Shown here in pieces: positions 1-64,000 of a stretch of DNA of 64,000 nucleotides; positions within the stretch are counted from its first letter, which is position 1; each line of letters starts with the position of its first letter. Source of the DNA: Chloroflexota bacterium (GTDB lineage Bacteria > Chloroflexota > Limnocylindria > QHBO01); NCBI GenBank assembly GCA_038040195.1, contig JBBPIR010000001.1, forward strand, positions 489,141 to 553,140. The letters run 5' to 3'. The translations under genes were made by a program, and so were the position numbers. Under the pieces are notes generated by a model. It was not told the DNA's origin. It made no database searches and saw only the letters and a list, made by a program, of their open reading frames with translations.

Positions 1-39
1 CCGCTCGCGTTTCCGCACTGACCACGAGGGCTGCGTTCG

Positions 40-1005
40 TTGACCGATCCCCCCGCGCCTCCCGCTGATGAGCCCCTCCGCGGCGAGCTGGCAGACGAGC
101 TGACCGACGCCCTGCAGCGGGTTCCCGAGACAGCCGGTCGCGACCTCACCTTCGTCCCGCTCTCAGGCGGGATCACCAACCGCAACTTCCTGATCACGCT
201 GGCCGGCGAAGCCGATCGGTACGTCATCCGCCTGGCCGGGAACGACACCCACCTGCTCGGCATCAGCCGCGAGGTCGAGCACGCGGCCACCGTGGCCGCC
301 GCCGGGGTGGGCGTCGGGCCCGAGGTGGTGGCCTTCATCCGGCCCGAGGGCTACCTGGTGACGCGCTTCATCGTCGGCACCCCGGTCTCCCTGGAACAGG
401 TCCACGACCCGGCGACCCTGGCCCGCGTGGCGGACTCCATCCGCCGCATCCATGGCGGCCCGGCCATCCCCGGCCTGTTCGTCCCGCTGCGCGTGGCCGA
501 GGCCTATCGCGCACTGGCGGCCGCGCGCGGCGTCCCCGATCCCGCGGACTGGGAGGCGGCCTACGCCGCCGGCCGCCGGATCGAGCGGGCCCTCCTCGAC
601 GCTCCGCTGCCCCTCCATCCGTGCCACAACGACCTGCTCAACGCGAACTTCATCGACGATACGGAGCGGATCCGAATCGTGGACTGGGAGTACGCCGGGA
701 TGGGCGATCCCTTCTTCGACCTGGGCAACTTCAGCATCAACCACGAGCTGACCGCCGACGAGGATGCGGCGCTCCTGTCCGCCTACGACCGGACCGATGT
801 GCCCGATCCCGCCCGCCTGGCGCGAGTGGCCCTGATGCGGGTGGTCTCCGACTTCCGCGAGGCGATGTGGGGCGTCCTCCAGCAGGCCATCAGCACCCTC
901 GACGTGGACTTCGTCGAGTACGCCGACGGGCATTTCGCGCGCCTGCTGCGCCACGCGGCGGAGCCACGCTTCGAGCGGGCCTTGACCGAGGTCGAGGGTG
1001 GCTGA
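40..1005 (+). CDS. Phosphotransferase of the APH / choline-ethanolamine kinase fold
   Basis: 321-aa ORF. HNDLLNANFI and DWEYAGMGDPFFDLGN motifs are typical of this kinase fold. The start codon at 40 is TTG and uncertain. 8-nt overlap with the next gene. Confidence 0.7.
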   Translation: MTDPPAPPADEPLRGELADELTDALQRVPETAGRDLTFVPLSGGITNRNFLITLAGEADRYVIRLAGNDTHLLGISREVEHAATVAAAGVGVGPEVVAFIRPEGYLVTRFIVGTPVSLEQVHDPATLARVADSIRRIHGGPAIPGLFVPLRVAEAYRALAAARGVPDPADWEAAYAAGRRIERALLDAPLPLHPCHNDLLNANFIDDTERIRIVDWEYAGMGDPFFDLGNFSINHELTADEDAALLSAYDRTDVPDPARLARVALMRVVSDFREAMWGVLQQAISTLDVDFVEYADGHFARLLRHAAEPRFERALTEVEGG

Positions 1006-3424
1006 CGCCGTCCGGGTGGTCATCATCGGGGGCGGCGTCGGCGGCACGGCCATCGCCTACCACCTGGCGCGGCTGGGCTGGACCGATGTCGCCCTGGTCG
1101 ATCGGGCCGAGCTGACATCGGGATCGACGTTCCACTCGGCCGGCCTGGTGGGGCAGCTGCGGGCCAGCCCGACCCTGACCCGGATGATGGTCGACTCGGT
1201 GGCCACCTACCGCCAGCTGGCCGCCGAGACCGGGGTCGACCCCGGCTGGCGGGAGGTCGGTTCCCTCCGCCTGGCGTCTTCGCCGGAGCGGATGGAGGAG
1301 CTGCGCCGCCAGGCCGGTTGGGCCAAGGCCTACGGCCTGGAGATGGAGCTCGTGTCGGCCGATGAGGCTCACCGGCGCTTTCCGCTCATGTCGACCGACG
1401 GCGTCCTGGGCGCCGCGTGGCTGCCCACCGATGGCTATCTCGACTCTTCGGGCCTGACCCAGGCCCTGGCCGCCGGCGCCCGCCAGAACGGGGTGTCCAT
1501 CCGGGCCCGGACCCGGGTGACGGGGATTGCCGTCGAGCGTGGGCACGTGACCGGCGTCGAGACCGAGGAGGGGCCGATTCGATGCGAGGTGGTCGTCAAC
1601 GCCGGGGGCATGTTCGCGCCCGAGATCGGCCAGATGGCGAATGTGACGGTGCCCAGCATCCCGTTCGCGCACCAGTACCTGGTGACCGAGCCGATTGCCG
1701 GCGTCACGGCCGACCTGCCGCAGCTGCGCGACCCGGACAACCTGGTGTACTTCCGGCCCGAGGTGGCCGGGCTGGTCATGGGCGGCTACGAGCGGAATCC
1801 GGCGGCCTGGGGCCTGGACGGGATCCCGGCCGACTTCAATGGCAAGCTCCTGCCGCCGGACTGGCCGCGATTTGAGGAGATCAGCCGCGGCGCGCAGCGG
1901 CGCGTGCCCGCCATGGCCGAGGCCGGAGTCCGACAGGTCGTCAACGGCCCGGAGGCCTTCACGCCCGACAACGAGTTCATCCTCGGCGAGTCCGAGGTGC
2001 GCGGGTTCTTCGTGGCGGCCGGCTTCTCGGCCCACGGGATAGCCGGCGCTGGCGGGGTCGGTCGCCAGTTGGCCCGCTGGATCGTGGACGGGGAGCCGGA
2101 GTACGACCTGTGGAAGATGGACATCCGCCGCTTCGGGGCCCAGTACCGCTCGCGTGACTACACCCTGGCACGCGCTCACGAGAACTACGCGACGTACTAC
2201 GACATCCATTACCCGAAAGAGGAGCGCCAGTCGGCCCGCCCGCTGTGGATGTCCCCGACCTACTCCCGGCTGACGGAGCTGGGCTGCGCGTTCGGCGAGA
2301 AGTCGGGCTGGGAGCGGCCGAACTGGTTCGACGCCAACGCCCCGGCCGGCGACGAGTCCCTTCGCCCGCGGGGCTGGGCCGGAATGCACTGGTCGCCCGC
2401 CATCGGCGCCGAGCACCAGGCCACCCGTCAGACCGCCGCCCTGTTCGACGAGACGAGCTTCTCGAAGATCGAGATCAGCGGCCCAGGCGCGCTGGCCTTG
2501 CTCCAGCGCCTGTGCGACAACGACGTCGACCGGGCGGTGGGCCGCATCACCTACACCCAGATGCTGAACCGGCGGGGCGGGATCGAGTGCGACTTCACGG
2601 TGACCCGGCTGGGAGAGGATCGGTTCTTCATCGTCACCGGCACGGCCTTCGGCAACCACGACCTGGGCTGGATCCGCTCGCATGCGCCGAAGGACGGATC
2701 GGTCCAAGTGGCAGACGTCACCTCCGCCTGGGCGTGCCTGGGCATGTGGGGCCCGCGAGCCCGCGACATCCTGGCATCGGTGAGCGCGGATGACGTGTCG
2801 AACGAGGCGTTTCCGTACCTGACGGCGCGGAACATCTCGGTCGGGCAGGCGCCGGTGCAGGCGTTGCGAGTCACCTACGTCGGGGAGCTGGGCTGGGAGC
2901 TGTACACCCCCATGGAGCACGGGGCGGGGCTGTGGGACACGCTGTGGGCGGCGGGGCAGAGCCACGGGATGGTGGCCGGAGGCTATCGGGCCATCGACAG
3001 CCTGCGGCTGGAGAAGGGCTATCGGGTGTGGTCGAGCGACATCACCCCTGACGACAACCCCGACCAGGCGGGCCTGGGGTTCGCGGTGCGGATGAACAAG
3101 GCTGTCCCGTTCATCGGTCGCGAGGCGTTGCTGGCGGCACGCGACGCCGGCCTTGATCGGCGCCTGTGCTGCCTGGTGCTGGACGAGCCGTTGGCGGTGG
3201 CGCTGGGCAATGAGCCGATCCAGGTTGGGAGCGCGGTGGTGGGCCGGGTGACGAGCGGGGGCTACGGGTTCACGGTCGCGGCCAGCATCGCCTACGGCTA
3301 CCTTCCGGTGGAGCTGGGCGCGGTCGGCACCCGGGGCGAGGTCGAGGTCTTTGGGGAGTGGGTCGGCTGCACCGTGAGCGCCGAGCCGCTGTACGACCCG
3401 GAGGGGCTCCGGATCAAGTCCTGA
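998..3424 (+). CDS. FAD-dependent dehydrogenase fused to GcvT-like aminomethyltransferase domain (dimethylglycine/sarcosine dehydrogenase family)
   Basis: 808 aa. N-terminal VVIIGGGVGGTAIAYHLA dinucleotide fold. C-terminal T-protein-like folate-binding domain (GGYRAIDSLRLEKGY). GTG start at 998. Confidence 0.85.
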   Translation: MADAVRVVIIGGGVGGTAIAYHLARLGWTDVALVDRAELTSGSTFHSAGLVGQLRASPTLTRMMVDSVATYRQLAAETGVDPGWREVGSLRLASSPERMEELRRQAGWAKAYGLEMELVSADEAHRRFPLMSTDGVLGAAWLPTDGYLDSSGLTQALAAGARQNGVSIRARTRVTGIAVERGHVTGVETEEGPIRCEVVVNAGGMFAPEIGQMANVTVPSIPFAHQYLVTEPIAGVTADLPQLRDPDNLVYFRPEVAGLVMGGYERNPAAWGLDGIPADFNGKLLPPDWPRFEEISRGAQRRVPAMAEAGVRQVVNGPEAFTPDNEFILGESEVRGFFVAAGFSAHGIAGAGGVGRQLARWIVDGEPEYDLWKMDIRRFGAQYRSRDYTLARAHENYATYYDIHYPKEERQSARPLWMSPTYSRLTELGCAFGEKSGWERPNWFDANAPAGDESLRPRGWAGMHWSPAIGAEHQATRQTAALFDETSFSKIEISGPGALALLQRLCDNDVDRAVGRITYTQMLNRRGGIECDFTVTRLGEDRFFIVTGTAFGNHDLGWIRSHAPKDGSVQVADVTSAWACLGMWGPRARDILASVSADDVSNEAFPYLTARNISVGQAPVQALRVTYVGELGWELYTPMEHGAGLWDTLWAAGQSHGMVAGGYRAIDSLRLEKGYRVWSSDITPDDNPDQAGLGFAVRMNKAVPFIGREALLAARDAGLDRRLCCLVLDEPLAVALGNEPIQVGSAVVGRVTSGGYGFTVAASIAYGYLPVELGAVGTRGEVEVFGEWVGCTVSAEPLYDPEGLRIKS

Positions 3425-3447
3425 CCCCCGCCCGCCAGGGTTGGCGC

Positions 3448-4185
3448 TCAGCGCGCGGCGTACTCCCGGGCCGCGGCCAGGAACGAGGCCCACAGGTTCT
3501 CGAACTCGGGCGACGTGAACTCGGTCCGCTCGGGATGGCTCTGGACTGCCATCAGCCAGCGGTCCGGATCGGTGTCCTCCAGGGCTTCCACCAGGTCACC
3601 GTCGGCATGCGCGCTGTAGCCGCTAATGCGCAGGCGCTGCCCCACCTGTTCGGGCCGGATGGCCTGGTGGTGGTAGGTGTTTACCGAGGCCACTGTCTCG
3701 CCCAGGATCACCTCGAGCCGCGTGCCGGGTTCGATGTCCAGGTCATGGGAGGTGGCCTCCGGCGCGGGGTACGCGGGGCTGGTGTGGCCCTCGAGGTCCT
3801 GGACCAGGGACCCACCCCGGAAGACGTTGATGGCCTGCATCCCGCGGCAGATGCCGAACACCGGGACGCGGCGCTCCTCGGCCACGGCGAATGCGGCCTG
3901 CTCAAGGGCGTCGCGACCGGGCTCCACCACGGTCGTCGGGTGCGGCTCCTCGCCGAACAGCGCGGGGTCCAGGTCGGCCCCGCCGGAGAGGAGCAGGCCA
4001 TCCATGGCCACGAACGCCGCCTCACGCTCGGCGGGGCTGCTGTCCTCGTTGAGGACGATGACCTCGCCTCCGTGCCGCCGCACCCCCTCGAAGTAGCGGT
4101 CGTTCTTGCGCCACGCCACTTCTTCGTTGCGCGCGTGCTCCGGCGACTGCACGGTGACCACGATCCGCGGGTTTCGCTGTACCAC
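3448..4185 (-). CDS. Class I glutamine amidotransferase / peptidase C26 (gamma-glutamyl-GABA hydrolase-like)
   Basis: 245 aa. Nucleophile elbow GICRGMQ and His-Glu region AVQSHPERT. Confidence 0.8.
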   Translation of the reverse strand: MVQRNPRIVVTVQSPEHARNEEVAWRKNDRYFEGVRRHGGEVIVLNEDSSPAEREAAFVAMDGLLLSGGADLDPALFGEEPHPTTVVEPGRDALEQAAFAVAEERRVPVFGICRGMQAINVFRGGSLVQDLEGHTSPAYPAPEATSHDLDIEPGTRLEVILGETVASVNTYHHQAIRPEQVGQRLRISGYSAHADGDLVEALEDTDPDRWLMAVQSHPERTEFTSPEFENLWASFLAAAREYAAR

Positions 4186-4237
4186 GGCCCGATCTTACGC
4201 GGCCCGGGCACCCTTCACGCTTCGCCCGCGTGCTGGG

Positions 4238-4504
4238 TCACATAGGCCGTCGTCGACTGGTCACCATCTGGAACAGGAAGACGACGATGATCGCGCCCAC
4301 GGTGGCGGCGACGAGTGTCGAGATGTTGATGCCGGTTGTGTAGTCCTCGCCGGTCAGCGAGCTGAAGAGGAAGCCCCCAAGCACGGCGCCAACGATGCCG
4401 GCCACCAGGCCGCCCAGCCATCCATAACGCTCGTCACCAGGAACCACTTTGCTGGCGATCCAGCCGGCAATTGCCCCCACCACTAACCACGCAATGATGC
4501 TCAT
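4238..4504 (-). CDS. GlsB/YeaQ/YmgE family small stress membrane protein
   Basis: 88 aa. MSIIAWLVVGAIAGWIASKVVPG opening is typical of the family, with 3 predicted TM helices. GGGAG Shine-Dalgarno upstream. Confidence 0.8.
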   Translation of the reverse strand: MSIIAWLVVGAIAGWIASKVVPGDERYGWLGGLVAGIVGAVLGGFLFSSLTGEDYTTGINISTLVAATVGAIIVVFLFQMVTSRRRPM

Positions 4505-4529
4505 GTCTCCACTCCCTTCGGTTTGCCGG

Positions 4530-4742
4530 TCAGCCGAGAGATCGGATCACCCACGCGCTCGGGGCGGGGGCGGGTGGCTCTTCAGCCGGAGGTGCGGTCG
4601 TTCCGCCCCCGCTGCCACCCAAGAGGAAGTACCACACGATGAAGCCGATGACCAGGATCGCCACGACAAGCCCGACGATCATGCCGGCTCCGTAGCCACC
4701 TGACGAGCCATCGCTCGGAACGTTGACGTTCGTCTGTCCCAT
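4530..4742 (-). CDS. Small single-pass membrane protein, hypothetical
   Basis: 70 aa with one hydrophobic helix (MIVGLVVAILVIGFIVWYFLL). GGAGG about 11 nt upstream of the ATG. No recognisable family. Confidence 0.4.
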   Translation of the reverse strand: MGQTNVNVPSDGSSGGYGAGMIVGLVVAILVIGFIVWYFLLGGSGGGTTAPPAEEPPAPAPSAWVIRSLG

Positions 4743-4857
4743 GGGCCGATAAACCTCCGTGCTCTGGGGCGACTGGTGTCGGAACTAACGCCCGTGAGAT
4801 CATCGAGTGGGACGCTGGCTTCGTCAAGCCCTTAGGTCCCTCCTGAGCACGGGTAAA

Positions 4858-4881
4858 GATGCAAACTGCAAGGATGCAAAC
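4858..4881 (+). promoter_or_regulatory. Direct repeat GATGCAAAC x2 (15-nt period) upstream of the metallopeptidase gene
   Basis: GATGCAAAC at 4858-4866 and 4873-4881, 16-39 nt upstream of the ATG at 4897. A function as a binding site is inferred only. Confidence 0.3.
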
Positions 4882-4896
4882 CGGATTGAGGACGAG

Positions 4897-5745
4897 ATGA
4901 CCTTCGAGCCAGGCGCGCGCCTCGACCCCGGGCAGGTCCGTGACGTGCGAGGCAAGGGAGGCGTGCTGGCGGTCGGGGGTGGCATCGGCGGCGTGATTCT
5001 GCTGGTTCTCTTTGTCGCGCTGGGCGGCGACCCGTCCCAGCTGCCGCCGGGGCTGCTCGAGGGCCAGACGGTCGGCACCGGCCAAGAGAGTGACCTGACG
5101 GAGGAATGCCAGACGGGGGCGGATGCCAACCTGCGCGACGACTGCCGCATCGTCGGCTACGTGAACAGCGTCCAGGCCTACTGGACTGAGGCCGTGGACG
5201 GCTATACCCCGGCCCTGACCACGTTCTTCACCCAGGCGGTCAACACGGGCTGCGGCACGGCCTCGAGCGCGGTCGGCCCCTTCTACTGCCCGCCTGACGA
5301 GAGCGTCTACATCGACCTCGGCTTCTTCGACCAGCTGGAGACCCGCTTCGGCGCCGAAGGTGGGCCCTTCGCCGAGGCGTACGTCATCGCGCACGAGTAC
5401 GGCCACCATATCCAGAACCTGCTCGGGGACCTCCAGCCTGGCGGAGGAACGGGTGCCGAGAGCCATGCGGTGCGCACCGAGCTCCAGGCCGACTGCTACG
5501 CGGGGGTGTGGGCCAGCAATGCGGTTGAAACGGGCTACCTGGAGCCGATCACGCCTGAGCAGGTCGCCCAGGCGCTCGACGCCGCCTCAGCCATCGGCGA
5601 CGATCGGATCCAGGAGCAGACGCAGGGACAGGTGAACCCCGAGACCTGGACGCACGGCTCGTCCGAGCAGCGTCAGGCGTGGTTCCGCGTCGGGCTCGAC
5701 AGCGGCGACCCGAACGACTGCGACACGTTCAGCGCCGACATCTAA
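4897..5745 (+). CDS. Neutral zinc metallopeptidase (YpfJ-like), membrane anchored
   Basis: HEYGHHIQ zinc motif and an N-terminal TM helix. I chose the ATG at 4897 ([14 protein letters not shown]...) rather than the upstream ORF start at 4807. Confidence 0.8.
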
Positions 5746-5809
5746 CTGAGTAGCCGCCCTCGACCGATGAGCAGAAGGCCCTGCTCGTCGAGCGCTTCCG
5801 GCAGTGGGT

Positions 5810-6805
5810 TCAGCCGCTCGCCGCCGCCGAGGCCGCGGAGGCTCCGAACGTCAACCCGCGCTCCAAGCCGGCCTGCACGACCTGATAGGCGATGAGGAGT
5901 TGCGTGAGCGCCAGCGGGTCGGAGTGCCGCTCCACGCTGCCGTCGAGGTAACTGCCGATCTCCCCGGGACGGAGGTGACGATGCGTCTCCATGTGCGCCC
6001 AGATTCGCTCATCGAGCTCGAGAGAGCGTGAGGGCGAAACCGCTCCGTCGATCTCCAGGATGGAAGCGCCCGTAGCGTCCGCCTCCTGCTCGAGGCGAAT
6101 CGGGGGTGGCTCGTCCGCGGCGGCGCTCGCCAACACGTCGCCGAGGTCGAGCCGAGGAAGCCCAGGGCCGAGCCTGAGACGCACGTTCAGATGGGCGTCG
6201 TGATCGACGGCGGTTCCGGCCCGGAAATAGCCGGCCGGTGGGTAGAACTGGACGAGCATATCGGCGTACGCGCGCTGGGGTGCGAGGTACCGCCGATGGT
6301 CATCGCGCCTGTCGACGATCTGGCGGATGACTTCCGGCACGCTGTATCCGCGCTCCGCGCAGTCCCGCTTAACCTTCCAGGCCCACTTCAGCTCCTCCTG
6401 CGGCTGCAGCCACACGCGAACATCAAACGCGTTTCGCAGGTTCGCGGTCATCAGCGGAAAGAGGCCGCGGATGACGACGATCTCGCGCGGCTCGACATCC
6501 TCGCGCTGGCCGAAGGTCCCCGTCGAGTGGTCATAAGTTGGCTTCGAGATGGTCTCGCCGCGTGCAACAGCGGCGACCTGTCGCGCCATGAGCTCAATGT
6601 CGTTCGCGGCCGGGTTGAGGGCGGTCACGCCGAGCCGCTTGCGCTCTGCTCGGTCCAGCTTGTGGTAATCGTCGAGGCACAGGTTGGTGATCCGCTCCGC
6701 GCCGAAGATCCGATACAGGCCCCTGACCAGCGTCGTCTTGCCGCTGCCGCTGTCGCCTCCCACGGCCACCATGATCGGGCGATGGAAGTTCGTCGCCGCC
6801 ATCAA
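5810..6805 (-). CDS. prk: Phosphoribulokinase (class II / cyanobacterial-archaeal type)
   Basis: 331 aa. P-loop VAVGGDSGSGKTTL, plus DDYHKLDR, KPTYDHSTG and KWAWKVKRDCAERGYS patterns of PRK. The start codon abuts the rbcL stop with no gap. Confidence 0.85.
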   Translation of the reverse strand: MMAATNFHRPIMVAVGGDSGSGKTTLVRGLYRIFGAERITNLCLDDYHKLDRAERKRLGVTALNPAANDIELMARQVAAVARGETISKPTYDHSTGTFGQREDVEPREIVVIRGLFPLMTANLRNAFDVRVWLQPQEELKWAWKVKRDCAERGYSVPEVIRQIVDRRDDHRRYLAPQRAYADMLVQFYPPAGYFRAGTAVDHDAHLNVRLRLGPGLPRLDLGDVLASAAADEPPPIRLEQEADATGASILEIDGAVSPSRSLELDERIWAHMETHRHLRPGEIGSYLDGSVERHSDPLALTQLLIAYQVVQAGLERGLTFGASAASAAASG

Positions 6806-8143
6806 TCAGAACCTCACGCCCGACCACAGGTCGAGCGCCTGGCGCAATTCGGGGCAGGTACGCGCCGCGTGCGCGAGCGTCTGCCCGGCGGCCACCGCCT
6901 CCACCGCAACCCGCGCGGCGGTGGCACCGGCCCGGCTGCCGCCCGGATGGCCGTGCACGCCTCCACCGAACAGGAAGAAGGCGTCCGTCCCGAAGACCTC
7001 GTCGAGCTGGGGAACGTGGCCCGGGTGCAACCCGCCTGAGGCGACGGGAACCAGGGGCTTGAGCTCGCCCCAGGCCTGGTCGAACAGCGTCCCACCCCCG
7101 GCCGGCGCGAACGCGGCGGTCATCATTCGACGCCGCTCGCCCATCTCCTGGATGGTTCCCTCCAGCTTCCCGACCCCGGTGCCGACGTGGACGTGGTCCG
7201 CGCCCATCAGCCGCGCCCACTTGGCGATGACCAAGAAGTCCACGCCGTGGTCGGGGTGGCGATCCATCACCGCATGCATCGCCCGATGCGCGTGCAGCGC
7301 CAGGCCCAGCCGCTCGGTCTCCGCACGCAGCGACGCAGTCGCCGCGAAACCCGCCGTCAGGAAGTCGACCATCACGAACCGGCCGCCCTCGTCGGCCACC
7401 AGGTTGGCGCGGCGAAGCATCTCGCTGGTCTCGGCGGCGGTGACGTTGGCCCAATAGCCCTTGCGCTCCCCGGTCTCGGCCTCCGCGCGTTGCACGAGCT
7501 CCAGTGTCCGCCGGATGCGCTCGTCGAACGGCGACCAAGCCTGACTGTTCAGGTTCTCGTCGTCCTTGACGGTGTCGATCCCGCCCCGCAGCGTCTCGTA
7601 GGCGCGCCGCGCATGCTCGGCGGGCGAGAGCCCCAGTTTGGGTTTGATGGTAGATCCGGTCATCGCCCGGCCATGAACGTTCAGCTTCTCCCGGACGCCG
7701 GAGATGCCGAACGCAGGCCCTGGGAACGATTCGACCAGGGGTAGGGGGATACGCATGTCGAGCAGGCGAAGCGCGCTCACCGCCTTGAACCCAAAAACGT
7801 TGCCCACCACGCTGGACAGGATGTTGGGGATGCTGCCGAACTCGAACAGGTCAATCGGGTACGCGATCAAGGCGACGTCGGCGGCGATCCGGTACACCCG
7901 CGCCCGGAGCTGGTAGGCCAGGCCCTCGTCATCCTCGCTCACCTCGGTCCAGGTCCCCGTCGAGGACTCGGCCGCCACCGCCGCCGCGGCCTCCTCCATC
8001 GAGGTGTCCTCACGCGGGGCGAGCTTGAACGCAACCAGCAAGTCAGTCGCGGCGGGAACGTAGTCGAGGGCCAGATACAGCTCTTGGTACGAATGAACCC
8101 CACTGGTCCGCTCAGGTCCCGTCTGCGTTGAAGGCTGGGTCAT
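6806..8143 (-). CDS. rbcL: Ribulose-1,5-bisphosphate carboxylase/oxygenase large subunit (bona fide, not RLP); form III-like or form I-prime-like
   Basis: 445 aa. All catalytic motifs are present: ESSTGTW, GNVFGFK, IKPKLG, GGIDTVKDDEN (carbamylated Lys), HAHRAMH, HVHVGT, GKLEG, SGGLHPG and FGGGVHGHP. No small-subunit gene is adjacent. Confidence 0.9.
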   Translation of the reverse strand: MTQPSTQTGPERTSGVHSYQELYLALDYVPAATDLLVAFKLAPREDTSMEEAAAAVAAESSTGTWTEVSEDDEGLAYQLRARVYRIAADVALIAYPIDLFEFGSIPNILSSVVGNVFGFKAVSALRLLDMRIPLPLVESFPGPAFGISGVREKLNVHGRAMTGSTIKPKLGLSPAEHARRAYETLRGGIDTVKDDENLNSQAWSPFDERIRRTLELVQRAEAETGERKGYWANVTAAETSEMLRRANLVADEGGRFVMVDFLTAGFAATASLRAETERLGLALHAHRAMHAVMDRHPDHGVDFLVIAKWARLMGADHVHVGTGVGKLEGTIQEMGERRRMMTAAFAPAGGGTLFDQAWGELKPLVPVASGGLHPGHVPQLDEVFGTDAFFLFGGGVHGHPGGSRAGATAARVAVEAVAAGQTLAHAARTCPELRQALDLWSGVRF

Positions 8144-8413
8144 GGCACCGTGGCTCCCTCTTCGCTTCCCATCTCAGGCCTCCCTACACCTCCGCGGCCG
8201 CGTTGAATTATGGTCAGCCTGAGTGCCCTCGGCAGGTTCGAACAGGGCCGTTCGTACCGAAAACGCCCCGGCAACGAACCTTCGCGACACAGGATCAGCC
8301 GCACCGGCAGCCGTTGTCCAACCGCGCCGGCTCCGGTGGTGAGCGTCAACAGGGGCTCTGACCGAACAAACGGTCGAGGTCAAAGCCTTCTGGCCTGGCT
8401 TCGTGCTCGATGT

Positions 8414-8459
8414 TGGAGCCGAAGGTGGGATTCGAACCCACGACCGACGGTTTACGAAA
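8414..8459 (-). repeat. Truncated tRNA-Thr copy (3-prime 46 nt: anticodon loop to CCA), att-like direct repeat
   Basis: 46/46 nt identical to 16385-16430 of the intact tRNA-Thr. Beyond the anticodon loop the sequence (ATGCG...) cannot pair as an anticodon stem, and no D-arm or acceptor 5-prime strand is present. Confidence 0.85.
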
Positions 8460-8724
8460 TGCGGCCAGCTCCGTCCACTGGCGTCGTGTCATGCTCACTG
8501 AGAGTGGACGCCGCAGAATTGCCGTCCGCCGAAATCCGCAGGTAGCGCTCCCGTCCATCCCGTGGGGCGTCAGCAGGGGCGTCACCCGCTAGATGCAGCC
8601 CTGGAAACGTTGTCCAGGGCCTCGGCTGGGGCCGGCGGGACGAGAACTCCAGTCGGGCAACTGCGGGGAGTCTACGGGCGCCTTAAGGCGGGTGCCAGTT
8701 GGTGAGTGGGGTAGTAGACATAGC

Positions 8725-8768
8725 GGTCCGAAGTTGCCGGTAGCGCGGTATTGGTCAGAAGTTGCCGG
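8725..8768 (+). repeat. Two copies of the 16-mer GGTCNGAAGTTGCCGG
   Basis: GGTCCGAAGTTGCCGG at 8725-8740 and GGTCAGAAGTTGCCGG at 8753-8768. A third copy lies at 12679-12694. Confidence 0.6.
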
Positions 8769-8832
8769 CGCAGTCCGAGTCGCGCCACTCTCAGCGAGGA
8801 AGCTGGTACAGGATCCTGCCTCCGGGCAACGG

Positions 8833-10152
8833 TCAGGATGGTGGGTCCGGGGGTGCCGTCCGCACTGAGCCATCCGCCTCGTCGATGATGACCTCGAGCA
8901 TGGACCAGGCAACGCGGAGGGCCATCTCCACCGCAGCTGGACTCGCGGCCCGGGCGAACAGGAAGCCGAGGTACCGGTCACCTTCGGGGAGCGGAACGAG
9001 CGCCTCCCCGCGCGGGATCGTGATCGACAGGCCGTCGATGTTGGGGACGGCCCGGGCGGCCGACTGACCGCGAACCTCGCGAAGCCGCCCGGCGTGCCGG
9101 ATCGGGAGCATGAGGACGCCCGACGCGGACCGCTCGCGGTGGTGGGGCGGCAGGTCGAGGCCGGCGGCGTGGCGGAGGATGAGCTCCTCCAGGCTGACGC
9201 CGGCGCCGAATCGAAGGGTCCGAGCGCACAGCCCGCCGATCGAGCGAGCGGCGACCTCGAGGACCCACGCCCCCTCGTCGTTCAGGCGGACCTCGGCGTG
9301 GATCGGGCCTTCGCGAAGGCCGAGCGCCCGAGTGGCCAAGGCGGCGGTCGCCTCAACCTCGCGTCGTCGCTTCGGGGAGAGGCGCGACGGGGTAACGAAG
9401 AGAGTCTCTTCGAAGAACGGTCCGTCGAGCGGGTCGGGCTTGTCGAAGACCGCGAGGACCTCGAGCTCACCGGCGCGGAGCAGGCCTTCGATCGCCAACT
9501 CGACACCGGGAATGAAGTCCTCGACCAGGATCCCGGGGACGCGCGCAGGTTTGGCGGGCGCCGCGGGCTTGCCGACCGTGGCGGCGGTGGCGGCGGTCTC
9601 ATCGCAACCGAGGATTCGGGCAACCCGCCGGAAGGCGGCAACCAGCTCGGCCGGGTCGTTCGCCCGGATGACGCCCTGGCTCCCCGACCGATCGAGTGGC
9701 TTCACGACGCACGGGTAGCGGGTATCGGCCGCGAGCGCAGCGAGGGCGGCCGGGCCTGACGTGGCCGGATACGTTGCAAATCGTGGGGTCGGCAGACCGG
9801 CGGCCGCGAACGCCGTGCGGGCGTGCGCCTTGTCACGGCTCCGCTCGACCGCGGCCACCGAGTTGTGCGGCAGGCCGAGCCGTTCGGCTGCCGCGGCGGC
9901 CACTAGGGTCGACCCGTCGTCGACGCCGACGACGGCATCGAGCCGACGTTCGCGGGCGTACCGCTCGATCGTCGCGGCGCCCCGCTCGGCATCGTCGAGC
10001 TGGACACGGATCGTCCCAGCCCCGGCCACCGACTCGAGCACGTTCCGTCGCTCCGCCCCGACCACCACGTCCACCCCGAGCCGATCCGCAGCGGCGAGGA
10101 AGTCGGCCGTACGGTAGGTCCGCGTCGGGAGGAGCAGGAGGATCCGGGTCAT
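8833..10152 (-). CDS. ATP-grasp domain protein (carboxylate-amine ligase-like)
   Basis: 439 aa. YPCVVKPLDRSGSQGV, ILVEDFIPGVELAIEG and FEETLFVTPS patterns of the ATP-grasp fold. Confidence 0.75.
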   Translation of the reverse strand: MTRILLLLPTRTYRTADFLAAADRLGVDVVVGAERRNVLESVAGAGTIRVQLDDAERGAATIERYARERRLDAVVGVDDGSTLVAAAAAERLGLPHNSVAAVERSRDKAHARTAFAAAGLPTPRFATYPATSGPAALAALAADTRYPCVVKPLDRSGSQGVIRANDPAELVAAFRRVARILGCDETAATAATVGKPAAPAKPARVPGILVEDFIPGVELAIEGLLRAGELEVLAVFDKPDPLDGPFFEETLFVTPSRLSPKRRREVEATAALATRALGLREGPIHAEVRLNDEGAWVLEVAARSIGGLCARTLRFGAGVSLEELILRHAAGLDLPPHHRERSASGVLMLPIRHAGRLREVRGQSAARAVPNIDGLSITIPRGEALVPLPEGDRYLGFLFARAASPAAVEMALRVAWSMLEVIIDEADGSVRTAPPDPPS

Positions 10153-10187
10153 GGCCGAATTCTGCGCCAGTTGTACGATTCAGCGAA

Positions 10188-10775
10188 ATGGACGCCCCGC
10201 TCCTGCTCATCACACGCGAGGCGCAGGCCAAGGTCGCGGCGGCCGCCAGGAGCGCCGGCTACCCCGACGCCCGGCTTCGCGTGGCGATTGCCGGTCGGCG
10301 CGGAGCGAGCTTCGCATATGACCTCTCTCTGGTTCGGCCGGACCGGGTCGACCCGGCGGACCTCGTCGTCGAGACCCCGCTCGGCGTCGTCTATGTCGCG
10401 GCTGCCGATGCCGAGCGACTGCGCGGCGCCACGATCGGCCTGGACGCCACCGTATCCGGCGGGGCGATCGCGATCGACAACCCGAACGTCGGCTGGACCG
10501 ATCCACTCGCCGTGCGGGTCCAGGAGGTACTCGACACGCAGGTCAATCCCGGCGTTGCCGCCCACGGCGGCTACATCGACCTCCTCGAGGTCCGGGACGG
10601 GACGGCCTACATCTCGATGGGCGGTGGATGCGTCGGCTGTGCCCAGGTGGACGTCACCCTCCGTCAAGGGGTGGAGGTTGCTATCAAGCGGTCCGTTCCC
10701 GAGATCGTCGCTATCGTCGACACCACCGACCACGCGTCGGGCACCAATCCCTACTACCAGTCCGCCAAGAAGTAG
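10188..10775 (+). CDS. Nfu-type Fe-S cluster carrier (IscA/HesB-like N-domain + NifU C-domain)
   Basis: NifU C-domain pattern VNPGVAAHGGYIDLLEV...GGGCVGCAQVDVTL with CxxC. The ATG at 10188 was chosen because the longer ORF from 9696 translates as Arg/Pro-rich junk. Confidence 0.75.
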   Translation: MDAPLLLITREAQAKVAAAARSAGYPDARLRVAIAGRRGASFAYDLSLVRPDRVDPADLVVETPLGVVYVAAADAERLRGATIGLDATVSGGAIAIDNPNVGWTDPLAVRVQEVLDTQVNPGVAAHGGYIDLLEVRDGTAYISMGGGCVGCAQVDVTLRQGVEVAIKRSVPEIVAIVDTTDHASGTNPYYQSAKK

Positions 10776-10899
10776 GGATGAGCATCACGCACTTCCTCGA
10801 TGGCGACTAGCCGATTCGTGCGCGTTGACACTGTCGTGGGATTGACCGTGACGACATGATTGCGCCCGGCACGGCCGGCCTCGGAGAGCTGGCGACCGT

Positions 10900-12654
10900 A
10901 TGAGCCCCAGACCAGAGAGCCGCACGCGCCCGTGCAACGTCCTGGTCATCGGGACCGGCGGGGCCGGCCTCAGAGCTGCGATTGCGGCCCGCCAGGCCGG
11001 TGTCGACGTGGTGGTCATCGGCAAGCGGAGCCGACTGGATGCCCATACCGTGCTCGCCGCCGGCGGTATCAACGCGGCGCTTGGCACCGTCGACCCGGAG
11101 GACTCATGGCAGCAGCATTTCGCCGACACCATGCGAGAGGGCTATTACCTGAGCGACCCGCGCGTCGTCGAGATCATGACCAGCGAGGCACCGCTGGCAA
11201 TCAATGAGCTCGCTGAGTGGGGCTGCCCATTCGCGCGCACCGACGACGGCAAGCTTGACCAACGCTACTTCGGCGCCCACACGTTTCGGCGCACGTGCTA
11301 CGCCGGGGACTACACCGGGCGAGCCGTCCTGTCTACCCTGGCCGAACAGGTGCAGAAGCTCGATATCCCGGTGATCGAAGACCAGTACGTCTCGCGCCTG
11401 CTCACCGCCGACAGCCAGTGCTTTGGTGCGCTTGCCTTCGATCTCCACACCGGGGATCGCACGGTCTTTGAGGCCGACGCAGTCGTCCTGTGCGGCGGCG
11501 GGCATACGCGCATCTGGCGTCGCAGCTCGTCGCGGCGCGACGAGAACTACGGCGAGGGCATGTGGCTGGCCTTCCAGGCCGGGGCGCGCCTGATGGACAT
11601 GGAGCTCGTCCAGTTCCATCCCACCGGGATGCTGCTGCCGGAGGAGGCCGCCGGCACGCTGGTCACCGAGGCCGTGCGCGGCGAAGGCGGGCGACTGTAC
11701 AACGCCGAAGGCGAGCGCTTCATGCAGCGCTACGACCCCCAGCGGATGGAGCTGAGCAGCCGCGACCGCATCGCCCTGGCCAACTACACCGAGATCCAGG
11801 AAGGCCGGGGCGGCCCCAACGGCGGCGTCTTCCTCGACGTGACCCACCTGGGCAAGGACGTGATCCTGGAAAAGCTGCCGCGGATGTACCGCCAGTTCGT
11901 GGAGTATCAGATGCTCGACATTGCCAAAGAGCCCATGGAGGTCGCGCCCACGGCGCACTACTCGATGGGCGGGATCGTGGTCGATCCGCCGACCCACGCC
12001 ACCGACGTTGGCGGACTGTACGCCGCCGGCGAATGCACGGCGGGACTGCACGGTGCCAACCGGCTGGGTGGCAACTCGCTGGTGGAGACTCTGGTGTTCG
12101 GTCGGCGCGCCGGTGAGGCAGCGGCGCGATCTTCGCTGGAGCGCGAATCGCGGCTTCGCTCCAAACAAGTCACCGACGAGGCACACGCCGACCTCGACAG
12201 GCTGATCGACAACGGTACCGAGCTCAGCCGGGCCCTGCAGCGCGCGGTCCGCAACATCATGTGGGAGCACTGCGGCGTGGTGCGCGAAGCCAGCGACATG
12301 GAGCGGGCACTCGGCATGCTGGACGAGGTCCGCTCAGCGCTGCCGAGCGTCGACGTGCGCCCCAGCGAAGAGGGATGGGGCGACCTGGCCCACGTCCTCG
12401 ACGTCCAGGCCATGCTGGGCACCGCCGAAGCCACCCTGCGGGGGGCGATCGCGCGCGAAGAGAGCCGTGGTGCGCACAACCGTTCGGACTTCCCGGAGCT
12501 GGATCCGGCGATGGAGGTCAATTTCATCGTCGGGCGCGGCAGTGACGCCCGGATGGCGCTGGAACCCGCACCCGTTCCGGCGGTCTCCGTGGAGCTCCGA
12601 TCGTGGCTCGCGCGAGCGGGGAATATCGACCCCGCGGGGCGGCTTCTAGAATGA
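10900..12654 (+). CDS. SdhA/FrdA/NadB-family FAD flavoprotein, orphan (no Fe-S or membrane partner genes adjacent)
   Basis: 584 aa. VLVIGTGGAGLRAAI, AHTVLAAGG, VQFHPTG, TEAVRGEGG, AHYSMGG and GANRLGGNSL motifs. Confidence 0.8.
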   Translation: MSPRPESRTRPCNVLVIGTGGAGLRAAIAARQAGVDVVVIGKRSRLDAHTVLAAGGINAALGTVDPEDSWQQHFADTMREGYYLSDPRVVEIMTSEAPLAINELAEWGCPFARTDDGKLDQRYFGAHTFRRTCYAGDYTGRAVLSTLAEQVQKLDIPVIEDQYVSRLLTADSQCFGALAFDLHTGDRTVFEADAVVLCGGGHTRIWRRSSSRRDENYGEGMWLAFQAGARLMDMELVQFHPTGMLLPEEAAGTLVTEAVRGEGGRLYNAEGERFMQRYDPQRMELSSRDRIALANYTEIQEGRGGPNGGVFLDVTHLGKDVILEKLPRMYRQFVEYQMLDIAKEPMEVAPTAHYSMGGIVVDPPTHATDVGGLYAAGECTAGLHGANRLGGNSLVETLVFGRRAGEAAARSSLERESRLRSKQVTDEAHADLDRLIDNGTELSRALQRAVRNIMWEHCGVVREASDMERALGMLDEVRSALPSVDVRPSEEGWGDLAHVLDVQAMLGTAEATLRGAIAREESRGAHNRSDFPELDPAMEVNFIVGRGSDARMALEPAPVPAVSVELRSWLARAGNIDPAGRLLE

Positions 12655-12678
12655 CGCGCTCGCGTAGGTAGATAGAGC

Positions 12679-12694
12679 GGTCCGAAGTTACCGG
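12679..12694 (+). repeat. Third copy of the GGTCNGAAGTTRCCGG motif, upstream of the GH130 gene
   Basis: GGTCCGAAGTTACCGG. With its flank it shares 18/19 nt with 8722-8740. Here CGAAGT/ACTTCG also form a 6-bp hairpin. The motif is followed by TAGACT at 12725-12730 and the ATG at 12739. Confidence 0.6.
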
Positions 12695-12738
12695 ACTTCG
12701 TCGAACCCGCCGACCGAGCCGGTCTAGACTCACTGCCA

Positions 12739-13710
12739 ATGTCCTCCGGCCGCGCCCTTTTCACGCGCTTTCCCGGTAATCCGATCATTCGTGCAGCCGA
12801 CCTTCCCTACGACGCGAACGCGGTCTTCAACCCGGGCGCAGCCGAGGTCAACGGTGAGACCGTCCTTCTCCTTCGCGTGGAGGACCTCCGCGGCATCAGC
12901 CACCTCACCGTTGCCCGCAGCCGGGACGGGGTCAGCGACTGGCGAATCAACAGTGAGCCGAGCTTGCGCTCCGCCCCGGTGCGGTACCCGGAGGAGGTGT
13001 GGGGCATCGAGGATCCGCGGCTGACGTGGCTTGAGGAGATGCAGGCCTGGGTGATCGCCTACACCGCCTACAGCCGGCGCGGCCCGCTCGTCTCCTTTGC
13101 ACGCACGGCCGACTTCCGATCCTTCCGGAGGTTTGGCGCGGCGCTTCTGCCGGAGGACAAGGACGCCGCCCTGTTTCCGCGGCGATTCGGCGGCCGATGG
13201 GCGGTCATCCACCGTCCGACGCCGGTGCACGGGAACGCGAGCATGTGGATCTCCTATTCGCCCGACCTACGCCACTGGGGCGATTTCAGCCTGCTCCTCG
13301 AGCCACGCGAGGGCGCGTGGTGGGACTCGGCCAAGATCGGGCTGGGACCCCCGCCGCTGGAGACCCCCGAGGGCTGGTTGGTCATGTACCACGGTAGTCA
13401 TCTCACGGCCAGCGGCGCCCTGTACCGGACTGGGCTCGCCCTGCTCGATCTCGAGGACCCCAGGACCGTCCTGCGACGCAGCGACGAATGGGTGATCGGG
13501 CCGACTGAGCCCTATGAGCGGGTCGGCGACGTGGGCGGCGTCGTCTTCCCGTGCGGCTGGGTGCTGCATCGGGCGACCAACGAGCTCCGCGTGTACTACG
13601 GCGCAGCCGATACGTCCGTCGCGCTCGCCACCGCGCGCCTGGACGATGTGCTCGAGTACCTGCGCAGCTCCCCCCGGCCGACGCCGCAGAGGCGCCGGGT
13701 GCGCCTCTAG
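12739..13710 (+). CDS. GH130 family glycoside hydrolase/phosphorylase (beta-mannoside-type)
   Basis: 323 aa. NPGAAEVNGETVLLLRVED, GIEDPRLTW, AYTAYS and DKDAALFPRRFGGRW patterns of GH130. Confidence 0.8.
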   Translation: MSSGRALFTRFPGNPIIRAADLPYDANAVFNPGAAEVNGETVLLLRVEDLRGISHLTVARSRDGVSDWRINSEPSLRSAPVRYPEEVWGIEDPRLTWLEEMQAWVIAYTAYSRRGPLVSFARTADFRSFRRFGAALLPEDKDAALFPRRFGGRWAVIHRPTPVHGNASMWISYSPDLRHWGDFSLLLEPREGAWWDSAKIGLGPPPLETPEGWLVMYHGSHLTASGALYRTGLALLDLEDPRTVLRRSDEWVIGPTEPYERVGDVGGVVFPCGWVLHRATNELRVYYGAADTSVALATARLDDVLEYLRSSPRPTPQRRRVRL

Positions 13711-16040
13711 CGGGCGACCTTCACGGCCGCCTGCAGGCCACGCAGGCTAGCGGGTGCCTGCCGAACCTCGCGGATCCGTTCCACGGCCAGCAGCCACGCG
13801 AGCGTCGACTCGGCGCCGCAGTTCGCGTTCACCCCATACGGACCCAGCCCGTCGTGGCAGGCTCCGGCCTGCGGGACGGCCAACGCCAGCCCGAGATGAT
13901 TCTCGCCGAGGAACCACGCGTAGGCGCGCTCCATGTCGTCCAGCCAGCGGGCATCACCGGTCACGATCAGGGCAGCGCGAGCGGCCTCCAGCAGCGACGT
14001 CGCTTCGATCGGCTGCTGGTCGAAGGACGCCGGGCGCCCACCACGGGGCCACCAGCCGCGGTTCCCGATGGGGACCAGGTGTCCGTCGGCGTCCGTCTGC
14101 GCGGCGAGCAGCCAGTCCAGCAGGCGGGCGCCGAGCTCGACCCAGCGGTCCTGGTTCAGCAAGTCGCCGGCGCTGAGGAGCGCCTGCGGCAGGGTCCCGT
14201 TGTCGTAGGTCACCGTCGCCTCTGGCCATGGCCAATCGGCAGTTGCAGGCGGGATGGATGCCGCCAGCGTTGTGGTGAGGCTCGCGAGCGATTGCCGCAG
14301 CGCTGGGCTCCCCGCAGAACGCAGGGCGGCCGCGCAGCCTAGGATCGCGTAGCAGCGTGGCCGGAGGTGAGCGAAGGCCAGCGCAGCCGGCAGGGCGGTG
14401 GTGAAGAGCTTCGACGCCAGGCGACGCGCCACATGGTCGTCGGAGCGGGCCAGGAACTCCCCGAGCGCCTGCAACGCGCGGCCGTGGCAGTCCTCGGAGC
14501 CGATCCGTTCAAGCCACACACCATCGGCACTCCGGAGGTTCCGGAAGCGTCCCGCCGCTGGGTCATAGGCGTCATCCAGAAAGCGCAGCGATCGGTGAAT
14601 CGAGGCCGTCACCGCTGGCCCTGGAGCCTGCTCCGCGTGGAGCAGATCCACCACCAGGGCACGCGCCACGTCATCGGTGCAGGTGCCGTGGCGCGGATCG
14701 GCAGTTTCGCCAATCGCATGCTGCCAGATCCCGCGCCCGGTCCCCAGGCGGGAAAGATGATGCCGTTCGATCCGCGGGAGGACCCGCGCCGGCAGAGTCT
14801 TGGCGGTGACGCGACCGTCAGACCGGGCGGCCTCTGGCCCGATCATCTGGACCGGTCGCAGCGCATGGCGCGCTTCGCCGGCCACCTGGGAGAAGATTGC
14901 CCGGTAGCCGTCGCCGACGGCGTCCCAACTCATGTCGGCGGCCAGCGCGCGTGCGCGGTTCCCGATTTTCTGCCGCTCAACGGGATGGGTGAGGAGCGCG
15001 AACAGCCGGTCGGCGAGCGCCTCGACGTCGTCGAATGGAAACAGGACCCCGCGGCCGTCGGCGAGGAGCTCCCGCGCGTACTCGTAGGGTGTCGAGATGC
15101 ACGCTCGACCGGCGGCCACGGCATATGCCAGCGTCCCCGAGGCAGCCTGCTCGGCGTTCCCGTACGGGGTGACGAAGAGGTCCGCGGCCTGCAGCCAGGC
15201 CACCAGCTCGTTGTCATCGACGTAGCGATCCACGAACAGGAGGTGACGCTCGAGGCCGAGCGCCTGCGCCCGCGCAGCGAGGGCAGCGCGATAGCGTTCC
15301 CCGTTTCGGAGCCGCACCTCTGGGTGCGTGGCACCGACGATCGCGAATCGAGTCTGTGGGACACGATCGCGGATTCTGGCGAGGGCATCGATCACCAATT
15401 CGAGGCGCTTGGCTGGACCAAGCAGGCCGAACGAAAGGATGAGAGGCCCTTCTGGCAAGCCGAGGCGGGCCCGTGCCTCGGCTGGGTCGACTATCTCGAT
15501 CTGCGGTACGCCGTGGGGAATGACCTGCAATGCATCGGACGGGGCCTCGTATTCGGTGCTGAGCAGGTGCCGCGCACGTTCGCTCATTACCACGACACGC
15601 GCCGATCGCCGCACCAGCTCGACGAGGATGGCGCGCTGGAGCGGTGTGGGATGGGGGCGGACCGTGTGCAGGGTGGTGACGAGGGGCACCCGCAACGCCG
15701 CCGCGAGCCCGAGGACGTGACGGCCGGATGGGCCACCGAATATGCCGTACTCGTGCTGGAGCGAGACGACCTCGGTACCAGCGACGGCCAGGTGGGCGGC
15801 GGCGGCGACATACGCCTCGGCGTCGGAGCGCTTCAGGCGGAAGGTGACCTCGGGCGGATACCGGGGCGGGTCCCGGCGGCCGCGGTCTACCGCGACCACC
15901 AGCGGTGTGCGCGCGCCCGGCGGTGTGAGATCTACCAGTGCGTCGCGCAGGTCACGCGTGAAGGTGGCGATCCCGCAACGCCGAGGCGGATAGGTCCCTA
16001 CCAAGGCCAGGGCCGGAAGGTCCTGCCACGTCGCGGTCAT
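13707..16040 (-). CDS. GT4 glycosyltransferase fused to a ~390-aa C-terminal domain of unknown function
   Basis: The N-terminal ~390 aa are GT-B/GT4-like (LALVGTYPPRRCGIATFTRDL, EQAASGTLAYAVAAG). The C-terminal half is helical and Trp-rich. The ATG at 16040 has GGAGGTGAGG upstream. The stop overlaps the GH130 stop as a CTAG palindrome. Confidence 0.8.
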   Translation of the reverse strand: MTATWQDLPALALVGTYPPRRCGIATFTRDLRDALVDLTPPGARTPLVVAVDRGRRDPPRYPPEVTFRLKRSDAEAYVAAAAHLAVAGTEVVSLQHEYGIFGGPSGRHVLGLAAALRVPLVTTLHTVRPHPTPLQRAILVELVRRSARVVVMSERARHLLSTEYEAPSDALQVIPHGVPQIEIVDPAEARARLGLPEGPLILSFGLLGPAKRLELVIDALARIRDRVPQTRFAIVGATHPEVRLRNGERYRAALAARAQALGLERHLLFVDRYVDDNELVAWLQAADLFVTPYGNAEQAASGTLAYAVAAGRACISTPYEYARELLADGRGVLFPFDDVEALADRLFALLTHPVERQKIGNRARALAADMSWDAVGDGYRAIFSQVAGEARHALRPVQMIGPEAARSDGRVTAKTLPARVLPRIERHHLSRLGTGRGIWQHAIGETADPRHGTCTDDVARALVVDLLHAEQAPGPAVTASIHRSLRFLDDAYDPAAGRFRNLRSADGVWLERIGSEDCHGRALQALGEFLARSDDHVARRLASKLFTTALPAALAFAHLRPRCYAILGCAAALRSAGSPALRQSLASLTTTLAASIPPATADWPWPEATVTYDNGTLPQALLSAGDLLNQDRWVELGARLLDWLLAAQTDADGHLVPIGNRGWWPRGGRPASFDQQPIEATSLLEAARAALIVTGDARWLDDMERAYAWFLGENHLGLALAVPQAGACHDGLGPYGVNANCGAESTLAWLLAVERIREVRQAPASLRGLQAAVKVAR

Positions 16041-16384
16041 CCTCACCTCCCGGCGCGGGCACAGCAGGTGTCGCGGATGGAGCGACGCCATGCCCGGCCC
16101 TGATGGCTGCGACGACCACGTGCATCAGCAGAGATCGTGGACCTGAGCAGCGGGGTCCGGATCTGCGAACACGCGTCGCGGCTGCACGTGCTCATGGAGC
16201 TGCGCAACTTGAGCGGGCCCCGTCGCGGGGCCTCGTGGTAGCACCCGATGGTATCGCCGGCGGTGGCCGCGGGTCAAATCGCCGCATTCGCGGCGAGCCG
16301 GCGTTCAGGTCGCAGCCGGGGCGTCAAACCGAACAGACGATCGCGCCTCCGATTCGTGAGCGGGGCAACTTCGTGCTCAGAAGA

Positions 16385-16459
16385 CTGGAGCCGAAGGTGG
16401 GATTCGAACCCACGACCGACGGTTTACGAAACCGTTGCTCTACCCCTGAGCTACTTCGG
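16385..16459 (-). tRNA. tRNA-Thr (anticodon CGU), CCA encoded
   Basis: 75 nt, hand-folded cloverleaf. Acceptor GCCGAAG/CTTCGGC, anticodon stem ACGGT/ACCGT with loop TTCGTAA, T-arm GTGGGTTCGAATCCCAC, 3-prime TCCA. Confidence 0.9.
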
Positions 16460-17339
16460 CCCGATCGCCGGCCGATTTTAGCGCCTCTCCCTTTGCGCTC
16501 CCCAACCTGACCGAGGGCGGCGCCCAGCCGTGGAGCAGCTCGTCGTGGTAGCGCGGCCCGCGCTCCAGCGAACGGGGAATGGGGGCCATCCGCGCCTTTC
16601 CGCGCTGGACCAGGGCGAAGTACGGGCACAGGTCGGTGAGCGGGCACAGGCCGCAGATGGGGCGCGGGGCGCGGCACACCTCCCGCCCGTGGCGTATGAG
16701 CAGCACGTGCCCGGCGTACATGGCCTCGGGCGGCACCACTTCCTCCAGCAGGTCGTGGGCCCGGGTCAGGTCGGTCTTGGGCGGGAGCAGGCCCAGCCGG
16801 GAGGCGACTCGATAGACGTGGGTGTCGACCGGCAGCGCGGGCCGGCCGAACGCGAACAGGAGCACGATCGATGCCGTCTTGCGCCCAATCCCGGGCAGGC
16901 CCACCAGCCACTCGCGGGCCCGCTCGAGCGGCCACTCCCGCAGGTACCCGAGGTCCCAGGTCCCGTTCGTGGCGTCGTGGACCTCGGCCAGAACGAGCTG
17001 GATGCGGCGGGACTTGGTTGGGGCCAGCCCGCCGGGCCGGATGACGTCTGCCAGTTCGTCGGTCGGCGCAGCCAGCACGGCGTCCCACGACGGGTAGGCA
17101 GCCCGCAGGGCCACGAAGGCGCGGTGCGAATTCGTGTCGGCCGTGTTCTGGGCCAGCACGGTCAGGACCAGCTCCGCGACGGGGTCCAGCCGCGGACCGG
17201 ACCAGACCGGCATTCCGTATCGGTCAGCCAGGCGTTCCAGGATGGGACGGATGCGCGCGCGCCGCACGCGGCGCAGCGCGGCCAGCCGGCGGCGGTTGAC
17301 CCGCGATCGCACCCTGCGAGGTCGTGCGGCGTCCGTCAC
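16440..17339 (-). CDS. nth: Endonuclease III family DNA glycosylase (HhH-GPD with 4Fe-4S loop)
   Basis: HhH LPGIGRKTASIVLLFAFG, PVDTHVYRV, and Fe-S loop CRAPRPICGLCPLTDLC. The GTG start at 17339 forms a GTGA overlap with the upstream gene. The 3-prime 20 nt overlap the tRNA-Thr. Confidence 0.75.
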   Translation of the reverse strand: MTDAARPRRVRSRVNRRRLAALRRVRRARIRPILERLADRYGMPVWSGPRLDPVAELVLTVLAQNTADTNSHRAFVALRAAYPSWDAVLAAPTDELADVIRPGGLAPTKSRRIQLVLAEVHDATNGTWDLGYLREWPLERAREWLVGLPGIGRKTASIVLLFAFGRPALPVDTHVYRVASRLGLLPPKTDLTRAHDLLEEVVPPEAMYAGHVLLIRHGREVCRAPRPICGLCPLTDLCPYFALVQRGKARMAPIPRSLERGPRYHDELLHGWAPPSVRLGSAKGEALKSAGDRAEVAQG

Positions 17340-17623
17340 GCGGCTCCCAGCCTCGCGGTCTCGCGGGCATACCCGGCCCAGGCCCCGGCTCCGAGTCGCG
17401 AGGCCTGGCCCAGGTCGACGATCCGACCCCGACCATCCTGCCGCGTGGCCCACGCGTCCGCGTGGTCGGGTGAGCAGAGCAGCACGGTTGGGGTGCAGAA
17501 CTCGGCCCTCAAGTCCGTTCCGCCGGCGGCCAACCACAGGCGCTGGGGTGGCTCGGCCTCGGCCCCGATCGGTACCCGGAGCGTGAATGCGGTGCGCCGC
17601 ACGATCTCGTCGACGTCTCGCAC
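17336..17623 (-). CDS. Small hypothetical protein; C-terminal pattern loosely reminiscent of the MerB C-terminus
   Basis: 95 aa with GC3-rich codons. The GTG start lies 1 nt after the glxK stop and a GTGA overlap links it to nth. FCTPTVLLCSPDHADAWA...LGAG resembles the MerB C-terminal region from memory only. Confidence 0.35.
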   Translation of the reverse strand: MRDVDEIVRRTAFTLRVPIGAEAEPPQRLWLAAGGTDLRAEFCTPTVLLCSPDHADAWATRQDGRGRIVDLGQASRLGAGAWAGYARETARLGAA

Positions 17624-17624
17624 G

Positions 17625-18800
17625 TTAGCCTCGGCTCCCCAATCCCTGACCGATGTCGATGCTGCGCGCCAACCGGGCAGCCGCATTGGCCAGCAGGCGT
17701 TCGGTGTCGGCCATGGCGATTTCCAGGCCGAGTGGTCGATCGATGATGGGCTGCACCACGGCGAACGCCCCCGACTCCTCGACGATCTCGGCGCCTGGGC
17801 CCAGGCCGCCGCACAGCAGGACGACCGGGGCATTGCCGGCATGATGGGCCACCCCCAGCGCCGCCTTGCCGGCCAGGGTCTGCTCGTCGGCCCGCCCCTC
17901 CCCGGTGATGACCAGGTCCGCCCCCTCGCAGGCCGCCGCCAGGCCCACCAGGTCGGCCACGACCTCCACGCCGGAGCGCAGCTCGGCGGAGGTGAAGCCC
18001 AGCAGCCCGGCCGTTGTCCCGCCGGCCGCGCCGGCGCCTCGGACCTCCGCCACGTCGCGACCCGTCGCTCGTCGGATCTCGGCTCCCCAGCGCACCAGGG
18101 CCTCGTCCAGCTCGGCGACGGCGTCGGGGTCCGCGCCCTTCTGCGGCCCGTAGCTCGCGGCTGCGCCGTTCGGCCCGGTCAGGGGGTTGGTGACGTCGGA
18201 AGCGATCAGGATCTCGACCTCGGCCAGCCGCGGATCGAGCCCGTCGGCGTCGACGTGGTCCAACGTCGCCAGGGCCGCGCCGCCGTCCGGCACCTGGCCC
18301 CCGCGGGCGTCGAGCAGCCGGAGCCCCATCTCGACCAGCAGCCCCGCCCCGCCATCGGTGGTGGCCGATCCGCCAAGGCCAACCACGATCCGTCCCGTGC
18401 CGGCATCCAGCGCCGCCGCGATGAGCCGTCCCGACCCCCGGGTCGTGGCCAACCGAGCACTGGTCGACGTCCGCTCCGCCAAGGCCAGCCGCGCCAGCCC
18501 GCTGGCCGCCGCCATCTCCACGAACCCCGTTGCACCGCCGTCGAGCGCCAGCCAGTCCGCGCTGATCGGCCGGCCCAGGGGATCGGTCGTCATCACCGTG
18601 TTCCGGGTGGCCGCGCTTCCCCGAGCTGCGGCGATCGCGGCCAGGGTCCCCTCGCCCCCGTCCGCCATCGGGATCTTCACCACCACATCGTCGGGCCGCG
18701 CCGAGGCCCAGCCGCGGGCCATGGCCTCGGCGACCGCCACCGAGTCCAGCGCACCCCCGAACGAGTCGGGAGCCACGACCACGCGCAGCGGCGGGCTCAT
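17625..18800 (-). CDS. glxK: Glycerate kinase (GlxK/GarK family)
   Basis: 391 aa. VVVAPDSFGG, MADGGEGT, ITGEGRADEQTLAGKA patterns. Confidence 0.85.
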   Translation of the reverse strand: MSPPLRVVVAPDSFGGALDSVAVAEAMARGWASARPDDVVVKIPMADGGEGTLAAIAAARGSAATRNTVMTTDPLGRPISADWLALDGGATGFVEMAAASGLARLALAERTSTSARLATTRGSGRLIAAALDAGTGRIVVGLGGSATTDGGAGLLVEMGLRLLDARGGQVPDGGAALATLDHVDADGLDPRLAEVEILIASDVTNPLTGPNGAAASYGPQKGADPDAVAELDEALVRWGAEIRRATGRDVAEVRGAGAAGGTTAGLLGFTSAELRSGVEVVADLVGLAAACEGADLVITGEGRADEQTLAGKAALGVAHHAGNAPVVLLCGGLGPGAEIVEESGAFAVVQPIIDRPLGLEIAMADTERLLANAAARLARSIDIGQGLGSRG

Positions 18801-20707
18801 CGGGAAAGCTCCTTGCGCCTCGCGAGGTAGGCGGGGATCGTGTTCATCGGCGGTCGAATCTCGTCCCCCACCTCGCGGACCTCCAGGCTGAATTTGTCAC
18901 CTTCCTGGCGGATCTGCTTCATCCGCTCGCCCATGTCGGTCAGCAGCTCAATCCGCTGACGCTCCTCCAGCTTGGTGATCCCGGCCTTGAGGATGACAAA
19001 GGCCATCCGCGACAGGTCCAGCAGCGACTGGTTGCGATGGATGCGGCGCTCGAGGTCGACCTGCCCGATGCCGGACAGGCCGACGCGGTCCAGGATGTCG
19101 ATGAGCAGCCCGATCTCGACCGCGTAGCCGGTGAAGAACGGCACCGACTCGAGGAGCGCGCGACGCCCCGCGTACTCCCCGGCCAGGGGTTGGATGATGC
19201 CGGACAGCTCGGGGAAGAACAGGTTGATGAGCGGGCGAGCGGTCAGCTCTGTCACCCGTCCGCCCTCGTCGGGCTGGCGCCGCCCGCCAGCCGTCAGGGG
19301 CCGTTGGTAGAAGGCCTTCACGTAGTGGATCCGCGACTCGCGCAGGAGCGGGCCCAGCAGGCCGTACACGAAGCGAGGCTGGATGTTGCGGATGTCGGTG
19401 TCGACCCAGACCACGATGTCCCCGCGCAGCTCGTACAGGCTCTTCCACAGCGCTTCGCCCTTGCCGACGTGGCTCCCCAGCTCCGGGAGGATGGTGTCGT
19501 GCTGGCGGACGGGTGCCCCCAGCTCGCGGGCGATCTCCACCGTTCGGTCGGTGGAGGCCGAGTCGATGACGAGCAGCTCGTCCACCAACGGCACGCGGTC
19601 CATGAGCGCATCGCGAATGCGACGGATGACCAGCCCGATGGTCTTCTCTTCGTTCAGGGTCGGTAGTCCCACGCTGATGGTCAGGCCCTGGCGCTCCTTG
19701 AGGTCCACCAGGCGCTTGAGGTCGCGAAATTCGCTGGTGTCGAACGTGTTCTCGGCAAACCAGCGGTCGACCACGCTCGGCAGGCTGCGGGTCTGCTCGA
19801 TGGCGGCGTCCGCGGCGGGCAGGCTTCCGGTCTCGGCCCGGAGATGTTCGAAGGTGACTGCGGTGAACGGTTGTCGGGTCTTGACCACCATCACGGTTGG
19901 CTTGGCGCGGCTGGCGACTGTCTCCGCCAGCCGCCCGAACAGGCGCCGGCCCGATCCGGCTCCGGTCGGCTGGGCAGAGGCCCCGACCACAACCAGGTCG
20001 TGGTTCGCGGCCTCTTGCAGGATGGCGCCCCGAACGGTCGGCGCCTCCACCAGCAGCTGGCGGACCTTGACCCCTCGGGTATTACGCCTGACCAGGCGGC
20101 CAAGCGCCGCCCGCTCGTCCTCGAGCGCGGCCGAGCCACCCTCGGGCGGGACCACGTGCAGAACGACCAGCTCAGCGCCGAAGCCGCGCGCCAGGTCGGT
20201 GGCCAGCGAGAGCGCCAGCTCGGCATTCGGACCTCCCCGAACCGGGACCAGGATGGAGCGGACGGTTCCCAGTGCGCGCTGCTTGACCACGGCGATATCG
20301 CATGGGGCCTCACGGACGACCTGGTCAATGGTGGTCGAGAAGACCGCGTGCCGCAGGCCGGTCGGTTGGGGGCCGCCCCAGCCGAAGACCACCAGGTCGG
20401 CCCCGATCTCGGCCACCGCCTCCACGATCCCCTCCGACGCCTGGCGGCCGATGCGGACCGCGGTATGGACCTCGACCGACGCGTCGTCCCGGAAGTCAGG
20501 CACCCGCTGGAGCAGGCGGCGGGCCTGGCGCGCGCGGCTGGCGCCCTCCGCCAGCGACACGCCCTCGGGGACCTCGACGATGCCCAGCGCGGTGATCTCG
20601 GTGGGCCGCCGGTGGGCGAGGTGGGAACCGATGCGGATCAGGTCGCGCGCGGTGCGCGGGTTGGCCAGCGGCATGAGGACCCGATACGGACCACGCCGGC
20701 GGGCCAT
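18797..20707 (-). CDS. gpgS: Tandem universal-stress-protein domains fused to glucosyl-3-phosphoglycerate synthase (GT81)
   Basis: 636 aa. The N-terminal ~300 aa have two Usp-like repeats (DLVVFGWGG, DLVVVGAS). The C-terminal ~320 aa align motif by motif with mycobacterial GpgS as I recall it (PTLNEE, GKGEALW, DTD, GGRVTEL, QPLAGEY, GYAVEIGLLID). Confidence 0.8.
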   Translation of the reverse strand: MARRRGPYRVLMPLANPRTARDLIRIGSHLAHRRPTEITALGIVEVPEGVSLAEGASRARQARRLLQRVPDFRDDASVEVHTAVRIGRQASEGIVEAVAEIGADLVVFGWGGPQPTGLRHAVFSTTIDQVVREAPCDIAVVKQRALGTVRSILVPVRGGPNAELALSLATDLARGFGAELVVLHVVPPEGGSAALEDERAALGRLVRRNTRGVKVRQLLVEAPTVRGAILQEAANHDLVVVGASAQPTGAGSGRRLFGRLAETVASRAKPTVMVVKTRQPFTAVTFEHLRAETGSLPAADAAIEQTRSLPSVVDRWFAENTFDTSEFRDLKRLVDLKERQGLTISVGLPTLNEEKTIGLVIRRIRDALMDRVPLVDELLVIDSASTDRTVEIARELGAPVRQHDTILPELGSHVGKGEALWKSLYELRGDIVVWVDTDIRNIQPRFVYGLLGPLLRESRIHYVKAFYQRPLTAGGRRQPDEGGRVTELTARPLINLFFPELSGIIQPLAGEYAGRRALLESVPFFTGYAVEIGLLIDILDRVGLSGIGQVDLERRIHRNQSLLDLSRMAFVILKAGITKLEERQRIELLTDMGERMKQIRQEGDKFSLEVREVGDEIRPPMNTIPAYLARRKELSR

Positions 20708-22008
20708 CAGCCCGGCCCCCCGACCTTTCCCCCGGCCGACTGCGCCTGCCAGGCGCGGACCAGCCAGGGCTTGAGGTCCTCGAACTCGCGGGCCTGGCTC
20801 TCGACCAGCCGTTCGGCCTGCTCATCGGTCATCTCACGAGCCTCATTGAAGAAGCCCGCGGTACGCCCGAAGTACAGCCCGGTCAGGCCCGCCAGCAGCG
20901 CGTCGCGGTCGATGCCCGGCCGTTGAAAGGCGAGCAACGCGTCGTAGAGGCAGCGGATCCAGAGCTCCGAGGGGAAGGTGAAGGCCGCAGGGTCCTCGGC
21001 AGGCAGCGCCAGCACCCGTTCCAGCTGCTCCCCGGCCAGGGTCCGCTTCCACACCTGGCGCTGGGCCAGGCGCGCGGTCTCGAACGCGTCCACGAGCTTG
21101 GCCTGGTTGACCGTTATCGCCTCTGGCAGCACCACCCGCTCGAAGCCGTACTCGGGAACCGGCTGCGAGCCGCGGACCGGGAGCCACGCCTCGGACATCG
21201 AGCCAGCCAGCCGGAACAGGGTGCCGACCACCTGCCGGAACATGGGTCCCAGGTCAGAGGCGGGATCCTTGGGGTCGTGGATCTTGGCCCCCAGCCTGGT
21301 CTGGCACACCGCAAACCCGGCGGCCAGGGCGTGGTGAGTCATCCAGACGTCGATCCCGAACTTCGCCGTGGCCTCGTCCCAGTCGTCGAGTTCCAGCAGG
21401 GCGTTGACCAGGTCGCGGCTGAAGGCGAACTCGCCCCCGATCGGCTGGCGCATCCGCCGCCCATACAGGGTCCGCGTCAGGGGGTAGGCGATCTGGTTGG
21501 TGATGGTCCCGTCGAACTTGTGGCGCGCGTACAGAGGGGCCACGTAGTCGTAGCCGCCCTTCAGGATCGGACCCGCCAGCAGCTCTATCCACTCGGGCAC
21601 GATGCTCCGCAGGTCGGAGTCGACCAGCACCAGGGCCTCGACCTTCAGCTCGCGGGCGACCTCCAGCAGCGCCCGGACGGCGGACCCCTTGCCGCTCGGC
21701 CCGCGGTAGGTGACCGCGACCCGTCGCAGCCGATGCGGCGGCCGGACCAGGATCATCTTTTCGAGGTAGGCGGGGCTCTCCGTGCTGACCGCCACCCGTG
21801 GCGTGTCGTCGGGCGATCCCCCGTCGGCGTTGACCAGGACCGGCTTCAACTCCGGGAAGTACTGGACCATGCCGGCCATGGCGGCCCGGACGACGTAACC
21901 GATGGTGTCGGCGTTGCCGAAGCTGGGGATCCCGACCATGAGGTCCGCCTGGCCGACCCCCCGCACTGCGGACCGACCGCGCGCATCGAGGGCGGAGGCG
22001 ACGCTCAC
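20707..22008 (-). CDS. GT-A glycosyltransferase resembling mannosylglycerate/glucosylglycerate synthases (GT78-like)
   Basis: 433 aa. GIPSFGNADTIG, GKGSAVRAL, VDSDLRSI, QPIGGEFAF and FGIDVWM parallel the Rhodothermus MGS motif order as recalled. The GTG start at 22008 forms a GTGA overlap with the upstream gene. Confidence 0.55.
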   Translation of the reverse strand: MSVASALDARGRSAVRGVGQADLMVGIPSFGNADTIGYVVRAAMAGMVQYFPELKPVLVNADGGSPDDTPRVAVSTESPAYLEKMILVRPPHRLRRVAVTYRGPSGKGSAVRALLEVARELKVEALVLVDSDLRSIVPEWIELLAGPILKGGYDYVAPLYARHKFDGTITNQIAYPLTRTLYGRRMRQPIGGEFAFSRDLVNALLELDDWDEATAKFGIDVWMTHHALAAGFAVCQTRLGAKIHDPKDPASDLGPMFRQVVGTLFRLAGSMSEAWLPVRGSQPVPEYGFERVVLPEAITVNQAKLVDAFETARLAQRQVWKRTLAGEQLERVLALPAEDPAAFTFPSELWIRCLYDALLAFQRPGIDRDALLAGLTGLYFGRTAGFFNEAREMTDEQAERLVESQAREFEDLKPWLVRAWQAQSAGGKVGGPG

Positions 22009-22703
22009 CGGGTGATCTCGCGCTTCTTGCGTCCCTTCCAGAACAGGCCGGTCACGCCGGGGTGCCGGTCTGGGTCGATGGTGATGATGATCCAGTCCTC
22101 GTTCGACGTCCCGGGCCGGTAGCGCGAGTTGGCGTGCTTGGCCACCGCGCGGCTGAATCCGTTCTCCTGCCAGGCGTGGAACCACGACCGGAGTGGCATC
22201 TTGATCGAGGGCGTGACCCGCAGCCGAACACTCTCGCTGACCACCCCCGACAGGAGGCGGCGGCGCTCCTGGTACGGGTGCTCACCCAAGAACTGCCCGT
22301 CCAGCTCGATGAGGTCGACGACCACGAATGCGCGCCGCTTCTCCAGCTGCGCGGGATCGGGTCCGTCCTCGGGCAGATCGCCGGCCTCGTCGGCCAGCGC
22401 TTCGGACCAGCGTTCGGCCGCCGATCCGCGACCCAGGAACGGCTGTGCGGTCCAGATCCCGTCCAGCACCGCCTGGTCGGCGTCGACCGAGGTCCGCAGC
22501 ACCTCGGCCAGGTCGCCGTAGAACTCGTCGACGGCGTGTCCGCCGGCATCGGTCAGGCGAATTTCGCCGTCCGCGACGCGAGCCAGCAGCCGTTCCCCGA
22601 TCCAGTACGGCTCGAACGACCAATGCGGACTGTTGATTCCGACGCTCGCCTCGGTGGCGAGCTGGGGGCGGATCGGCTCGTCGCCCAAGGGCTGATCGGT
22701 CAT
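22005..22703 (-). CDS. LigD/ATP-dependent-DNA-ligase-like nucleotidyltransferase domain with catalytic residues substituted (pseudo-ligase)
   Basis: 232 aa, collinear with the ligase motifs. Motif I reads EPYWIGER instead of E-x-K-x-D-G-x-R. Motif III reads VLDGIW (no Glu). Motif IV reads GFSRAVAK and motif V reads WIIITI (no Lys). ATGA overlap with the helicase gene. Confidence 0.55.
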   Translation of the reverse strand: MTDQPLGDEPIRPQLATEASVGINSPHWSFEPYWIGERLLARVADGEIRLTDAGGHAVDEFYGDLAEVLRTSVDADQAVLDGIWTAQPFLGRGSAAERWSEALADEAGDLPEDGPDPAQLEKRRAFVVVDLIELDGQFLGEHPYQERRRLLSGVVSESVRLRVTPSIKMPLRSWFHAWQENGFSRAVAKHANSRYRPGTSNEDWIIITIDPDRHPGVTGLFWKGRKKREITR

Positions 22704-23968
22704 CGGTACAGGCCCAGCTCCCCCTCTTCGACCTCCATGCCCACCTCGGACCGGATGGCCTGCCACGCGTCGAGATCCCACTCGGCGACGAACGTGATGG
22801 CCGTGCCGGCACGCCCCATTCGCGCCGTGCGACCCACCCGGTGGACGTAGGTGTCCGCGTCCTCGGGGATGTCGTAGCTCAGGACGTACGGCAGGTCGGT
22901 GATGTCCAGCCCGCGGCTGGCGACATTGGTGGCCACCAGGAACTGGATCTCCCCCGCCTTGAAAGCGGCCAGCGTCTTCTCCCGCTCCCGCTGGGACAGG
23001 CCGCCATGGAGGGCGGCCGCGTTCCTGCCCCGCCGCTTGAGCGAGGCGCTCAGCCGATCCACGCCGATCTGGGTATGGCGGAAGATGAGGAGCCGATCGA
23101 ACCCGAACCCATCGGCCAGCTCAATCAGGGCCGCCACTTTGTCCTGCTCGGCCACGAAGTAGACCATCTGGCGGACCGTTTCGACCAACTTCAGCTCGGG
23201 ACGGACCGCGATGTGGTCCGCGTCGCGGCGCATGAACCGATCGCAGATGCGGAGGATGGCGTACGGCATGGTGGCGCTGAACAGCGCCGTCTGGCGTTGG
23301 CGCGGGCAGCGGGCCAGGATCGTCTCCACGTCCACGATGAAGCCCATGTCCAACATCCGGTCGGCCTCGTCGAGGATCACGGTCCGCACCGATTCCAGGC
23401 GCAGCTCCCCTCGACGGATGAGGTCGAGAACGCGCCCCGGGGTGCCGATCACGACTTGCGCTCCGCGCTGGAGGGCGGTGATCTGGCGGTCCATGGCCGC
23501 TCCGCCGTAGATGGCCACCGTCTTGACGTTCCGGAAGCGCCCGATGCGGGCGATCTCGGCGGTGACCTGCTGGCACAGCTCCCGGGTGGGGGTCAGGATC
23601 AGGGCCTGGACCGATTTCGAGCCGGGGTCCACGTGCTCGACGATGGGGATCCCGAACGCGGCCGTCTTGCCCGTCCCGGTCTGGGCCTGACCGATGAGAT
23701 CGTGGCCCGCCCGGAGGGGCGGAATAGCCCGGGCCTGGACCTCGGTGGGCGTGACGTAGCCCATCTGCTCCAGGGCGCGGGCGATGGTGACCGGGACCTC
23801 GATGTCCCCGAACCGATACCCGGCCGCAGCGGCCATCACGGCCGCAGTCAGCGCGGAGAGGGGTTCGGCAGTCGGTTCGGCGGTGGGCTGGCGGCCGTCG
23901 GTGTGCGGCGGCGGGACCGGCGCGCGGCGACGCGTTCGGCGACGGGGCGTGGTCGGGGTTGGCGGCAA
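22700..23968 (-). CDS. DEAD-box ATP-dependent RNA helicase
   Basis: 422 aa. Q-motif TPTEVQ, AQTGTGKT, PTRELC, DEAD, SAT, ARGLD and HRVGRTAR. Confidence 0.9.
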   Translation of the reverse strand: MPPTPTTPRRRTRRRAPVPPPHTDGRQPTAEPTAEPLSALTAAVMAAAAGYRFGDIEVPVTIARALEQMGYVTPTEVQARAIPPLRAGHDLIGQAQTGTGKTAAFGIPIVEHVDPGSKSVQALILTPTRELCQQVTAEIARIGRFRNVKTVAIYGGAAMDRQITALQRGAQVVIGTPGRVLDLIRRGELRLESVRTVILDEADRMLDMGFIVDVETILARCPRQRQTALFSATMPYAILRICDRFMRRDADHIAVRPELKLVETVRQMVYFVAEQDKVAALIELADGFGFDRLLIFRHTQIGVDRLSASLKRRGRNAAALHGGLSQREREKTLAAFKAGEIQFLVATNVASRGLDITDLPYVLSYDIPEDADTYVHRVGRTARMGRAGTAITFVAEWDLDAWQAIRSEVGMEVEEGELGLYR

Positions 23969-24070
23969 GCAGTGGCTCCGGCAGGTTGTTGATCGGTTGC
24001 TCGGATCGTAGCACGGGCGCTTCCCGCGCCTTGACGGCGGCCCATTACGCGTTGATACTGCGTCTCAGGT

Positions 24071-24817
24071 ATGACTCCCCTCCTGGTCGCCATGTCGGCC
24101 ACCGCTGTCCTGTCTGCCCTGGGCGGCGGGGTGATGGCGTTGCGGCTCGTCCGGCAGGTGGGCTACGTCATCGCGGTCGGGGCCGGGATCCGGATCGGAG
24201 CCGCGTTCTTCGACCTGCTACCCGAATCGGTGGAGTTGATGGCCGGTGCCACGAACTTGGCCATGTTATTCGCGGCGGTGGGCTTCCTCGCCTTCTACGT
24301 GATCGAGAAGGTGACGCTCCTGCACGTCGGCCACGAAACGGCGACCGAGCTCGACCACGACGACGCGGCCCACCGTCACGTGGGGCTCATCGGGGCCGGC
24401 GCGATGTCGGTCCACAGCCTTCTCGACGGGGTGGCCATGGCGGCCGCATTCCAGGCCAGCCCGGAGCTCGGCCTCGTCGTCAGCCTGGTCGTCGTCATCC
24501 ATCGGTTCAGCGACGGGATCGGCATCGTGAGCCTGCTGCTCGCCAGCCGCGTACCGCAATCATCGACCATGCGCTGGGTCTTCGTCGTGAGCCTGGCACC
24601 GGTGCTCGGGGCTGCGGTGACCGCGATCATCCCGATCCCTGATCCGATTCTGGGGGCCCTGCTGGCCACCTTCGCGGGCTTCTTCCTGTACGTCGGCGCT
24701 GCCGAGCTCTTACCCGAAGCTCACCGCAATGAAGGCTCGCGCTGGGTGATCGTGGCCACGCTGGTCGGCGTGGCGGCGATCATGGCCATGACCTGGGGGC
24801 TGGAAGCGCAACTGTGA
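24071..24817 (+). CDS. ZIP family divalent metal (zinc) transporter
   Basis: 248 aa, about 8 TM helices, with HSLLDGVAMA and HRFSDGIG motifs of ZupT-like proteins. Confidence 0.85.
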   Translation: MTPLLVAMSATAVLSALGGGVMALRLVRQVGYVIAVGAGIRIGAAFFDLLPESVELMAGATNLAMLFAAVGFLAFYVIEKVTLLHVGHETATELDHDDAAHRHVGLIGAGAMSVHSLLDGVAMAAAFQASPELGLVVSLVVVIHRFSDGIGIVSLLLASRVPQSSTMRWVFVVSLAPVLGAAVTAIIPIPDPILGALLATFAGFFLYVGAAELLPEAHRNEGSRWVIVATLVGVAAIMAMTWGLEAQL

Positions 24818-25305
24818 GCGCAGCGACCGCGCGCCGGCTTCGGCTGGCAGGCCAACGCGTCACCACCCAACGGCTGGCCGTGGCCGCAGCACTGTCCTCT
24901 GCGCGCCACCAGGTCACAGCCCAGGAGCTATGGGAGCGGATGCGCCCCCGTCACCGCAACCTGGGCCGCGCGACCGTGTTCCGGACCCTGGAAGCGCTGA
25001 CCGAGGCCGGCCTGGCCCGACGGCTGGAGCGCGACGGCCACATTTACGCCTACGTCGCCTGCCGCCCGGCCCATCACCACCACCTGGCGTGCCGCGTCTG
25101 CGGCACGGTGGAGGAGGTCGGGGAGGAGCTGGTGGCCGAGATCAGCCGGCGCGCGCGACGCGAGCTGGGGTTCGAGATCGAGGACGCGAGGATGGACTTC
25201 TACGGCGTGTGCCGCCGATGCGCCGCCGAGGCGGCCGAGGCTCAGGCGGCGGCCGATGCATCCGCGGCCGCTGAGGTGGCCGAGACGGCTCCGCCTAGTA
25301 GCTGA
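24814..25305 (+). CDS. Fur family metalloregulator (Zur-like by context)
   Basis: 163 aa. Winged helix plus HHHLACRVCG...CRRC metal sites. 4-nt overlap with the ZIP gene. Confidence 0.8.
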   Translation: MSAATARRLRLAGQRVTTQRLAVAAALSSARHQVTAQELWERMRPRHRNLGRATVFRTLEALTEAGLARRLERDGHIYAYVACRPAHHHHLACRVCGTVEEVGEELVAEISRRARRELGFEIEDARMDFYGVCRRCAAEAAEAQAAADASAAAEVAETAPPSS

Positions 25306-26404
25306 CCCGGGTCGAAACCCGCTCGACGGAAGCGGTCGGTCCGGCGTCCGCGGCCGCCACACCATCCGACGACTGGCCCGCACCTCCCCGCCCGTGATGG
25401 CGCGGGGCGCGCGGCTTGCGCTTGGCATAGCCGGTCGGATGGGACAGCTTCCAGGCCCAGGCATCGGCCAGCATCTGCTCCAGCGACGACTCCCGCGGCT
25501 GCCAGCCCAGGTCGCGGCGAGCCCGACGGGATGAGGCCACCAGCCGTGGCGGGTCGCCGAGCCGGCGCTTGACGACGCGGGCCGGGATCGCGCGGCCGGT
25601 CACCTTGCGGGCGGCCTCGATCACCTCGCGGACCGAGAACCCGGCCGCCGAGCCCAGGTTGTAGACCTCGAACGAGGGCTCCGCCTCGCCGGTTGCTTCC
25701 AGGGCCAGGAGGTGGGCCGTAGCCAGGTCGCGGACGTGGATGAAGTCGCGGATGCATGTCCCATCGGGTGTGTTGTAGTCCTGGCCGAAGATCCGCACGT
25801 CGGGCAACTCGCCAGCGGCCACCTTGAGCACCAGCGGGATGAGGTGGGTCTCGGGGTCGTGGTCCTCGCCGTTGCGCTCGGTGGCGCCGGCGCAGTTGAA
25901 GTAGCGCAGGCTGATGGCGCGGAAGCCATGGCAGGCGGCGTACCAGCGCATGGCGCCCTCGAAGGCCAGCTTCGTCTCGCCGTAGGGGTTGATCGGCTCG
26001 GTCCGGTCCGCCTCGGCGATTGGCACCCGCTTGGGCTCGCCATAGACCGCGGCCGTGGACGAGAACACGATCCGGTTCACGCGTCGCTCACGCAGGGCCT
26101 CGAGCAGCTTGACGCCGTTCGCCACGTTCTCGCGGTAATACAGCTCCGGCTTCTCCATCGACTCGCTGACCAGCGAGCGCGCGGCGCAATGAAGGACCGC
26201 CTGAATCCGATGCTCGCGCAGAACGCGCTCGACCCGGTTCTGGTCGCTCAGGCTGCCCACCACCAGGCGCACGTCGCGGATCACCGCATCGCGGTGCCCG
26301 AACTTCAGGTTGTCGTAAACGGTGACGTCGTGACCGGCGTCAATGAAGGTCTCGACGCTGGTCGAGCCCACGAAGCCGGCACCACCGACGACCAGGATCC
26401 GCAC
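25295..26404 (-). CDS. galE: UDP-glucose 4-epimerase with a basic C-terminal extension
   Basis: 369 aa. MRILVVGGAGFVGS and the YGETK catalytic motif. A ~45-aa Arg/Gly-rich tail is present. 11-nt convergent overlap with the Fur-family gene. Confidence 0.85.
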   Translation of the reverse strand: MRILVVGGAGFVGSTSVETFIDAGHDVTVYDNLKFGHRDAVIRDVRLVVGSLSDQNRVERVLREHRIQAVLHCAARSLVSESMEKPELYYRENVANGVKLLEALRERRVNRIVFSSTAAVYGEPKRVPIAEADRTEPINPYGETKLAFEGAMRWYAACHGFRAISLRYFNCAGATERNGEDHDPETHLIPLVLKVAAGELPDVRIFGQDYNTPDGTCIRDFIHVRDLATAHLLALEATGEAEPSFEVYNLGSAAGFSVREVIEAARKVTGRAIPARVVKRRLGDPPRLVASSRRARRDLGWQPRESSLEQMLADAWAWKLSHPTGYAKRKPRAPRHHGRGGAGQSSDGVAAADAGPTASVERVSTRVSY

Positions 26405-26517
26405 GCGGCCAACCTAGCTGACAGACCGATGGACGGGCAGGGCAGCCCGTCGGGTACTGACGCTCATGCGGGGAAGGGCTCCTCCGATGGGTCCGGGTCG
26501 CCGATTGTAGCAGCGGG

Positions 26518-27951
26518 CTAGGCCGATTCCGAAGCGCCAGGTCCGGTGTTGTGGTGCTTCGACGCACCACCCTGGCCGGCCGTCGCCGCCTCGCGGGCCA
26601 ACCGCAATAGCGGCTCCCGGTTGTTGAGCGCGGGGTCGTCCAGGACGGCCTGCAGCAATTCGTCGAGGATCCGCCCGATTTCCGGGCCAGGCGCCATGCC
26701 AAGCTCCGCGATGAGATCATCCCCATCCACCGCCAGCTCGCGGACCGAAAGGACCGCGGCTCCCCGGAGTGCGGCCAGGCGCCGCTCCAGCTCGTCGGCG
26801 GCGCGGTCACGCAGCTCCGGTCCGACCGACGCGGCGGTATCGGCGCGGCGCAACGCCAGCAGATCGTCCAGCGGCTGGCCGGCGCCGATGCGGCGCAGGA
26901 AGCGGCGCACGGCGGCATCGGACCAGTCGGACGTGTAGTGGATGAGGTGGTGACGCACCAGGTGGCTGACGCGATCGATCTCGGTGCGGGGGAAGGCCAG
27001 CTCCCGCAAGCGGCGCTCGACGAGCTGAGCGCCGACCGACTCGTGGCCGATGAAGTGGCCGTCGGCAGCGGTGGGCGCCTTGCCCACGTCGTGGAGCAAT
27101 CCGGCCAGGCGGAGCACCGGGTCCGCGGCCGGCAGCGCATCCACGGCCCTCAGGGAGTGATCCAGGGCGTCGCCACCCAGGACCTTGCCCTGCTCCACGC
27201 CCCGCAGGGCCGCCAGCTCGGGAAGCACCACGCCCAGCAGCCCCAGCCGCTCCATCAGGGAGAACCCGCGTGACGGCTCCTCCGCGGCCAGGAGCCGGAG
27301 CAGTTCGTCGCGCACCCGCTCCCCGGAGAGCTGCTCCGCGGCCGGGGCCAGCCGCGTCGCGGCGGCCTCCGTGGCGGGGTCCAGGGTTAAGCCCAGGGTG
27401 GTGGCGAAACGCACGGCCCGCAGGAGGCGCAGCGCGTCCTCGGTGAATCGCTGCTCCGCGTCCCCCACCGCGCGCAGGGCGCCGGCCGCCAGGTCCGCCT
27501 GCCCGCCGTACGGGTCGACCACGTGGCCGCGCCCCGCGGCCAGGTCATCGGGCACCCAGGCCATGGCGTTGATCGTGAAGTCGCGTCGTTCCAAGTCGTC
27601 CTCGAGCCGCGTCCCCCACCGCACCTCCGACGGGTGGCGCGCGTCGCGGTACCCGGCTTCGGTGCGGTAGGTCGTCACCTCCACCGCCATCGGTCCGGAT
27701 CGGACGGTTACGGTCCCGTACGGATTGACCCAGGTGGAGTCCGGGAACAGCGCGGCCACCACGTCCGGAGGAGCGGACGTGGCCACGTCCCAGTCGCCGG
27801 GCTCGACCCCGCGGACCAGGTCGCGCACGCAGCCCCCGACCAGCGCGGCCTCGTGACCGGCGGCAGCCAGGTCACCCAGGACGGCGGTGACCGGGGCGGG
27901 GAGCCTCAGTTCCGTGGCTTGGGCTCGTCCAGGAACAGGAACGTCCGCCAA
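26518..27951 (-). CDS. cca: CCA-adding tRNA nucleotidyltransferase with HD domain
   Basis: 477 aa. LVGGCVRDLV, RDFTINAMA, and the HD region LLHDVGK. The exact start is uncertain because it overlaps the HNH gene 3-prime end by 46 nt. Confidence 0.8.
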   Translation of the reverse strand: MADVPVPGRAQATELRLPAPVTAVLGDLAAAGHEAALVGGCVRDLVRGVEPGDWDVATSAPPDVVAALFPDSTWVNPYGTVTVRSGPMAVEVTTYRTEAGYRDARHPSEVRWGTRLEDDLERRDFTINAMAWVPDDLAAGRGHVVDPYGGQADLAAGALRAVGDAEQRFTEDALRLLRAVRFATTLGLTLDPATEAAATRLAPAAEQLSGERVRDELLRLLAAEEPSRGFSLMERLGLLGVVLPELAALRGVEQGKVLGGDALDHSLRAVDALPAADPVLRLAGLLHDVGKAPTAADGHFIGHESVGAQLVERRLRELAFPRTEIDRVSHLVRHHLIHYTSDWSDAAVRRFLRRIGAGQPLDDLLALRRADTAASVGPELRDRAADELERRLAALRGAAVLSVRELAVDGDDLIAELGMAPGPEIGRILDELLQAVLDDPALNNREPLLRLAREAATAGQGGASKHHNTGPGASESA

Positions 27952-28436
27952 GCGTCGTTCCGCTCATCGGTCAGATAGGAGCCATACAGGTAGCGCGCGT
28001 CGGCGCGCGGGGCGCGCGGCTCGCGGCGCAGGGCCATCCGCGACTCGGCCAGAGTCTTGGAACCCTTGCGATGATTGCAGCGCCGGCAGGCGGCGACCAG
28101 GTTTTCCCACTCGTGGCGGCCGCCGCGGTGGCGTGGTACGACGTGGTCGATCGTCAGGTCGTGGGTGGCGGTGCCGCAGTACTGGCAGCTATGGCGGTCC
28201 CGGGCGAACACCTCGCGCCGCGAGAGCTTGACCCGGGGCTGGGGCCGGCGGACGAGATACACCAGGCGAATGACCGATGGCGCGTCGAAGGCGCGGCTGA
28301 CGGTGTGGATCACCTGGTGGTTGCGGGCGATCAGCTCCGCCTTCTCGGCGCCGAGCAGCCGGAAGGCGCGCCTGATGTCGCAGACGTTGAGGGCTTCGTA
28401 ATTCTGGTTGAGAACCAGGACTGGTGCGTTGAGCAA
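27906..28436 (-). CDS. HNH endonuclease family protein
   Basis: CQYCG...[10 protein letters not shown]...[16 protein letters not shown]. The TTG start at 28436 was chosen because GGAGG lies 6 nt upstream and the longer ORF would run into the pdxS promoter region. Confidence 0.7.
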
Positions 28437-28539
28437 TCCGAGCCTCCGTGCGCGCGATGATAGCGGAGCCGCCAACGAGGCCCGGCAACCAGGCCCACCG
28501 ATCGGATCCTCGAGGGGCCGCGAGTACAATGCGGGCCTG

Positions 28540-29454
28540 ATGACGACCACCGAGCCAACCACCCACGACCTCACCCAAACCTCGACCTGGGCGACCAAGG
28601 TCGGGCTGGCGCGCATGCTCGCCGGCGGGGTGATCATGGACGTCGTGACCGCCGATCACGCCCGGATTGCTGAGGAAGCGGGCGCGGTGGCGGTGATGGC
28701 CCTCGAGCGCGTCCCATCCGACATCCGCAAGCACGGTGGGGTGGCCCGCATGAGCGACCCCAAGCTGATCGAGGACATCAAGCGGGCGGTCACCATCCCG
28801 GTCATGGCCAAGTGCCGGATCGGCCACTTCGTCGAAGCCCAGATCCTCCAGGCCCTGGAGGTCGACTACATCGACGAGTCGGAGGTCCTGACTCCGGCCG
28901 ACGAGGCGCACCACATCGACAAGCACCGCTTTGACGTGCCGTTCGTGTGCGGCTGCCGCGACCTGGGCGAGGCCCTGCGCCGGATCGGCGAGGGCGCGGC
29001 CATGATCCGGACCAAGGGCGAGGCGGGCACCGGCAACGTGGTCGAGGCCGTGCGCCACATGCGCGCCGTACGGTCCGGCATCGCGCAGCTGCGCACCATG
29101 CGTTCGGACGAGCTCTTCGCTACCGCCAAGGAGCTGCGCGCCCCGCTGGAGGTCGTCCGGCAGGTGGCCGAGCTGGGCGAGCTGCCGGTCCCCAACTTCT
29201 CGGCCGGCGGCGTCGCCACCCCTGCCGACGCGGCCCTCATGCGCCAGCTCGGCGCGGAGGCCGTGTTCGTAGGCAGCGGGATCTTCAAGGCCGAGCATCC
29301 GGAGAAGGTCGCGCGGGCCATCGTCAAGGCCACCACCCACTACGACAACGCGGAGATCCTGGCCGAGGTCAGCGCGGGGCTGGGTGAGCCGATGCGTGGC
29401 CTGGAGCTGGCCGAGATCCCTGCCGAGGAGCGGCTGGCCACCCGGGGTTGGTAG
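28540..29454 (+). CDS. pdxS: Pyridoxal 5-prime-phosphate synthase lyase subunit PdxS
   Basis: [21 protein letters not shown] and [15 protein letters not shown]. Highly conserved. Confidence 0.95.
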
Positions 29455-30053
29455 GCACAGAGCGCCGGCCACGGGTCGGCATCCTGGCGCTGCAGGGGGA
29501 CGTTCGCGAGCACGCCGCCGCGCTGCGCGAGGTGGGCGCGGAGCCAGTGGAGGTCCGCCTTCCACGCGACCTGGCCGGCGTGGAGGCCCTCATCCTGCCC
29601 GGCGGGGAGAGCACCACCATGCGGCGCCTGATCGACGCCTACGGCCTGGCCGAGCCGATCCTCAGCCTGGCGGCCTCGGGTGCGCCGATGTGGGGCACCT
29701 GTGCGGGCATGATCCTGCTCGCCCGCCGAATCACCGATGGCGATGAGCCGATCCTGCCGCTGCTCGATATCGAGGTCCGGCGCAACGCCTACGGGCGCCA
29801 GCTGGACTCGTTCGAGGCCGACCTGGCCGTCCCGGCCCTGGGGGACGAGCTGCTCCACGCGGTCTTCATTCGCGCGCCGGTGGTGACCGATGTGGGACCG
29901 GGGGTCGAGGTCCTGGCCACCGATCCGATGGGGCGCACGGTGGCCGTGCGCCAGGGCCGCCTGCTGGCCACCGCGTTCCATCCCGAGCTGACCGGGGATC
30001 GGCGCTTCCACCGCGCGCTGGTAGACCTCATCGGGGTCGAGACGCGAGCATGA
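29448..30053 (+). CDS. pdxT: Pyridoxal 5-prime-phosphate synthase glutaminase subunit PdxT
   Basis: [30 protein letters not shown] start overlapping the pdxS stop. Confidence 0.9.
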
Positions 30054-31111
30054 ACAGCGTGGCCAACGATGCCGGCGAGGTGCGTGCCGCGCGCCTGACC
30101 GACCGCCAGGCCCTGGCCGAGCTGTCGGGACAGGTCCATGCCGCGTCGGACGCGTATCGGCGCAGCCTGGGCGTACCCGCCCCAGCGGGGAGTCCCGGCA
30201 TCCAGCTGTCCACCCTCATCCCGTCGTGGATCCCACTGCGCCCGCCATCGGTCCACCTGGTGGCCGAATCGGACGGGGCGCTGATCGGCTCATGCCGGGC
30301 CATCACTGAGCCGCACCGTGACGACTGGGTGATCATCGAGCTCGACGCCGCCGACGGGCCGATGGCCGGCGAGGTGCGCTGGGCCCTCCTCGAGGCCCTC
30401 ATCGCAGAGGGGGCCAAGCGCGACGTTGCGCGCTATCACGTGGCCTGCGCGGACGTGCCCGAGAACCTCCAGCTGTTCGGGACGGCAGGCTTCATGGCAT
30501 ACGCCCAAGAGGAGATCCTGTACCGCCCGGCCGAGGAGCCGGGGAGCACCGGGCGGAGCTGGCTGCGCCGCGGCTTCCGGAATCGGCTGCCCAGGCGGGG
30601 AGCCGTCGCCGCGGACATCAACCTCCAGCCCGCCGGGGCGCCCGACGCCTGGCACCTGTTCGACTTGTGGAGCCACTGCACCCCGCCCGCCGTCGCGAGG
30701 GTGGAGGACTACCGCGCCGCGGACTGGGAGTCGGCGGGCCACGAGGCCATCGTCCCGCGCTCCAGCCTGAACCCCATCCTCCACTTCTCCGCCGTCAGTG
30801 CCTGGCTTGCGCCACTCGACCAGCGGGCCGGGGGATTCGCCCAGCACGGGGCGAGCCGGGTGGGACCGCACTACCTGCGCTTCCTGGTCCGCGACGGAAC
30901 CGACGGGGCCGCCATGCTCAGCGCTGTCCTGGGACGCCTGCCCGCGGACGCGCTCGCCGCCGGGATCCTGGCTCCGGTGCGAACATACGAGTCGGCGGGA
31001 CTACAGGCAGCCGCGGACGCAGGCTTCGCACCGGTGGGACGAGTCACCCTGCTGGTACGCGAGGTGAGGGCCACGGCACGCCAACCGGCGATGGTGCCGG
31101 CGGTCAATTGA
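30050..31111 (+). CDS. Hypothetical protein, probable GNAT-fold acetyltransferase domains
   Basis: 353 aa. ATGA overlap with pdxT. Weak GNAT-like core ([15 protein letters not shown]...FGTAGFM). Confidence 0.45.
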
Positions 31112-31137
31112 GCAGGCAACCGAGCGCGGAGGAACGC

Positions 31138-32835
31138 GTGGCGAAACTCGAAACCACCGACGACCTCGAGGCCCTGTTGGGGGCGCTGCCCCCGGAGGTC
31201 ATCGAGCGCGTCCGCGGCTTGGGGTCGCGGGCCGACCTGTTGGAGGTCGTCCTGGACCTGGGCCGCCGGCCGGAGGCCCGCTTCACGCATAGTGAGGAGC
31301 TCCTCCTGGAGCGTGAGGTCACCGAGGCCGACATCGGCTGGGTGGTGGACCGCATCGGCGCCTTCGGTGACGACAACCGGGCCGGCATCGAGCGCACCCT
31401 GCATCGGATCAGCGCCATCCGGAATCGGTCCGGCAAGGTGGTGGGCCTGACCTGCCGCATCGGGCGGGCCGTGTTCGGAACCATCGACATCATCCGCGAC
31501 ATCGTGGAGTCGGGGCAGAGCCTGCTGATCCTGGGCCGGCCGGGGATCGGCAAGACGACCATGCTGCGCGAGGTGGCTCGCGTCCTGGCCGACGACCTGG
31601 GCAAGCGGGTGGTGGTGGTCGACACCTCCAACGAGATCGCCGGCGACGGGGACATCCCGCATCCGGGGATCGGTGACGCGCGGCGGATGCAGGTCCGGAC
31701 CCCCACCGAGCAGCACGCGGTGATGATCGAGGCGGTCGAGAATCACATGCCCGAGGTCATCGTCATCGACGAGATTGGGACCGAGTTGGAGGCGGTCGCG
31801 GCCCGGACCATCGCCGAGCGGGGTGTCCAGCTGGTGGGCACCGCCCACGGCAACACGCTGGACAACCTCATGCTCAACCCGACCCTGTCCGACCTCATCG
31901 GTGGGATCCAGACCGTGACCCTGGGCGACGAGGAGGCCCGGCGGCGCGGGACCCAGAAGAGCGTCCTGGAGCGCAAGGCGCCGCCGACGTTCGACGTGGT
32001 GGTCGAGATCGTGGAGCGGGACCGGGTCATCGTCCACCGCAGCGTGGCAGAGACGATAGACGCCATCCTGCGCGGCCACATGGTGCCGCCCGAGTCGCGC
32101 TGGCGGGACGAGGCAGGCGAGGTGCGCGCCGCGACCAAGTATGACTACCGGATCCAGGAGGCAGCCTCCAACAGCTCGATGTTCGTGACGCCCGAGCCGG
32201 GCGGACACGGTACGTTCAGCCGGCGCACCGGCTTGTCTGGGCTCCAGCCGCTCCCCGGGGGGCGGGGTCAGGGGTCGATCGAGGAGGCGATGCTCGCATC
32301 GGACGTTTCCTCGGACGTGGCCCAGGCCACGACCGCCCGCGAGCGCGAAACGCGTGTGGCGAGCATGCGGCCCATGGCCGTGTTCCCGTATGGCGTCAGC
32401 CGCAAGCGCCTGGAGCAGGCGGTCCGCGAGCTGGGCGTGCCTGTGACCGTGGCCCGCGACCTTGAGGAATCGGATGCGGTCATCACCCTGCGGACGTACT
32501 ACCGCCGCAAGCCACCGGCCCTGCGCGACGCGGAGGCGGGCGGTACCCCGCTGTTCGTGCTGAAGACGAATACGCTGCTCCAGATGGAGTCCATGCTCGC
32601 CAACCTGTACGAGCTGGAGGCCAATCCCCAGGAGGCCGCCCTGCGCGAGACCGCAGAGGCCATCGGCCTGGTGCAGGAGAGCGGCCGATCGATGGAGCTG
32701 GCGCCCCAGAACGCTTACGTGCGGCGCCTTCAGCACCAGATGGCCGAGCAGCACAACCTCATGAGCCGCTCGCGGGGCAGCGAGCCGAACCGCCGGGTTC
32801 AGCTCCTTCCCGAAGAGGGGCGCGCCTGGCGCTAG
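31138..32835 (+). CDS. AAA ATPase with C-terminal R3H nucleic-acid-binding domain (SpoIIIAA/Ycf45-like)
   Basis: P-loop [21 protein letters not shown], and the R3H region [35 protein letters not shown]. The GTG start at 31138 has GGAGG 5 nt upstream. Confidence 0.75.
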
Positions 32836-32837
32836 GT

Positions 32838-33458
32838 TTGTTCATCACCCTGGAGGGCCCCGAAGGCAGCGGCAAGAGCACCGCCGCCCGCCACCTGGCC
32901 GAATGGCTGCGCACCCGCGGCGTGCCGACGACCCTGACCGCCGAACCGGGCGGAACTCCGGTGGGCGAGGAGATCCGGCGACTGCTTCTCCACATCCGAA
33001 CGCTCTCCGACGACCTCGATCCCAAGGCCGATGCGCTCCTGTTCGCCGCCGGTCGCGCCCAGCATGTCGAGCGCCGCATCCTCCCCGCCCTGCAGCGGGG
33101 CGAGTGGGTCGTCTGCGCCCGCTACCTCGACTCGTCCATGGCCTACCAGGGAGGCGGCTACGGCCTCGACATGGACGCCCTGCGCGACCTCCAGGCGTTC
33201 GCCACCGGCGGGTTGAAGCCGGACCTCACCATCCTTTTGGACGTGCCGGTCGAGATCGGCCTCGGGCGCAAGCGGCGCGACCGTTGGAACCGGTTCGAAG
33301 ACACGGAGAGCGCTGCCTTCTTCGAGCGCGTGCGACGCACATACCTTGATCTGGCCGCGGCCGAACCTGGTCGGTACCGGGTCCTGGACGCCTCCGGATC
33401 GGTCGAAGAAACCGACGCAGCCATCCGCGAGCTGGTGGCGCCGCTCCTGCATCGGTAG
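32838..33458 (+). CDS. tmk: Thymidylate kinase
   Basis: MFITLEGPEGSGKST P-loop and the DRY-like RYLDSS region. Confidence 0.9.
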   Translation: MFITLEGPEGSGKSTAARHLAEWLRTRGVPTTLTAEPGGTPVGEEIRRLLLHIRTLSDDLDPKADALLFAAGRAQHVERRILPALQRGEWVVCARYLDSSMAYQGGGYGLDMDALRDLQAFATGGLKPDLTILLDVPVEIGLGRKRRDRWNRFEDTESAAFFERVRRTYLDLAAAEPGRYRVLDASGSVEETDAAIRELVAPLLHR

Positions 33459-33473
33459 GGCATACTGCGGCCG

Positions 33474-33803
33474 ATGAAGCTGGTCACCGCCGTCGTTCAC
33501 AGCGAGGACGCCGGAGCCCTCGTCGACGCCCTGCTCGAAAAGGAGTACCGCGCCACCCGGCTGAACTCGTCGGGCGGGTTCCTCAAGCAGGGCAACGCGA
33601 CCATCCTGATCGGGTGCGAGGACGACCAGGTGGACGCCGTCTTGGCCCTCATCAGCGCCAACTGCCACGCCCGCAAGCAGTTCGTGAACCCCATGCCCCC
33701 GATCATGGAGCCGGGCGAGTTCTACATGCCCTACCCGGTCGAGGTCGAGGTCGGCGGGGCCACCGTCTTCGTCCTTCCCGTCGAGCGCTTCGAGCGCTTG
33801 TAG
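33474..33803 (+). CDS. darA: PII-like cyclic-di-AMP receptor DarA (YaaQ family)
   Basis: 109 aa, near-collinear with B. subtilis YaaQ as recalled (MKL..AVV, TGGFLK.GN, PYPVEVEVGGATVFVLPV). Lies next to tmk, as in Bacillus. Confidence 0.8.
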   Translation: MKLVTAVVHSEDAGALVDALLEKEYRATRLNSSGGFLKQGNATILIGCEDDQVDAVLALISANCHARKQFVNPMPPIMEPGEFYMPYPVEVEVGGATVFVLPVERFERL

Positions 33804-33812
33804 AGACCGATA

Positions 33813-34424
33813 GTGATGCGCGCAAATTCGCGCGCCTGGGTGGACGAGCTGGAGTTCGGGGCGCCGGACGTGCTGGCCGTCTGGCGGCTCATCGATCCTG
33901 CCGATTTCAGCAAGGATTATTCGGCGATCCGCGCCGAGCTGAGTCGCCGGGCGGGAACGGGAAGCGCCCCTCGTGTGTTGGCCGAGCAGGAGGCAATCGC
34001 CGACGCTCTCGAGGCGGTCCTGGCCGAGATGCCGGAGGAGCTCCTCCTAGCGCCTGGAGGCGAGGACGACTGGAACGTGGCCCAGGCCTTCGCGCACGCC
34101 ACGGGGTCGCGGCGCTACCTGGCCGCGGCGGCCGCCTTCGCAGCTCGTGGCGAGTGGCCCGATCCCCCGCCCGTAGTCACGCCGGGCATCCCCGGCCCGG
34201 CCGATGCCGACCGCGAGACGTTGCTCATGCTGTTGAACAAGAGCCGTCGCTCCATGGCCCTGTCGGCCGCGGCCATCGCCGGCCACGAGACCGATCCATG
34301 CCCCCTCGACCATCCGCTGATCGGCACCCGGCTGCTTTGCGGGGAATGGCTCCTGTTCTGCGGAGTCCACGACCTCATGCACCTCGAGCAGCTCCACGAC
34401 CTGCTGGACCGCGCCTCGGGATGA
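33813..34424 (+). CDS. DinB/YfiT-like four-helix-bundle metalloprotein
   Basis: 203 aa. His triad pattern including VHDLMHLEQL. Confidence 0.65.
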   Translation: MMRANSRAWVDELEFGAPDVLAVWRLIDPADFSKDYSAIRAELSRRAGTGSAPRVLAEQEAIADALEAVLAEMPEELLLAPGGEDDWNVAQAFAHATGSRRYLAAAAAFAARGEWPDPPPVVTPGIPGPADADRETLLMLLNKSRRSMALSAAAIAGHETDPCPLDHPLIGTRLLCGEWLLFCGVHDLMHLEQLHDLLDRASG

Positions 34425-35551
34425 GCGGCGACCAGCGCCCCGCGCCGCTGGTCCTGATGGGCGCCCCCGCCGCCGACGAGGCACCGTTTGGCTCGTACGC
34501 AGCGGGGCTGGCCACCGGCCGGCACTTGCTGGCCGCGGAGCTCAGCCAGCGGCTGGCCCGCCAGGGCGCCGCCGTGCAGCTGATCCCGCCGGCGGTGGAG
34601 GCCGGGCCGTTTCACTGGGGAAGTTGGTACTCGCGCGCTGCCCGAGCTGCGTTGGACGAGGCCGGCGACCGAGTAGACGCATTGGGTTGGGTCGGCGCCG
34701 GGGCGCTGGCCATGCTCGGGGATGAGGCGTTGGACGCGCTGCTGAGCCCGATCGCCGGAGAGGTGGTCACCAACAACCGTTTCAGCTCCGATGCGTTCGT
34801 TGTGGCCGGCGACCTGAGTGCCGCGCTGGGAGTTTTGGCCGGACTGGGAGCCGATAACGGCGCCCCGCGAGCCCTGGAAGCGGCCGGTTTCACGGTCCGC
34901 GACCTCTCTGACGCGCCTTGGACCCGATTCGACGTCGACACGCCGCTCGATCTCGCCCTGCTGCGCTTGGCGACGCGCATCGCCGGCACGCGGACGCTGG
35001 ATCCGGCGATTGTCGCGTTCCTCGAGGGCGCGCAACTGCCCGGCAGCCGATCACTGGAGATCCCGCGCCTCGAGGATCTGCTGGCGGTCCTCAGGAACCG
35101 GAATGCGGAGCTGGTTGTGGCCGGCCGCGTTCCGTCCAGCGCTTTCGCCTACCTCGAGGAGCAGGCCGCCTGCCGGGTGCGCCTTTTCGTGGAGGAGCGT
35201 GGGATGCGAGCGGCACCCGGCCACCGTCCACGATCCTTACTCGCGGATTGGGTGACGGAACACGGGGGCGCCTCGCTTATGGAGCACCTGGCGACCCTCG
35301 GCGATGCGGTCATCATCGATACACGGGTCGTGATGGCGTCCCTTGCCGGCTCATCGGACACCGCCGCTTGGCCATCGCCAGAAGAGCGTTATGCCTCCGA
35401 CTTCGGCGACCCTTCGCCTATAGCCACTCCGTGGCTCCGCGACCTCACCACGGCGGCGGCGTCCGCATCGGTCCCGTTCCTACTCGGCGCCCACACTCTG
35501 GTCAGCGACGGCCTCCGCATCCTCACAGACGCCGCCTGGCTTGGCAGGTAG
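34421..35551 (+). CDS. Hypothetical protein
   Basis: 376 aa. ATGA overlap with the DinB-like gene and GC3-rich codons. No family recognised. The upstream extension of the ORF to 33614 is rejected. Confidence 0.5.
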   Translation: MSGDQRPAPLVLMGAPAADEAPFGSYAAGLATGRHLLAAELSQRLARQGAAVQLIPPAVEAGPFHWGSWYSRAARAALDEAGDRVDALGWVGAGALAMLGDEALDALLSPIAGEVVTNNRFSSDAFVVAGDLSAALGVLAGLGADNGAPRALEAAGFTVRDLSDAPWTRFDVDTPLDLALLRLATRIAGTRTLDPAIVAFLEGAQLPGSRSLEIPRLEDLLAVLRNRNAELVVAGRVPSSAFAYLEEQAACRVRLFVEERGMRAAPGHRPRSLLADWVTEHGGASLMEHLATLGDAVIIDTRVVMASLAGSSDTAAWPSPEERYASDFGDPSPIATPWLRDLTTAAASASVPFLLGAHTLVSDGLRILTDAAWLGR

Positions 35552-35573
35552 CCGAGTTCGTCGTCGGAAGGCT

Positions 35574-35597
35574 CTCCTGATAGACTCTGATCAGGAG
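35574..35597 (+). promoter_or_regulatory. Inverted repeat CTCCTGAT-N8-ATCAGGAG enclosing a TAGACT -10-like hexamer, upstream of nuoA
   Basis: 8-bp perfect arms at 35574-35581 and 35590-35597, with TAGACT at 35581-35586. A GC hairpin GCGGGCCG-TAG-CGGCCCGC follows at 35612-35630. nuoA starts at 35650. Confidence 0.4.
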
Positions 35598-35649
35598 ATT
35601 TGATCCGCATTGCGGGCCGTAGCGGCCCGCTCGAGCGAGCACAACGACG

Positions 35650-36009
35650 ATGGACCAGACCGGGCTGCTCTACGTCCTGGGATTCGGCTTCGCCGCCACG
35701 ACGTTCGTGTTCGGCACGATTCTGTTCTCGTGGCTGATCACGCATCGGCGCAAAGAGGCCCAGAAGGGGCTGCCCTACGAGTGCGGGATCGACACCATCG
35801 GTGACACCTGGTCCCGCTTCGGGCTGGCGTTCTACCTGTACGCCCTGCTGTTCGTGGCCTTCGACGTGGAGATCATCTTCATCTACCTCTGGGCGATCGT
35901 GATTCGCGACCTCACGCTCACCGGCATGATCCTGATGGGGATCTTCCTGGTGGTCCTGATGTACGGCGAGTTCTACGCCTGGAAGAAGGGTGACCTGAAA
36001 TGGCGATAA
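35650..36009 (+). CDS. nuoA: NADH-quinone oxidoreductase subunit A
   Basis: 119 aa, 3 TM helices, PYECG motif. Confidence 0.9.
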
Positions 36010-36629
36010 CAACCGCTCCCCGAGCTGACGAGCCGATCGTCATCCCCGACGCGGCCGGCGACGATCCGCTGCTGGGCGAGTTCGGGATGGAGAACCACCC
36101 CCAGGGTGGGTTCCATGGCCTGCTGGAGGTCATCCCCACCCGGGCCGATTACATCCTGGACCTGATCCGGGCCAACTCGCTGTGGCCGCTCCTGTCCGGC
36201 CTGTCGTGCTGCGCCATCGAGATGATGAGCACCGCCACCAGCGTCAACGACATCGACCGATTCGGGATGTTCCCGTTCCGCGCCTCGCCGCGCCAGGCTG
36301 ACGTCCTGATCGTGGCCGGCACCCTGACCACCAAGATGGCCGGTCCGCTGGTGCGCCTGTGGCAGCAGATGCCGGAGCCCAAGTGGTGCGTCGCCATGGG
36401 CACCTGCACCACCTCCGGCGGACGCTTCAAGCGCAGCTACAGCGTCGTCCAGGGCGTGGACCGGGTCATGCCGGTCGACGTCTACGTGCCGGGTTGCCCG
36501 CCGCGCCCCGAAGGCCTGATCTACGGGCTGATGAAGCTCCAGGAACTGGTCAAGCAACGCCGCGGCCAGTGGGCCACCTATGCCGACCGGGGTCCGGACC
36601 TCCGATCCTGGGAAGGAGACGTGCGCTGA
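36000..36629 (+). CDS. nuoB: NADH-quinone oxidoreductase subunit B
   Basis: 209 aa. N2 ligand pattern SCCAIEM, CVAMGTC, GCPPRP. Confidence 0.95.
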
Positions 36630-37204
36630 GCGCACCGGCCGCGGCGGGCCCGCTGGTCCGGCTGCTGGGCGACCGGCTCGCCGACGCGGCGAGCGAACTG
36701 TGGACCGACGAGGACACGGTCGAGATCCAGGTTCCCCGCGACAAGATCGTCGATTCGCTCCGCACCCTGCGCGACGACGCGGACTTCGGCTTCTTCTTCC
36801 TGGCCGATGCGGCCGCGGTCGACTACGGGGTCGGCAACTGGTTCGAGGTCGTCTACCACCTGTACTCGGACCGCCACCCCACCTGGCTGCGGGTCCGGGT
36901 CAAGGTTGACCGCGAGAATCCGGTGACGCCCAGCATCACCTCGCTGTGGGAAGGGGCGATGTTCCACGAGCGCGAGATGTACGACATGATGGGCATCGTC
37001 TTCGAGGGCAACCGCGACCTGCGGCGGATCTACATGTCGCCGGACTACCGGTCCTTCCCGCAGCGCAAGGACTTCCTGCTCCCCGATGACGCCGCCGATT
37101 CCGCCGCCGCCGGCAACCGCCCGCTGGAGCGGCCCGAGACCTGGGACCTGAGCAAGCTGGCGGACGCCGCCGCGCACCGCGACGAGCCGGGAGGCCCGGT
37201 GTGA
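36626..37204 (+). CDS. nuoC: NADH-quinone oxidoreductase subunit C
   Basis: 30-kDa subunit pattern ([28 protein letters not shown]). No ATG/GTG/TTG is available in frame near the N-terminus. CTG at 36626 overlaps the nuoB stop as CTGA, with GGAAGGAG 7 nt upstream. Confidence 0.8.
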
Positions 37205-38484
37205 CGACCACCAAGCCGCCGCAAGCTGAGGACGCGGAGGAGCCACGCTCCGACGAGCCGCGCATCCCCGACCCGCTGGTATTGGACGCCATGGCCACCG
37301 GCGCGCCGCGCCAGGAGTTCTTCGGCTTCGACATCGTCCCGCCCCCCGACCGGCCGCCCCAGACCGAGCGCGAGCAGGAGGTCTACACCCTCGGCGACGG
37401 CGAAATGCTCGTCAACATGGGCCCCCAGCACCCCTCCACCCACGGCGTGATGCGCCTGGTGGTCAAGGTCCGCGGCGAGGTGGTCATCGACATCGACCCT
37501 GTGCTCGGCTACCTGCACCGAGGGATCGAGAAGCTGTGCGAAGAGGCCACCTACACCACGGTCCTGACCTACGTGGACCCCATGGACTACATGTCGGCCA
37601 TGCACAACGAGCACGCGCCGGCGATCGCGTTCGAGAAGCTGTACGGGATCCAGGCACCGCGCCGGGCGGAGTACATCCGGGCCCTGGTGGTCGAGCTGAA
37701 CCGGGTGTTCAGCCACGGCCTGATGATGGGCTTCCTGGCGCTCGACATCGGCGGCCTGACTCCCATCCTGTACGGCTTCATCAACCGCGACGAGGTGGTC
37801 GAGATGCTGGCCGCCATCTCCGGCCAGCGGATGCTGTTCAACTTCTTCCGAGTGGGCGGCGTGAACTTCGACACCAATGACGAGTTCATGTCGCGCCTCG
37901 GCCGATGGCGGGCCAACGTCCTGGACAACGTCGAGATGAACGAGAAGATCCTGACCGATAACGAGATCTTCCGGGCTCGGACCAGGGGGATGGGCACCCT
38001 GAGCGGCAAGGAAGCGATAGCTCTGGGGGTCAGCGGACCCAATCTGCGGGCCAGCGGGGTGCCGTTCGACGTCCGCAAGGCCCACCCGTACTGCATCTAC
38101 AACGAGCTCGAGTTCGACGTCATCACCCACACCGAGGGCGACACCTATGCCCGCTACATGCAGCGCATCGCGGAGCTGAAGCAGTCCATCCACCTTATCG
38201 ACCAGATCGTGGACAAGATGCCCCACGGCCCGGTCCAGGCCCAGGTGCCGGGGATCATCCGCCCTCGCCCCGGACGCGCCTATGCGGCCATCGAGTCGCC
38301 CCGTGGGCTGTACAGCGTGTACGCCATCAGCGACGGCGGCCCGAACCCGTATCGGTTCCGCATGCGCGACCCGAGCTTCATCAGCCTGCAGGTCATGCCC
38401 AAGCTCATGCCCGGGCACCTCATCGCCGACACCATGGCGATCATGGCCAGCCTGGATCCGATCATGGGCGGCGTGGACAAGTAG
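37201..38484 (+). CDS. nuoD: NADH-quinone oxidoreductase subunit D
   Basis: 427 aa. NMGPQHPSTHGV, and the C-terminal SLDPIMGGVDK. GTGA overlap with nuoC. Confidence 0.95.
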   Translation: MTTTKPPQAEDAEEPRSDEPRIPDPLVLDAMATGAPRQEFFGFDIVPPPDRPPQTEREQEVYTLGDGEMLVNMGPQHPSTHGVMRLVVKVRGEVVIDIDPVLGYLHRGIEKLCEEATYTTVLTYVDPMDYMSAMHNEHAPAIAFEKLYGIQAPRRAEYIRALVVELNRVFSHGLMMGFLALDIGGLTPILYGFINRDEVVEMLAAISGQRMLFNFFRVGGVNFDTNDEFMSRLGRWRANVLDNVEMNEKILTDNEIFRARTRGMGTLSGKEAIALGVSGPNLRASGVPFDVRKAHPYCIYNELEFDVITHTEGDTYARYMQRIAELKQSIHLIDQIVDKMPHGPVQAQVPGIIRPRPGRAYAAIESPRGLYSVYAISDGGPNPYRFRMRDPSFISLQVMPKLMPGHLIADTMAIMASLDPIMGGVDK

Positions 38485-38493
38485 GGGGCCGAA

Positions 38494-39513
38494 ATGGATC
38501 CGGCGACCATCGAAACCCTGCTCGGCGTCGGCCGTTTCGTGGCGGCAACGACCCTGCTGCTGCTGCTGACCGTGCCGACCGCGTTCATCGTGGGCCAGCT
38601 GGAGCTGAAGATCATCGCCCTCATGCAGCTCCGCTACGGCCCCAACCGGGTCGGCCCGCGCGGGATGTTCCAGAGCGCGATCCACGGCTTCAAGATCCTG
38701 GCCAAGGAGGACCAGACGCCGGATCGAGCCGACGTCCCGGTCTTCACCCTGGCGCCGTGGATGGTGTTCATGGCGGCCGCCATGAGCATGCTGGTCATCC
38801 CGTTCGCCCCGGGCCTTGTGGCCTTCGACTCCGACATCGGCGTCATCTACTTCTTCGCCATCATCGGTCTGTCGGTGGTCGGGATGCTGGTCGCCGGTTG
38901 GGCCAGCTACAACAAGTACGCGCTGCTGGGCGGGCTGCGGAGTGCGGCCCAAATGGTCAGCTACGAGATCCCGTTGACCCTGTCCATCGTGGGCGTGGTG
39001 GTCCTGACCGGGACGTTGTCGTTCACCCACATCGTCGAATGGCAGCTGGAGCACGGCTGGGCGGTCATCTGGCAGCTGGTCGGCTTCCCGATCTTCTTCA
39101 TCGCCGCCGCCGCGGAGATCAACCGCACCCCGTTCGACATGGTGGAGGCCGATTCGGAGATCGTGGCCGGCCCGTTCACCGAGTACTCGGGCATGCGATT
39201 CGGTTTCTTCTATTTTGCGGAGTACGTCGCACTTTTCATCATGTGCGGCATCCTGGTCACCCTCTTCTTCGGCGGGTGGCTGGCGCCGTGGCCCTTCCCG
39301 GCCCAGCTGGACGGCTTCGCCGGCACCGTCTACGGCCTGGTCTGGTTCTTCCTGAAGACGTACATCTTCGTGTTCATCGCGATCTGGGTGCGGGCTACCC
39401 TGCCCCGCGTGCGAGTCGACCAGCTCATGGGCATGGCCTGGAAGGCGCTCCTCCCGCTGGCGCTCATCAATCTGTTCGTGACCGCCGCGGTGGTCCTGAT
39501 CTTCAAGCTGTGA
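38494..39513 (+). CDS. nuoH: NADH-quinone oxidoreductase subunit H
   Basis: 339 aa, polytopic. EIVAGPFTEYSGMRFGFFYFAEY motif. It follows nuoD directly, the gene order of 11-subunit-type operons. Confidence 0.95.
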   Translation: MDPATIETLLGVGRFVAATTLLLLLTVPTAFIVGQLELKIIALMQLRYGPNRVGPRGMFQSAIHGFKILAKEDQTPDRADVPVFTLAPWMVFMAAAMSMLVIPFAPGLVAFDSDIGVIYFFAIIGLSVVGMLVAGWASYNKYALLGGLRSAAQMVSYEIPLTLSIVGVVVLTGTLSFTHIVEWQLEHGWAVIWQLVGFPIFFIAAAAEINRTPFDMVEADSEIVAGPFTEYSGMRFGFFYFAEYVALFIMCGILVTLFFGGWLAPWPFPAQLDGFAGTVYGLVWFFLKTYIFVFIAIWVRATLPRVRVDQLMGMAWKALLPLALINLFVTAAVVLIFKL

Positions 39514-39524
39514 TGGCCTGACAC

Positions 39525-40373
39525 ATGGCGATCCCCGGCTCCGGCCTGCTCACCGGCATGGGCGTCACCCTGCGCAACCTCTTCCGCCCCAAGGTGACGC
39601 AGCAGTACCCCGAGGTGCGCCCCGCCATGGCGGAGCGTTGGCGGGGTCGGCTGGACCTGATCTACGACCCGTTCGGGGAGCACAAGTGCGAGGTCTGCTT
39701 CCAGTGCGCCATGGTGTGCCCGGTGGAAGCCATTGACATGAGCGGCTTCGACTCGCAGGGCAACAAGATCCGATACGGGCTGCCCGAGATCTACGACGAG
39801 CGCCGGGACCCCAACGCCTTCCGACGGGCCGGCCTTCCATCCAGACCGATGCGCAACGCGGCGCGCTGGGAGGAAGCGGTAGATGACGCCTGGGTCGACC
39901 AGGTCGTAGATGGATTTGGCGGGCGTCCGGAGTCGCTGGTGGCCATCTTCGTCGCGGTCCAGACCCGATACGGGTACCTGCCCGAGCCCGCGTTGCGCCG
40001 GATCAGCGACAGGATGACGATCCACTGGGCCCAGGTCTTCGGGGCTGCCGGGCTGGGCGGCTTCCGGCTGCTGCCGACCGAGGGGCACCTGGTCACGGTG
40101 TGCGACTGCGCCGCGTGCCGCTTCGCCGGAGGCGACAAGCTCCTGGCGGCCCTGGAGGAGGAGCTGGGGGTACGGGCCGGGGAGACGACCGATGACGGCG
40201 CATTCACCCTGGAGACCGATGCGAGCGTGGGAGCGGGCGCGATTGCGCCGGCGGTGCGGATCGACACCCTGGTATACGGGCCGCTCAACGTCGACGAGGC
40301 ACGCCACCTGATCTACGCCCGGCGGGCGGAGAAGTCCCGCGCCGAGAAGCTCGGCGCCGGGGCGAGCGCCTGA
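39525..40373 (+). CDS. nuoI: Fusion: N-terminal half of NuoI (one 4Fe-4S motif only) + diverged NuoE-like thioredoxin-fold domain
   Basis: 282 aa. Residues 1-~95 are NuoI-like (QYPE...RWRGRLDLIYDPFGEHKCEVCFQCAMVCPVEAIDM). Residues ~120-270 are NuoE-like (VCDCAAC retained; the second Cys pair reads SVGAGAIAP). Confidence 0.8.
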   Translation: MAIPGSGLLTGMGVTLRNLFRPKVTQQYPEVRPAMAERWRGRLDLIYDPFGEHKCEVCFQCAMVCPVEAIDMSGFDSQGNKIRYGLPEIYDERRDPNAFRRAGLPSRPMRNAARWEEAVDDAWVDQVVDGFGGRPESLVAIFVAVQTRYGYLPEPALRRISDRMTIHWAQVFGAAGLGGFRLLPTEGHLVTVCDCAACRFAGGDKLLAALEEELGVRAGETTDDGAFTLETDASVGAGAIAPAVRIDTLVYGPLNVDEARHLIYARRAEKSRAEKLGAGASA

Positions 40374-41719
40374 TGGCGGCCGGCCTCTCCCCGCAGATCC
40401 GGATCCTCCCCGGCGGGGAGCACCGCCTGCTGGCCGGGATCGGGAAGCTGGACCCCGAGTCGCTGGCTGCGTACCGCAAGGCCGGTGGCTACCGCGGCCT
40501 GACCCGCGCCATCACCAAGCTCTCCCCCGACGAGGTCATCACCGAGATCTTCGCGTCCCGCCTCCGCGGCCGAGGGGGCGCTGGGTTCCCGGTGGCCGAC
40601 AAGTGGCGCGCCACCCGTTCCGCCCCCGGTGAGCGGAAGATCGCGGTCGCCAACCTGATGGGCGCCGACCCGACATCGCTGGGGGATCGGGCGCTGGCCG
40701 AGGGCAACCCCCACCTCGTCCTGGAGGGGCTGCTCATCGCCGCCGCCGCGGTGGGGGCCTCGGAGGCCATTCTGGCCGTGCGGCGCGACTGGACCGCGGG
40801 CATCGAGCGCCTCCGCAAGGCGGCGGCGGATGCCGAGGCCGCCCACCTGGCGGGCTACCTCATCCTGGGCACCGACGTATCGGTCCAGGTGTCGGTGTGG
40901 GAAGGCTCCGGCGCCTACGTGGCGGGGGAGGAGACGGCCCTCATCCACGCCCTCCAGGGCGACCGCGGCATGCCGCTCATCCGCCCCCCGTATCCTGCCG
41001 CGCGCGGGCTGTGGGGCGTCCCGACGCTGGTCCACAACGGCGAGACCCTGGCCCACGTGGCCTGGATCCTGGGCCACTCGGCAGGCGACTTTGCCAAGGT
41101 CGGGCCCGAGGAGGCGCCGGGCACCAAGCTGGTCACCATCGCCGGCGCGGTGCGCAACCCGGGTCTGGCGGAGGTCGCGATGGGCACCGTGGTCGCCGAC
41201 ATCGTCAAGCTGGCCGGCGGGTCGACCGGGACCGTGAAAGCCGCGTTCGTGGGTGGACCGGGTGCCGGCGCGCTGGCTGCCAACGAACTGTCTGACACGG
41301 GCTACGAATACGGCGCGCTGGGCGCCGCCGGCGCTCACATCGGTTCGGGATCGGTCCTGGTCACCGACGCCGCCACCTGCATGGTGGCCACCGCCCGCTT
41401 CCTGCTGGACTACTCCGCGCGCGAGGCATGCGGAAAGGCCGTCCCGTGCCGGATCGGTCCGTTGCGGCTGGTTGAGATCCTGGACCGCATCCTGGCCGCC
41501 ACCCCGCGCCCCAACGACCTGGTCCTGCTGCGCGAGCTGTCGGCCAAGATCGCCGACACCGCCCTGTGCCGCCTCGAATCGCTCGCCCCCAAACCCATGC
41601 TCACCACCCTGGATCGCTTCGAGGACGAGTACCGCGCCCACGCCGAGCGGGGCGTTTGCCTGGCGGGCTCGTGCAAGACGGACCCGGTCTCCCCGTTGCT
41701 GGCGCCGCTGGCGTCATAG
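40373..41719 (+). CDS. nuoF: Diverged NuoF-like flavoprotein subunit
   Basis: 448 aa. RLRGRGGAGFP and GSGAYVAGEETAL are conserved. The NADH-pocket loop reads NLMGADPTSLGDR. The N3 motif reads ACGKAVPC, with the middle Cys missing. Confidence 0.8.
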   Translation: MAAGLSPQIRILPGGEHRLLAGIGKLDPESLAAYRKAGGYRGLTRAITKLSPDEVITEIFASRLRGRGGAGFPVADKWRATRSAPGERKIAVANLMGADPTSLGDRALAEGNPHLVLEGLLIAAAAVGASEAILAVRRDWTAGIERLRKAAADAEAAHLAGYLILGTDVSVQVSVWEGSGAYVAGEETALIHALQGDRGMPLIRPPYPAARGLWGVPTLVHNGETLAHVAWILGHSAGDFAKVGPEEAPGTKLVTIAGAVRNPGLAEVAMGTVVADIVKLAGGSTGTVKAAFVGGPGAGALAANELSDTGYEYGALGAAGAHIGSGSVLVTDAATCMVATARFLLDYSAREACGKAVPCRIGPLRLVEILDRILAATPRPNDLVLLRELSAKIADTALCRLESLAPKPMLTTLDRFEDEYRAHAERGVCLAGSCKTDPVSPLLAPLAS

Positions 41720-41729
41720 GATTGGACCG

Positions 41730-44114
41730 ATGACCTTCGCAGGCAACGGCAACGGGAAAGGCAACAGCAGCATGGTGGGGCCCTTCGAGGACTACGCCCC
41801 CATCTGGCCGGTGGTGCCCGGCACGCGCAAGATTACGGTCACGATCAATGGCCGCCAGGTCCAGGCCGAGGAGGGCCAGACCATCCTCCAGGCCTGTCGG
41901 GTGCTTGGGCTCGAGATCCCCACCCTGTGCTACGAGCCCAAGCTGTCCCCGTACGGTGCCTGCCGGATCTGCGTGGTCGAGGTGGACGGCCAGGACAACA
42001 CGCCCATCTCGTGCGGGACCGACCTCGCCGAGGGGATGGTCATAACCACCCACTCGGAGCGGGTCATCGAGAACCGCCGCCTGGTGCTGGAGCTGATCTT
42101 CTCGGACCACGACGCGTACTGCCTGCCGCCCTGCCAGTTCAAGTGCCCCACCCGGGTCGACATCCCCGGCTACCTGAAAGCCAACGCGGAGGGCAACTGG
42201 GAAGAGGCGACCCGCATCCTGAAGCGCTCGCTCCCCTTCCCGGCCATCCTGGGTCGGGTGTGCCCCGCCCCCTGCGAGACCCACTGCCGGCGCGAAGAGG
42301 TGGACACCGCCATCGCCATCCGCGACTCGCATCGGTACTGCGCCGACCGGGTCCTGGAGGTGGACGCGCCGGCCCCGCTGCCGTGGCCCAAGGAATCGGA
42401 CACCGGGCGCCGGGTGGCGATCGTCGGTTCAGGGCCCGCCGGCATGACGGTGGCCTACTACCTCCAGCTGCGCGGGCATCACTGCGACGTGTTCGAGGCC
42501 GATCCCGAGCAGGGGGGAATGCTCCGCTACGGGATTCCCGAGTACCGCCTGCCCAACGGCTGGATGGACCGCGAGCTGAACCACGTCTGGGAGCTGGGCG
42601 CCACCTTCAAGCCGAACATGCGCCTGGGCCGCGACTTCCACCTGGCCGATCTGGTGGAGCAGGGCTACGACGCCATCTTCGTGGGCATCGGCTGCTACAA
42701 GCCCAACGAGATGGGGATTCCCGGCGAGGACGCCGACGGGACCGTCAACGCGCTGGAGAACCTGTACAACAGCACCCGCGGCATCCCGGTTCCCGCCCTG
42801 AAGGGGGCCAGCGTGGTGGTCATCGGCGGCGGCTTCACGGCCATCGACTGCACCCGGACCTCCCTCCGCCAGGGCGCAGCCGAGGTCAACCTGGTGTACC
42901 GCCGTGACCTGAAGGACATGCCAGCGCAGGACGAGGTCCACGAGGCCGCCGAGGAAGGCGCCAAGGTCACCTTCCAGGCCGCGCCGGTCCGCATCGTGAC
43001 CGATGCCAAGGGCAAGGTGACCGGGGTCGAGTTCCAGAAGATGCACCTGGGCGAGGCCGATGAGAAGGGCCGGCGCCGGCCGGAGCCCATGCCCGGCACC
43101 GAATTCATCATCGAGTGCGACACGGTCCTGGGTGCCATCGGCCAGGGGCCGGAGCTGGCGTGGATCGACTCCGAGCCCGATGAGATCCGCTCCGGGCTGG
43201 AGGTCAGCCGCCAGGGGCGTCTGGTGGCCGATGCGAACACGTTCCGCACAGGCATCCCCAAGATCTTCGCCGCCGGCGACGTGAACCTGGGGGCCACCAC
43301 CGTGGTGGAGGCCATCGGCGACGGTCGGCGGGCGTCGTATGCCATGGACTACTGGCTCCGCGGCCACGACCTGGACGACCCGCAGGTGCGGCGCATGGTG
43401 TCCGAGCCGCAGCCCTCGTTCCTGACCATCGTGCCCTTCACCGACGACGTGAAGGAGCCCCAGGCGGTGATGGGCAAGCTGGGCGCTGAGGAACGGCGCA
43501 CGAACTTCGAAGAGTACGAGCACGGCTACACCCACGACCAGGCCATGGGCGAGGCCGCCCGCTGCCTGCAGTGCACGTGCGAGGCGATTGGCCACTGCGA
43601 CCTGCGCGAGGCGGCCATCGAGTACGAGACCACCCTGAACATGACGATCGACGAGCGGTCGATCCAGGACAACCCGTATGTCGGCATCAACCACGGCTAC
43701 GGCCGGGACGAGACCCACTCGTTCATCCTGCGCGATTACTCGCGCTGCATCGATTGCGGCCGATGCGCCCAGGTGTGCAAGGACATCGTGGGCGCCGGGT
43801 GCTACGACTTCATCGGAAAGGGCTTCGACTCGCTGGTTACGACCGCCGATTACGTCTCGTTGAACGAAACGCCGTGCGTGTCATGCGGGCGGTGCGCGGA
43901 GACGTGCCCGGTGGGGGCGCTCATGCCGCGGCCGCGGATCCTGGAGACGTACCAGCTCGACGTGAGCCGCTGCATCTTCTGCGGCATCTGCGCCGACGCC
44001 TGCCCCTACGACGCGCTCCGCTGCGGCCCGGAGTTTGAGTTCAGCGAGTACCAGCGCGACCTGCCCATGCTCGACATCCTCGAGATGTCCGACCGGGAGC
44101 GCCCCACCCGCTAG
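41730..44114 (+). CDS. Multidomain Fe-S flavoprotein: NuoG-type 2Fe-2S domain + GltD-like FAD/NAD(P)H oxidoreductase + ferredoxin motifs + C-terminal half of NuoI
   Basis: 794 aa, with the ATG at 41730. Motifs are CYEPKLSPYGACRICVVEV...SCGT; CLPPCQFKCP and GRVCPAPCETHC; VAIVGSGPAGMTVAYYL; VVVIGGGFTAIDCTRTSLRQGAAEVNLVYRR; RCIDCGRCAQVC; and CVSCGRCAETCPVGAL. The protein ends with RCIFCGICADACPYDALRCGPEFEFSEYQRDL. No molybdopterin-like domain is present. Confidence 0.8.
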   Translation: MTFAGNGNGKGNSSMVGPFEDYAPIWPVVPGTRKITVTINGRQVQAEEGQTILQACRVLGLEIPTLCYEPKLSPYGACRICVVEVDGQDNTPISCGTDLAEGMVITTHSERVIENRRLVLELIFSDHDAYCLPPCQFKCPTRVDIPGYLKANAEGNWEEATRILKRSLPFPAILGRVCPAPCETHCRREEVDTAIAIRDSHRYCADRVLEVDAPAPLPWPKESDTGRRVAIVGSGPAGMTVAYYLQLRGHHCDVFEADPEQGGMLRYGIPEYRLPNGWMDRELNHVWELGATFKPNMRLGRDFHLADLVEQGYDAIFVGIGCYKPNEMGIPGEDADGTVNALENLYNSTRGIPVPALKGASVVVIGGGFTAIDCTRTSLRQGAAEVNLVYRRDLKDMPAQDEVHEAAEEGAKVTFQAAPVRIVTDAKGKVTGVEFQKMHLGEADEKGRRRPEPMPGTEFIIECDTVLGAIGQGPELAWIDSEPDEIRSGLEVSRQGRLVADANTFRTGIPKIFAAGDVNLGATTVVEAIGDGRRASYAMDYWLRGHDLDDPQVRRMVSEPQPSFLTIVPFTDDVKEPQAVMGKLGAEERRTNFEEYEHGYTHDQAMGEAARCLQCTCEAIGHCDLREAAIEYETTLNMTIDERSIQDNPYVGINHGYGRDETHSFILRDYSRCIDCGRCAQVCKDIVGAGCYDFIGKGFDSLVTTADYVSLNETPCVSCGRCAETCPVGALMPRPRILETYQLDVSRCIFCGICADACPYDALRCGPEFEFSEYQRDLPMLDILEMSDRERPTR

Positions 44115-44155
44115 ATCCGAGCCCGGGCCGGCGCTGGGCGGTATCCTCGGGCGGA

Positions 44156-44560
44156 ATGACCGATCTTCCCCAGCAGCCGATCGAGATGATCCTGCTCCGC
44201 CAGCTGTCGGAGCACCTGTCCATTCCGATGTGGGTCATCGACGGCGAGGGGGATCTCGTCTTTTTCAACGAGGCGGCCGAGCCGACCCTCGGCGTGCGGG
44301 CCGACGACGTTGACCAGATGCCGTTCGAGACCTGGACCACGTCCTTCCGGCCCCGGGATCTATCGGGCAATCCGCTGCCGCCCGAGGCGCTGCCCCCGAT
44401 CATCGCGCTGCGAAAGGGGGAACCGGCCCATGCCACGATCGAGATCACGGGCGGGGATGGGGTCGCGCGCCGGATCGGCGTCACCGCCTTCCCGCTGACC
44501 GGCGGCCACGGCGACATCATGGGCTCGGTGACGATGTTCTGGGAGTCCCCCAAGGCGTGA
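44156..44560 (+). CDS. Stand-alone PAS domain protein
   Basis: 134 aa. PAS-like pattern (IPMWVIDGEGDLVFFNEAAEPTLG ... GVARRIGVTAFPL). Located inside the nuo operon. Confidence 0.65.
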   Translation: MTDLPQQPIEMILLRQLSEHLSIPMWVIDGEGDLVFFNEAAEPTLGVRADDVDQMPFETWTTSFRPRDLSGNPLPPEALPPIIALRKGEPAHATIEITGGDGVARRIGVTAFPLTGGHGDIMGSVTMFWESPKA

Positions 44561-45402
44561 TCGTCCGTCTGTGGGGCACCCGCGGGTCGGTGGCGGCCGC
44601 CGGCCCCCAGACCGCGCGCTATGGCGGCAACACGGCCTGCGTGGAGGTGCGCGGCGACGATGGGACGCTGCTCGTCCTCGACGCGGGGACCGGCATCCAG
44701 CGCCTGGGCGCTGAGGTCGCGATGGAGGCGGGGCGGATCGACATCCTGCTGACCCACCTCCACATGGACCACATCCAGGGCCTGGGCTTCTTTGCCCCGA
44801 TCTTTCGCCCCGGCTGCGAGATCCACATCTGGGGTCCGCCCTCGCCGACGCTCCATCTGCGCGCCCGCCTGACGCGCTACCTCTCCCCGCCCCTGTTCCC
44901 CATCCGCTTGCGCGACCTGCGTGCCAACTTCGACTTTCACGATGCTCCACAGGAGCCGTTCCGGATCGGTCCATTCACCATCCTGGCCGATGAGGTCATC
45001 CATCCCGGCGCGACCCTCGGCTTTCGGGTCAGCGAGAACGGCCGTTCCCTGGCCTACCTGAGCGACCACGAGCCGGCGCTCGGGACGGGGAACGGAGATG
45101 GCAACACATCCTGGGTGAGCGGGCTGCGCCTGGCGCGCGGGGCGGACGTGCTCATCCACGACGCCCAATACACGAACGAAGAGCGTGCCGAGCGGCTGGG
45201 CTGGGGCCACTCATCGGTCGGCGAGGCCATTGCCTTCGCGCGCCGCGCCCAGGTCGGCAAGCTGGTCCTGTTCCACCACGATCCGGCACGAACCGACGAT
45301 CAGATGGACGTCCTGGCCATGGCGGCCGCGGACCTGGCCGCGTCCACCGCCAACGGCCTGCAGGTGACCGCCGGGCGCGAGGGCGATCAGCTCTTGCCGT
45401 AG
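44557..45402 (+). CDS. MBL-fold metallo-hydrolase
   Basis: 281 aa. HLHMDHIQG (HxHxDH) and the later LFHHD. 4-nt overlap with the PAS gene. Confidence 0.8.
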   Translation: MIVRLWGTRGSVAAAGPQTARYGGNTACVEVRGDDGTLLVLDAGTGIQRLGAEVAMEAGRIDILLTHLHMDHIQGLGFFAPIFRPGCEIHIWGPPSPTLHLRARLTRYLSPPLFPIRLRDLRANFDFHDAPQEPFRIGPFTILADEVIHPGATLGFRVSENGRSLAYLSDHEPALGTGNGDGNTSWVSGLRLARGADVLIHDAQYTNEERAERLGWGHSSVGEAIAFARRAQVGKLVLFHHDPARTDDQMDVLAMAAADLAASTANGLQVTAGREGDQLLP

Positions 45403-45432
45403 AATCGGTCACGGCCTCTCGAGCGAGGCCGT

Positions 45433-45975
45433 GTGAGCGCTCGGTCTCGAACGGGAGCCTCGACTCTGGACATCTCGACCGTCCTCTTCGTGGTGCTCGC
45501 CGCCGGCGTCCTCGGCGGCGGCCTGGCGGCCGTCCTGCTGCGGAACGTGATCCATTCCGCGGTGGCCATGATGGTCTCTTTCGGAGCCCTGGCGGGCACG
45601 TACGCCCTGCTCGGCGCGCCCATCGTGGCCGCCGCCCAGGTCCTCATCTACCTGGGGGCCATCAGCGTCCTGATCCTGTTCGCGATCATGCTGACCCAGG
45701 CCGGCGACGCCAACCTGCCGGCACCTTTCCAGCGCCAGGCGCCGTTCGCGGCCCTGGTCGCCATCGGGATCGTGGCCCTCGTCGGTTGGGCCCTGCTCCA
45801 GACCGACTGGCCCAACCCCAGCGTGATCATCCCGGTCGAGCTCGACGCCCTGGCCGCCGCCCTCTTCAACGACTACGCGCTGCCGTTCGAGATCGTGGGC
45901 TTCCTGTTGCTGGCCGCCATCATCGGCGCCATCTACCTCGCCCGACGGCCCGAAGAAGACGAGCGGATGAACTGA
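45433..45975 (+). CDS. nuoJ: NADH-quinone oxidoreductase subunit J
   Basis: 180 aa, 5 TM helices, NVIHSAVAMMVSF pattern. The GTG start is uncertain and lies in the 3-prime arm of a 9-bp hairpin (45410-45433). Confidence 0.85.
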   Translation: MSARSRTGASTLDISTVLFVVLAAGVLGGGLAAVLLRNVIHSAVAMMVSFGALAGTYALLGAPIVAAAQVLIYLGAISVLILFAIMLTQAGDANLPAPFQRQAPFAALVAIGIVALVGWALLQTDWPNPSVIIPVELDALAAALFNDYALPFEIVGFLLLAAIIGAIYLARRPEEDERMN

Positions 45976-45978
45976 CCG

Positions 45979-46287
45979 ATGGGCCTCAACGGCTACCTGT
46001 TCCTGTCACTCGCCCTGTTCGGGATCGGGGCCTTCGGCTTCCTGGCCCGACGCAACGCGATCATGATGCTGATCTGCATCGAGCTCATGTTGAACGCGGT
46101 CAACCTGGCCCTGGTGGCCTTCAACGCGTTCGATTATTACGCCACCGATGACGCGGGCGCCGTCTTCTCGCTGCTCGTGATGGCCGTCGCGGCAGCCGAG
46201 GCGACGGTCGGCCTGGCCCTGGTCATCGCGATCATCCGCACCCGTCAGACCGCCGAGGTCGACGACTACGCCGATCTGAAGGAGTAA
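45979..46287 (+). CDS. nuoK: NADH-quinone oxidoreductase subunit K
   Basis: 102 aa, 3 TM helices, conserved membrane Glu (ICIELMLNA, AAEATVGLA). Confidence 0.9.
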   Translation: MGLNGYLFLSLALFGIGAFGFLARRNAIMMLICIELMLNAVNLALVAFNAFDYYATDDAGAVFSLLVMAVAAAEATVGLALVIAIIRTRQTAEVDDYADLKE

Positions 46288-46291
46288 CGCG

Positions 46292-48529
46292 CTGGACCTG
46301 CAGTCGCTCGTCGCCCTGATCCCGGCCCTGCCGCTGGCCGGCTTCCTGTTCGCGGTGCTGGTTGGGCCGCGCTTCGACCGCATTCCGGAGCACGCCGAGC
46401 ACGATGACGAGCACGGCGCCGGGGCCGGTCACGACACGGGCGGCGACGCGCACGCCTCCCACGCCGAGGCGGTCGACGAGTCCGGGTACCGCGGCGTCCC
46501 GACCGAGGAGGAGCAGCGCGAGACCTCGCCCCACCGGGGCCACGCCGACGACCTGGCCAACGCCAACGGGGCCGATGGGATCATCCCCGACGAGCTGAAC
46601 GACGGGCGCGGGCAGCCCGGTCACGTGACGCCCGGCGGGCCGCGGCCGGTCTACCGCTCGTGGTGGGTCCCGGTCGCATTGGTGGCCGTGGCCTGGGCCG
46701 CGTCAATGGCCATCTTCGGCGCGGTCATCTTCGGAGGCGCCGAGTACCGGGTCACCGTCTACGAGTGGATCGTGTCGGGTGATTTCCGGATCGAGATCAC
46801 GTTCTTCGTGGACGCGCTGACCGCGGTCCTGCTGCTGGTGGTCAGCACGGTGGGCCTGCTGGTCCACGTCTATTCCATCGGCTACATGGACGGCGACCGC
46901 AGCGTCTGGCGCTTCTTCGCCTACCTGAACCTGTTCATGTTCAGCATGCTGCTGCTGATCCTGGCCGACAACTTCCTGCTCCTGTACGTGGGCTGGGAGG
47001 CGGTCGGCCTGTGCTCGTACCTCCTCATCGGCTACTGGTACAAGAAGCCGTCCGCGGCAGGAGCCGCCAAGAAGGCGTTCATCGTCAACCGGGTCGGCGA
47101 CTTCGGTTTCGGGCTGGGCGTGATCCTGATCTGGACCCTGCTCGGCACGCTGACGTTCGACGAGGTGTTCGCGGGGATCGGCGGCCTCGAGGGCTGGCAG
47201 ATCACCCTCATCGCCCTGCTCCTGTTCGCAGGGGCAGTGGGCAAGAGCGCCCAGTTCCCGCTGCACGTCTGGCTCCCGGACGCGATGGAGGGCCCCACCC
47301 CGGTCAGCGCCCTCATCCACGCCGCGACCATGGTCAACGCCGGGGTGTACCTGGTCGCCCGCGCCAACCCGATCTTTGCCCACTCGCCGGAGGCAATGGG
47401 CGTGGTGGTCGCGATCGGGGTGTTCACCGCCGTCCTGGCGGCGGCCATTGCGGTCACCCAGAACGACATCAAGAAGGTGCTGGCCTACTCGACCGTCAGC
47501 CAGCTGGCGTACATGTTCTTCGGGCTGGGGATCGGGGCCTGGGCGGCGGCCATCTTCCACCTGCTGACCCACGGCTTCTTCAAGGGCCTGCTGTTCATGG
47601 CTTCCGGATCGGTCATCCACGGGGCCGGCGGGGAGCAGGACATGCGCTTCATGGGCGGCCTCCGGGAACGCATGCGCTGGACGTACGGGACCATGCTCGT
47701 GGGGGCCCTGGCGCTGGCCGGGATCCCGATCTTCGCGGGGTTCTTCAGCAAGGACGAGATCCTGTCGGAGGCCTTCGCCCGCGGCTACCCGATCTACTGG
47801 GCGGTGGGCATCGGGGTCGCGTTCCTGACCGCGTTCTACACCTTCCGGATGATCTTCATGACCTTCCACGGCTCGTGGCGCGGGCCGGCGGCCGCCTGGA
47901 AGCACGTCCACGAGAGCGCGCGGACGATGGTCGCGCCGCTCGTCATCCTGGCCGTCCCTACCGCGCTGGCCGGGCTCCTGCTGGGCATTCCGCCCGAGGG
48001 CGGCACGATCCATCTGTGGCTGGAGGAGGTCTTCGCCAGTGCTGAGGGGCTCGGGGCCGGTATCCAGCCCGGCTCGATCCTGGCGGAGGCCATGGAGCAC
48101 GGGGAGGCGCACGGCTTCGAGCTGTTCGGCCTTGGCGGGCTGCTGCTGCTGGCCGGGGCGTCGGTCGGCCTGGCCGGCATCCTGCTCGCCCGGCGCTGGT
48201 ACATCCAGGATCCCGAGGCGCCCGCGCGTTTTGTGGAGCGCTTCCCGTTCGGGCTGGGGCCGGGCATGTACCGGGCCAGCCTGAACAAGTACTACTTCGA
48301 CGACCTGTACCAGCTCATCTTCGCTCGCGGCGGCGTGGTGCTTTCAAATGCCCTGTGGTGGTTCGACGTGAAGGTCATCGACGGGGCGGTGAACGGCGTC
48401 GGCTGGTTGGCCCAGCGCCTGGGCGGCGGGTTGCGCAGGTCCCAGACCGGGCGGGTCCAGAACTACGGATTGGGGATCGCGGCCGGGTTGGTCATCGTCC
48501 TGCTGGTCTATGCCACGGTGGTGCGCTGA
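46292..48529 (+). CDS. nuoL: NADH-quinone oxidoreductase subunit L with a ~93-aa His/Asp/Glu-rich insertion after TM1
   Basis: Antiporter-like core (WEAVGLCSYLLIGYW, SAQFPLHVWLPDAMEGPTPVSALIHAATMV). TM1 (LVALIPALPLAGFLFAVLVG) is only encoded if translation starts at CTG 46292. GAAGGAG lies 7 nt upstream of that codon. Confidence 0.85.
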   Translation: MDLQSLVALIPALPLAGFLFAVLVGPRFDRIPEHAEHDDEHGAGAGHDTGGDAHASHAEAVDESGYRGVPTEEEQRETSPHRGHADDLANANGADGIIPDELNDGRGQPGHVTPGGPRPVYRSWWVPVALVAVAWAASMAIFGAVIFGGAEYRVTVYEWIVSGDFRIEITFFVDALTAVLLLVVSTVGLLVHVYSIGYMDGDRSVWRFFAYLNLFMFSMLLLILADNFLLLYVGWEAVGLCSYLLIGYWYKKPSAAGAAKKAFIVNRVGDFGFGLGVILIWTLLGTLTFDEVFAGIGGLEGWQITLIALLLFAGAVGKSAQFPLHVWLPDAMEGPTPVSALIHAATMVNAGVYLVARANPIFAHSPEAMGVVVAIGVFTAVLAAAIAVTQNDIKKVLAYSTVSQLAYMFFGLGIGAWAAAIFHLLTHGFFKGLLFMASGSVIHGAGGEQDMRFMGGLRERMRWTYGTMLVGALALAGIPIFAGFFSKDEILSEAFARGYPIYWAVGIGVAFLTAFYTFRMIFMTFHGSWRGPAAAWKHVHESARTMVAPLVILAVPTALAGLLLGIPPEGGTIHLWLEEVFASAEGLGAGIQPGSILAEAMEHGEAHGFELFGLGGLLLLAGASVGLAGILLARRWYIQDPEAPARFVERFPFGLGPGMYRASLNKYYFDDLYQLIFARGGVVLSNALWWFDVKVIDGAVNGVGWLAQRLGGGLRRSQTGRVQNYGLGIAAGLVIVLLVYATVVR

Positions 48530-48530
48530 C

Positions 48531-50057
48531 ATGAGCGGCCTGCCGGTGCTGTCGCTGATCGTCTTCACGCCGCTGCTCGGCGTGGCGGCCCTGCTGTTCG
48601 TGCCGGGCACCAACCATCGGCTCATCCGCTGGGTGGCCCTGCTGGCGGCCATGGGAAGCCTGGGCTTCAGCCTATTCCTGGTGGGCTACGACCCCGCCGG
48701 GGCGGAGTTCCAGTTCCGCGAGGACCTTCCCTGGATCAGCGCATTCGGGATCCGCTACCAGCTGGGGGTGGACGGCATGAGCGCAGTGCTGGTGCTGCTC
48801 ACCACGGTCCTGAGCGTGGTCAGCATCCTGTACTCCTGGGGGCCGATCCAGATGCGGGTCAAGGAGTACTACGCCGCGATGCTGCTCCTGATGGCCGGCA
48901 TGCTCGGCGTCTTCGTGGCGCTCGACCTGTTCGTGTTCTACGTTTTTTGGGAGCTGAGCCTGATCCCGATGTACCTGGTGATCGGGATCTGGGGTGGGCC
49001 GCAGCGCATTTACGCCACGCTGAAGTTCGTCATCTACACGCTGGTCGGCTCGCTCCTCATGCTGGTCGCCATCCTGGCCGTGGTCATCGCCAACGCCAAC
49101 CTCCCGGGCGGGACGTTCACGTTCAGCTACGAGGCCCTGCGCGGCGTCCCCTTCCCCGATCTGCTCCAGGCTGGCGCATTCATCGCGTTCGGGCTGGCCT
49201 TTGCCATCAAGGTACCGATGTGGCCGTTCCACACCTGGCTGCCCGATGCTCACGTGGAGGCCCCGACCGCGGGCTCCATCATCCTGGCCGGGGTCCTGCT
49301 CAAGCTGGGCGGCTACGGGTTCCTGCGATTCAGCCTGCCGCTGCTGCCCGACGCGGCCCAGTCCTTCGCGCCGCTCATGATCGGCCTGGCCTTGATCGCC
49401 ATCATGTATGGCGCGCTGGTGGCCATGGTCCAGCCCGATCTGAAGAAGCTGATCGCCTACTCGAGCGTGTCGCACATGGGCTTCGTGATGCTGGGGGCGT
49501 TCGTCTTCAACACCCAGGGCCTGCAGGGCGCGATCTTCCAGATGGTCAGCCACGGGATCACGACCGGCGCCCTGTTCCTCTTGGTGGGCGTCATCTATGA
49601 ACGCACCCACGACCGGCTGATCAGCCACATGGGCGGTCTGAACGCCCGCCTGCCGGCCTACGCCGCCCTGTTCGGGCTGTTCACCTTCGCGAGCATCGGC
49701 TTACCAGGCTTGTCGGGGTTCGTGGGCGAGTTCCTGGTCATGCTCGGCGCTTTCCAGTACTCGGCCTGGGTGGGGGCCTGGGCCATGCTGGTCGTGATAG
49801 CCAGCGCGGTCTACATGCTGTGGATGTTCCAGCGCGCCTTCTTTGCCGTGCCGTCGGACTGGATGCGCCGGGCCTGGGGCGGCCTGCATGACCTGACCCG
49901 GGTCGAGTGGCTGTCGCTGGCCCCACTGGTGGTCCTGGTGGTGGCACTGGGGGTGTTCCCGGCCCCCGTCCTGGAGGCCACCGCCGGGCCGGTGCAGCGC
50001 ATCCTCGACGCGGTCCAGGGCGCCGCGGGGCTCAACCTGGTCGCCTGGCCGTGGTGA
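48531..50057 (+). CDS. nuoM: NADH-quinone oxidoreductase subunit M
   Basis: 508 aa, antiporter-like (FAIKVPMWPFHTWLPDAHVEAPTAGS). The ATG lies 1 nt after the nuoL stop. Confidence 0.95.
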   Translation: MSGLPVLSLIVFTPLLGVAALLFVPGTNHRLIRWVALLAAMGSLGFSLFLVGYDPAGAEFQFREDLPWISAFGIRYQLGVDGMSAVLVLLTTVLSVVSILYSWGPIQMRVKEYYAAMLLLMAGMLGVFVALDLFVFYVFWELSLIPMYLVIGIWGGPQRIYATLKFVIYTLVGSLLMLVAILAVVIANANLPGGTFTFSYEALRGVPFPDLLQAGAFIAFGLAFAIKVPMWPFHTWLPDAHVEAPTAGSIILAGVLLKLGGYGFLRFSLPLLPDAAQSFAPLMIGLALIAIMYGALVAMVQPDLKKLIAYSSVSHMGFVMLGAFVFNTQGLQGAIFQMVSHGITTGALFLLVGVIYERTHDRLISHMGGLNARLPAYAALFGLFTFASIGLPGLSGFVGEFLVMLGAFQYSAWVGAWAMLVVIASAVYMLWMFQRAFFAVPSDWMRRAWGGLHDLTRVEWLSLAPLVVLVVALGVFPAPVLEATAGPVQRILDAVQGAAGLNLVAWPW

Positions 50058-50064
50058 GACCGGT

Positions 50065-51516
50065 ATGAACGACCCCGCGGCGCTGTACGCGCTCCTGCCC
50101 GAGGTGGCCCTGGCCATCTCGGTCCTGGTGATCATCACCGTCGACCTGTTCCTTCCCCGGGAGCGCAAGTGGCTGCTGACCCCGCTGACCGTGGCCGGCC
50201 TGGCGGCCACCGCGCTGGCCATCGGCGCGGTCTGGACCACCCCGCCCAGCGGGGCGTTGGCGGGAGGGGTCTATACCGTGGACCGGCTGGCGCTGGTGCT
50301 GAAGCTGGCGGCGGTCGGTATCGGCGTGTTGACGACCCTGTTCGCGCCGGGCTACCTGGTCGTCCGCCGCCTGCCGTTGGGCGAGTTCAACGCCATCCTG
50401 CTGTTCTCGACCCTGGGCATCTTCGTCCTGGCCAGCAGCGCGGATCTCATCACCCTGTTCCTCGGCCTCGAGCTGATGGTCATGCCAGCCTACCTGCTGG
50501 CCGCCTTCCACAAGACCGATCGGTTCAGCAACGAGGGCGGGCTGAAGTACTTCCTGCTCGGGTCATTTGCGAGCGCCATCCTCCTGTTCGGCATCGCCTG
50601 GACCTACGGCCTGACCGGCTCGACCGTGTTCACCGAGATCGCCGAGGTGTTCTCGGGCGGCTTGATGAACGGGGCGGTGCTGGTGGCGATCGGCTTCCTG
50701 ACCGTGGGGGCGACCTTCAAGGCGGCGGCGGTGCCGTTCCACTTCTGGACTCCGGACGCCTACCAGGGCGCCCCGACGCCCATCACCGGGTTCCTGTCAG
50801 TAGGCCCCAAGCTGGGGGCCTTTGCCCTGCTGCTGCGCCTCTTCGGGGAAGCGCTCGGCCCGTTGCGCACCGACTGGCTGGACGTGTTCGTCGTGCTGGC
50901 GGTGGTGACCATGACGTTTGGCAACGTGGTGGCCCTGACCCAGACCAACGTCAAGCGGATGCTGGCCTACTCCTCGATCGCCCATACCGGCTACATCCTG
51001 GCCGGGCTGGCGGCGTTTGCAGCAGCCACAGATCCAAAGGTTGCCACCGAGGCCATCGAGGCGGTCGTGTTCTACCTGGTCGGCTACTCGGTGATGAACA
51101 TCGCGGCTTTCGCGGTGGTCGGCATGCTGCAGCGCGACGTGCGCCGATACGGCGGATTGGGCTCATTCGCGGGCCTGGCCGGGCGTCAGCCGGCCCTGGC
51201 CGCAGCCATGACCGTCCTGCTCCTGTCGCTGACGGGCATCCCGCCCACGGTCGGGTTCTTTGCCAAGCTGTACGTCCTGCTGACGTCGGTCGACGCGGGC
51301 CTGGCCTGGCTGGCGGTGGCCATCGCCCTGAATGCCGCCCTGGCCGCGTTCTACTACCTGCGGGTGGTGGTCTACATGTACATGCGTGACCCGGAGGCTG
51401 AGCCGGCGGATGTGGAGCGCTCCGGGGTCGGCCGCCTGGCGCTGGGACTCAGCGTGGCCGGCGTGCTCCTGCTCGGCATCTTCCCCGGCATCCTGCTCGG
51501 GTGGCTGCCGGCTTGA
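50065..51516 (+). CDS. nuoN: NADH-quinone oxidoreductase subunit N
   Basis: 483 aa (FKAAAVPFHFWTPDAYQGAPTPITGF). Confidence 0.95.
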   Translation: MNDPAALYALLPEVALAISVLVIITVDLFLPRERKWLLTPLTVAGLAATALAIGAVWTTPPSGALAGGVYTVDRLALVLKLAAVGIGVLTTLFAPGYLVVRRLPLGEFNAILLFSTLGIFVLASSADLITLFLGLELMVMPAYLLAAFHKTDRFSNEGGLKYFLLGSFASAILLFGIAWTYGLTGSTVFTEIAEVFSGGLMNGAVLVAIGFLTVGATFKAAAVPFHFWTPDAYQGAPTPITGFLSVGPKLGAFALLLRLFGEALGPLRTDWLDVFVVLAVVTMTFGNVVALTQTNVKRMLAYSSIAHTGYILAGLAAFAAATDPKVATEAIEAVVFYLVGYSVMNIAAFAVVGMLQRDVRRYGGLGSFAGLAGRQPALAAAMTVLLLSLTGIPPTVGFFAKLYVLLTSVDAGLAWLAVAIALNAALAAFYYLRVVVYMYMRDPEAEPADVERSGVGRLALGLSVAGVLLLGIFPGILLGWLPA

Positions 51517-52199
51517 CCACCCGCCGTCCCCGGGGGCTGGCCCTCCCGCTGACCCTCGCCCTGCTGGGGGTGGTCCTGATCCTGTCCGGCCAACTGCCCC
51601 TGGACGAGGGCGCCCGCCCCAGCCTGGCGCCCATCCCGACCCCCAGCCTGGTGGCCCGGACCCAATCGCCCGGGGCCGAACCCTCGACGGATGGCACGCC
51701 CGAGGCCACCCCCGAAGCCACGCCGATCCCCAGCGACTGGGTGGCGACCCAGATCCAGGTCGAATCGGTGGGCGTCAATGTGGCTGTCCAGCGGCTCGCG
51801 CCAGGCCAGCCGCTCGGCGAGTGCTGCGCCTTCCTCCTCGCCCAGACCTCGGACCCGGGCCGCGGAACGAACTCGTACATCGTGGCGCACGCCCTGCGGC
51901 CGCTGTTCATCGGCCTGTGGAACGTCGAGCTTGGCGCCGAGGTGCGCATCCTGATGTCCGACGGCCAGGTCCTCCGCTACCGCGTGACCGAGGTCCACGC
52001 CAACGTGTCCTGCCCCGACCCGGACGCCGAGCCAATGCCGAGCCCGCCGTTGGACCTCCTCTATGCGGGCCCCGGGTGCGAGGAGGGAGGCCGCTGGACG
52101 GCGGCCACCGACCACGAACGGCTGACGCTCCAGACCTCCCAGGGCTTCAACCGCAACTGGGGCGAGTTGATCGTGGTCGCACTGCCCATCCAGCCCTGA
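51501..52199 (+). CDS. Membrane-anchored sortase-fold-like protein with Ser in place of the catalytic Cys
   Basis: 232 aa with an N-terminal TM helix. Pattern order is sortase-like: IQVESVGVNVAV, PGRGTNSYIVAHAL, VLRYRVTEV, LTLQTS (where sortases have TLxTC), then NRNWGELIVVA. 16-nt overlap with nuoN. Confidence 0.4.
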   Translation: MAAGLTTRRPRGLALPLTLALLGVVLILSGQLPLDEGARPSLAPIPTPSLVARTQSPGAEPSTDGTPEATPEATPIPSDWVATQIQVESVGVNVAVQRLAPGQPLGECCAFLLAQTSDPGRGTNSYIVAHALRPLFIGLWNVELGAEVRILMSDGQVLRYRVTEVHANVSCPDPDAEPMPSPPLDLLYAGPGCEEGGRWTAATDHERLTLQTSQGFNRNWGELIVVALPIQP

Positions 52200-52209
52200 T
52201 CTCGACCCG

Positions 52210-52902
52210 TCAGAGGTCGCGCCGCCGGAACCGCAAGGCGGCGACGGCCCAGGCCAAGGCGGCCAGCGTCAGGCACAGGCCGATGGCCTGGAGGCCCACC
52301 GTGATCGGCCGATCGGCGGGGACCATCCCGGCCACCAGCCAGTAGCCGCTTGCGGGATGGACGGCCGTCTCACCCAAGAGGACGAGCGGCAGGGCTAATA
52401 TCGCGGCTCCCCCGACGACCGCCACGAGCGTCACCCGGCTCGAAGCGTCGACGGCGATGGCCAGCGCAGCCGCCGACAGTGGCAGCGCCGGAGCGGCGGC
52501 GGCGACCACCGTCACCGCCACCGCGACTGGACCCGGCGCCCCTTCCAACGGAGGCGGCAGGGCGAGGGCGGCCAGGATCCCGGCCAGTACGAAGGCCACC
52601 AGCACGGCCAGCGCCGGAAGCGCCAGCCAAGCCCTGATGAGCGCGGTCCGGGGCACGGCCCGGACCACCAGCCACGCTGCGGCGCCCGAGCCGATTTCCT
52701 CGCTGAAGCCTGTGCCCACCAGGGCGGCGCTCAGGACGGCGGCCACCCCGAAGCCAACCGCCAGCGCCAGGCGACCGGCCTCCGAACCGAACTGGCCGTC
52801 GACGACGACCGCCACCACGGCCGCGATGGCCGGAAGGACCAGCAGGCCCAGCAGCCGGAGCTGAATCCACAGCTGACGTGCGACGTGGACGGTGAGGATC
52901 AT
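52210..52902 (-). CDS. Polytopic membrane protein (ABC-2 permease-like), hypothetical
   Basis: 230 aa, about 6 TM helices. 4-nt overlap with the upstream ABC-ATPase-like gene. Confidence 0.55.
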   Translation of the reverse strand: MILTVHVARQLWIQLRLLGLLVLPAIAAVVAVVVDGQFGSEAGRLALAVGFGVAAVLSAALVGTGFSEEIGSGAAAWLVVRAVPRTALIRAWLALPALAVLVAFVLAGILAALALPPPLEGAPGPVAVAVTVVAAAAPALPLSAAALAIAVDASSRVTLVAVVGGAAILALPLVLLGETAVHPASGYWLVAGMVPADRPITVGLQAIGLCLTLAALAWAVAALRFRRRDL

Positions 52903-53672
52903 GGGACCAGGTCGGCCATTGCGGTCAGGCCGCGCAACGAGAGGGGCAGACGTTGGGCGTCCAGCTCGCCAATCGGCGCGTGAAGCGCGACGCGTCCGTC
53001 GCGGATGAGGACCACCCGGTCGACAACACCGCCCTGCTGGGCCGGGTAGCGACTGGCGATGAGCACGGTTCGGCGCTCGCCCGGGATGCGGAGCAGCCGC
53101 AGTCGATCGGGCGCAGCATGGGCGCGCAGCGGCTCATCCAGGAGGAGGACTTCGGGGTCGGGGAGGAGGGCGGCTGCCAGCGCCGTCCGTTCGAGAATGA
53201 TGCGCCCGGCATGCTGCAGCGGACGGTCGCGGATGGCGCCCAGCCGGAACGCCTGGAGGGATTCTTCGATCTCGCGCTGTCGTTCCGCTCCGTCGATTCC
53301 GGACAGGCGCGCGGCCAGGTCAAGGCTTTCGGCTGCCGTCATCCATCGCGGAATGCCTGGATCCGATCCAACGAACCCGATCCGCCGCACCCAGCCCTCG
53401 GGAATGGCCGTCTCGCGCTGGAGCCCGGCCAGGGTCACCGTTCCCCGATCCGCGCGCGCCAGGCCGGCCATGATCCGCAACAGGAGCGAAGGAGCCTCGG
53501 GGTCGATCCCGGCCAGCAGGACACGTGCCCCGACCGGTACCGCCAGCTCGACCCCGTCCAGGATCGGCCGGTTGCCAACCCGGCGAGCGAGGTCGACGAC
53601 CTCCACCGCCACCGGCCGCAGGCGACCGGCGGCCGGCGACGACCACAGCGCGTCCGGCGTGGAGGTCGGCAT
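52899..53672 (-). CDS. ABC ATPase-like protein with degenerate nucleotide-binding motifs
   Basis: 257 aa. Walker B LLLDEP is present. Walker A reads GIDPEAPSLLL (no Lys), no LSGGQ signature is recognisable, and the H-loop position reads IASRYP. Confidence 0.55.
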   Translation of the reverse strand: MPTSTPDALWSSPAAGRLRPVAVEVVDLARRVGNRPILDGVELAVPVGARVLLAGIDPEAPSLLLRIMAGLARADRGTVTLAGLQRETAIPEGWVRRIGFVGSDPGIPRWMTAAESLDLAARLSGIDGAERQREIEESLQAFRLGAIRDRPLQHAGRIILERTALAAALLPDPEVLLLDEPLRAHAAPDRLRLLRIPGERRTVLIASRYPAQQGGVVDRVVLIRDGRVALHAPIGELDAQRLPLSLRGLTAMADLVP

Positions 53673-53710
53673 GGCCGGACTCTACCGCGTCGCGATCGGC
53701 GAAGGGCGTA

Positions 53711-53740
53711 TTGACACCTGCCCATTCCGGGGGATAGGAT
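53711..53740 (+). promoter_or_regulatory. Sigma-70-type promoter candidate TTGACA-N18-TAGGAT for the arsR-pgsA-ino1 operon
   Basis: TTGACA at 53711-53716 and TAGGAT at 53735-53740, followed by an unusually AT-rich stretch (TTATATAAAG). The ArsR-family ATG is at 53803. Confidence 0.5.
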
Positions 53741-53802
53741 AAGCACGGCCTTATATAAAGACCACCTTACCTGTTCTCTTCAAGGGGACTCGAGCGACAC
53801 AC

Positions 53803-54168
53803 ATGACCCTTCAGCCCGCCGACTCGATCGCCACCCGCGACCTCCGCCTGCTGCGCGACCTGTACCGCGCCCTGGCCGACCCCACCCGGCTCCGCATCTG
53901 CGCCATCCTGGGCGAGTCGGGGCCGCTCCCCGTCAATGAGCTGTCGGCTCGATTCGGCCTCTCTCAGCCGCTCATCAGCTGGCACCTGCGGATCCTGCGC
54001 ACGGCGGGGCTGGTGGAGATGCGGCCCCACGGTCGCGAGAAGCTGTGCGCCCTGCGACCCGCCGCCTTCGCGGCGCTGACCGCCGCCCAGCAACGCCTGG
54101 TGGCAGGTGACCTGCGCGTGGCCGCCACCCAAGGGTTGGATGCGGGAGGCGTGCTTCGTGTCCGCTGA
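53803..54168 (+). CDS. ArsR/SmtB family transcriptional regulator
   Basis: 121 aa. LADPTRLRICAILGE...VNELSARFGLSQPLISWHLRILRTAGLV winged HTH. Confidence 0.85.
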   Translation: MTLQPADSIATRDLRLLRDLYRALADPTRLRICAILGESGPLPVNELSARFGLSQPLISWHLRILRTAGLVEMRPHGREKLCALRPAAFAALTAAQQRLVAGDLRVAATQGLDAGGVLRVR

Positions 54169-54832
54169 CCCAACGCCCCGGGGCGATGCGCTCCTCTCGG
54201 CCCGGCTCAAGGAAGCGGGTCGGGTGGCCGTTGCGCCGGTGGTGAATGTCCTGGCCGCGGCGGGGGTCTCCCCCAACTCGGTCACGGTCTCCGGCCTGAT
54301 CCTGGTCGCCGCGGCCTCGCTCCTGGTGTGGCAGCGATCCCTGCTCCTGGGCGCGGTGTTCCTGGCCGTGGGCGCGAGTCTGGACGCCATCGACGGCGGC
54401 CTGGCCCGAGCCCAGGGCGGCGCCACGCCCTTCGGGGCGTTCCTGGACAGCACCCTGGACCGCACCGGGGAAGCCCTCGTCTACCTGGGCATCGTCGCCT
54501 TCTGGCTGGATCGCACCGCGCAACCCTTCGTGCCGGTCATGCTGGCCGCCCTCGCCCTGAGCGGTTCGTTCCTGGTCAGCTACTCGCGGGCGCGGGCCGA
54601 GGCCGCCGGATTCACCGCCTCCAACGGCTTGGCGCCCCGACCCGAGCGGCTGATCATCCTGGTCCTGGGCCTGGCGCTGGCCGGGCTCGGCCATTCCATC
54701 GCTCTGATCGTGGCGATGGGTCTCATCGCCATCCTCGCCTGGGCGACTGTCGCCCAGCGTATCTGGAACGTTCGTCAGCAGGCGGCTTCCGCCGCCCTGC
54801 CTGCCCCCATCGGTCAAGACAAGGAGATCTGA
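54158..54832 (+). CDS. pgsA: CDP-alcohol phosphatidyltransferase (phosphatidylinositol phosphate synthase-like)
   Basis: DAIDGGLAR...[13 protein letters not shown] matches the D-x2-D-G-x2-A-R...D-x3-D motif. The GTG start at 54158 has GGGAGG 8 nt upstream. 11-nt overlap with the ArsR-family gene. Confidence 0.8.
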
Positions 54833-54837
54833 ACATC

Positions 54838-56055
54838 GTGGCCACCAACACCAAGATCGCGTCGAACGGGCGGAACGGGAAGCGTCGCCCGGACGGCAAA
54901 GTCCGGGTCGCCATCGTCGGCGTGGGCAACTGCGCCTCGAGCCTGGTCCAGGGGCGCCACTACTACGAGAACGCCCGTGTCGGGGACCAGATTCCGGGCC
55001 TCATGCACGTCGACCTCGGCGGCTACCACATCCGTGACATCGAGTTCGTGGCGGCCTTCGACATTGACAAGAACAAGGTCGGCAAGGACCTGTCGGAGGC
55101 CATCTACGCGCCGCCCAACAACACGTTCGTGTTCCAGCAGGTGCCCCACCTGGGCGTCACCGTGGATCGGGGCATGACCCTCGACGGGCTGGGCAAGTAC
55201 CTGTCCCAGGTGATCGAGAAGGCGCCCGGCCAAACCTCCGACGTGGTCGGCATCCTCCGCGAGCGGGAGGTCGACGTCATCGTGTCCTACCTGCCGGTGG
55301 GCAGCGAGGACGCCACCAAGTGGTACGTCGAGCAGGCGCTTCAGGCGGGCGTCGGGTTCATCAACGCCATCCCGGTGTTCATCGGTCGCGAGGCCTACTG
55401 GCAGCGCCGGTTTGCCGAGCACGGCCTGCCGATCATCGGTGACGACATCAAGAGCCAGGTGGGTGCCACGATCACGCATCGCGTCCTGACCCGGCTGTTC
55501 ATGGACCGCGGGGTGCGGGTGGATCGCACCTACCAGCTGAACTTCGGGGGCAACACCGACTTCCTGAACATGCTCGAGCGCGAGCGGCTGGAGTCGAAGA
55601 AGATCAGCAAGACGAACGCGGTGACCTCGATGCTCGACTACGAACTTGGCCCGGACAACGTCCACGTCGGGCCGTCGGACTACGTGCCGTGGCTGAAGGA
55701 CCGCAAGTGGTGCCACATCCGGATGGAGGGAACCACCTTCGGCGACGTGCCGCTCAACCTGGAGCTGAAGCTCGAGGTCTGGGACTCGCCGAACAGCGCC
55801 GGCGTCATCACCGATGCCATCCGCTGCGCGAAGCTGGGATTGGACCGCGGGCTGGCCGGCACGCTGGTCGCGCCGTCCTCGTACTTCATGAAGTCGCCGC
55901 CCATCCAGATCCACGACGACGTGGCCCGGGAGCGGGTGGAGGCCTTCATCCGAGGCGAGGACAACGAGACCCTGGACGGCACCGAGGCGCCGCGTCCGGT
56001 ACGGGCCAGGCATGCCCCGCGGGCGCCTCGCGCCAAAGCCGCCGCCCGGCGCTGA
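54838..56055 (+). CDS. ino1: myo-Inositol-1-phosphate synthase (actinobacterial/archaeal type)
   Basis: Near-collinear with mycobacterial Ino1 as recalled ([69 protein letters not shown]). The GTG start at 54838 has AAGGAG upstream. Confidence 0.9.
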
Positions 56056-56079
56056 AGGTTTGGCTGAGGGCGTCCGCCC

Positions 56080-57087
56080 GTGACCGCTGAGGAAAGCCCG
56101 ACTCGGGCTCGGGCGCGGCCGCATGCCGCGCGTGGGGGCGAGCGCGGGCGTGAGCGACTGGCGTACTGGGGTTACCGAGCGACCGAACGCGCCCTGAGCG
56201 CGCTGCCTCGTGGGGTCGTGCTGCCGGCGGCGGCGGCGCTCGCCAACGGCGCCTATGACGTGTCCGGCGCGAAGGGCGCCGTGATCCGGGCCAACATGGC
56301 CCAGGCCCTGGGCCTCCCAGTTGAGGATCCACGAGTGTCGCGCGCCGCGCGCCGCGCGTTCCAGAACTACGGGCGCTACCTGGCCGAGGTCATGCGGCTG
56401 CCGGCCCTGGACCCGGTGGAGGCCCGGCAGCGGGTCACATTCCACGGCTGGGAGAACCTGGCCGTCGCGCAGGGCACCGAGGGCAAGGGACTCCTCATCT
56501 GCGCGGTTCACGTGGGCGCCATGGATCTCCTGGCCCCAGCCCTGATGGTCGAGGGCGAAAAGATCAGCGTGGTGGGCGACGACACGACGTACGGACGGCT
56601 GTACGACCACCTGGCCGCGGTGCGTGGAGCGTTCGGGGTGCAGGTCATCGGGTGGCGCAACCTGCGCCGGCTGTACAAGGTGCTCCAGAGCGGCGGCAAC
56701 CTCGCCCTCCTGTGCGATGGCGCCTACCGACCCGGCGACGTCCCGGTCGAGCTGCTGGGAGCCGCCACCACGTTCCCGGCGGGGCCGGCGGTGATCTCGG
56801 CGCGGACCGGTGCCGCCATCCTGCCCATCGGCGCGCGACGGACCGATGACGACCGGCTGGAGGCGTGGGGATACCCCGTCATCCGGGCCACCAGTTCCGA
56901 GCCGGCCGAGGTCTACCGCGCCACCCAGGCCCTGGCCGATGCCCTGGGCCAGGTCATCGCCGGCGACCCGGGCCAGTGGTACATGTTCCGCCCGGTGTGG
57001 CCCCAGACCGAGGCCGACCGGGCCGCTGCGGACGCGGCGTTGGCTCGAGCCCGGGCGGGCGAGGACTGGACCATCGGCGGCCGATGA
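56080..57087 (+). CDS. LPLAT/HtrB-family acyltransferase (PIM acyltransferase-like), copy 1
   Basis: 335 aa. HVGAMD (H-x4-D) catalytic motif. Context between ino1 and pimA. Confidence 0.7.
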   Translation: MTAEESPTRARARPHAARGGERGRERLAYWGYRATERALSALPRGVVLPAAAALANGAYDVSGAKGAVIRANMAQALGLPVEDPRVSRAARRAFQNYGRYLAEVMRLPALDPVEARQRVTFHGWENLAVAQGTEGKGLLICAVHVGAMDLLAPALMVEGEKISVVGDDTTYGRLYDHLAAVRGAFGVQVIGWRNLRRLYKVLQSGGNLALLCDGAYRPGDVPVELLGAATTFPAGPAVISARTGAAILPIGARRTDDDRLEAWGYPVIRATSSEPAEVYRATQALADALGQVIAGDPGQWYMFRPVWPQTEADRAAADAALARARAGEDWTIGGR

Positions 57088-58025
57088 GCCTGCGCCCGGG
57101 CGGCCTGGTCCTGCGCGCCGGCCTGGAGCTCGGCGATGCGCTGGTCGGCCTTCTCCCGTCTCGTGCCGCCTACGCCGTGGCGGACCGGCTCGGGCTGGCG
57201 TGGTACCGATTTGCCCCCGCGCGGCGCCGGCTGGTGGCGGCCAACCTGGCCCGCGTGTGCGCCGCAACAGGCCGGCCGGCCCGCGGCACGGAGCTTCGGC
57301 GACTGGTGCGCGCGGCATTCGTGGCCCACGCCCGCTACTACCTGGAGGTGATCCGCCTCCCACGCCAGGGCCGCCGGGATATCGACCAGATGCTGGTTCT
57401 CGACGATGCGGCCGGCGTCGAAGCGCTGGCGCGAGCGGGCGGCGTCATCGGCGTATCCGCCCATTTCGGCAATCCCGAGCCAGGGGCCATCTGGCTTGCC
57501 GCCCGCGGCCTGCGCTGGGTGGCCCCGGTCGAGCGCATCGAGCCGCCGGAGCTGTTCGCGTACCTGCGTTCGCGCCGCGGCGCGGGCAGCGTTGGGGGGG
57601 AGATGGTGCCGCCTCCGAGCGGCCGTCGCGTGCTCGATGGCCTGCGCCACGGCGAGCTGGTGGCCATCGCTGCCGACCGCGACTTGAGCGGGAGCAGCCT
57701 GGTGGTGAGCTTCTTCGGCCACCCGGCGCGGGTGCCGGATGGTCCGGCCACGATCTCCGTCCTGACCGGCGCCCCGGTGGTGGTGGGCACGATCCGCCGC
57801 ACCGCCCCGAATCGCTTCGCGGCCCGCGCCGATCTCGTGGCATGGACACCAACCGGCAACCGCCGGGCCGACGTGGCGGCGTTGACCCAGCGCATCACCG
57901 ACGTCCTGGCCGATCACATCGCCCGGGCGCCCGAGCAATGGTGGGGCGCCTTCCAGCCGATCTGGGCCGACCTGACGCCCGATCAGCTGCCCGACCTCCT
58001 TGCTGGCGGCGGGGGCCCACCATGA
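57084..58025 (+). CDS. LPLAT/HtrB-family acyltransferase, copy 2
   Basis: 313 aa. HFGNPE (H-x4-E). ATGA overlap with copy 1. Confidence 0.7.
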   Translation: MSLRPGGLVLRAGLELGDALVGLLPSRAAYAVADRLGLAWYRFAPARRRLVAANLARVCAATGRPARGTELRRLVRAAFVAHARYYLEVIRLPRQGRRDIDQMLVLDDAAGVEALARAGGVIGVSAHFGNPEPGAIWLAARGLRWVAPVERIEPPELFAYLRSRRGAGSVGGEMVPPPSGRRVLDGLRHGELVAIAADRDLSGSSLVVSFFGHPARVPDGPATISVLTGAPVVVGTIRRTAPNRFAARADLVAWTPTGNRRADVAALTQRITDVLADHIARAPEQWWGAFQPIWADLTPDQLPDLLAGGGGPP

Positions 58026-58771
58026 GCCGATCCGGACCCCGGAGTGGGGCGCGCGGCATGGCCGATCTCCACCTCCACACCCTGTACTCCGACGGCACCG
58101 CGCGCCTGGTGGACCTGCTCGACTGGGTCGAGCAGCGGACGAGTCTGGACCTGGTGGCCATCACGGATCACGATCGGATCGACGGCGCCCTGCGCGCCCA
58201 CGCCATGCATGCCGCTGGCGACTACCACTTCGGGCTCGTGGTGGGCGAGGAGATCACCACCCGCAGCGGTCACCTGCTCGGCCTGTTCCTGACCAGCCCC
58301 ATCCCGCCGTTCCGCTCGGTGACCGAGACCGTGGAGCGGATTCACGAGCAGCGCGGCCTGGCGGTGGCGCCCCACGCCCTGGGCGTCTTCCTGTCGCTCG
58401 GCCGCGGGAGCCTGGTCCGCCTCCAGACCGATCCACGCCCCGAACGCCACCTCGACGCGGTCGAGCTGATCAACCCCAGCCTCGGCGGGCGGCTGCGCCA
58501 CGCGGCGCTGGCCGAGCTGAACGCCGAGCGCCTCCATCTGCCGGGGTTGGGCAGCTCGGACGCCCACGTGCTTGAGACGGTGGGCAGCGCCTGGACTGCC
58601 TTCGACGGCACGACGGCGGACGAATTCCGGGCCGCGCTGGCAGCAGGTGCGGTCGAGGCGGTCGGCCGCCACTGGAGCACCAGCCACAACGTGGCGGTGT
58701 ACGGCCGTCAGCTGGTGGCCAAGGCCCGCAAGCTGGGGCATACTCTGCGCCCGTCCGGAGAGTGGCGATGA
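58022..58771 (+). CDS. PHP domain phosphoesterase
   Basis: DLHLHTLYSDG, AITDHD and SSDAH motifs. The ATGA-coupled start at 58022 was chosen. An alternative ATG lies at 58058. Confidence 0.75.
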   Translation: MSRSGPRSGARGMADLHLHTLYSDGTARLVDLLDWVEQRTSLDLVAITDHDRIDGALRAHAMHAAGDYHFGLVVGEEITTRSGHLLGLFLTSPIPPFRSVTETVERIHEQRGLAVAPHALGVFLSLGRGSLVRLQTDPRPERHLDAVELINPSLGGRLRHAALAELNAERLHLPGLGSSDAHVLETVGSAWTAFDGTTADEFRAALAAGAVEAVGRHWSTSHNVAVYGRQLVAKARKLGHTLRPSGEWR

Positions 58772-59979
58772 GCGTGATTGAGGCCCCCGAGGCCGCCCGA
58801 CTCGACGTCCGTGCGGAGCCGACCGGCCCGACCGTTGCACGCGCCCCGCTGAAGATCGGGATCGTCAGTCCGTATGGCTTTCCGCACCCCGGCGGGGTCA
58901 ACGAGCACGTACGGCACACCTACGAGGAGCTGCGCTCGCTTGGTCACGACGCATGGATCATCACTCCCAAGTACGGTCCGGAGCGCGACAGCGAGGGCCA
59001 CGTCATCCGCGTCGGCACGGGCTGGGCGGTGCCCAGCAACGGAAGCGTCGGCCGCCTGACCATCGGTTGGCGGCTCAGACCCCGGATCCGCGATCTGCTG
59101 GCGGCCCACCGCTTCGACGTCCTCCACTTCCACGAGCCGTTCGTCCCGTTCCTGTGCCCTGTGGTGCTGCGGGAATCGAGGACCGTCAACGTGGCGACCT
59201 TCCACGCGTTCGGCGGCTTCTCCCCGTCCTATTGGCTCGGACGCCGGGCGGGCTCCGGTTTGGCCGCGCGCCTGCACGGCCGGATTGCGGTCAGCGGCGC
59301 GGCCCGCCACTTCATCGGCCGCTACTTCGAAGGCGACTACCGGATCATTCCCAATGGAGTCGAGATCGAGCCGTTTGCCACTGCGCAGCCCTTCGACGAA
59401 CTGCGGGACGGGACCTTGAACATCCTGTTCGTTGGTCGGATGGAGGACCGCAAGGGCATGTCGTACCTCCTGCGGGGCTACCACCGGCTCCGGAAGCGCC
59501 ACGTCGACGCGCGCCTGATCGTGGTCGGCGAGGGTCCGCGACTCCGCGAGTACAAGCGCTACGCGGCGACCCGCCGCATCCGGGACGTCGAGTTCGTGGG
59601 TCACGTGTCGCAGGCCGCCAAGCTCCGCTACTTCGCCAGTGCCGACATCTTCTGTGCCCCGTCTACGGGCCAGGAGAGCTTCGGGATCGTCCTGCTGGAA
59701 GCCATGGCCGCCGGCCTGCCGATCGTGGCCTCGGACATCCACGGCTACAAGAACGTGGTCTCGCGCGATGTCGAGGGCTACCTGGTCGAGCCGCGCAACC
59801 CACGCGCCATCGCGGCGGCGCTGTACAAGCTGGCCAGGAATCCGGACCTGCGACATCGGATGGGCGAGGCCGGCCGCGCAAAGGCCGAGGACTACTCCTG
59901 GGAGCGTGTCACCCAGCAGTTGGTGGCGTACTACCACGAGGTGCGCGACGAGGTCCTCGCGAAGCGCGTCGGCCCCTAG
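58768..59979 (+). CDS. pimA: GT4 phosphatidylinositol mannosyltransferase (PimA-like)
   Basis: IGIVSPYGFPHPGGVNEHV and ESFGIVLLEAMAAG (E-x7-E region). ATGA overlap with the PHP gene. Confidence 0.8.
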   Translation: MSVIEAPEAARLDVRAEPTGPTVARAPLKIGIVSPYGFPHPGGVNEHVRHTYEELRSLGHDAWIITPKYGPERDSEGHVIRVGTGWAVPSNGSVGRLTIGWRLRPRIRDLLAAHRFDVLHFHEPFVPFLCPVVLRESRTVNVATFHAFGGFSPSYWLGRRAGSGLAARLHGRIAVSGAARHFIGRYFEGDYRIIPNGVEIEPFATAQPFDELRDGTLNILFVGRMEDRKGMSYLLRGYHRLRKRHVDARLIVVGEGPRLREYKRYAATRRIRDVEFVGHVSQAAKLRYFASADIFCAPSTGQESFGIVLLEAMAAGLPIVASDIHGYKNVVSRDVEGYLVEPRNPRAIAAALYKLARNPDLRHRMGEAGRAKAEDYSWERVTQQLVAYYHEVRDEVLAKRVGP

Positions 59980-60965
59980 GCCACCTCGAATGGCCGCCGA
60001 TAGGCGGTGAACTTCTCGCTGACGACGAATCCGTTGTCGGTGTAGACGCCAAGTGCCCCGGTCTCGTTGCCCGCGTCGACGCCGAGGATCCCCTCGGCCA
60101 TGCCCCGGTCGCGCAGCAGCGTCAACGAGCGCGCGACGAGCGCGTGGGCCAGCCCGCGACCGCGCCACTGGCGCCGGGTGAAGACCGAGTCCAACCAGCC
60201 CCGTTCGACACCCAGCTGCCGGTTCGCATCGGCGTAGATGGCGTTGATGACTGCGCCCGCGATCTCATCGCCGTCGAAGGCCACCACGTGCAGGGAGGGG
60301 TCGAAACTCGACTCCTCAGACCAGCGAGCGAACGCCGTGTCCGAACTGTCCACTCCGCCCCAGTGGTCGAGAAACGCCTCGTTGTCGGCCAGGAACAGCC
60401 GATGCGAGTCCTCGCGTGTGACCGGCCGCACCTCGAGCCCCTCGGGGAGCGGGAGGTCGGCGATCGGCTGCGCCAGGTCACGGGTCATGTGGAAGAACCA
60501 CCGGGCCGGCCGGTAGCCGTTCCGCTCGTACAGAGCGTGCGCGCCCTTGTCCGTCTCCGCGGCCCAGCAGCCGGCCACCCGAGGCCGATCGATGTCATGG
60601 CTGGCCGCCACCTCAGAGATGCGCTTTCGCGCGCGGGCGAACAGCACGGAGCCGACTCCGCGCCGGCGCCAAACCGGATCCACCTCGCCCCAGGATCGGT
60701 ACTCGCGCAGCCCATCGTTGGTGTCGATCCATGCGACCTTCGCGAAGCCAACGGTCGTCTCGTCGACCTCGGCCACGACCAGGTCGTGGGCGGGGTCGCA
60801 CTTCTCGTCGGGACGCAGCTCCAGGGTCATCTGCTCCACGGTGAGGCGGTCGCTGATCTGGTCGGCCGCCTCGGCATCGTTCGTGATGCGGGTGAGGATC
60901 GGGATGTCGGCCTCCCCGGCGTACGGTCGCAGCCGGACCTGGACATCGGTCAATTTCGAGCTCAT
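59976..60965 (-). CDS. Tandem-GNAT N-acetyltransferase (MshD-like architecture)
   Basis: 329 aa with two GNAT cores (WRRRGVGSVLFARA and WRGRGLAHALVARS). 4-nt convergent overlap with pimA. Confidence 0.65.
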   Translation of the reverse strand: MSSKLTDVQVRLRPYAGEADIPILTRITNDAEAADQISDRLTVEQMTLELRPDEKCDPAHDLVVAEVDETTVGFAKVAWIDTNDGLREYRSWGEVDPVWRRRGVGSVLFARARKRISEVAASHDIDRPRVAGCWAAETDKGAHALYERNGYRPARWFFHMTRDLAQPIADLPLPEGLEVRPVTREDSHRLFLADNEAFLDHWGGVDSSDTAFARWSEESSFDPSLHVVAFDGDEIAGAVINAIYADANRQLGVERGWLDSVFTRRQWRGRGLAHALVARSLTLLRDRGMAEGILGVDAGNETGALGVYTDNGFVVSEKFTAYRRPFEVA

Positions 60966-60966
60966 G

Positions 60967-61767
60967 TCAGCCCACCCGCTTCAGTCTGCCCGTGCGCTTG
61001 GCGTAGCGCTCGGCCCGCCCGAAGGCCCACAGGCCCAGGGGAATGAACACGAACCCCATCAGGGCCAACGGCCAGGCGTCGTGGAGCAGCGCGGTGACCG
61101 ACGTGCCGTTGATCAGCCCCTCCCGCACCGCGTCCAGCACATACGTTGCCGGGCTGAAGTTGCTCAGGAACTGCATCCACTCGGGCAGGATCTCGACCGA
61201 GTAGTACACCCCGCTGATCAGCAGCAGGACCGACTGCAGGACGAAGGTCATCTGCGCCCCGCGCTCCACGTACATGAGCGGCAGGATGGCGGTCATGATC
61301 CCGATCCCGATGAACGAGAACGAGCCCAGGACCATGAACACCGCCGCCGTGCCCAGATCCGCCTGGGCCAGATTCAGGTCGAAGAACAGCGCCAGCACCA
61401 CGAGCATGACCACGGTGTGAATCATCCCGTACGTGACCGCGAAGATGGTCGACCCCAGCATGTGGGTCCAGCGCCGCACGGGAGCCATGAAGGTGTACTC
61501 CAGGGTCCCCTCCCAGCGCTCCCAGGCCACCGTCTCGGCGATGAAACTGAACAGGATGGACAGGTAGTTCCAGAAGATGGCGCCAACGACCAGGGTGAGC
61601 AACAGCACCTGGTCGTTCTGAGACTGACCGATGAGGGCGACCGCCAGGGCGCCCGCCACCGAGTAGACCAGGAAGGCGACTTCCCAGCCCCAGTAGCGCT
61701 TGGTGAGGTTGAAGTTCCGCTCGACGAAGGCGTACGAGGCCCTCAGCTCGCGGGTCAGGATGGCCAT
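60967..61767 (-). CDS. ABC-2 type exporter permease
   Basis: 266 aa, 6 TM helices. It starts immediately after the ATPase stop. Confidence 0.8.
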   Translation of the reverse strand: MAILTRELRASYAFVERNFNLTKRYWGWEVAFLVYSVAGALAVALIGQSQNDQVLLLTLVVGAIFWNYLSILFSFIAETVAWERWEGTLEYTFMAPVRRWTHMLGSTIFAVTYGMIHTVVMLVVLALFFDLNLAQADLGTAAVFMVLGSFSFIGIGIMTAILPLMYVERGAQMTFVLQSVLLLISGVYYSVEILPEWMQFLSNFSPATYVLDAVREGLINGTSVTALLHDAWPLALMGFVFIPLGLWAFGRAERYAKRTGRLKRVG

Positions 61768-62673
61768 CTACTCGTCCTCTTCCGGTTCTTTTTCCTCGAC
61801 GTCGTCGTCCAGCGACCGTCCGGTGAAGGTCATGAACACGCTTTCCATGGTCGGAGGCTGGCCGTGCTCAGCGGCGACCATCGCCATCAGGCCGGCCGGG
61901 GTGTCCTCGGCCACGATCCGCCCGTCGTTGAGGATCGCGATCCGCCGACACAGCCGCTCCGCCTCGTCCAGGTCGTGGGTGGTCAGCACGATCGTCGCGT
62001 CGTGGTTGTCCCGCACGTCCTCGATGAAGGTCTGGACGTCCAGCTTGGACCGTGGATCCAGGCCGGTGGTCGGCTCGTCCAGGAGGAGCAGGATCGGGCT
62101 GGTCAGCAGGGCGCGTGCGATGGCCACCTTCTGCTGCATGCCCCGGCTCATCTGCTCCAGCGGCCGGGACAGGCGCTTCTCGGCGATCCCCAGCCGGGCC
62201 AGGATGCGGATCGCCTCGACCCGCGCCAGCCGGGCGTCCATGCCGTACAGGCGCGCGGCGTAGATCAGGTTCTCGAACGGGGACAGCTTCTTGAAGAACG
62301 CCGCGTCCACGCTGACCCGGTTGATCAGGCGCTTGACGGCCATCTCGTCGCGCTCGATGTCATGGCCGAAGATCTCCACCCGTCCGGTGTCGAGCGTCAG
62401 CAGGGTTGAAAAGAGCCGGATGAGGGTCGACTTGCCGCTCCCGTTGGCGCCCAGGATGCCGTAGATCTCGCCGCGCTCGATCCGGATCGACACGTCGTTG
62501 ATGGCCACCACCGGCCGCTTCTTGCGGCCGACCTGGAACCGCTTGCTGACGTGCTCGGCCGTGACGGCCAACGGCAGCACCGGCTCAGGCAGCACCACCT
62601 GCGGCGTCTCCACCGTCGCGGTGGGGCGCTCGTCGGTCACCGTCTTCGTCTGTGGGCTGATGCCGGTCTGCAT
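61768..62673 (-). CDS. ABC transporter ATP-binding protein (DrrA-like)
   Basis: GANGSGKST, LSRGMQQKVAIA, LLLDEPTTGLD and TTHD. The ATG at 62673 is preferred. A GTG at 62748 would add a repeat-encoded HRSSRQ-HRSSRR-HRSSQK extension. Confidence 0.85.
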   Translation of the reverse strand: MQTGISPQTKTVTDERPTATVETPQVVLPEPVLPLAVTAEHVSKRFQVGRKKRPVVAINDVSIRIERGEIYGILGANGSGKSTLIRLFSTLLTLDTGRVEIFGHDIERDEMAVKRLINRVSVDAAFFKKLSPFENLIYAARLYGMDARLARVEAIRILARLGIAEKRLSRPLEQMSRGMQQKVAIARALLTSPILLLLDEPTTGLDPRSKLDVQTFIEDVRDNHDATIVLTTHDLDEAERLCRRIAILNDGRIVAEDTPAGLMAMVAAEHGQPPTMESVFMTFTGRSLDDDVEEKEPEEDE

Positions 62674-62682
62674 CTGGAGTTC

Positions 62683-62736
62683 CTTCTGGCTGGACCGATG
62701 TCTTCGGCTGGACCGATGTTGTCGGCTGGACCGATG
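62683..62736 (-). repeat. 18-nt tandem repeat x3 (minus strand CATCGGTCCAGCC + 5 variable nt) directly upstream of the ABC ATPase start
   Basis: Units at 62683-62700, 62701-62718 and 62719-62736. A 13-nt core is identical in all three. Confidence 0.85.
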
Positions 62737-62748
62737 CGGACCGGGCAC

Positions 62749-62779
62749 AAAAAGGCCGTGGTCCGGATCGGCCCACGGC
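62749..62779 (-). terminator. Intrinsic-terminator-like hairpin plus U5 tract inside the ABC exporter leader
   Basis: Minus strand reads GCCGTGG-(GCCGATCCGGA)-CCACGGC followed by CTTTTTG. A U5 run looks rare in this GC-rich sequence. Confidence 0.5.
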
Positions 62780-62942
62780 TGGGGTCTGAGTCGGCGGCGG
62801 TGCCGCCGGATCGTCAGCTGGTCGCGGGCGTAGATCTCCCGTTTCGCGGGGCGCTGAGCGTGCAGGTCATGGCGATGCGGCTCCTCGTTGCGAACGGGAA
62901 GGATGGCGGGTGGCGGCTACACCCGGCGTTGGTCGCCGGCGG

Positions 62943-62972
62943 AGTCTACGGGCGGGGGTCGGACGGTGTCAA
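62943..62972 (-). promoter_or_regulatory. Sigma-70-type promoter candidate TTGACA-N18-TAGACT (minus strand) for the ABC exporter leader
   Basis: On the plus strand, TGTCAA lies at 62967-62972 and AGTCTA at 62943-62948. This predicts a leader of about 260 nt before the ATG at 62673. Confidence 0.5.
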
Positions 62973-63052
62973 GAAACGGGCCGAATGGCATTGGAGTCCG
63001 GACAGGACGGGTGCCAGAATGGGAGTCCTAGCTCGGAGGGGAGTCAGTCGCC

Positions 63053-64000
63053 ATGAAATCCGCGCCGCGCGGCGCCATCTTCTGGGGCGCCGCACTTGTC
63101 ACCGCCGGAGTGGTGATCCTGGCCATTCAACAGGGCTACATCAACGACGAGATCCTGGCCGAGGCCTCGCGGTGGTGGCCCTTGATCCTGATCGGCGCCG
63201 GCGTAGCGGTCATTTTCGCCGGCAGCCTGGGCGTGGTGGCCATCGGCTTGGCCGGGATCCTTCTCGGCGCGTTGATTGGCGGGCTGGTGGGGAGCGGGGG
63301 TTCGTTCCCGACTGCGTGTGGTGGCGGTGACCCCGCCCCGTTGGGCGCCTTCGAAAGCGGCTCCTTCGGCGGGAGTGGCGGCGACGTCGAGCTAGATCTC
63401 AATTGCGTCACCCTCGAGGTGAGCGGCGGAGACGCCCCGGAGTGGATCGTCGAGGCCGACGAGGAGTCCGCCTCGGATCTCGAGCTGGCCTCGGCCGAGC
63501 GGAACCTGGTAATCCGATCCGGCGACGCGGTGTCGCTGGGCGGACGCCGTAACGTGGCGCTGGCACTCCCCCAGGACGACGGTACGAACATTTCGACCTC
63601 GCTCAACGCCGGGGACGCGACTCTGGATCTGGCCGGAGGCCACTGGGGCGCGATCCTGATGGACGGGAACGCGGCGGCCTTTACGGTCGACCTCTCGGAC
63701 GCGGAGGTGGACTCGCTGGAGGCGTCACTGAACGCGGGATCGGCCGGCCTCCAGTTCTCCGATCAGACCGCGGTCGGATCGGTCCGGCTGAGCGCGAATG
63801 CGGGCGAGTTCCACGTCTGCGTGCCCGATGGCATCGGCCTGCAGGTCACCATCGGCAGTGACGTCGCGGTGGGTCACAACCTCGACGAAGAGGGATTGAC
63901 CGAGGATGGAGACGTGTGGCGCACGCCGGGATACGCGTCCGCGGACATCCGGATCGACATCGTGTTCAGCGGCAACGCCGCCGCGTTCACGCTCAACCCG
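63053..64000 (+). CDS. Membrane protein with LiaF/DUF4097-like beta-repeat C-terminal domain (partial, runs off the window)
   Basis: The frame is open from the ATG at 63053 to the window end (316 codons, hand-translated) and is not in the supplied ORF track. GGAGGGGA lies upstream. It has two or three N-terminal TM helices, then repeated LNAGDATLDL / LNAGSAGLQF / SANAGEFHV strands. Confidence 0.65.
   Translation, partial: MKSAPRGAIFWGAALVTAGVVILAIQQGYINDEILAEASRWWPLILIGAGVAVIFAGSLGVVAIGLAGILLGALIGGLVGSGGSFPTACGGGDPAPLGAFESGSFGGSGGDVELDLNCVTLEVSGGDAPEWIVEADEESASDLELASAERNLVIRSGDAVSLGGRRNVALALPQDDGTNISTSLNAGDATLDLAGGHWGAILMDGNAAAFTVDLSDAEVDSLEASLNAGSAGLQFSDQTAVGSVRLSANAGEFHVCVPDGIGLQVTIGSDVAVGHNLDEEGLTEDGDVWRTPGYASADIRIDIVFSGNAAAFTLNP

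Follow-up and report, generated by a model that had tools for sequence, protein, structure and literature searches.

A conserved leader upstream of an ABC-2 exporter operon in Candidatus Limnocylindria has the features of a ribosome-dependent transcription attenuator

How is an ABC exporter operon expressed when a short open reading frame and an intrinsic terminator stand between its promoter and its first gene? The question is raised by a 64,000-nt stretch of DNA from a Chloroflexota bacterium (69.6% G+C; "the window" below means this whole stretch), in which all leader elements lie on the minus strand. The operon (59976-62673) encodes an ABC ATPase (62673-61768), an ABC-2 permease (61767-60967) and a two-domain GNAT acetyltransferase (60965-59976), with stop and start codons that abut or overlap. 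The initial annotation had described the exporter as DrrAB-like, which holds only loosely: the general families PF00005 (108 bits) and PF01061 (71 bits) are recognized, but the scores for TIGR01188 (DrrA, 218 bits) and TIGR01247 (DrrB, 45 bits) lie below the respective cut-offs of 312.45 and 223.05. It had located the promoter, the GAGGAG sequence and its 18-codon ORF, the hairpin with its U-tract, the tandem repeats and the ATPase start correctly. It had also proposed that the exporter is controlled either by a leader peptide and terminator, through ribosome-mediated attenuation, or by a ligand-binding leader RNA. Comparative evidence supports the first of these proposals: the leader is probably a ribosome-dependent transcription attenuator dedicated to the ABC-2 exporter and GNAT operon.

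Candidatus Limnocylindria (Chloroflexota) is an uncultured class that is widespread in soil and freshwater. Genome comparison was carried out with 80 related loci, retained from at least 528 orthologous loci, whose ATPases are 68-97% identical. In essentially all 80, the orthologous ATPase is preceded by the same order of elements, and nearly all the loci with a matching leader are labelled Candidatus Limnocylindria or Chloroflexota. Synteny extends to the permease in 78 of the 80 loci and to the GNAT gene in 65. The layout also occurs in at least 120 metagenome contigs, and among the matches listed there are in total at least about 200 leader instances. Where metagenome contigs include enough DNA downstream, the ATPase lies no more than 600 nt from the leader in 98 of 102. 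This ordered set of elements is far beyond chance expectation, and sequence comparison indicates that it is a real regulatory leader, conserved class-wide. Leader-peptide attenuation is a known mechanism; the leader family itself has not been previously described. Literature searches found no paper on it, general searches giving analogous systems only, and none on any gene regulation in Candidatus Limnocylindria.

Transcription is predicted to start near 62937 from a promoter (62972-62943) composed of a -35 hexamer TTGACA (62972-62967), an 18-nt spacer and a -10 hexamer TAGACT (62948-62943). It is the only promoter-like match between 62300 and 63300, where shuffled sequences give an expectation of 0.1. 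The pattern TTGACA-N17-19-TAnnnT, mostly with TAGACT, occupies the equivalent position in 74 of 81 loci; four of the other seven have too little DNA upstream. Located about 265 nt upstream of the ATPase, it appears from sequence comparison to be the sole conserved promoter of the operon, and a promoter-like site between terminator and ATPase is found in none of the 81 loci. The operon would therefore share the promoter that precedes the leader ORF and have none of its own.

The leader ORF (uORF) of the window, MTCTLSAPRNGRSTPATS, consists of 18 codons and a TGA stop (62870-62814, with the ATG at 62870 and the TGA at 62816-62814). Its Shine-Dalgarno sequence, GAGGAG (62886-62881), lies 10 nt 5' of the ATG. 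A uORF was found in every locus read across the leader region, with a length of 18-20 codons in the subgroup that includes the window and about 29 in the main group. Nearly all loci have GAGGA or AGGAG in the corresponding position, with GAGGA sitting 6-12 nt 5' of the conserved ATG. The frame ends in (D/G)GRS(V/A/T/M)P and two to four further codons. The stop codon is TGA in 38 cases, TAG in 22 and TAA in 5, and the three interchange within one alignment column; from there to the hairpin is 34-40 nt in most loci and 35 nt in the window. The Shine-Dalgarno sequence, ATG, interchanging stop, terminator and spacing are kept across about 200 independent sequences. The initial annotation had named conservation of the uORF in homologous leaders as a check, and the ribosome-binding site and conserved reading frame together point to a translated leader ORF.

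The intrinsic terminator (62779-62749) is formed by the arms GCCGUGG (62779-62773) and CCACGGC (62761-62755), an inner CCG/CGG stem and an AUC loop, followed by C and UUUUU (62753-62749). An inverted-repeat search gave arms of 11 nt that are 91% complementary. Both strands of the window hold just five runs of five or more T, and the hairpin of the terminator (-17.5 kcal/mol) is the most stable of those that directly abut such a run. A consensus terminator scanner did not report it, presumably because the stem holds an internal mismatch; the hairpin was verified by inverted repeats and folding. Across loci the stem is 92.5% paired and is followed by five or six U in most, with compensatory versions such as CCGUGG/CCACGG and CCGGAGG/CCCCCGG. 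An intrinsic terminator thus appears to separate the leader ORF from the regulated gene. A small hairpin, CGGCGGC-ACC-GCCGCCG (62808-62792), seen in the MFE fold between the uORF stop and the terminator, is also conserved: its GGCGGC/GCCGCC stem is 96.9% paired, with both sides changed at four of the six pairs. It may serve as a spacer or as a pause hairpin.

The initial annotation had also called for a folding search for an antiterminator; the 3' end of the uORF provides a candidate through its complementarity to the terminator. In the window, the candidate strand GGGAGAUCUACGCCCGCG (62840-62823) lies inside the last uORF codons; its GAUC (62836-62833) can pair with GAUC of the terminator loop and its CCCGCG (62828-62823) with CGUGGG of the 5' arm. 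The general form of this motif, GGGAGAUCUGYGCCC, also occupies the last uORF codons and is complementary to the terminator 5' arm and loop. Over 77 sequences 96.2% of the cells are paired, compared with at most 53.5% in slid controls, and double changes occur at three pairs (5 cells) against 0.2 in shuffles. Motif and loop vary as matched haplotypes (GAUCUG/CAGAUC, GAUUUG/CAAAUC, GACCG/CGGUC, AUCCG/CGGAU, CGUG/CACG and UGUG/CACA). At pair 25:100, U-G is found in 32 sequences, U-A in 30 and C-G in 6, an alternation at a single pair that is a signature of RNA rather than DNA. Since the pairing is kept in 96% with matched changes in several lineages, the strand is a candidate antiterminator. Most of the helix is invariant, and its covariation amounts to few events (the 5 cells). 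Part of the complementarity, GCCC/GGGC, may be incidental, because a local hairpin and the terminator also need these sequences, and the double change in L033 speaks for neither model. The antiterminator of the main group does not cover the bottom 4-6 bp of the terminator stem, which remain available as a toehold. Another candidate, the linker hairpin CCACG-AGC-CGUGG just 5' of the terminator, was rejected; it shows no covariation in the GCCGGAGGG-terminator clade.

At equilibrium the full leader contains the terminator in every fold, including those with ribosome masks. Antitermination must therefore be kinetic, and since equilibrium folding with masks is uninformative, folding of the nascent transcript is needed. 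When the transcript ends before the terminator 3' arm, the MFE structure pairs the 5' arm with the motif, and a ribosome footprint over about the last eight uORF codons removes this pairing. Predictions for the state with no ribosome vary by locus. An alternative pairing of uORF codons 2-4 with the motif is seen in L058 and L071. Covariation, albeit in few events, and nascent-transcript modelling thus suggest an alternative pairing that would exclude the terminator and depend on ribosome position, its 5' strand being masked by a ribosome that finishes the uORF.

The following pathway can be proposed. With a ribosome at the uORF end while polymerase transcribes the terminator, the antiterminator strand would be masked, the terminator hairpin would form and transcription would end at the U-tract. 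The rarest Arg and Ser codons in the window, AGA (1.3% of Arg codons) and TCT (2.8% of Ser codons), stand in tandem inside GGGAGAUCUACGCCCGCG, exactly where the masking ribosome would have to dwell. If uORF translation were delayed, or stalled further upstream, the motif strand would be free to pair with the 5' arm of the emerging terminator while the 3' arm is still untranscribed, which would permit read-through into the exporter genes. A complete lack of translation could lead to the same read-through in some loci, though not clearly in the window. As delayed or stalled uORF translation would favour read-through, translation stress would be expected to induce the operon. Given that an exporter and an acetyltransferase make up the cargo, the natural signal is most plausibly a ribosome-targeting antibiotic, a suggestion drawn from these genes and from analogy. 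The neighbouring gene had been called LiaF-like and thought to fit an antibiotic-responsive module; it does have an N-terminal transmembrane domain match and is syntenic in 40 of the 80 loci, but it contributes nothing direct on antibiotic response.

The conserved uORF end could also act through the peptide it encodes, although this is unlikely. Here (D/G)GRS(V/A)P would stall the ribosome at the uORF end, perhaps only with a small molecule such as the exporter substrate in the tunnel, as in TnaC, SpeFL and ErmCL, and the stalled ribosome would set the outcome between terminator and antiterminator. The peptide end is indeed kept with other codons in three divergent lineages: GRTVP is encoded by GGC AGG ACC GTG CCC in L067 and L078, GRS by GGG CGA TCT in L066, L072 and L076, and GRFVP occurs in L073, so that GR(S/T/F)(V/A)P is preserved. 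A Pro codon is near the stop in all cases, the Arg-x-x-Pro spacing presumably resembles that of SecM RAGP, and the tandem rarest codons fall within the motif. In seven loci, however, the motif is read in the +1 frame, as GD(L/V/P)CPS*, and the residue that varies there follows the bases paired with the terminator loop, which implies that the RNA constraint dominates. The peptide body is not conserved either: entropies at codon positions 1, 2 and 3 are 1.16, 1.12 and 0.98, with no excess at the third position in this test for peptide selection. Moreover, arrest at the uORF end would place the ribosome over the antiterminator strand and, at 35 nt from the terminator, too far away to disrupt it directly.

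A further step, which we offer tentatively and consider rather improbable, would be that the uORF end and its rare tandem codons constitute a programmed pause or arrest module that reads a small molecule in the exit tunnel, the same nucleotides being the antiterminator strand. The exporter substrate or a ribosome-bound drug are examples of such a molecule. If true, a 15-nt element with two superimposed codes would couple a nascent-chain sensor to transcription termination.

It is quite unlikely that the complementarity reflects a kissing-loop RNA, in which a local hairpin stays folded alongside the terminator hairpin and its AGAUCUGYG loop makes contact with the loop of the latter, (A/G)GAUCG. 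Such a tertiary fold would bind a ligand or protein in riboswitch-like fashion, or tune terminator efficiency, with the uORF in a secondary role. For the main group, RNAalifold does predict a consensus that combines the terminator with a local hairpin, GAC-GGG[loop]CCC-GUC, and the covarying pairs 22-25:100-103 fall in both hairpin loops. Nevertheless, the local hairpin around the motif, also tried as a candidate in its own right, is only 57.5% paired, and in the subgroup of the window the pairing reaches into the terminator stem (CCCGCG:CGUGGG). The covarying terminator loop of L028 and L036, at only 3-4 nt, is too small to kiss, yet complementarity is retained, which favours a mutually exclusive helix. 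Nor would a pure RNA element need the conserved Shine-Dalgarno sequence, ATG and stop of the uORF. Rfam 15 covariance models gave no relevant match at E<=10 in positions 62400-63200 and none at E<=0.1 in 10 related loci, which leaves the ligand-binding leader RNA of the initial annotation without support.

Promoter, ORF and terminator also make up a complete small transcription unit, and the terminator is always favoured at equilibrium, as would be expected if the leader were an independent gene for a small protein or sRNA and the operon had a separate promoter. This is very improbable in view of the lack of a promoter-like site between terminator and ATPase in all 81 loci, the near-consensus promoter upstream in 74, the association of leader and operon in the metagenome contigs and the unconserved peptide body; complementarity between uORF end and terminator would have no role in a stand-alone gene. 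Finally, it is hardly credible that AGATCT, the GATC of the terminator loop and the CATCGGTCC repeats are transcription-factor sites acting as a roadblock or through a repressor: AGATCT is palindromic, GATC recurs in the leader and the terminator is flanked by direct 18-bp repeats and a 15-nt inverted repeat, but the wobble at pair 25:100 is meaningful in RNA only, the partners are about 70 nt apart within a transcribed and translated leader, and the repeat copy number differs between near-identical genomes.

As a putative ribosome-dependent attenuator, the leader can be compared with several known systems. In the mycobacterial whiB7 leader, efficient uORF translation leads to the terminator, and inefficient or stalled translation to an antiterminator and read-through (PMC10274678). 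Both leaders have a distal promoter, a short uORF and a Rho-independent terminator before the regulated gene; in both the uORF peptide varies among species and the output is linked, here by prediction, to intrinsic resistance to ribosome-targeting drugs. They share no sequence or structural homology and belong to different phyla, Actinomycetota for whiB7 and Chloroflexota here. The cargo of the present leader is an exporter and an acetyltransferase, whereas whiB7 is a transcription factor with a positive feedback loop. The uORF studied here is not enriched in alanine, with Ala at 0.93x the proteome level as against 3x for Ser and 2.75x for Cys, and a 15-nt motif in its last codons, nearly invariant, provides the candidate antiterminator strand.

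The bmrB-bmrCD leader of Bacillus subtilis likewise uses a leader ORF, alternative stem-loops and an intrinsic terminator to control transcription of an ABC exporter, and rare codons within that ORF affect whether transcription terminates (Reilman et al. 2014; PMC4191407). The two leaders have no sequence similarity. The bmrB terminator lies inside a 53-codon ORF, whereas here it is 35 nt downstream of an ORF of 18-30 codons. Translation is required for read-through in bmrB, but its completion is predicted to favour termination in the present leader. BmrCD is a heterodimeric type I exporter, in contrast to the separate ATPase and ABC-2 permease found here.

Short leader ORFs that sense translation inhibition and switch RNA structure are also known for ermC, vmlR, msrD and lmrC, and the vmlR and lmrC leaders are reported to use transcription attenuation (PMC9226507, PMC8546547). 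Unlike the present leader, those of the erm, cat and ABC-F type precede genes for ribosome protection or rRNA modification, several act on translation initiation rather than termination, and defined arrest motifs give them drug specificity; no such motif is recognisable here. With the trp, his, leu and thr attenuators the leader has in common a leader peptide, alternative pairing, an antiterminator and a terminator, with ribosome position selecting the fold. It differs from them in that the uORFs of the related loci have no run of codons for a single amino acid, and hence no tandem cognate codons, and no biosynthetic genes lie downstream; it is not an amino-acid biosynthetic attenuator.

The leader does not alter knowledge of how attenuation works. 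It does suggest that Limnocylindria use intrinsic terminators and ribosome-coupled attenuation, and it marks the ABC-2 exporter and double-GNAT operon as a unit that would respond to the translation state. The operon is thereby a candidate module for intrinsic antibiotic resistance or detoxification in a dominant soil lineage. The near-invariant 15-nt segment, being at once a coding, a rare-codon and an RNA-pairing sequence, would be a compact natural example of such overlap. The leader could enter databases of RNA and leader-peptide families, and it could serve as a metatranscriptome marker, in which translation stress in situ would be read from the ratio of coverage on the two sides of the U-tract.

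Two other parts of the leader may take part in pairing. Upstream of the uORF, the 5' UTR segments GGGUGUAG (62924-62917) and CCUUCCCGUUCGC (62902-62890), which are conserved within the subgroup of the window, pair in the equilibrium MFE fold with the 3' part of the uORF (GCGAAACGGGAG..CUACGCCC), and the resulting helix encloses the Shine-Dalgarno sequence and the uORF start. Support for this helix is weak because its changes are transitions and wobble pairs only. On the other side of the terminator, a segment at 62744-62688 consists of CCGGUCCGCAUC (62744-62733) and three 18-nt repeats CAUCGGUCCAGCCGAnnA (62741-62688); the window has three copies of the repeat and L002, which is 97% identical, has two. 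The segment has complementarity to two regions, the terminator interior (GGACCGAUCCGGACC) and the start region of the ATPase, GAUGCAGACCGG (62674-62663). One possibility is that it may form a translational lock on leaked-through transcripts, its role being uncertain. A double lock, with the ATPase start masked only while the terminator is closed, is supported by the window but not by L004 and L007.

The repeats could in principle be coding, as HRSSRQ x3, if the ATPase started at the in-frame GTG at 62748. This start was rejected because the GTG lacks a Shine-Dalgarno sequence, the frame in L002 closes 30 nt 5' of the ATG and the indels of close relatives are not multiples of three. The ATPase is assigned instead to the ATG at 62673-62671, preceded by the Shine-Dalgarno sequence GAAGGA (62686-62681), and both are conserved in the subgroup.

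A set of regulatory elements lies on the minus strand ahead of the ABC exporter operon, as described in the initial annotation and confirmed here by direct reading of the sequence. A promoter (TTGACA, 62972-62967; TAGACT, 62948-62943; 18-nt spacer) is followed by a Shine-Dalgarno sequence (GAGGAG, 62886-62881) and, 10 nt later, by the ATG (62870) of an 18-codon upstream ORF (uORF; peptide MTCTLSAPRNGRSTPATS) ending in TGA (62816-62814). The terminator hairpin, 35 nt past the uORF stop, pairs GCCGTGG (62779-62773) with CCACGGC (62761-62755), contains an inner CCG/CGG stem and is directly followed by a C and a U-tract (TTTTT, 62753-62749). Tandem repeats separate it from the GAAGGA (62686-62681) and ATG (62673) of the ATPase gene. 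These elements are not due to chance, because the promoter is the sole promoter-like site in 1 kb (0.1 expected in the promoter scan) and only five runs of at least five T occur on both strands of the window, whose G+C content is 69.6%; of the hairpins flush with these runs, that of the leader T-run has the highest stability (-17.5 kcal/mol). A consensus terminator scan of the leader did not report this hairpin, presumably owing to the internal mismatch of its stem. Apart from this one, the window has a single G+C-rich hairpin that directly abuts a T5 run, GACGAGGGGGAUCUCGUC-UUUUU (44240-44265, plus strand, -13.5 kcal/mol), which may be an ordinary intrinsic terminator.

Scanning one genome per species yielded 528 relatives of the ATPase. 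Among the best 80 of these 528 (68-97% identity), almost all from Candidatus Limnocylindria or Chloroflexota MAGs, the ordered element set of the window recurs upstream of the ATPase gene. Limnocylindria-type contigs bearing other taxon labels (Pleomorphomonadaceae, Zixiibacteriota, Steroidobacteraceae, Binatia; loci L002, L010, L029, L034, L062 and L075) were probably mis-binned in MAGs. The promoter, TTGACA-N17-19-TAnnnT and mostly TAGACT, is found at 74 of 81 loci, four of the remaining seven having too little upstream DNA. The uORF, opened by GAGGA and ATG, has 18-20 codons in the window's subgroup (L002-L008) and about 29 in the main group (L009-L079). Within its last codons the related loci share a near-invariant nucleotide motif, CGGGAGATCTGYGCCC; a small hairpin, GGCGGC-NNN-GCCGCC, is also common to them, as is the terminator, GAGCCGTGGGCC(A/G)GATCGGGTCCACGG followed by T5-6, which in most loci begins 34-40 nt past the uORF stop. 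Sequence comparison shows class-wide conservation of the leader. In metagenomes, a scan for the exact pattern returned at least 120 further instances. The ATPase gene lies within 600 nt in 98 of the 102 instances with enough downstream DNA among the matches listed, which indicates that the leader is dedicated to this operon; the other four seem to be loci that have been rearranged or truncated. On metagenome contigs L094, L118/L163 and L150, the uORF and terminator are intact and the downstream ATPase gene is truncated, deleted or replaced, the permease C-terminus still being present about 1.3 kb away in L118. They look like copies undergoing decay or rearrangement.

The Shine-Dalgarno sequence and ATG of the uORF are conserved across the related loci. 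TGA (38 loci), TAG (22) and TAA (5) interchange at one and the same alignment column, as expected of a stop codon and not of a constraint on RNA structure. The amino-acid sequence of the uORF body is not selected, since in codons 2-20 the third position is no more variable than the first two (entropy 1.16, 1.12 and 0.98 by codon position). The C-terminus, (D/G)GRS(V/A/T/M)P plus 2-4 codons, is conserved. Seven loci (L019, L023, L028, L036, L045, L050 and L052) read the same motif nucleotides in the +1 frame, as GD(L/V/P)CPS*, and the variable residue of this peptide corresponds to the nucleotides that pair with the terminator loop. Retention of the nucleotides in these loci, together with the position of the variable residue, argues that RNA-level constraint dominates. 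In three divergent lineages the C-terminal peptide is kept with other codons (GRTVP in L067 and L078, CGA-Arg in L066, L072 and L076, GRFVP in L073), and an additional peptide-level constraint may operate here. In the ORFs of the window, no Arg codon is rarer than AGA (1.3%) and no Ser codon rarer than UCU (2.8%), and these two stand next to each other in the uORF (62837-62832, minus strand); the corresponding codons of the +1-frame clade (GGA, GAU, CCU) are likewise the least used among synonymous codons.

The motif, 5'-GAUCUG-(Y)-GCCC-3', is complementary to 5'-GGGC-C(A/G)GAUC-3' of the terminator 5' arm and loop. This pairing, a new finding here, is a candidate for the alternative antiterminator structure that the initial annotation had suggested seeking. 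In covariation alignment A1 of 77 distinct 3' domains, 96.2% of the cells of this helix are paired and three pairs are changed on both sides; the values are 92.5% and three pairs for the terminator stem (CCGUGG/CCACGG versus CCGGAGG/CCCCCGG), and 96.9% and four of six pairs for the GGCGGC/GCCGCC hairpin. The motif helix is mostly invariant, with few independent compensatory events, and its double changes amount to 5 cells versus 0.2 in shuffles; slid-register controls are at most 53.5% paired. GAUCUG in the main group is matched by a terminator loop CAGAUC or CGGAUC, and further combinations are GAUCCG with CGGAUC (L045, L056), GAUUUG with CAAAUC (L073), GACCG with CGGUC (L067, L078), AUCCG with CGGAU (L081), CGUG with CACG (L028) and UGUG with CACA (L036). 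One pair alternates between U-G, U-A and C-G, which is meaningful only at the RNA level. The window's version, GAUC:GAUC plus CCCGCG:CGUGGG, extends further into the terminator stem. The GCCC/GGGC part of the helix is shared with a local hairpin and the terminator. According to RNAalifold, the covarying positions fall within two loops, that of the terminator and that of a weak local hairpin (57.5% paired), as would also be the case for a loop-loop kiss between the two instead of an exclusive helix. However, the terminator loops of L028 and L036 are only 3-4 nt long and complementarity is nevertheless kept, which favours an antiterminator helix incompatible with the terminator.

What the sequences show is the set of elements, the order in which they stand, and that they are conserved and complementary. 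At equilibrium, the complete leader adopts the terminator fold under every ribosome mask, so that any switch must be kinetic, as in classical attenuators. Nascent transcripts were folded as far as the last nucleotide of the terminator loop, a stage at which the 3' arm has yet to be made. In the window and L014, the terminator 5' arm then pairs with the motif when the RNA is ribosome-free or the ribosome is on early or middle codons, and this pairing is lost once a ribosome footprint lies over roughly the last 8 codons. In ribosome-free L058 and L071, the motif is sequestered by uORF codons 2-4 (AUCUCC:GGGAGAU) and the antiterminator is obtained only with a ribosome on early codons, as in the trp leader. 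We infer the timing, direction and physiological signal of the switch as follows. A ribosome at the uORF end in step with RNA polymerase would mask the antiterminator strand, the terminator would form and the operon would be off; the tandem rare codons coincide exactly with the place at which the masking ribosome would have to dwell. If translation were slow, stalled or, at some loci, absent, the strand would be free and polymerase read-through would turn the operon on. None of the 81 loci has a promoter-like site between terminator and ATPase gene, and the operon must therefore be expressed by read-through. The initial annotation had invoked uORF translation or a ligand-binding RNA; strong comparative evidence supports its attenuation reading, which class-wide conservation and the candidate antiterminator extend, and the leader is probably a uORF/terminator attenuator. 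Confidence is modest in the particular pairing proposed and in which way the switch works, and antibiotics are suggested as its signal only tentatively.

The switching logic is that described for the whiB7 leader of mycobacteria, in which efficient uORF translation leads to a Rho-independent terminator and translation stress to an antiterminator (PMC10274678). The bmrB-bmrCD system of B. subtilis, in which ribosome-mediated attenuation of an ABC exporter was demonstrated for the first time, is also close, and rare codons of its leader ORF influence termination (PMC4191407). Rare codons in the leader ORF are common to both systems; however, the terminator is downstream of the ORF here and inside it in bmrB, the predicted effect of abolishing translation differs, and the transporter is of the ABC-2 type. 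In contrast to amino-acid attenuators, the uORFs of 64 distinct loci contain no runs of regulatory codons; only Ser (3-fold) and Cys (2.75-fold) are enriched relative to the window's proteins, with at least one Cys in 67% of the uORFs. No sequence relationship to whiB7, bmrB or amino-acid attenuator leaders was found, Rfam gave no family match for the window leader or ten related loci, and the literature search retrieved no paper on Limnocylindria leader peptides. The leader family is previously undescribed and the kind of regulator well known. For work on an abundant uncultured lineage, the family offers an aid to annotation and study, as well as a neat case of overlapping codes; the mechanism itself is unsurprising.

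Profile searches identify the downstream genes as an ABC ATPase (PF00005), an ABC-2 permease (PF01061) and a two-domain GNAT acetyltransferase, with abutting or overlapping stop and start codons. In NCBIfam the transporter is nearest DrrA/DrrB, in keeping with its earlier designation as DrrAB-like, and the GNAT protein nearest mycothiol synthase MshD. However, every score is well under the curated cut-off, so that the designation holds only loosely. The divergent gene (63050-64000, plus strand), previously described as LiaF-like, indeed encodes a LiaI-LiaF-like N-terminal transmembrane domain (E=3.6e-9); its Gly/Asp-rich repetitive C-terminal part matches nothing in Pfam or NCBIfam. Of the 80 genome loci, 78 have the permease, 65 the double GNAT and 40 the LiaF-like gene in divergent orientation.

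Just past the U-tract, in the window's subgroup, CCGGUCCGCAUC (62744-62733, minus strand) is complementary both to the terminator interior and to the ATPase start region GAUGCAGACCGG (62674-62663). In constrained folding of the window, the start codon is paired to this segment when the terminator is enforced, and the segment pairs instead with the freed terminator 3' arm when the antiterminator is enforced. On this modelling, the segment could be a translational lock silencing leaky read-through transcripts; the lock folding was not reproduced in L004 and L007. The 18-nt repeat unit found by repeat search, CAUCGGUCCAGCCGAnnA (62741-62688, minus strand), carries CAUCGGUCC, with every copy showing complementarity to GGACCGAU in the terminator interior. 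There are three copies in the window and two in L002 (97% identical), L003 and L004, a difference that looks like recent slippage. The repeats were rejected as coding sequence, the frame being closed in L002. A GTG at 62748 (minus strand), directly after the U-tract and in frame with the ATPase, would give a 326-aa product with HRSSRQ-like repeats; this start is not conserved (closed frame in L002), lacks a Shine-Dalgarno sequence and is likely a mis-annotation trap for mechanical ORF calling.

In the main group (L038 and L046, for example), the first terminator has a further strong hairpin about 20-90 nt beyond it, GAGCCGCGGACC...GGGCCGCGGCUC (GAGAGCCGCGGACC...GGGCCGCGGCUCUC), which is followed by a U/C-rich run and resembles a diverged tandem copy of the first terminator. 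Ahead of this second hairpin stands a small one, GAUGCCC...GGGCAUC. The window's subgroup lacks the second hairpin. Motif-like sequences also occur earlier in main-group leaders such as those of L058, L031 and L069: GAGGAGCGAUCUGACGGCAAUG after the Shine-Dalgarno sequence and ahead of the AUG, and CAUCUGCGCC in codons 4-7. They might serve as decoys or as second antiterminator strands, or be remnants of duplication.
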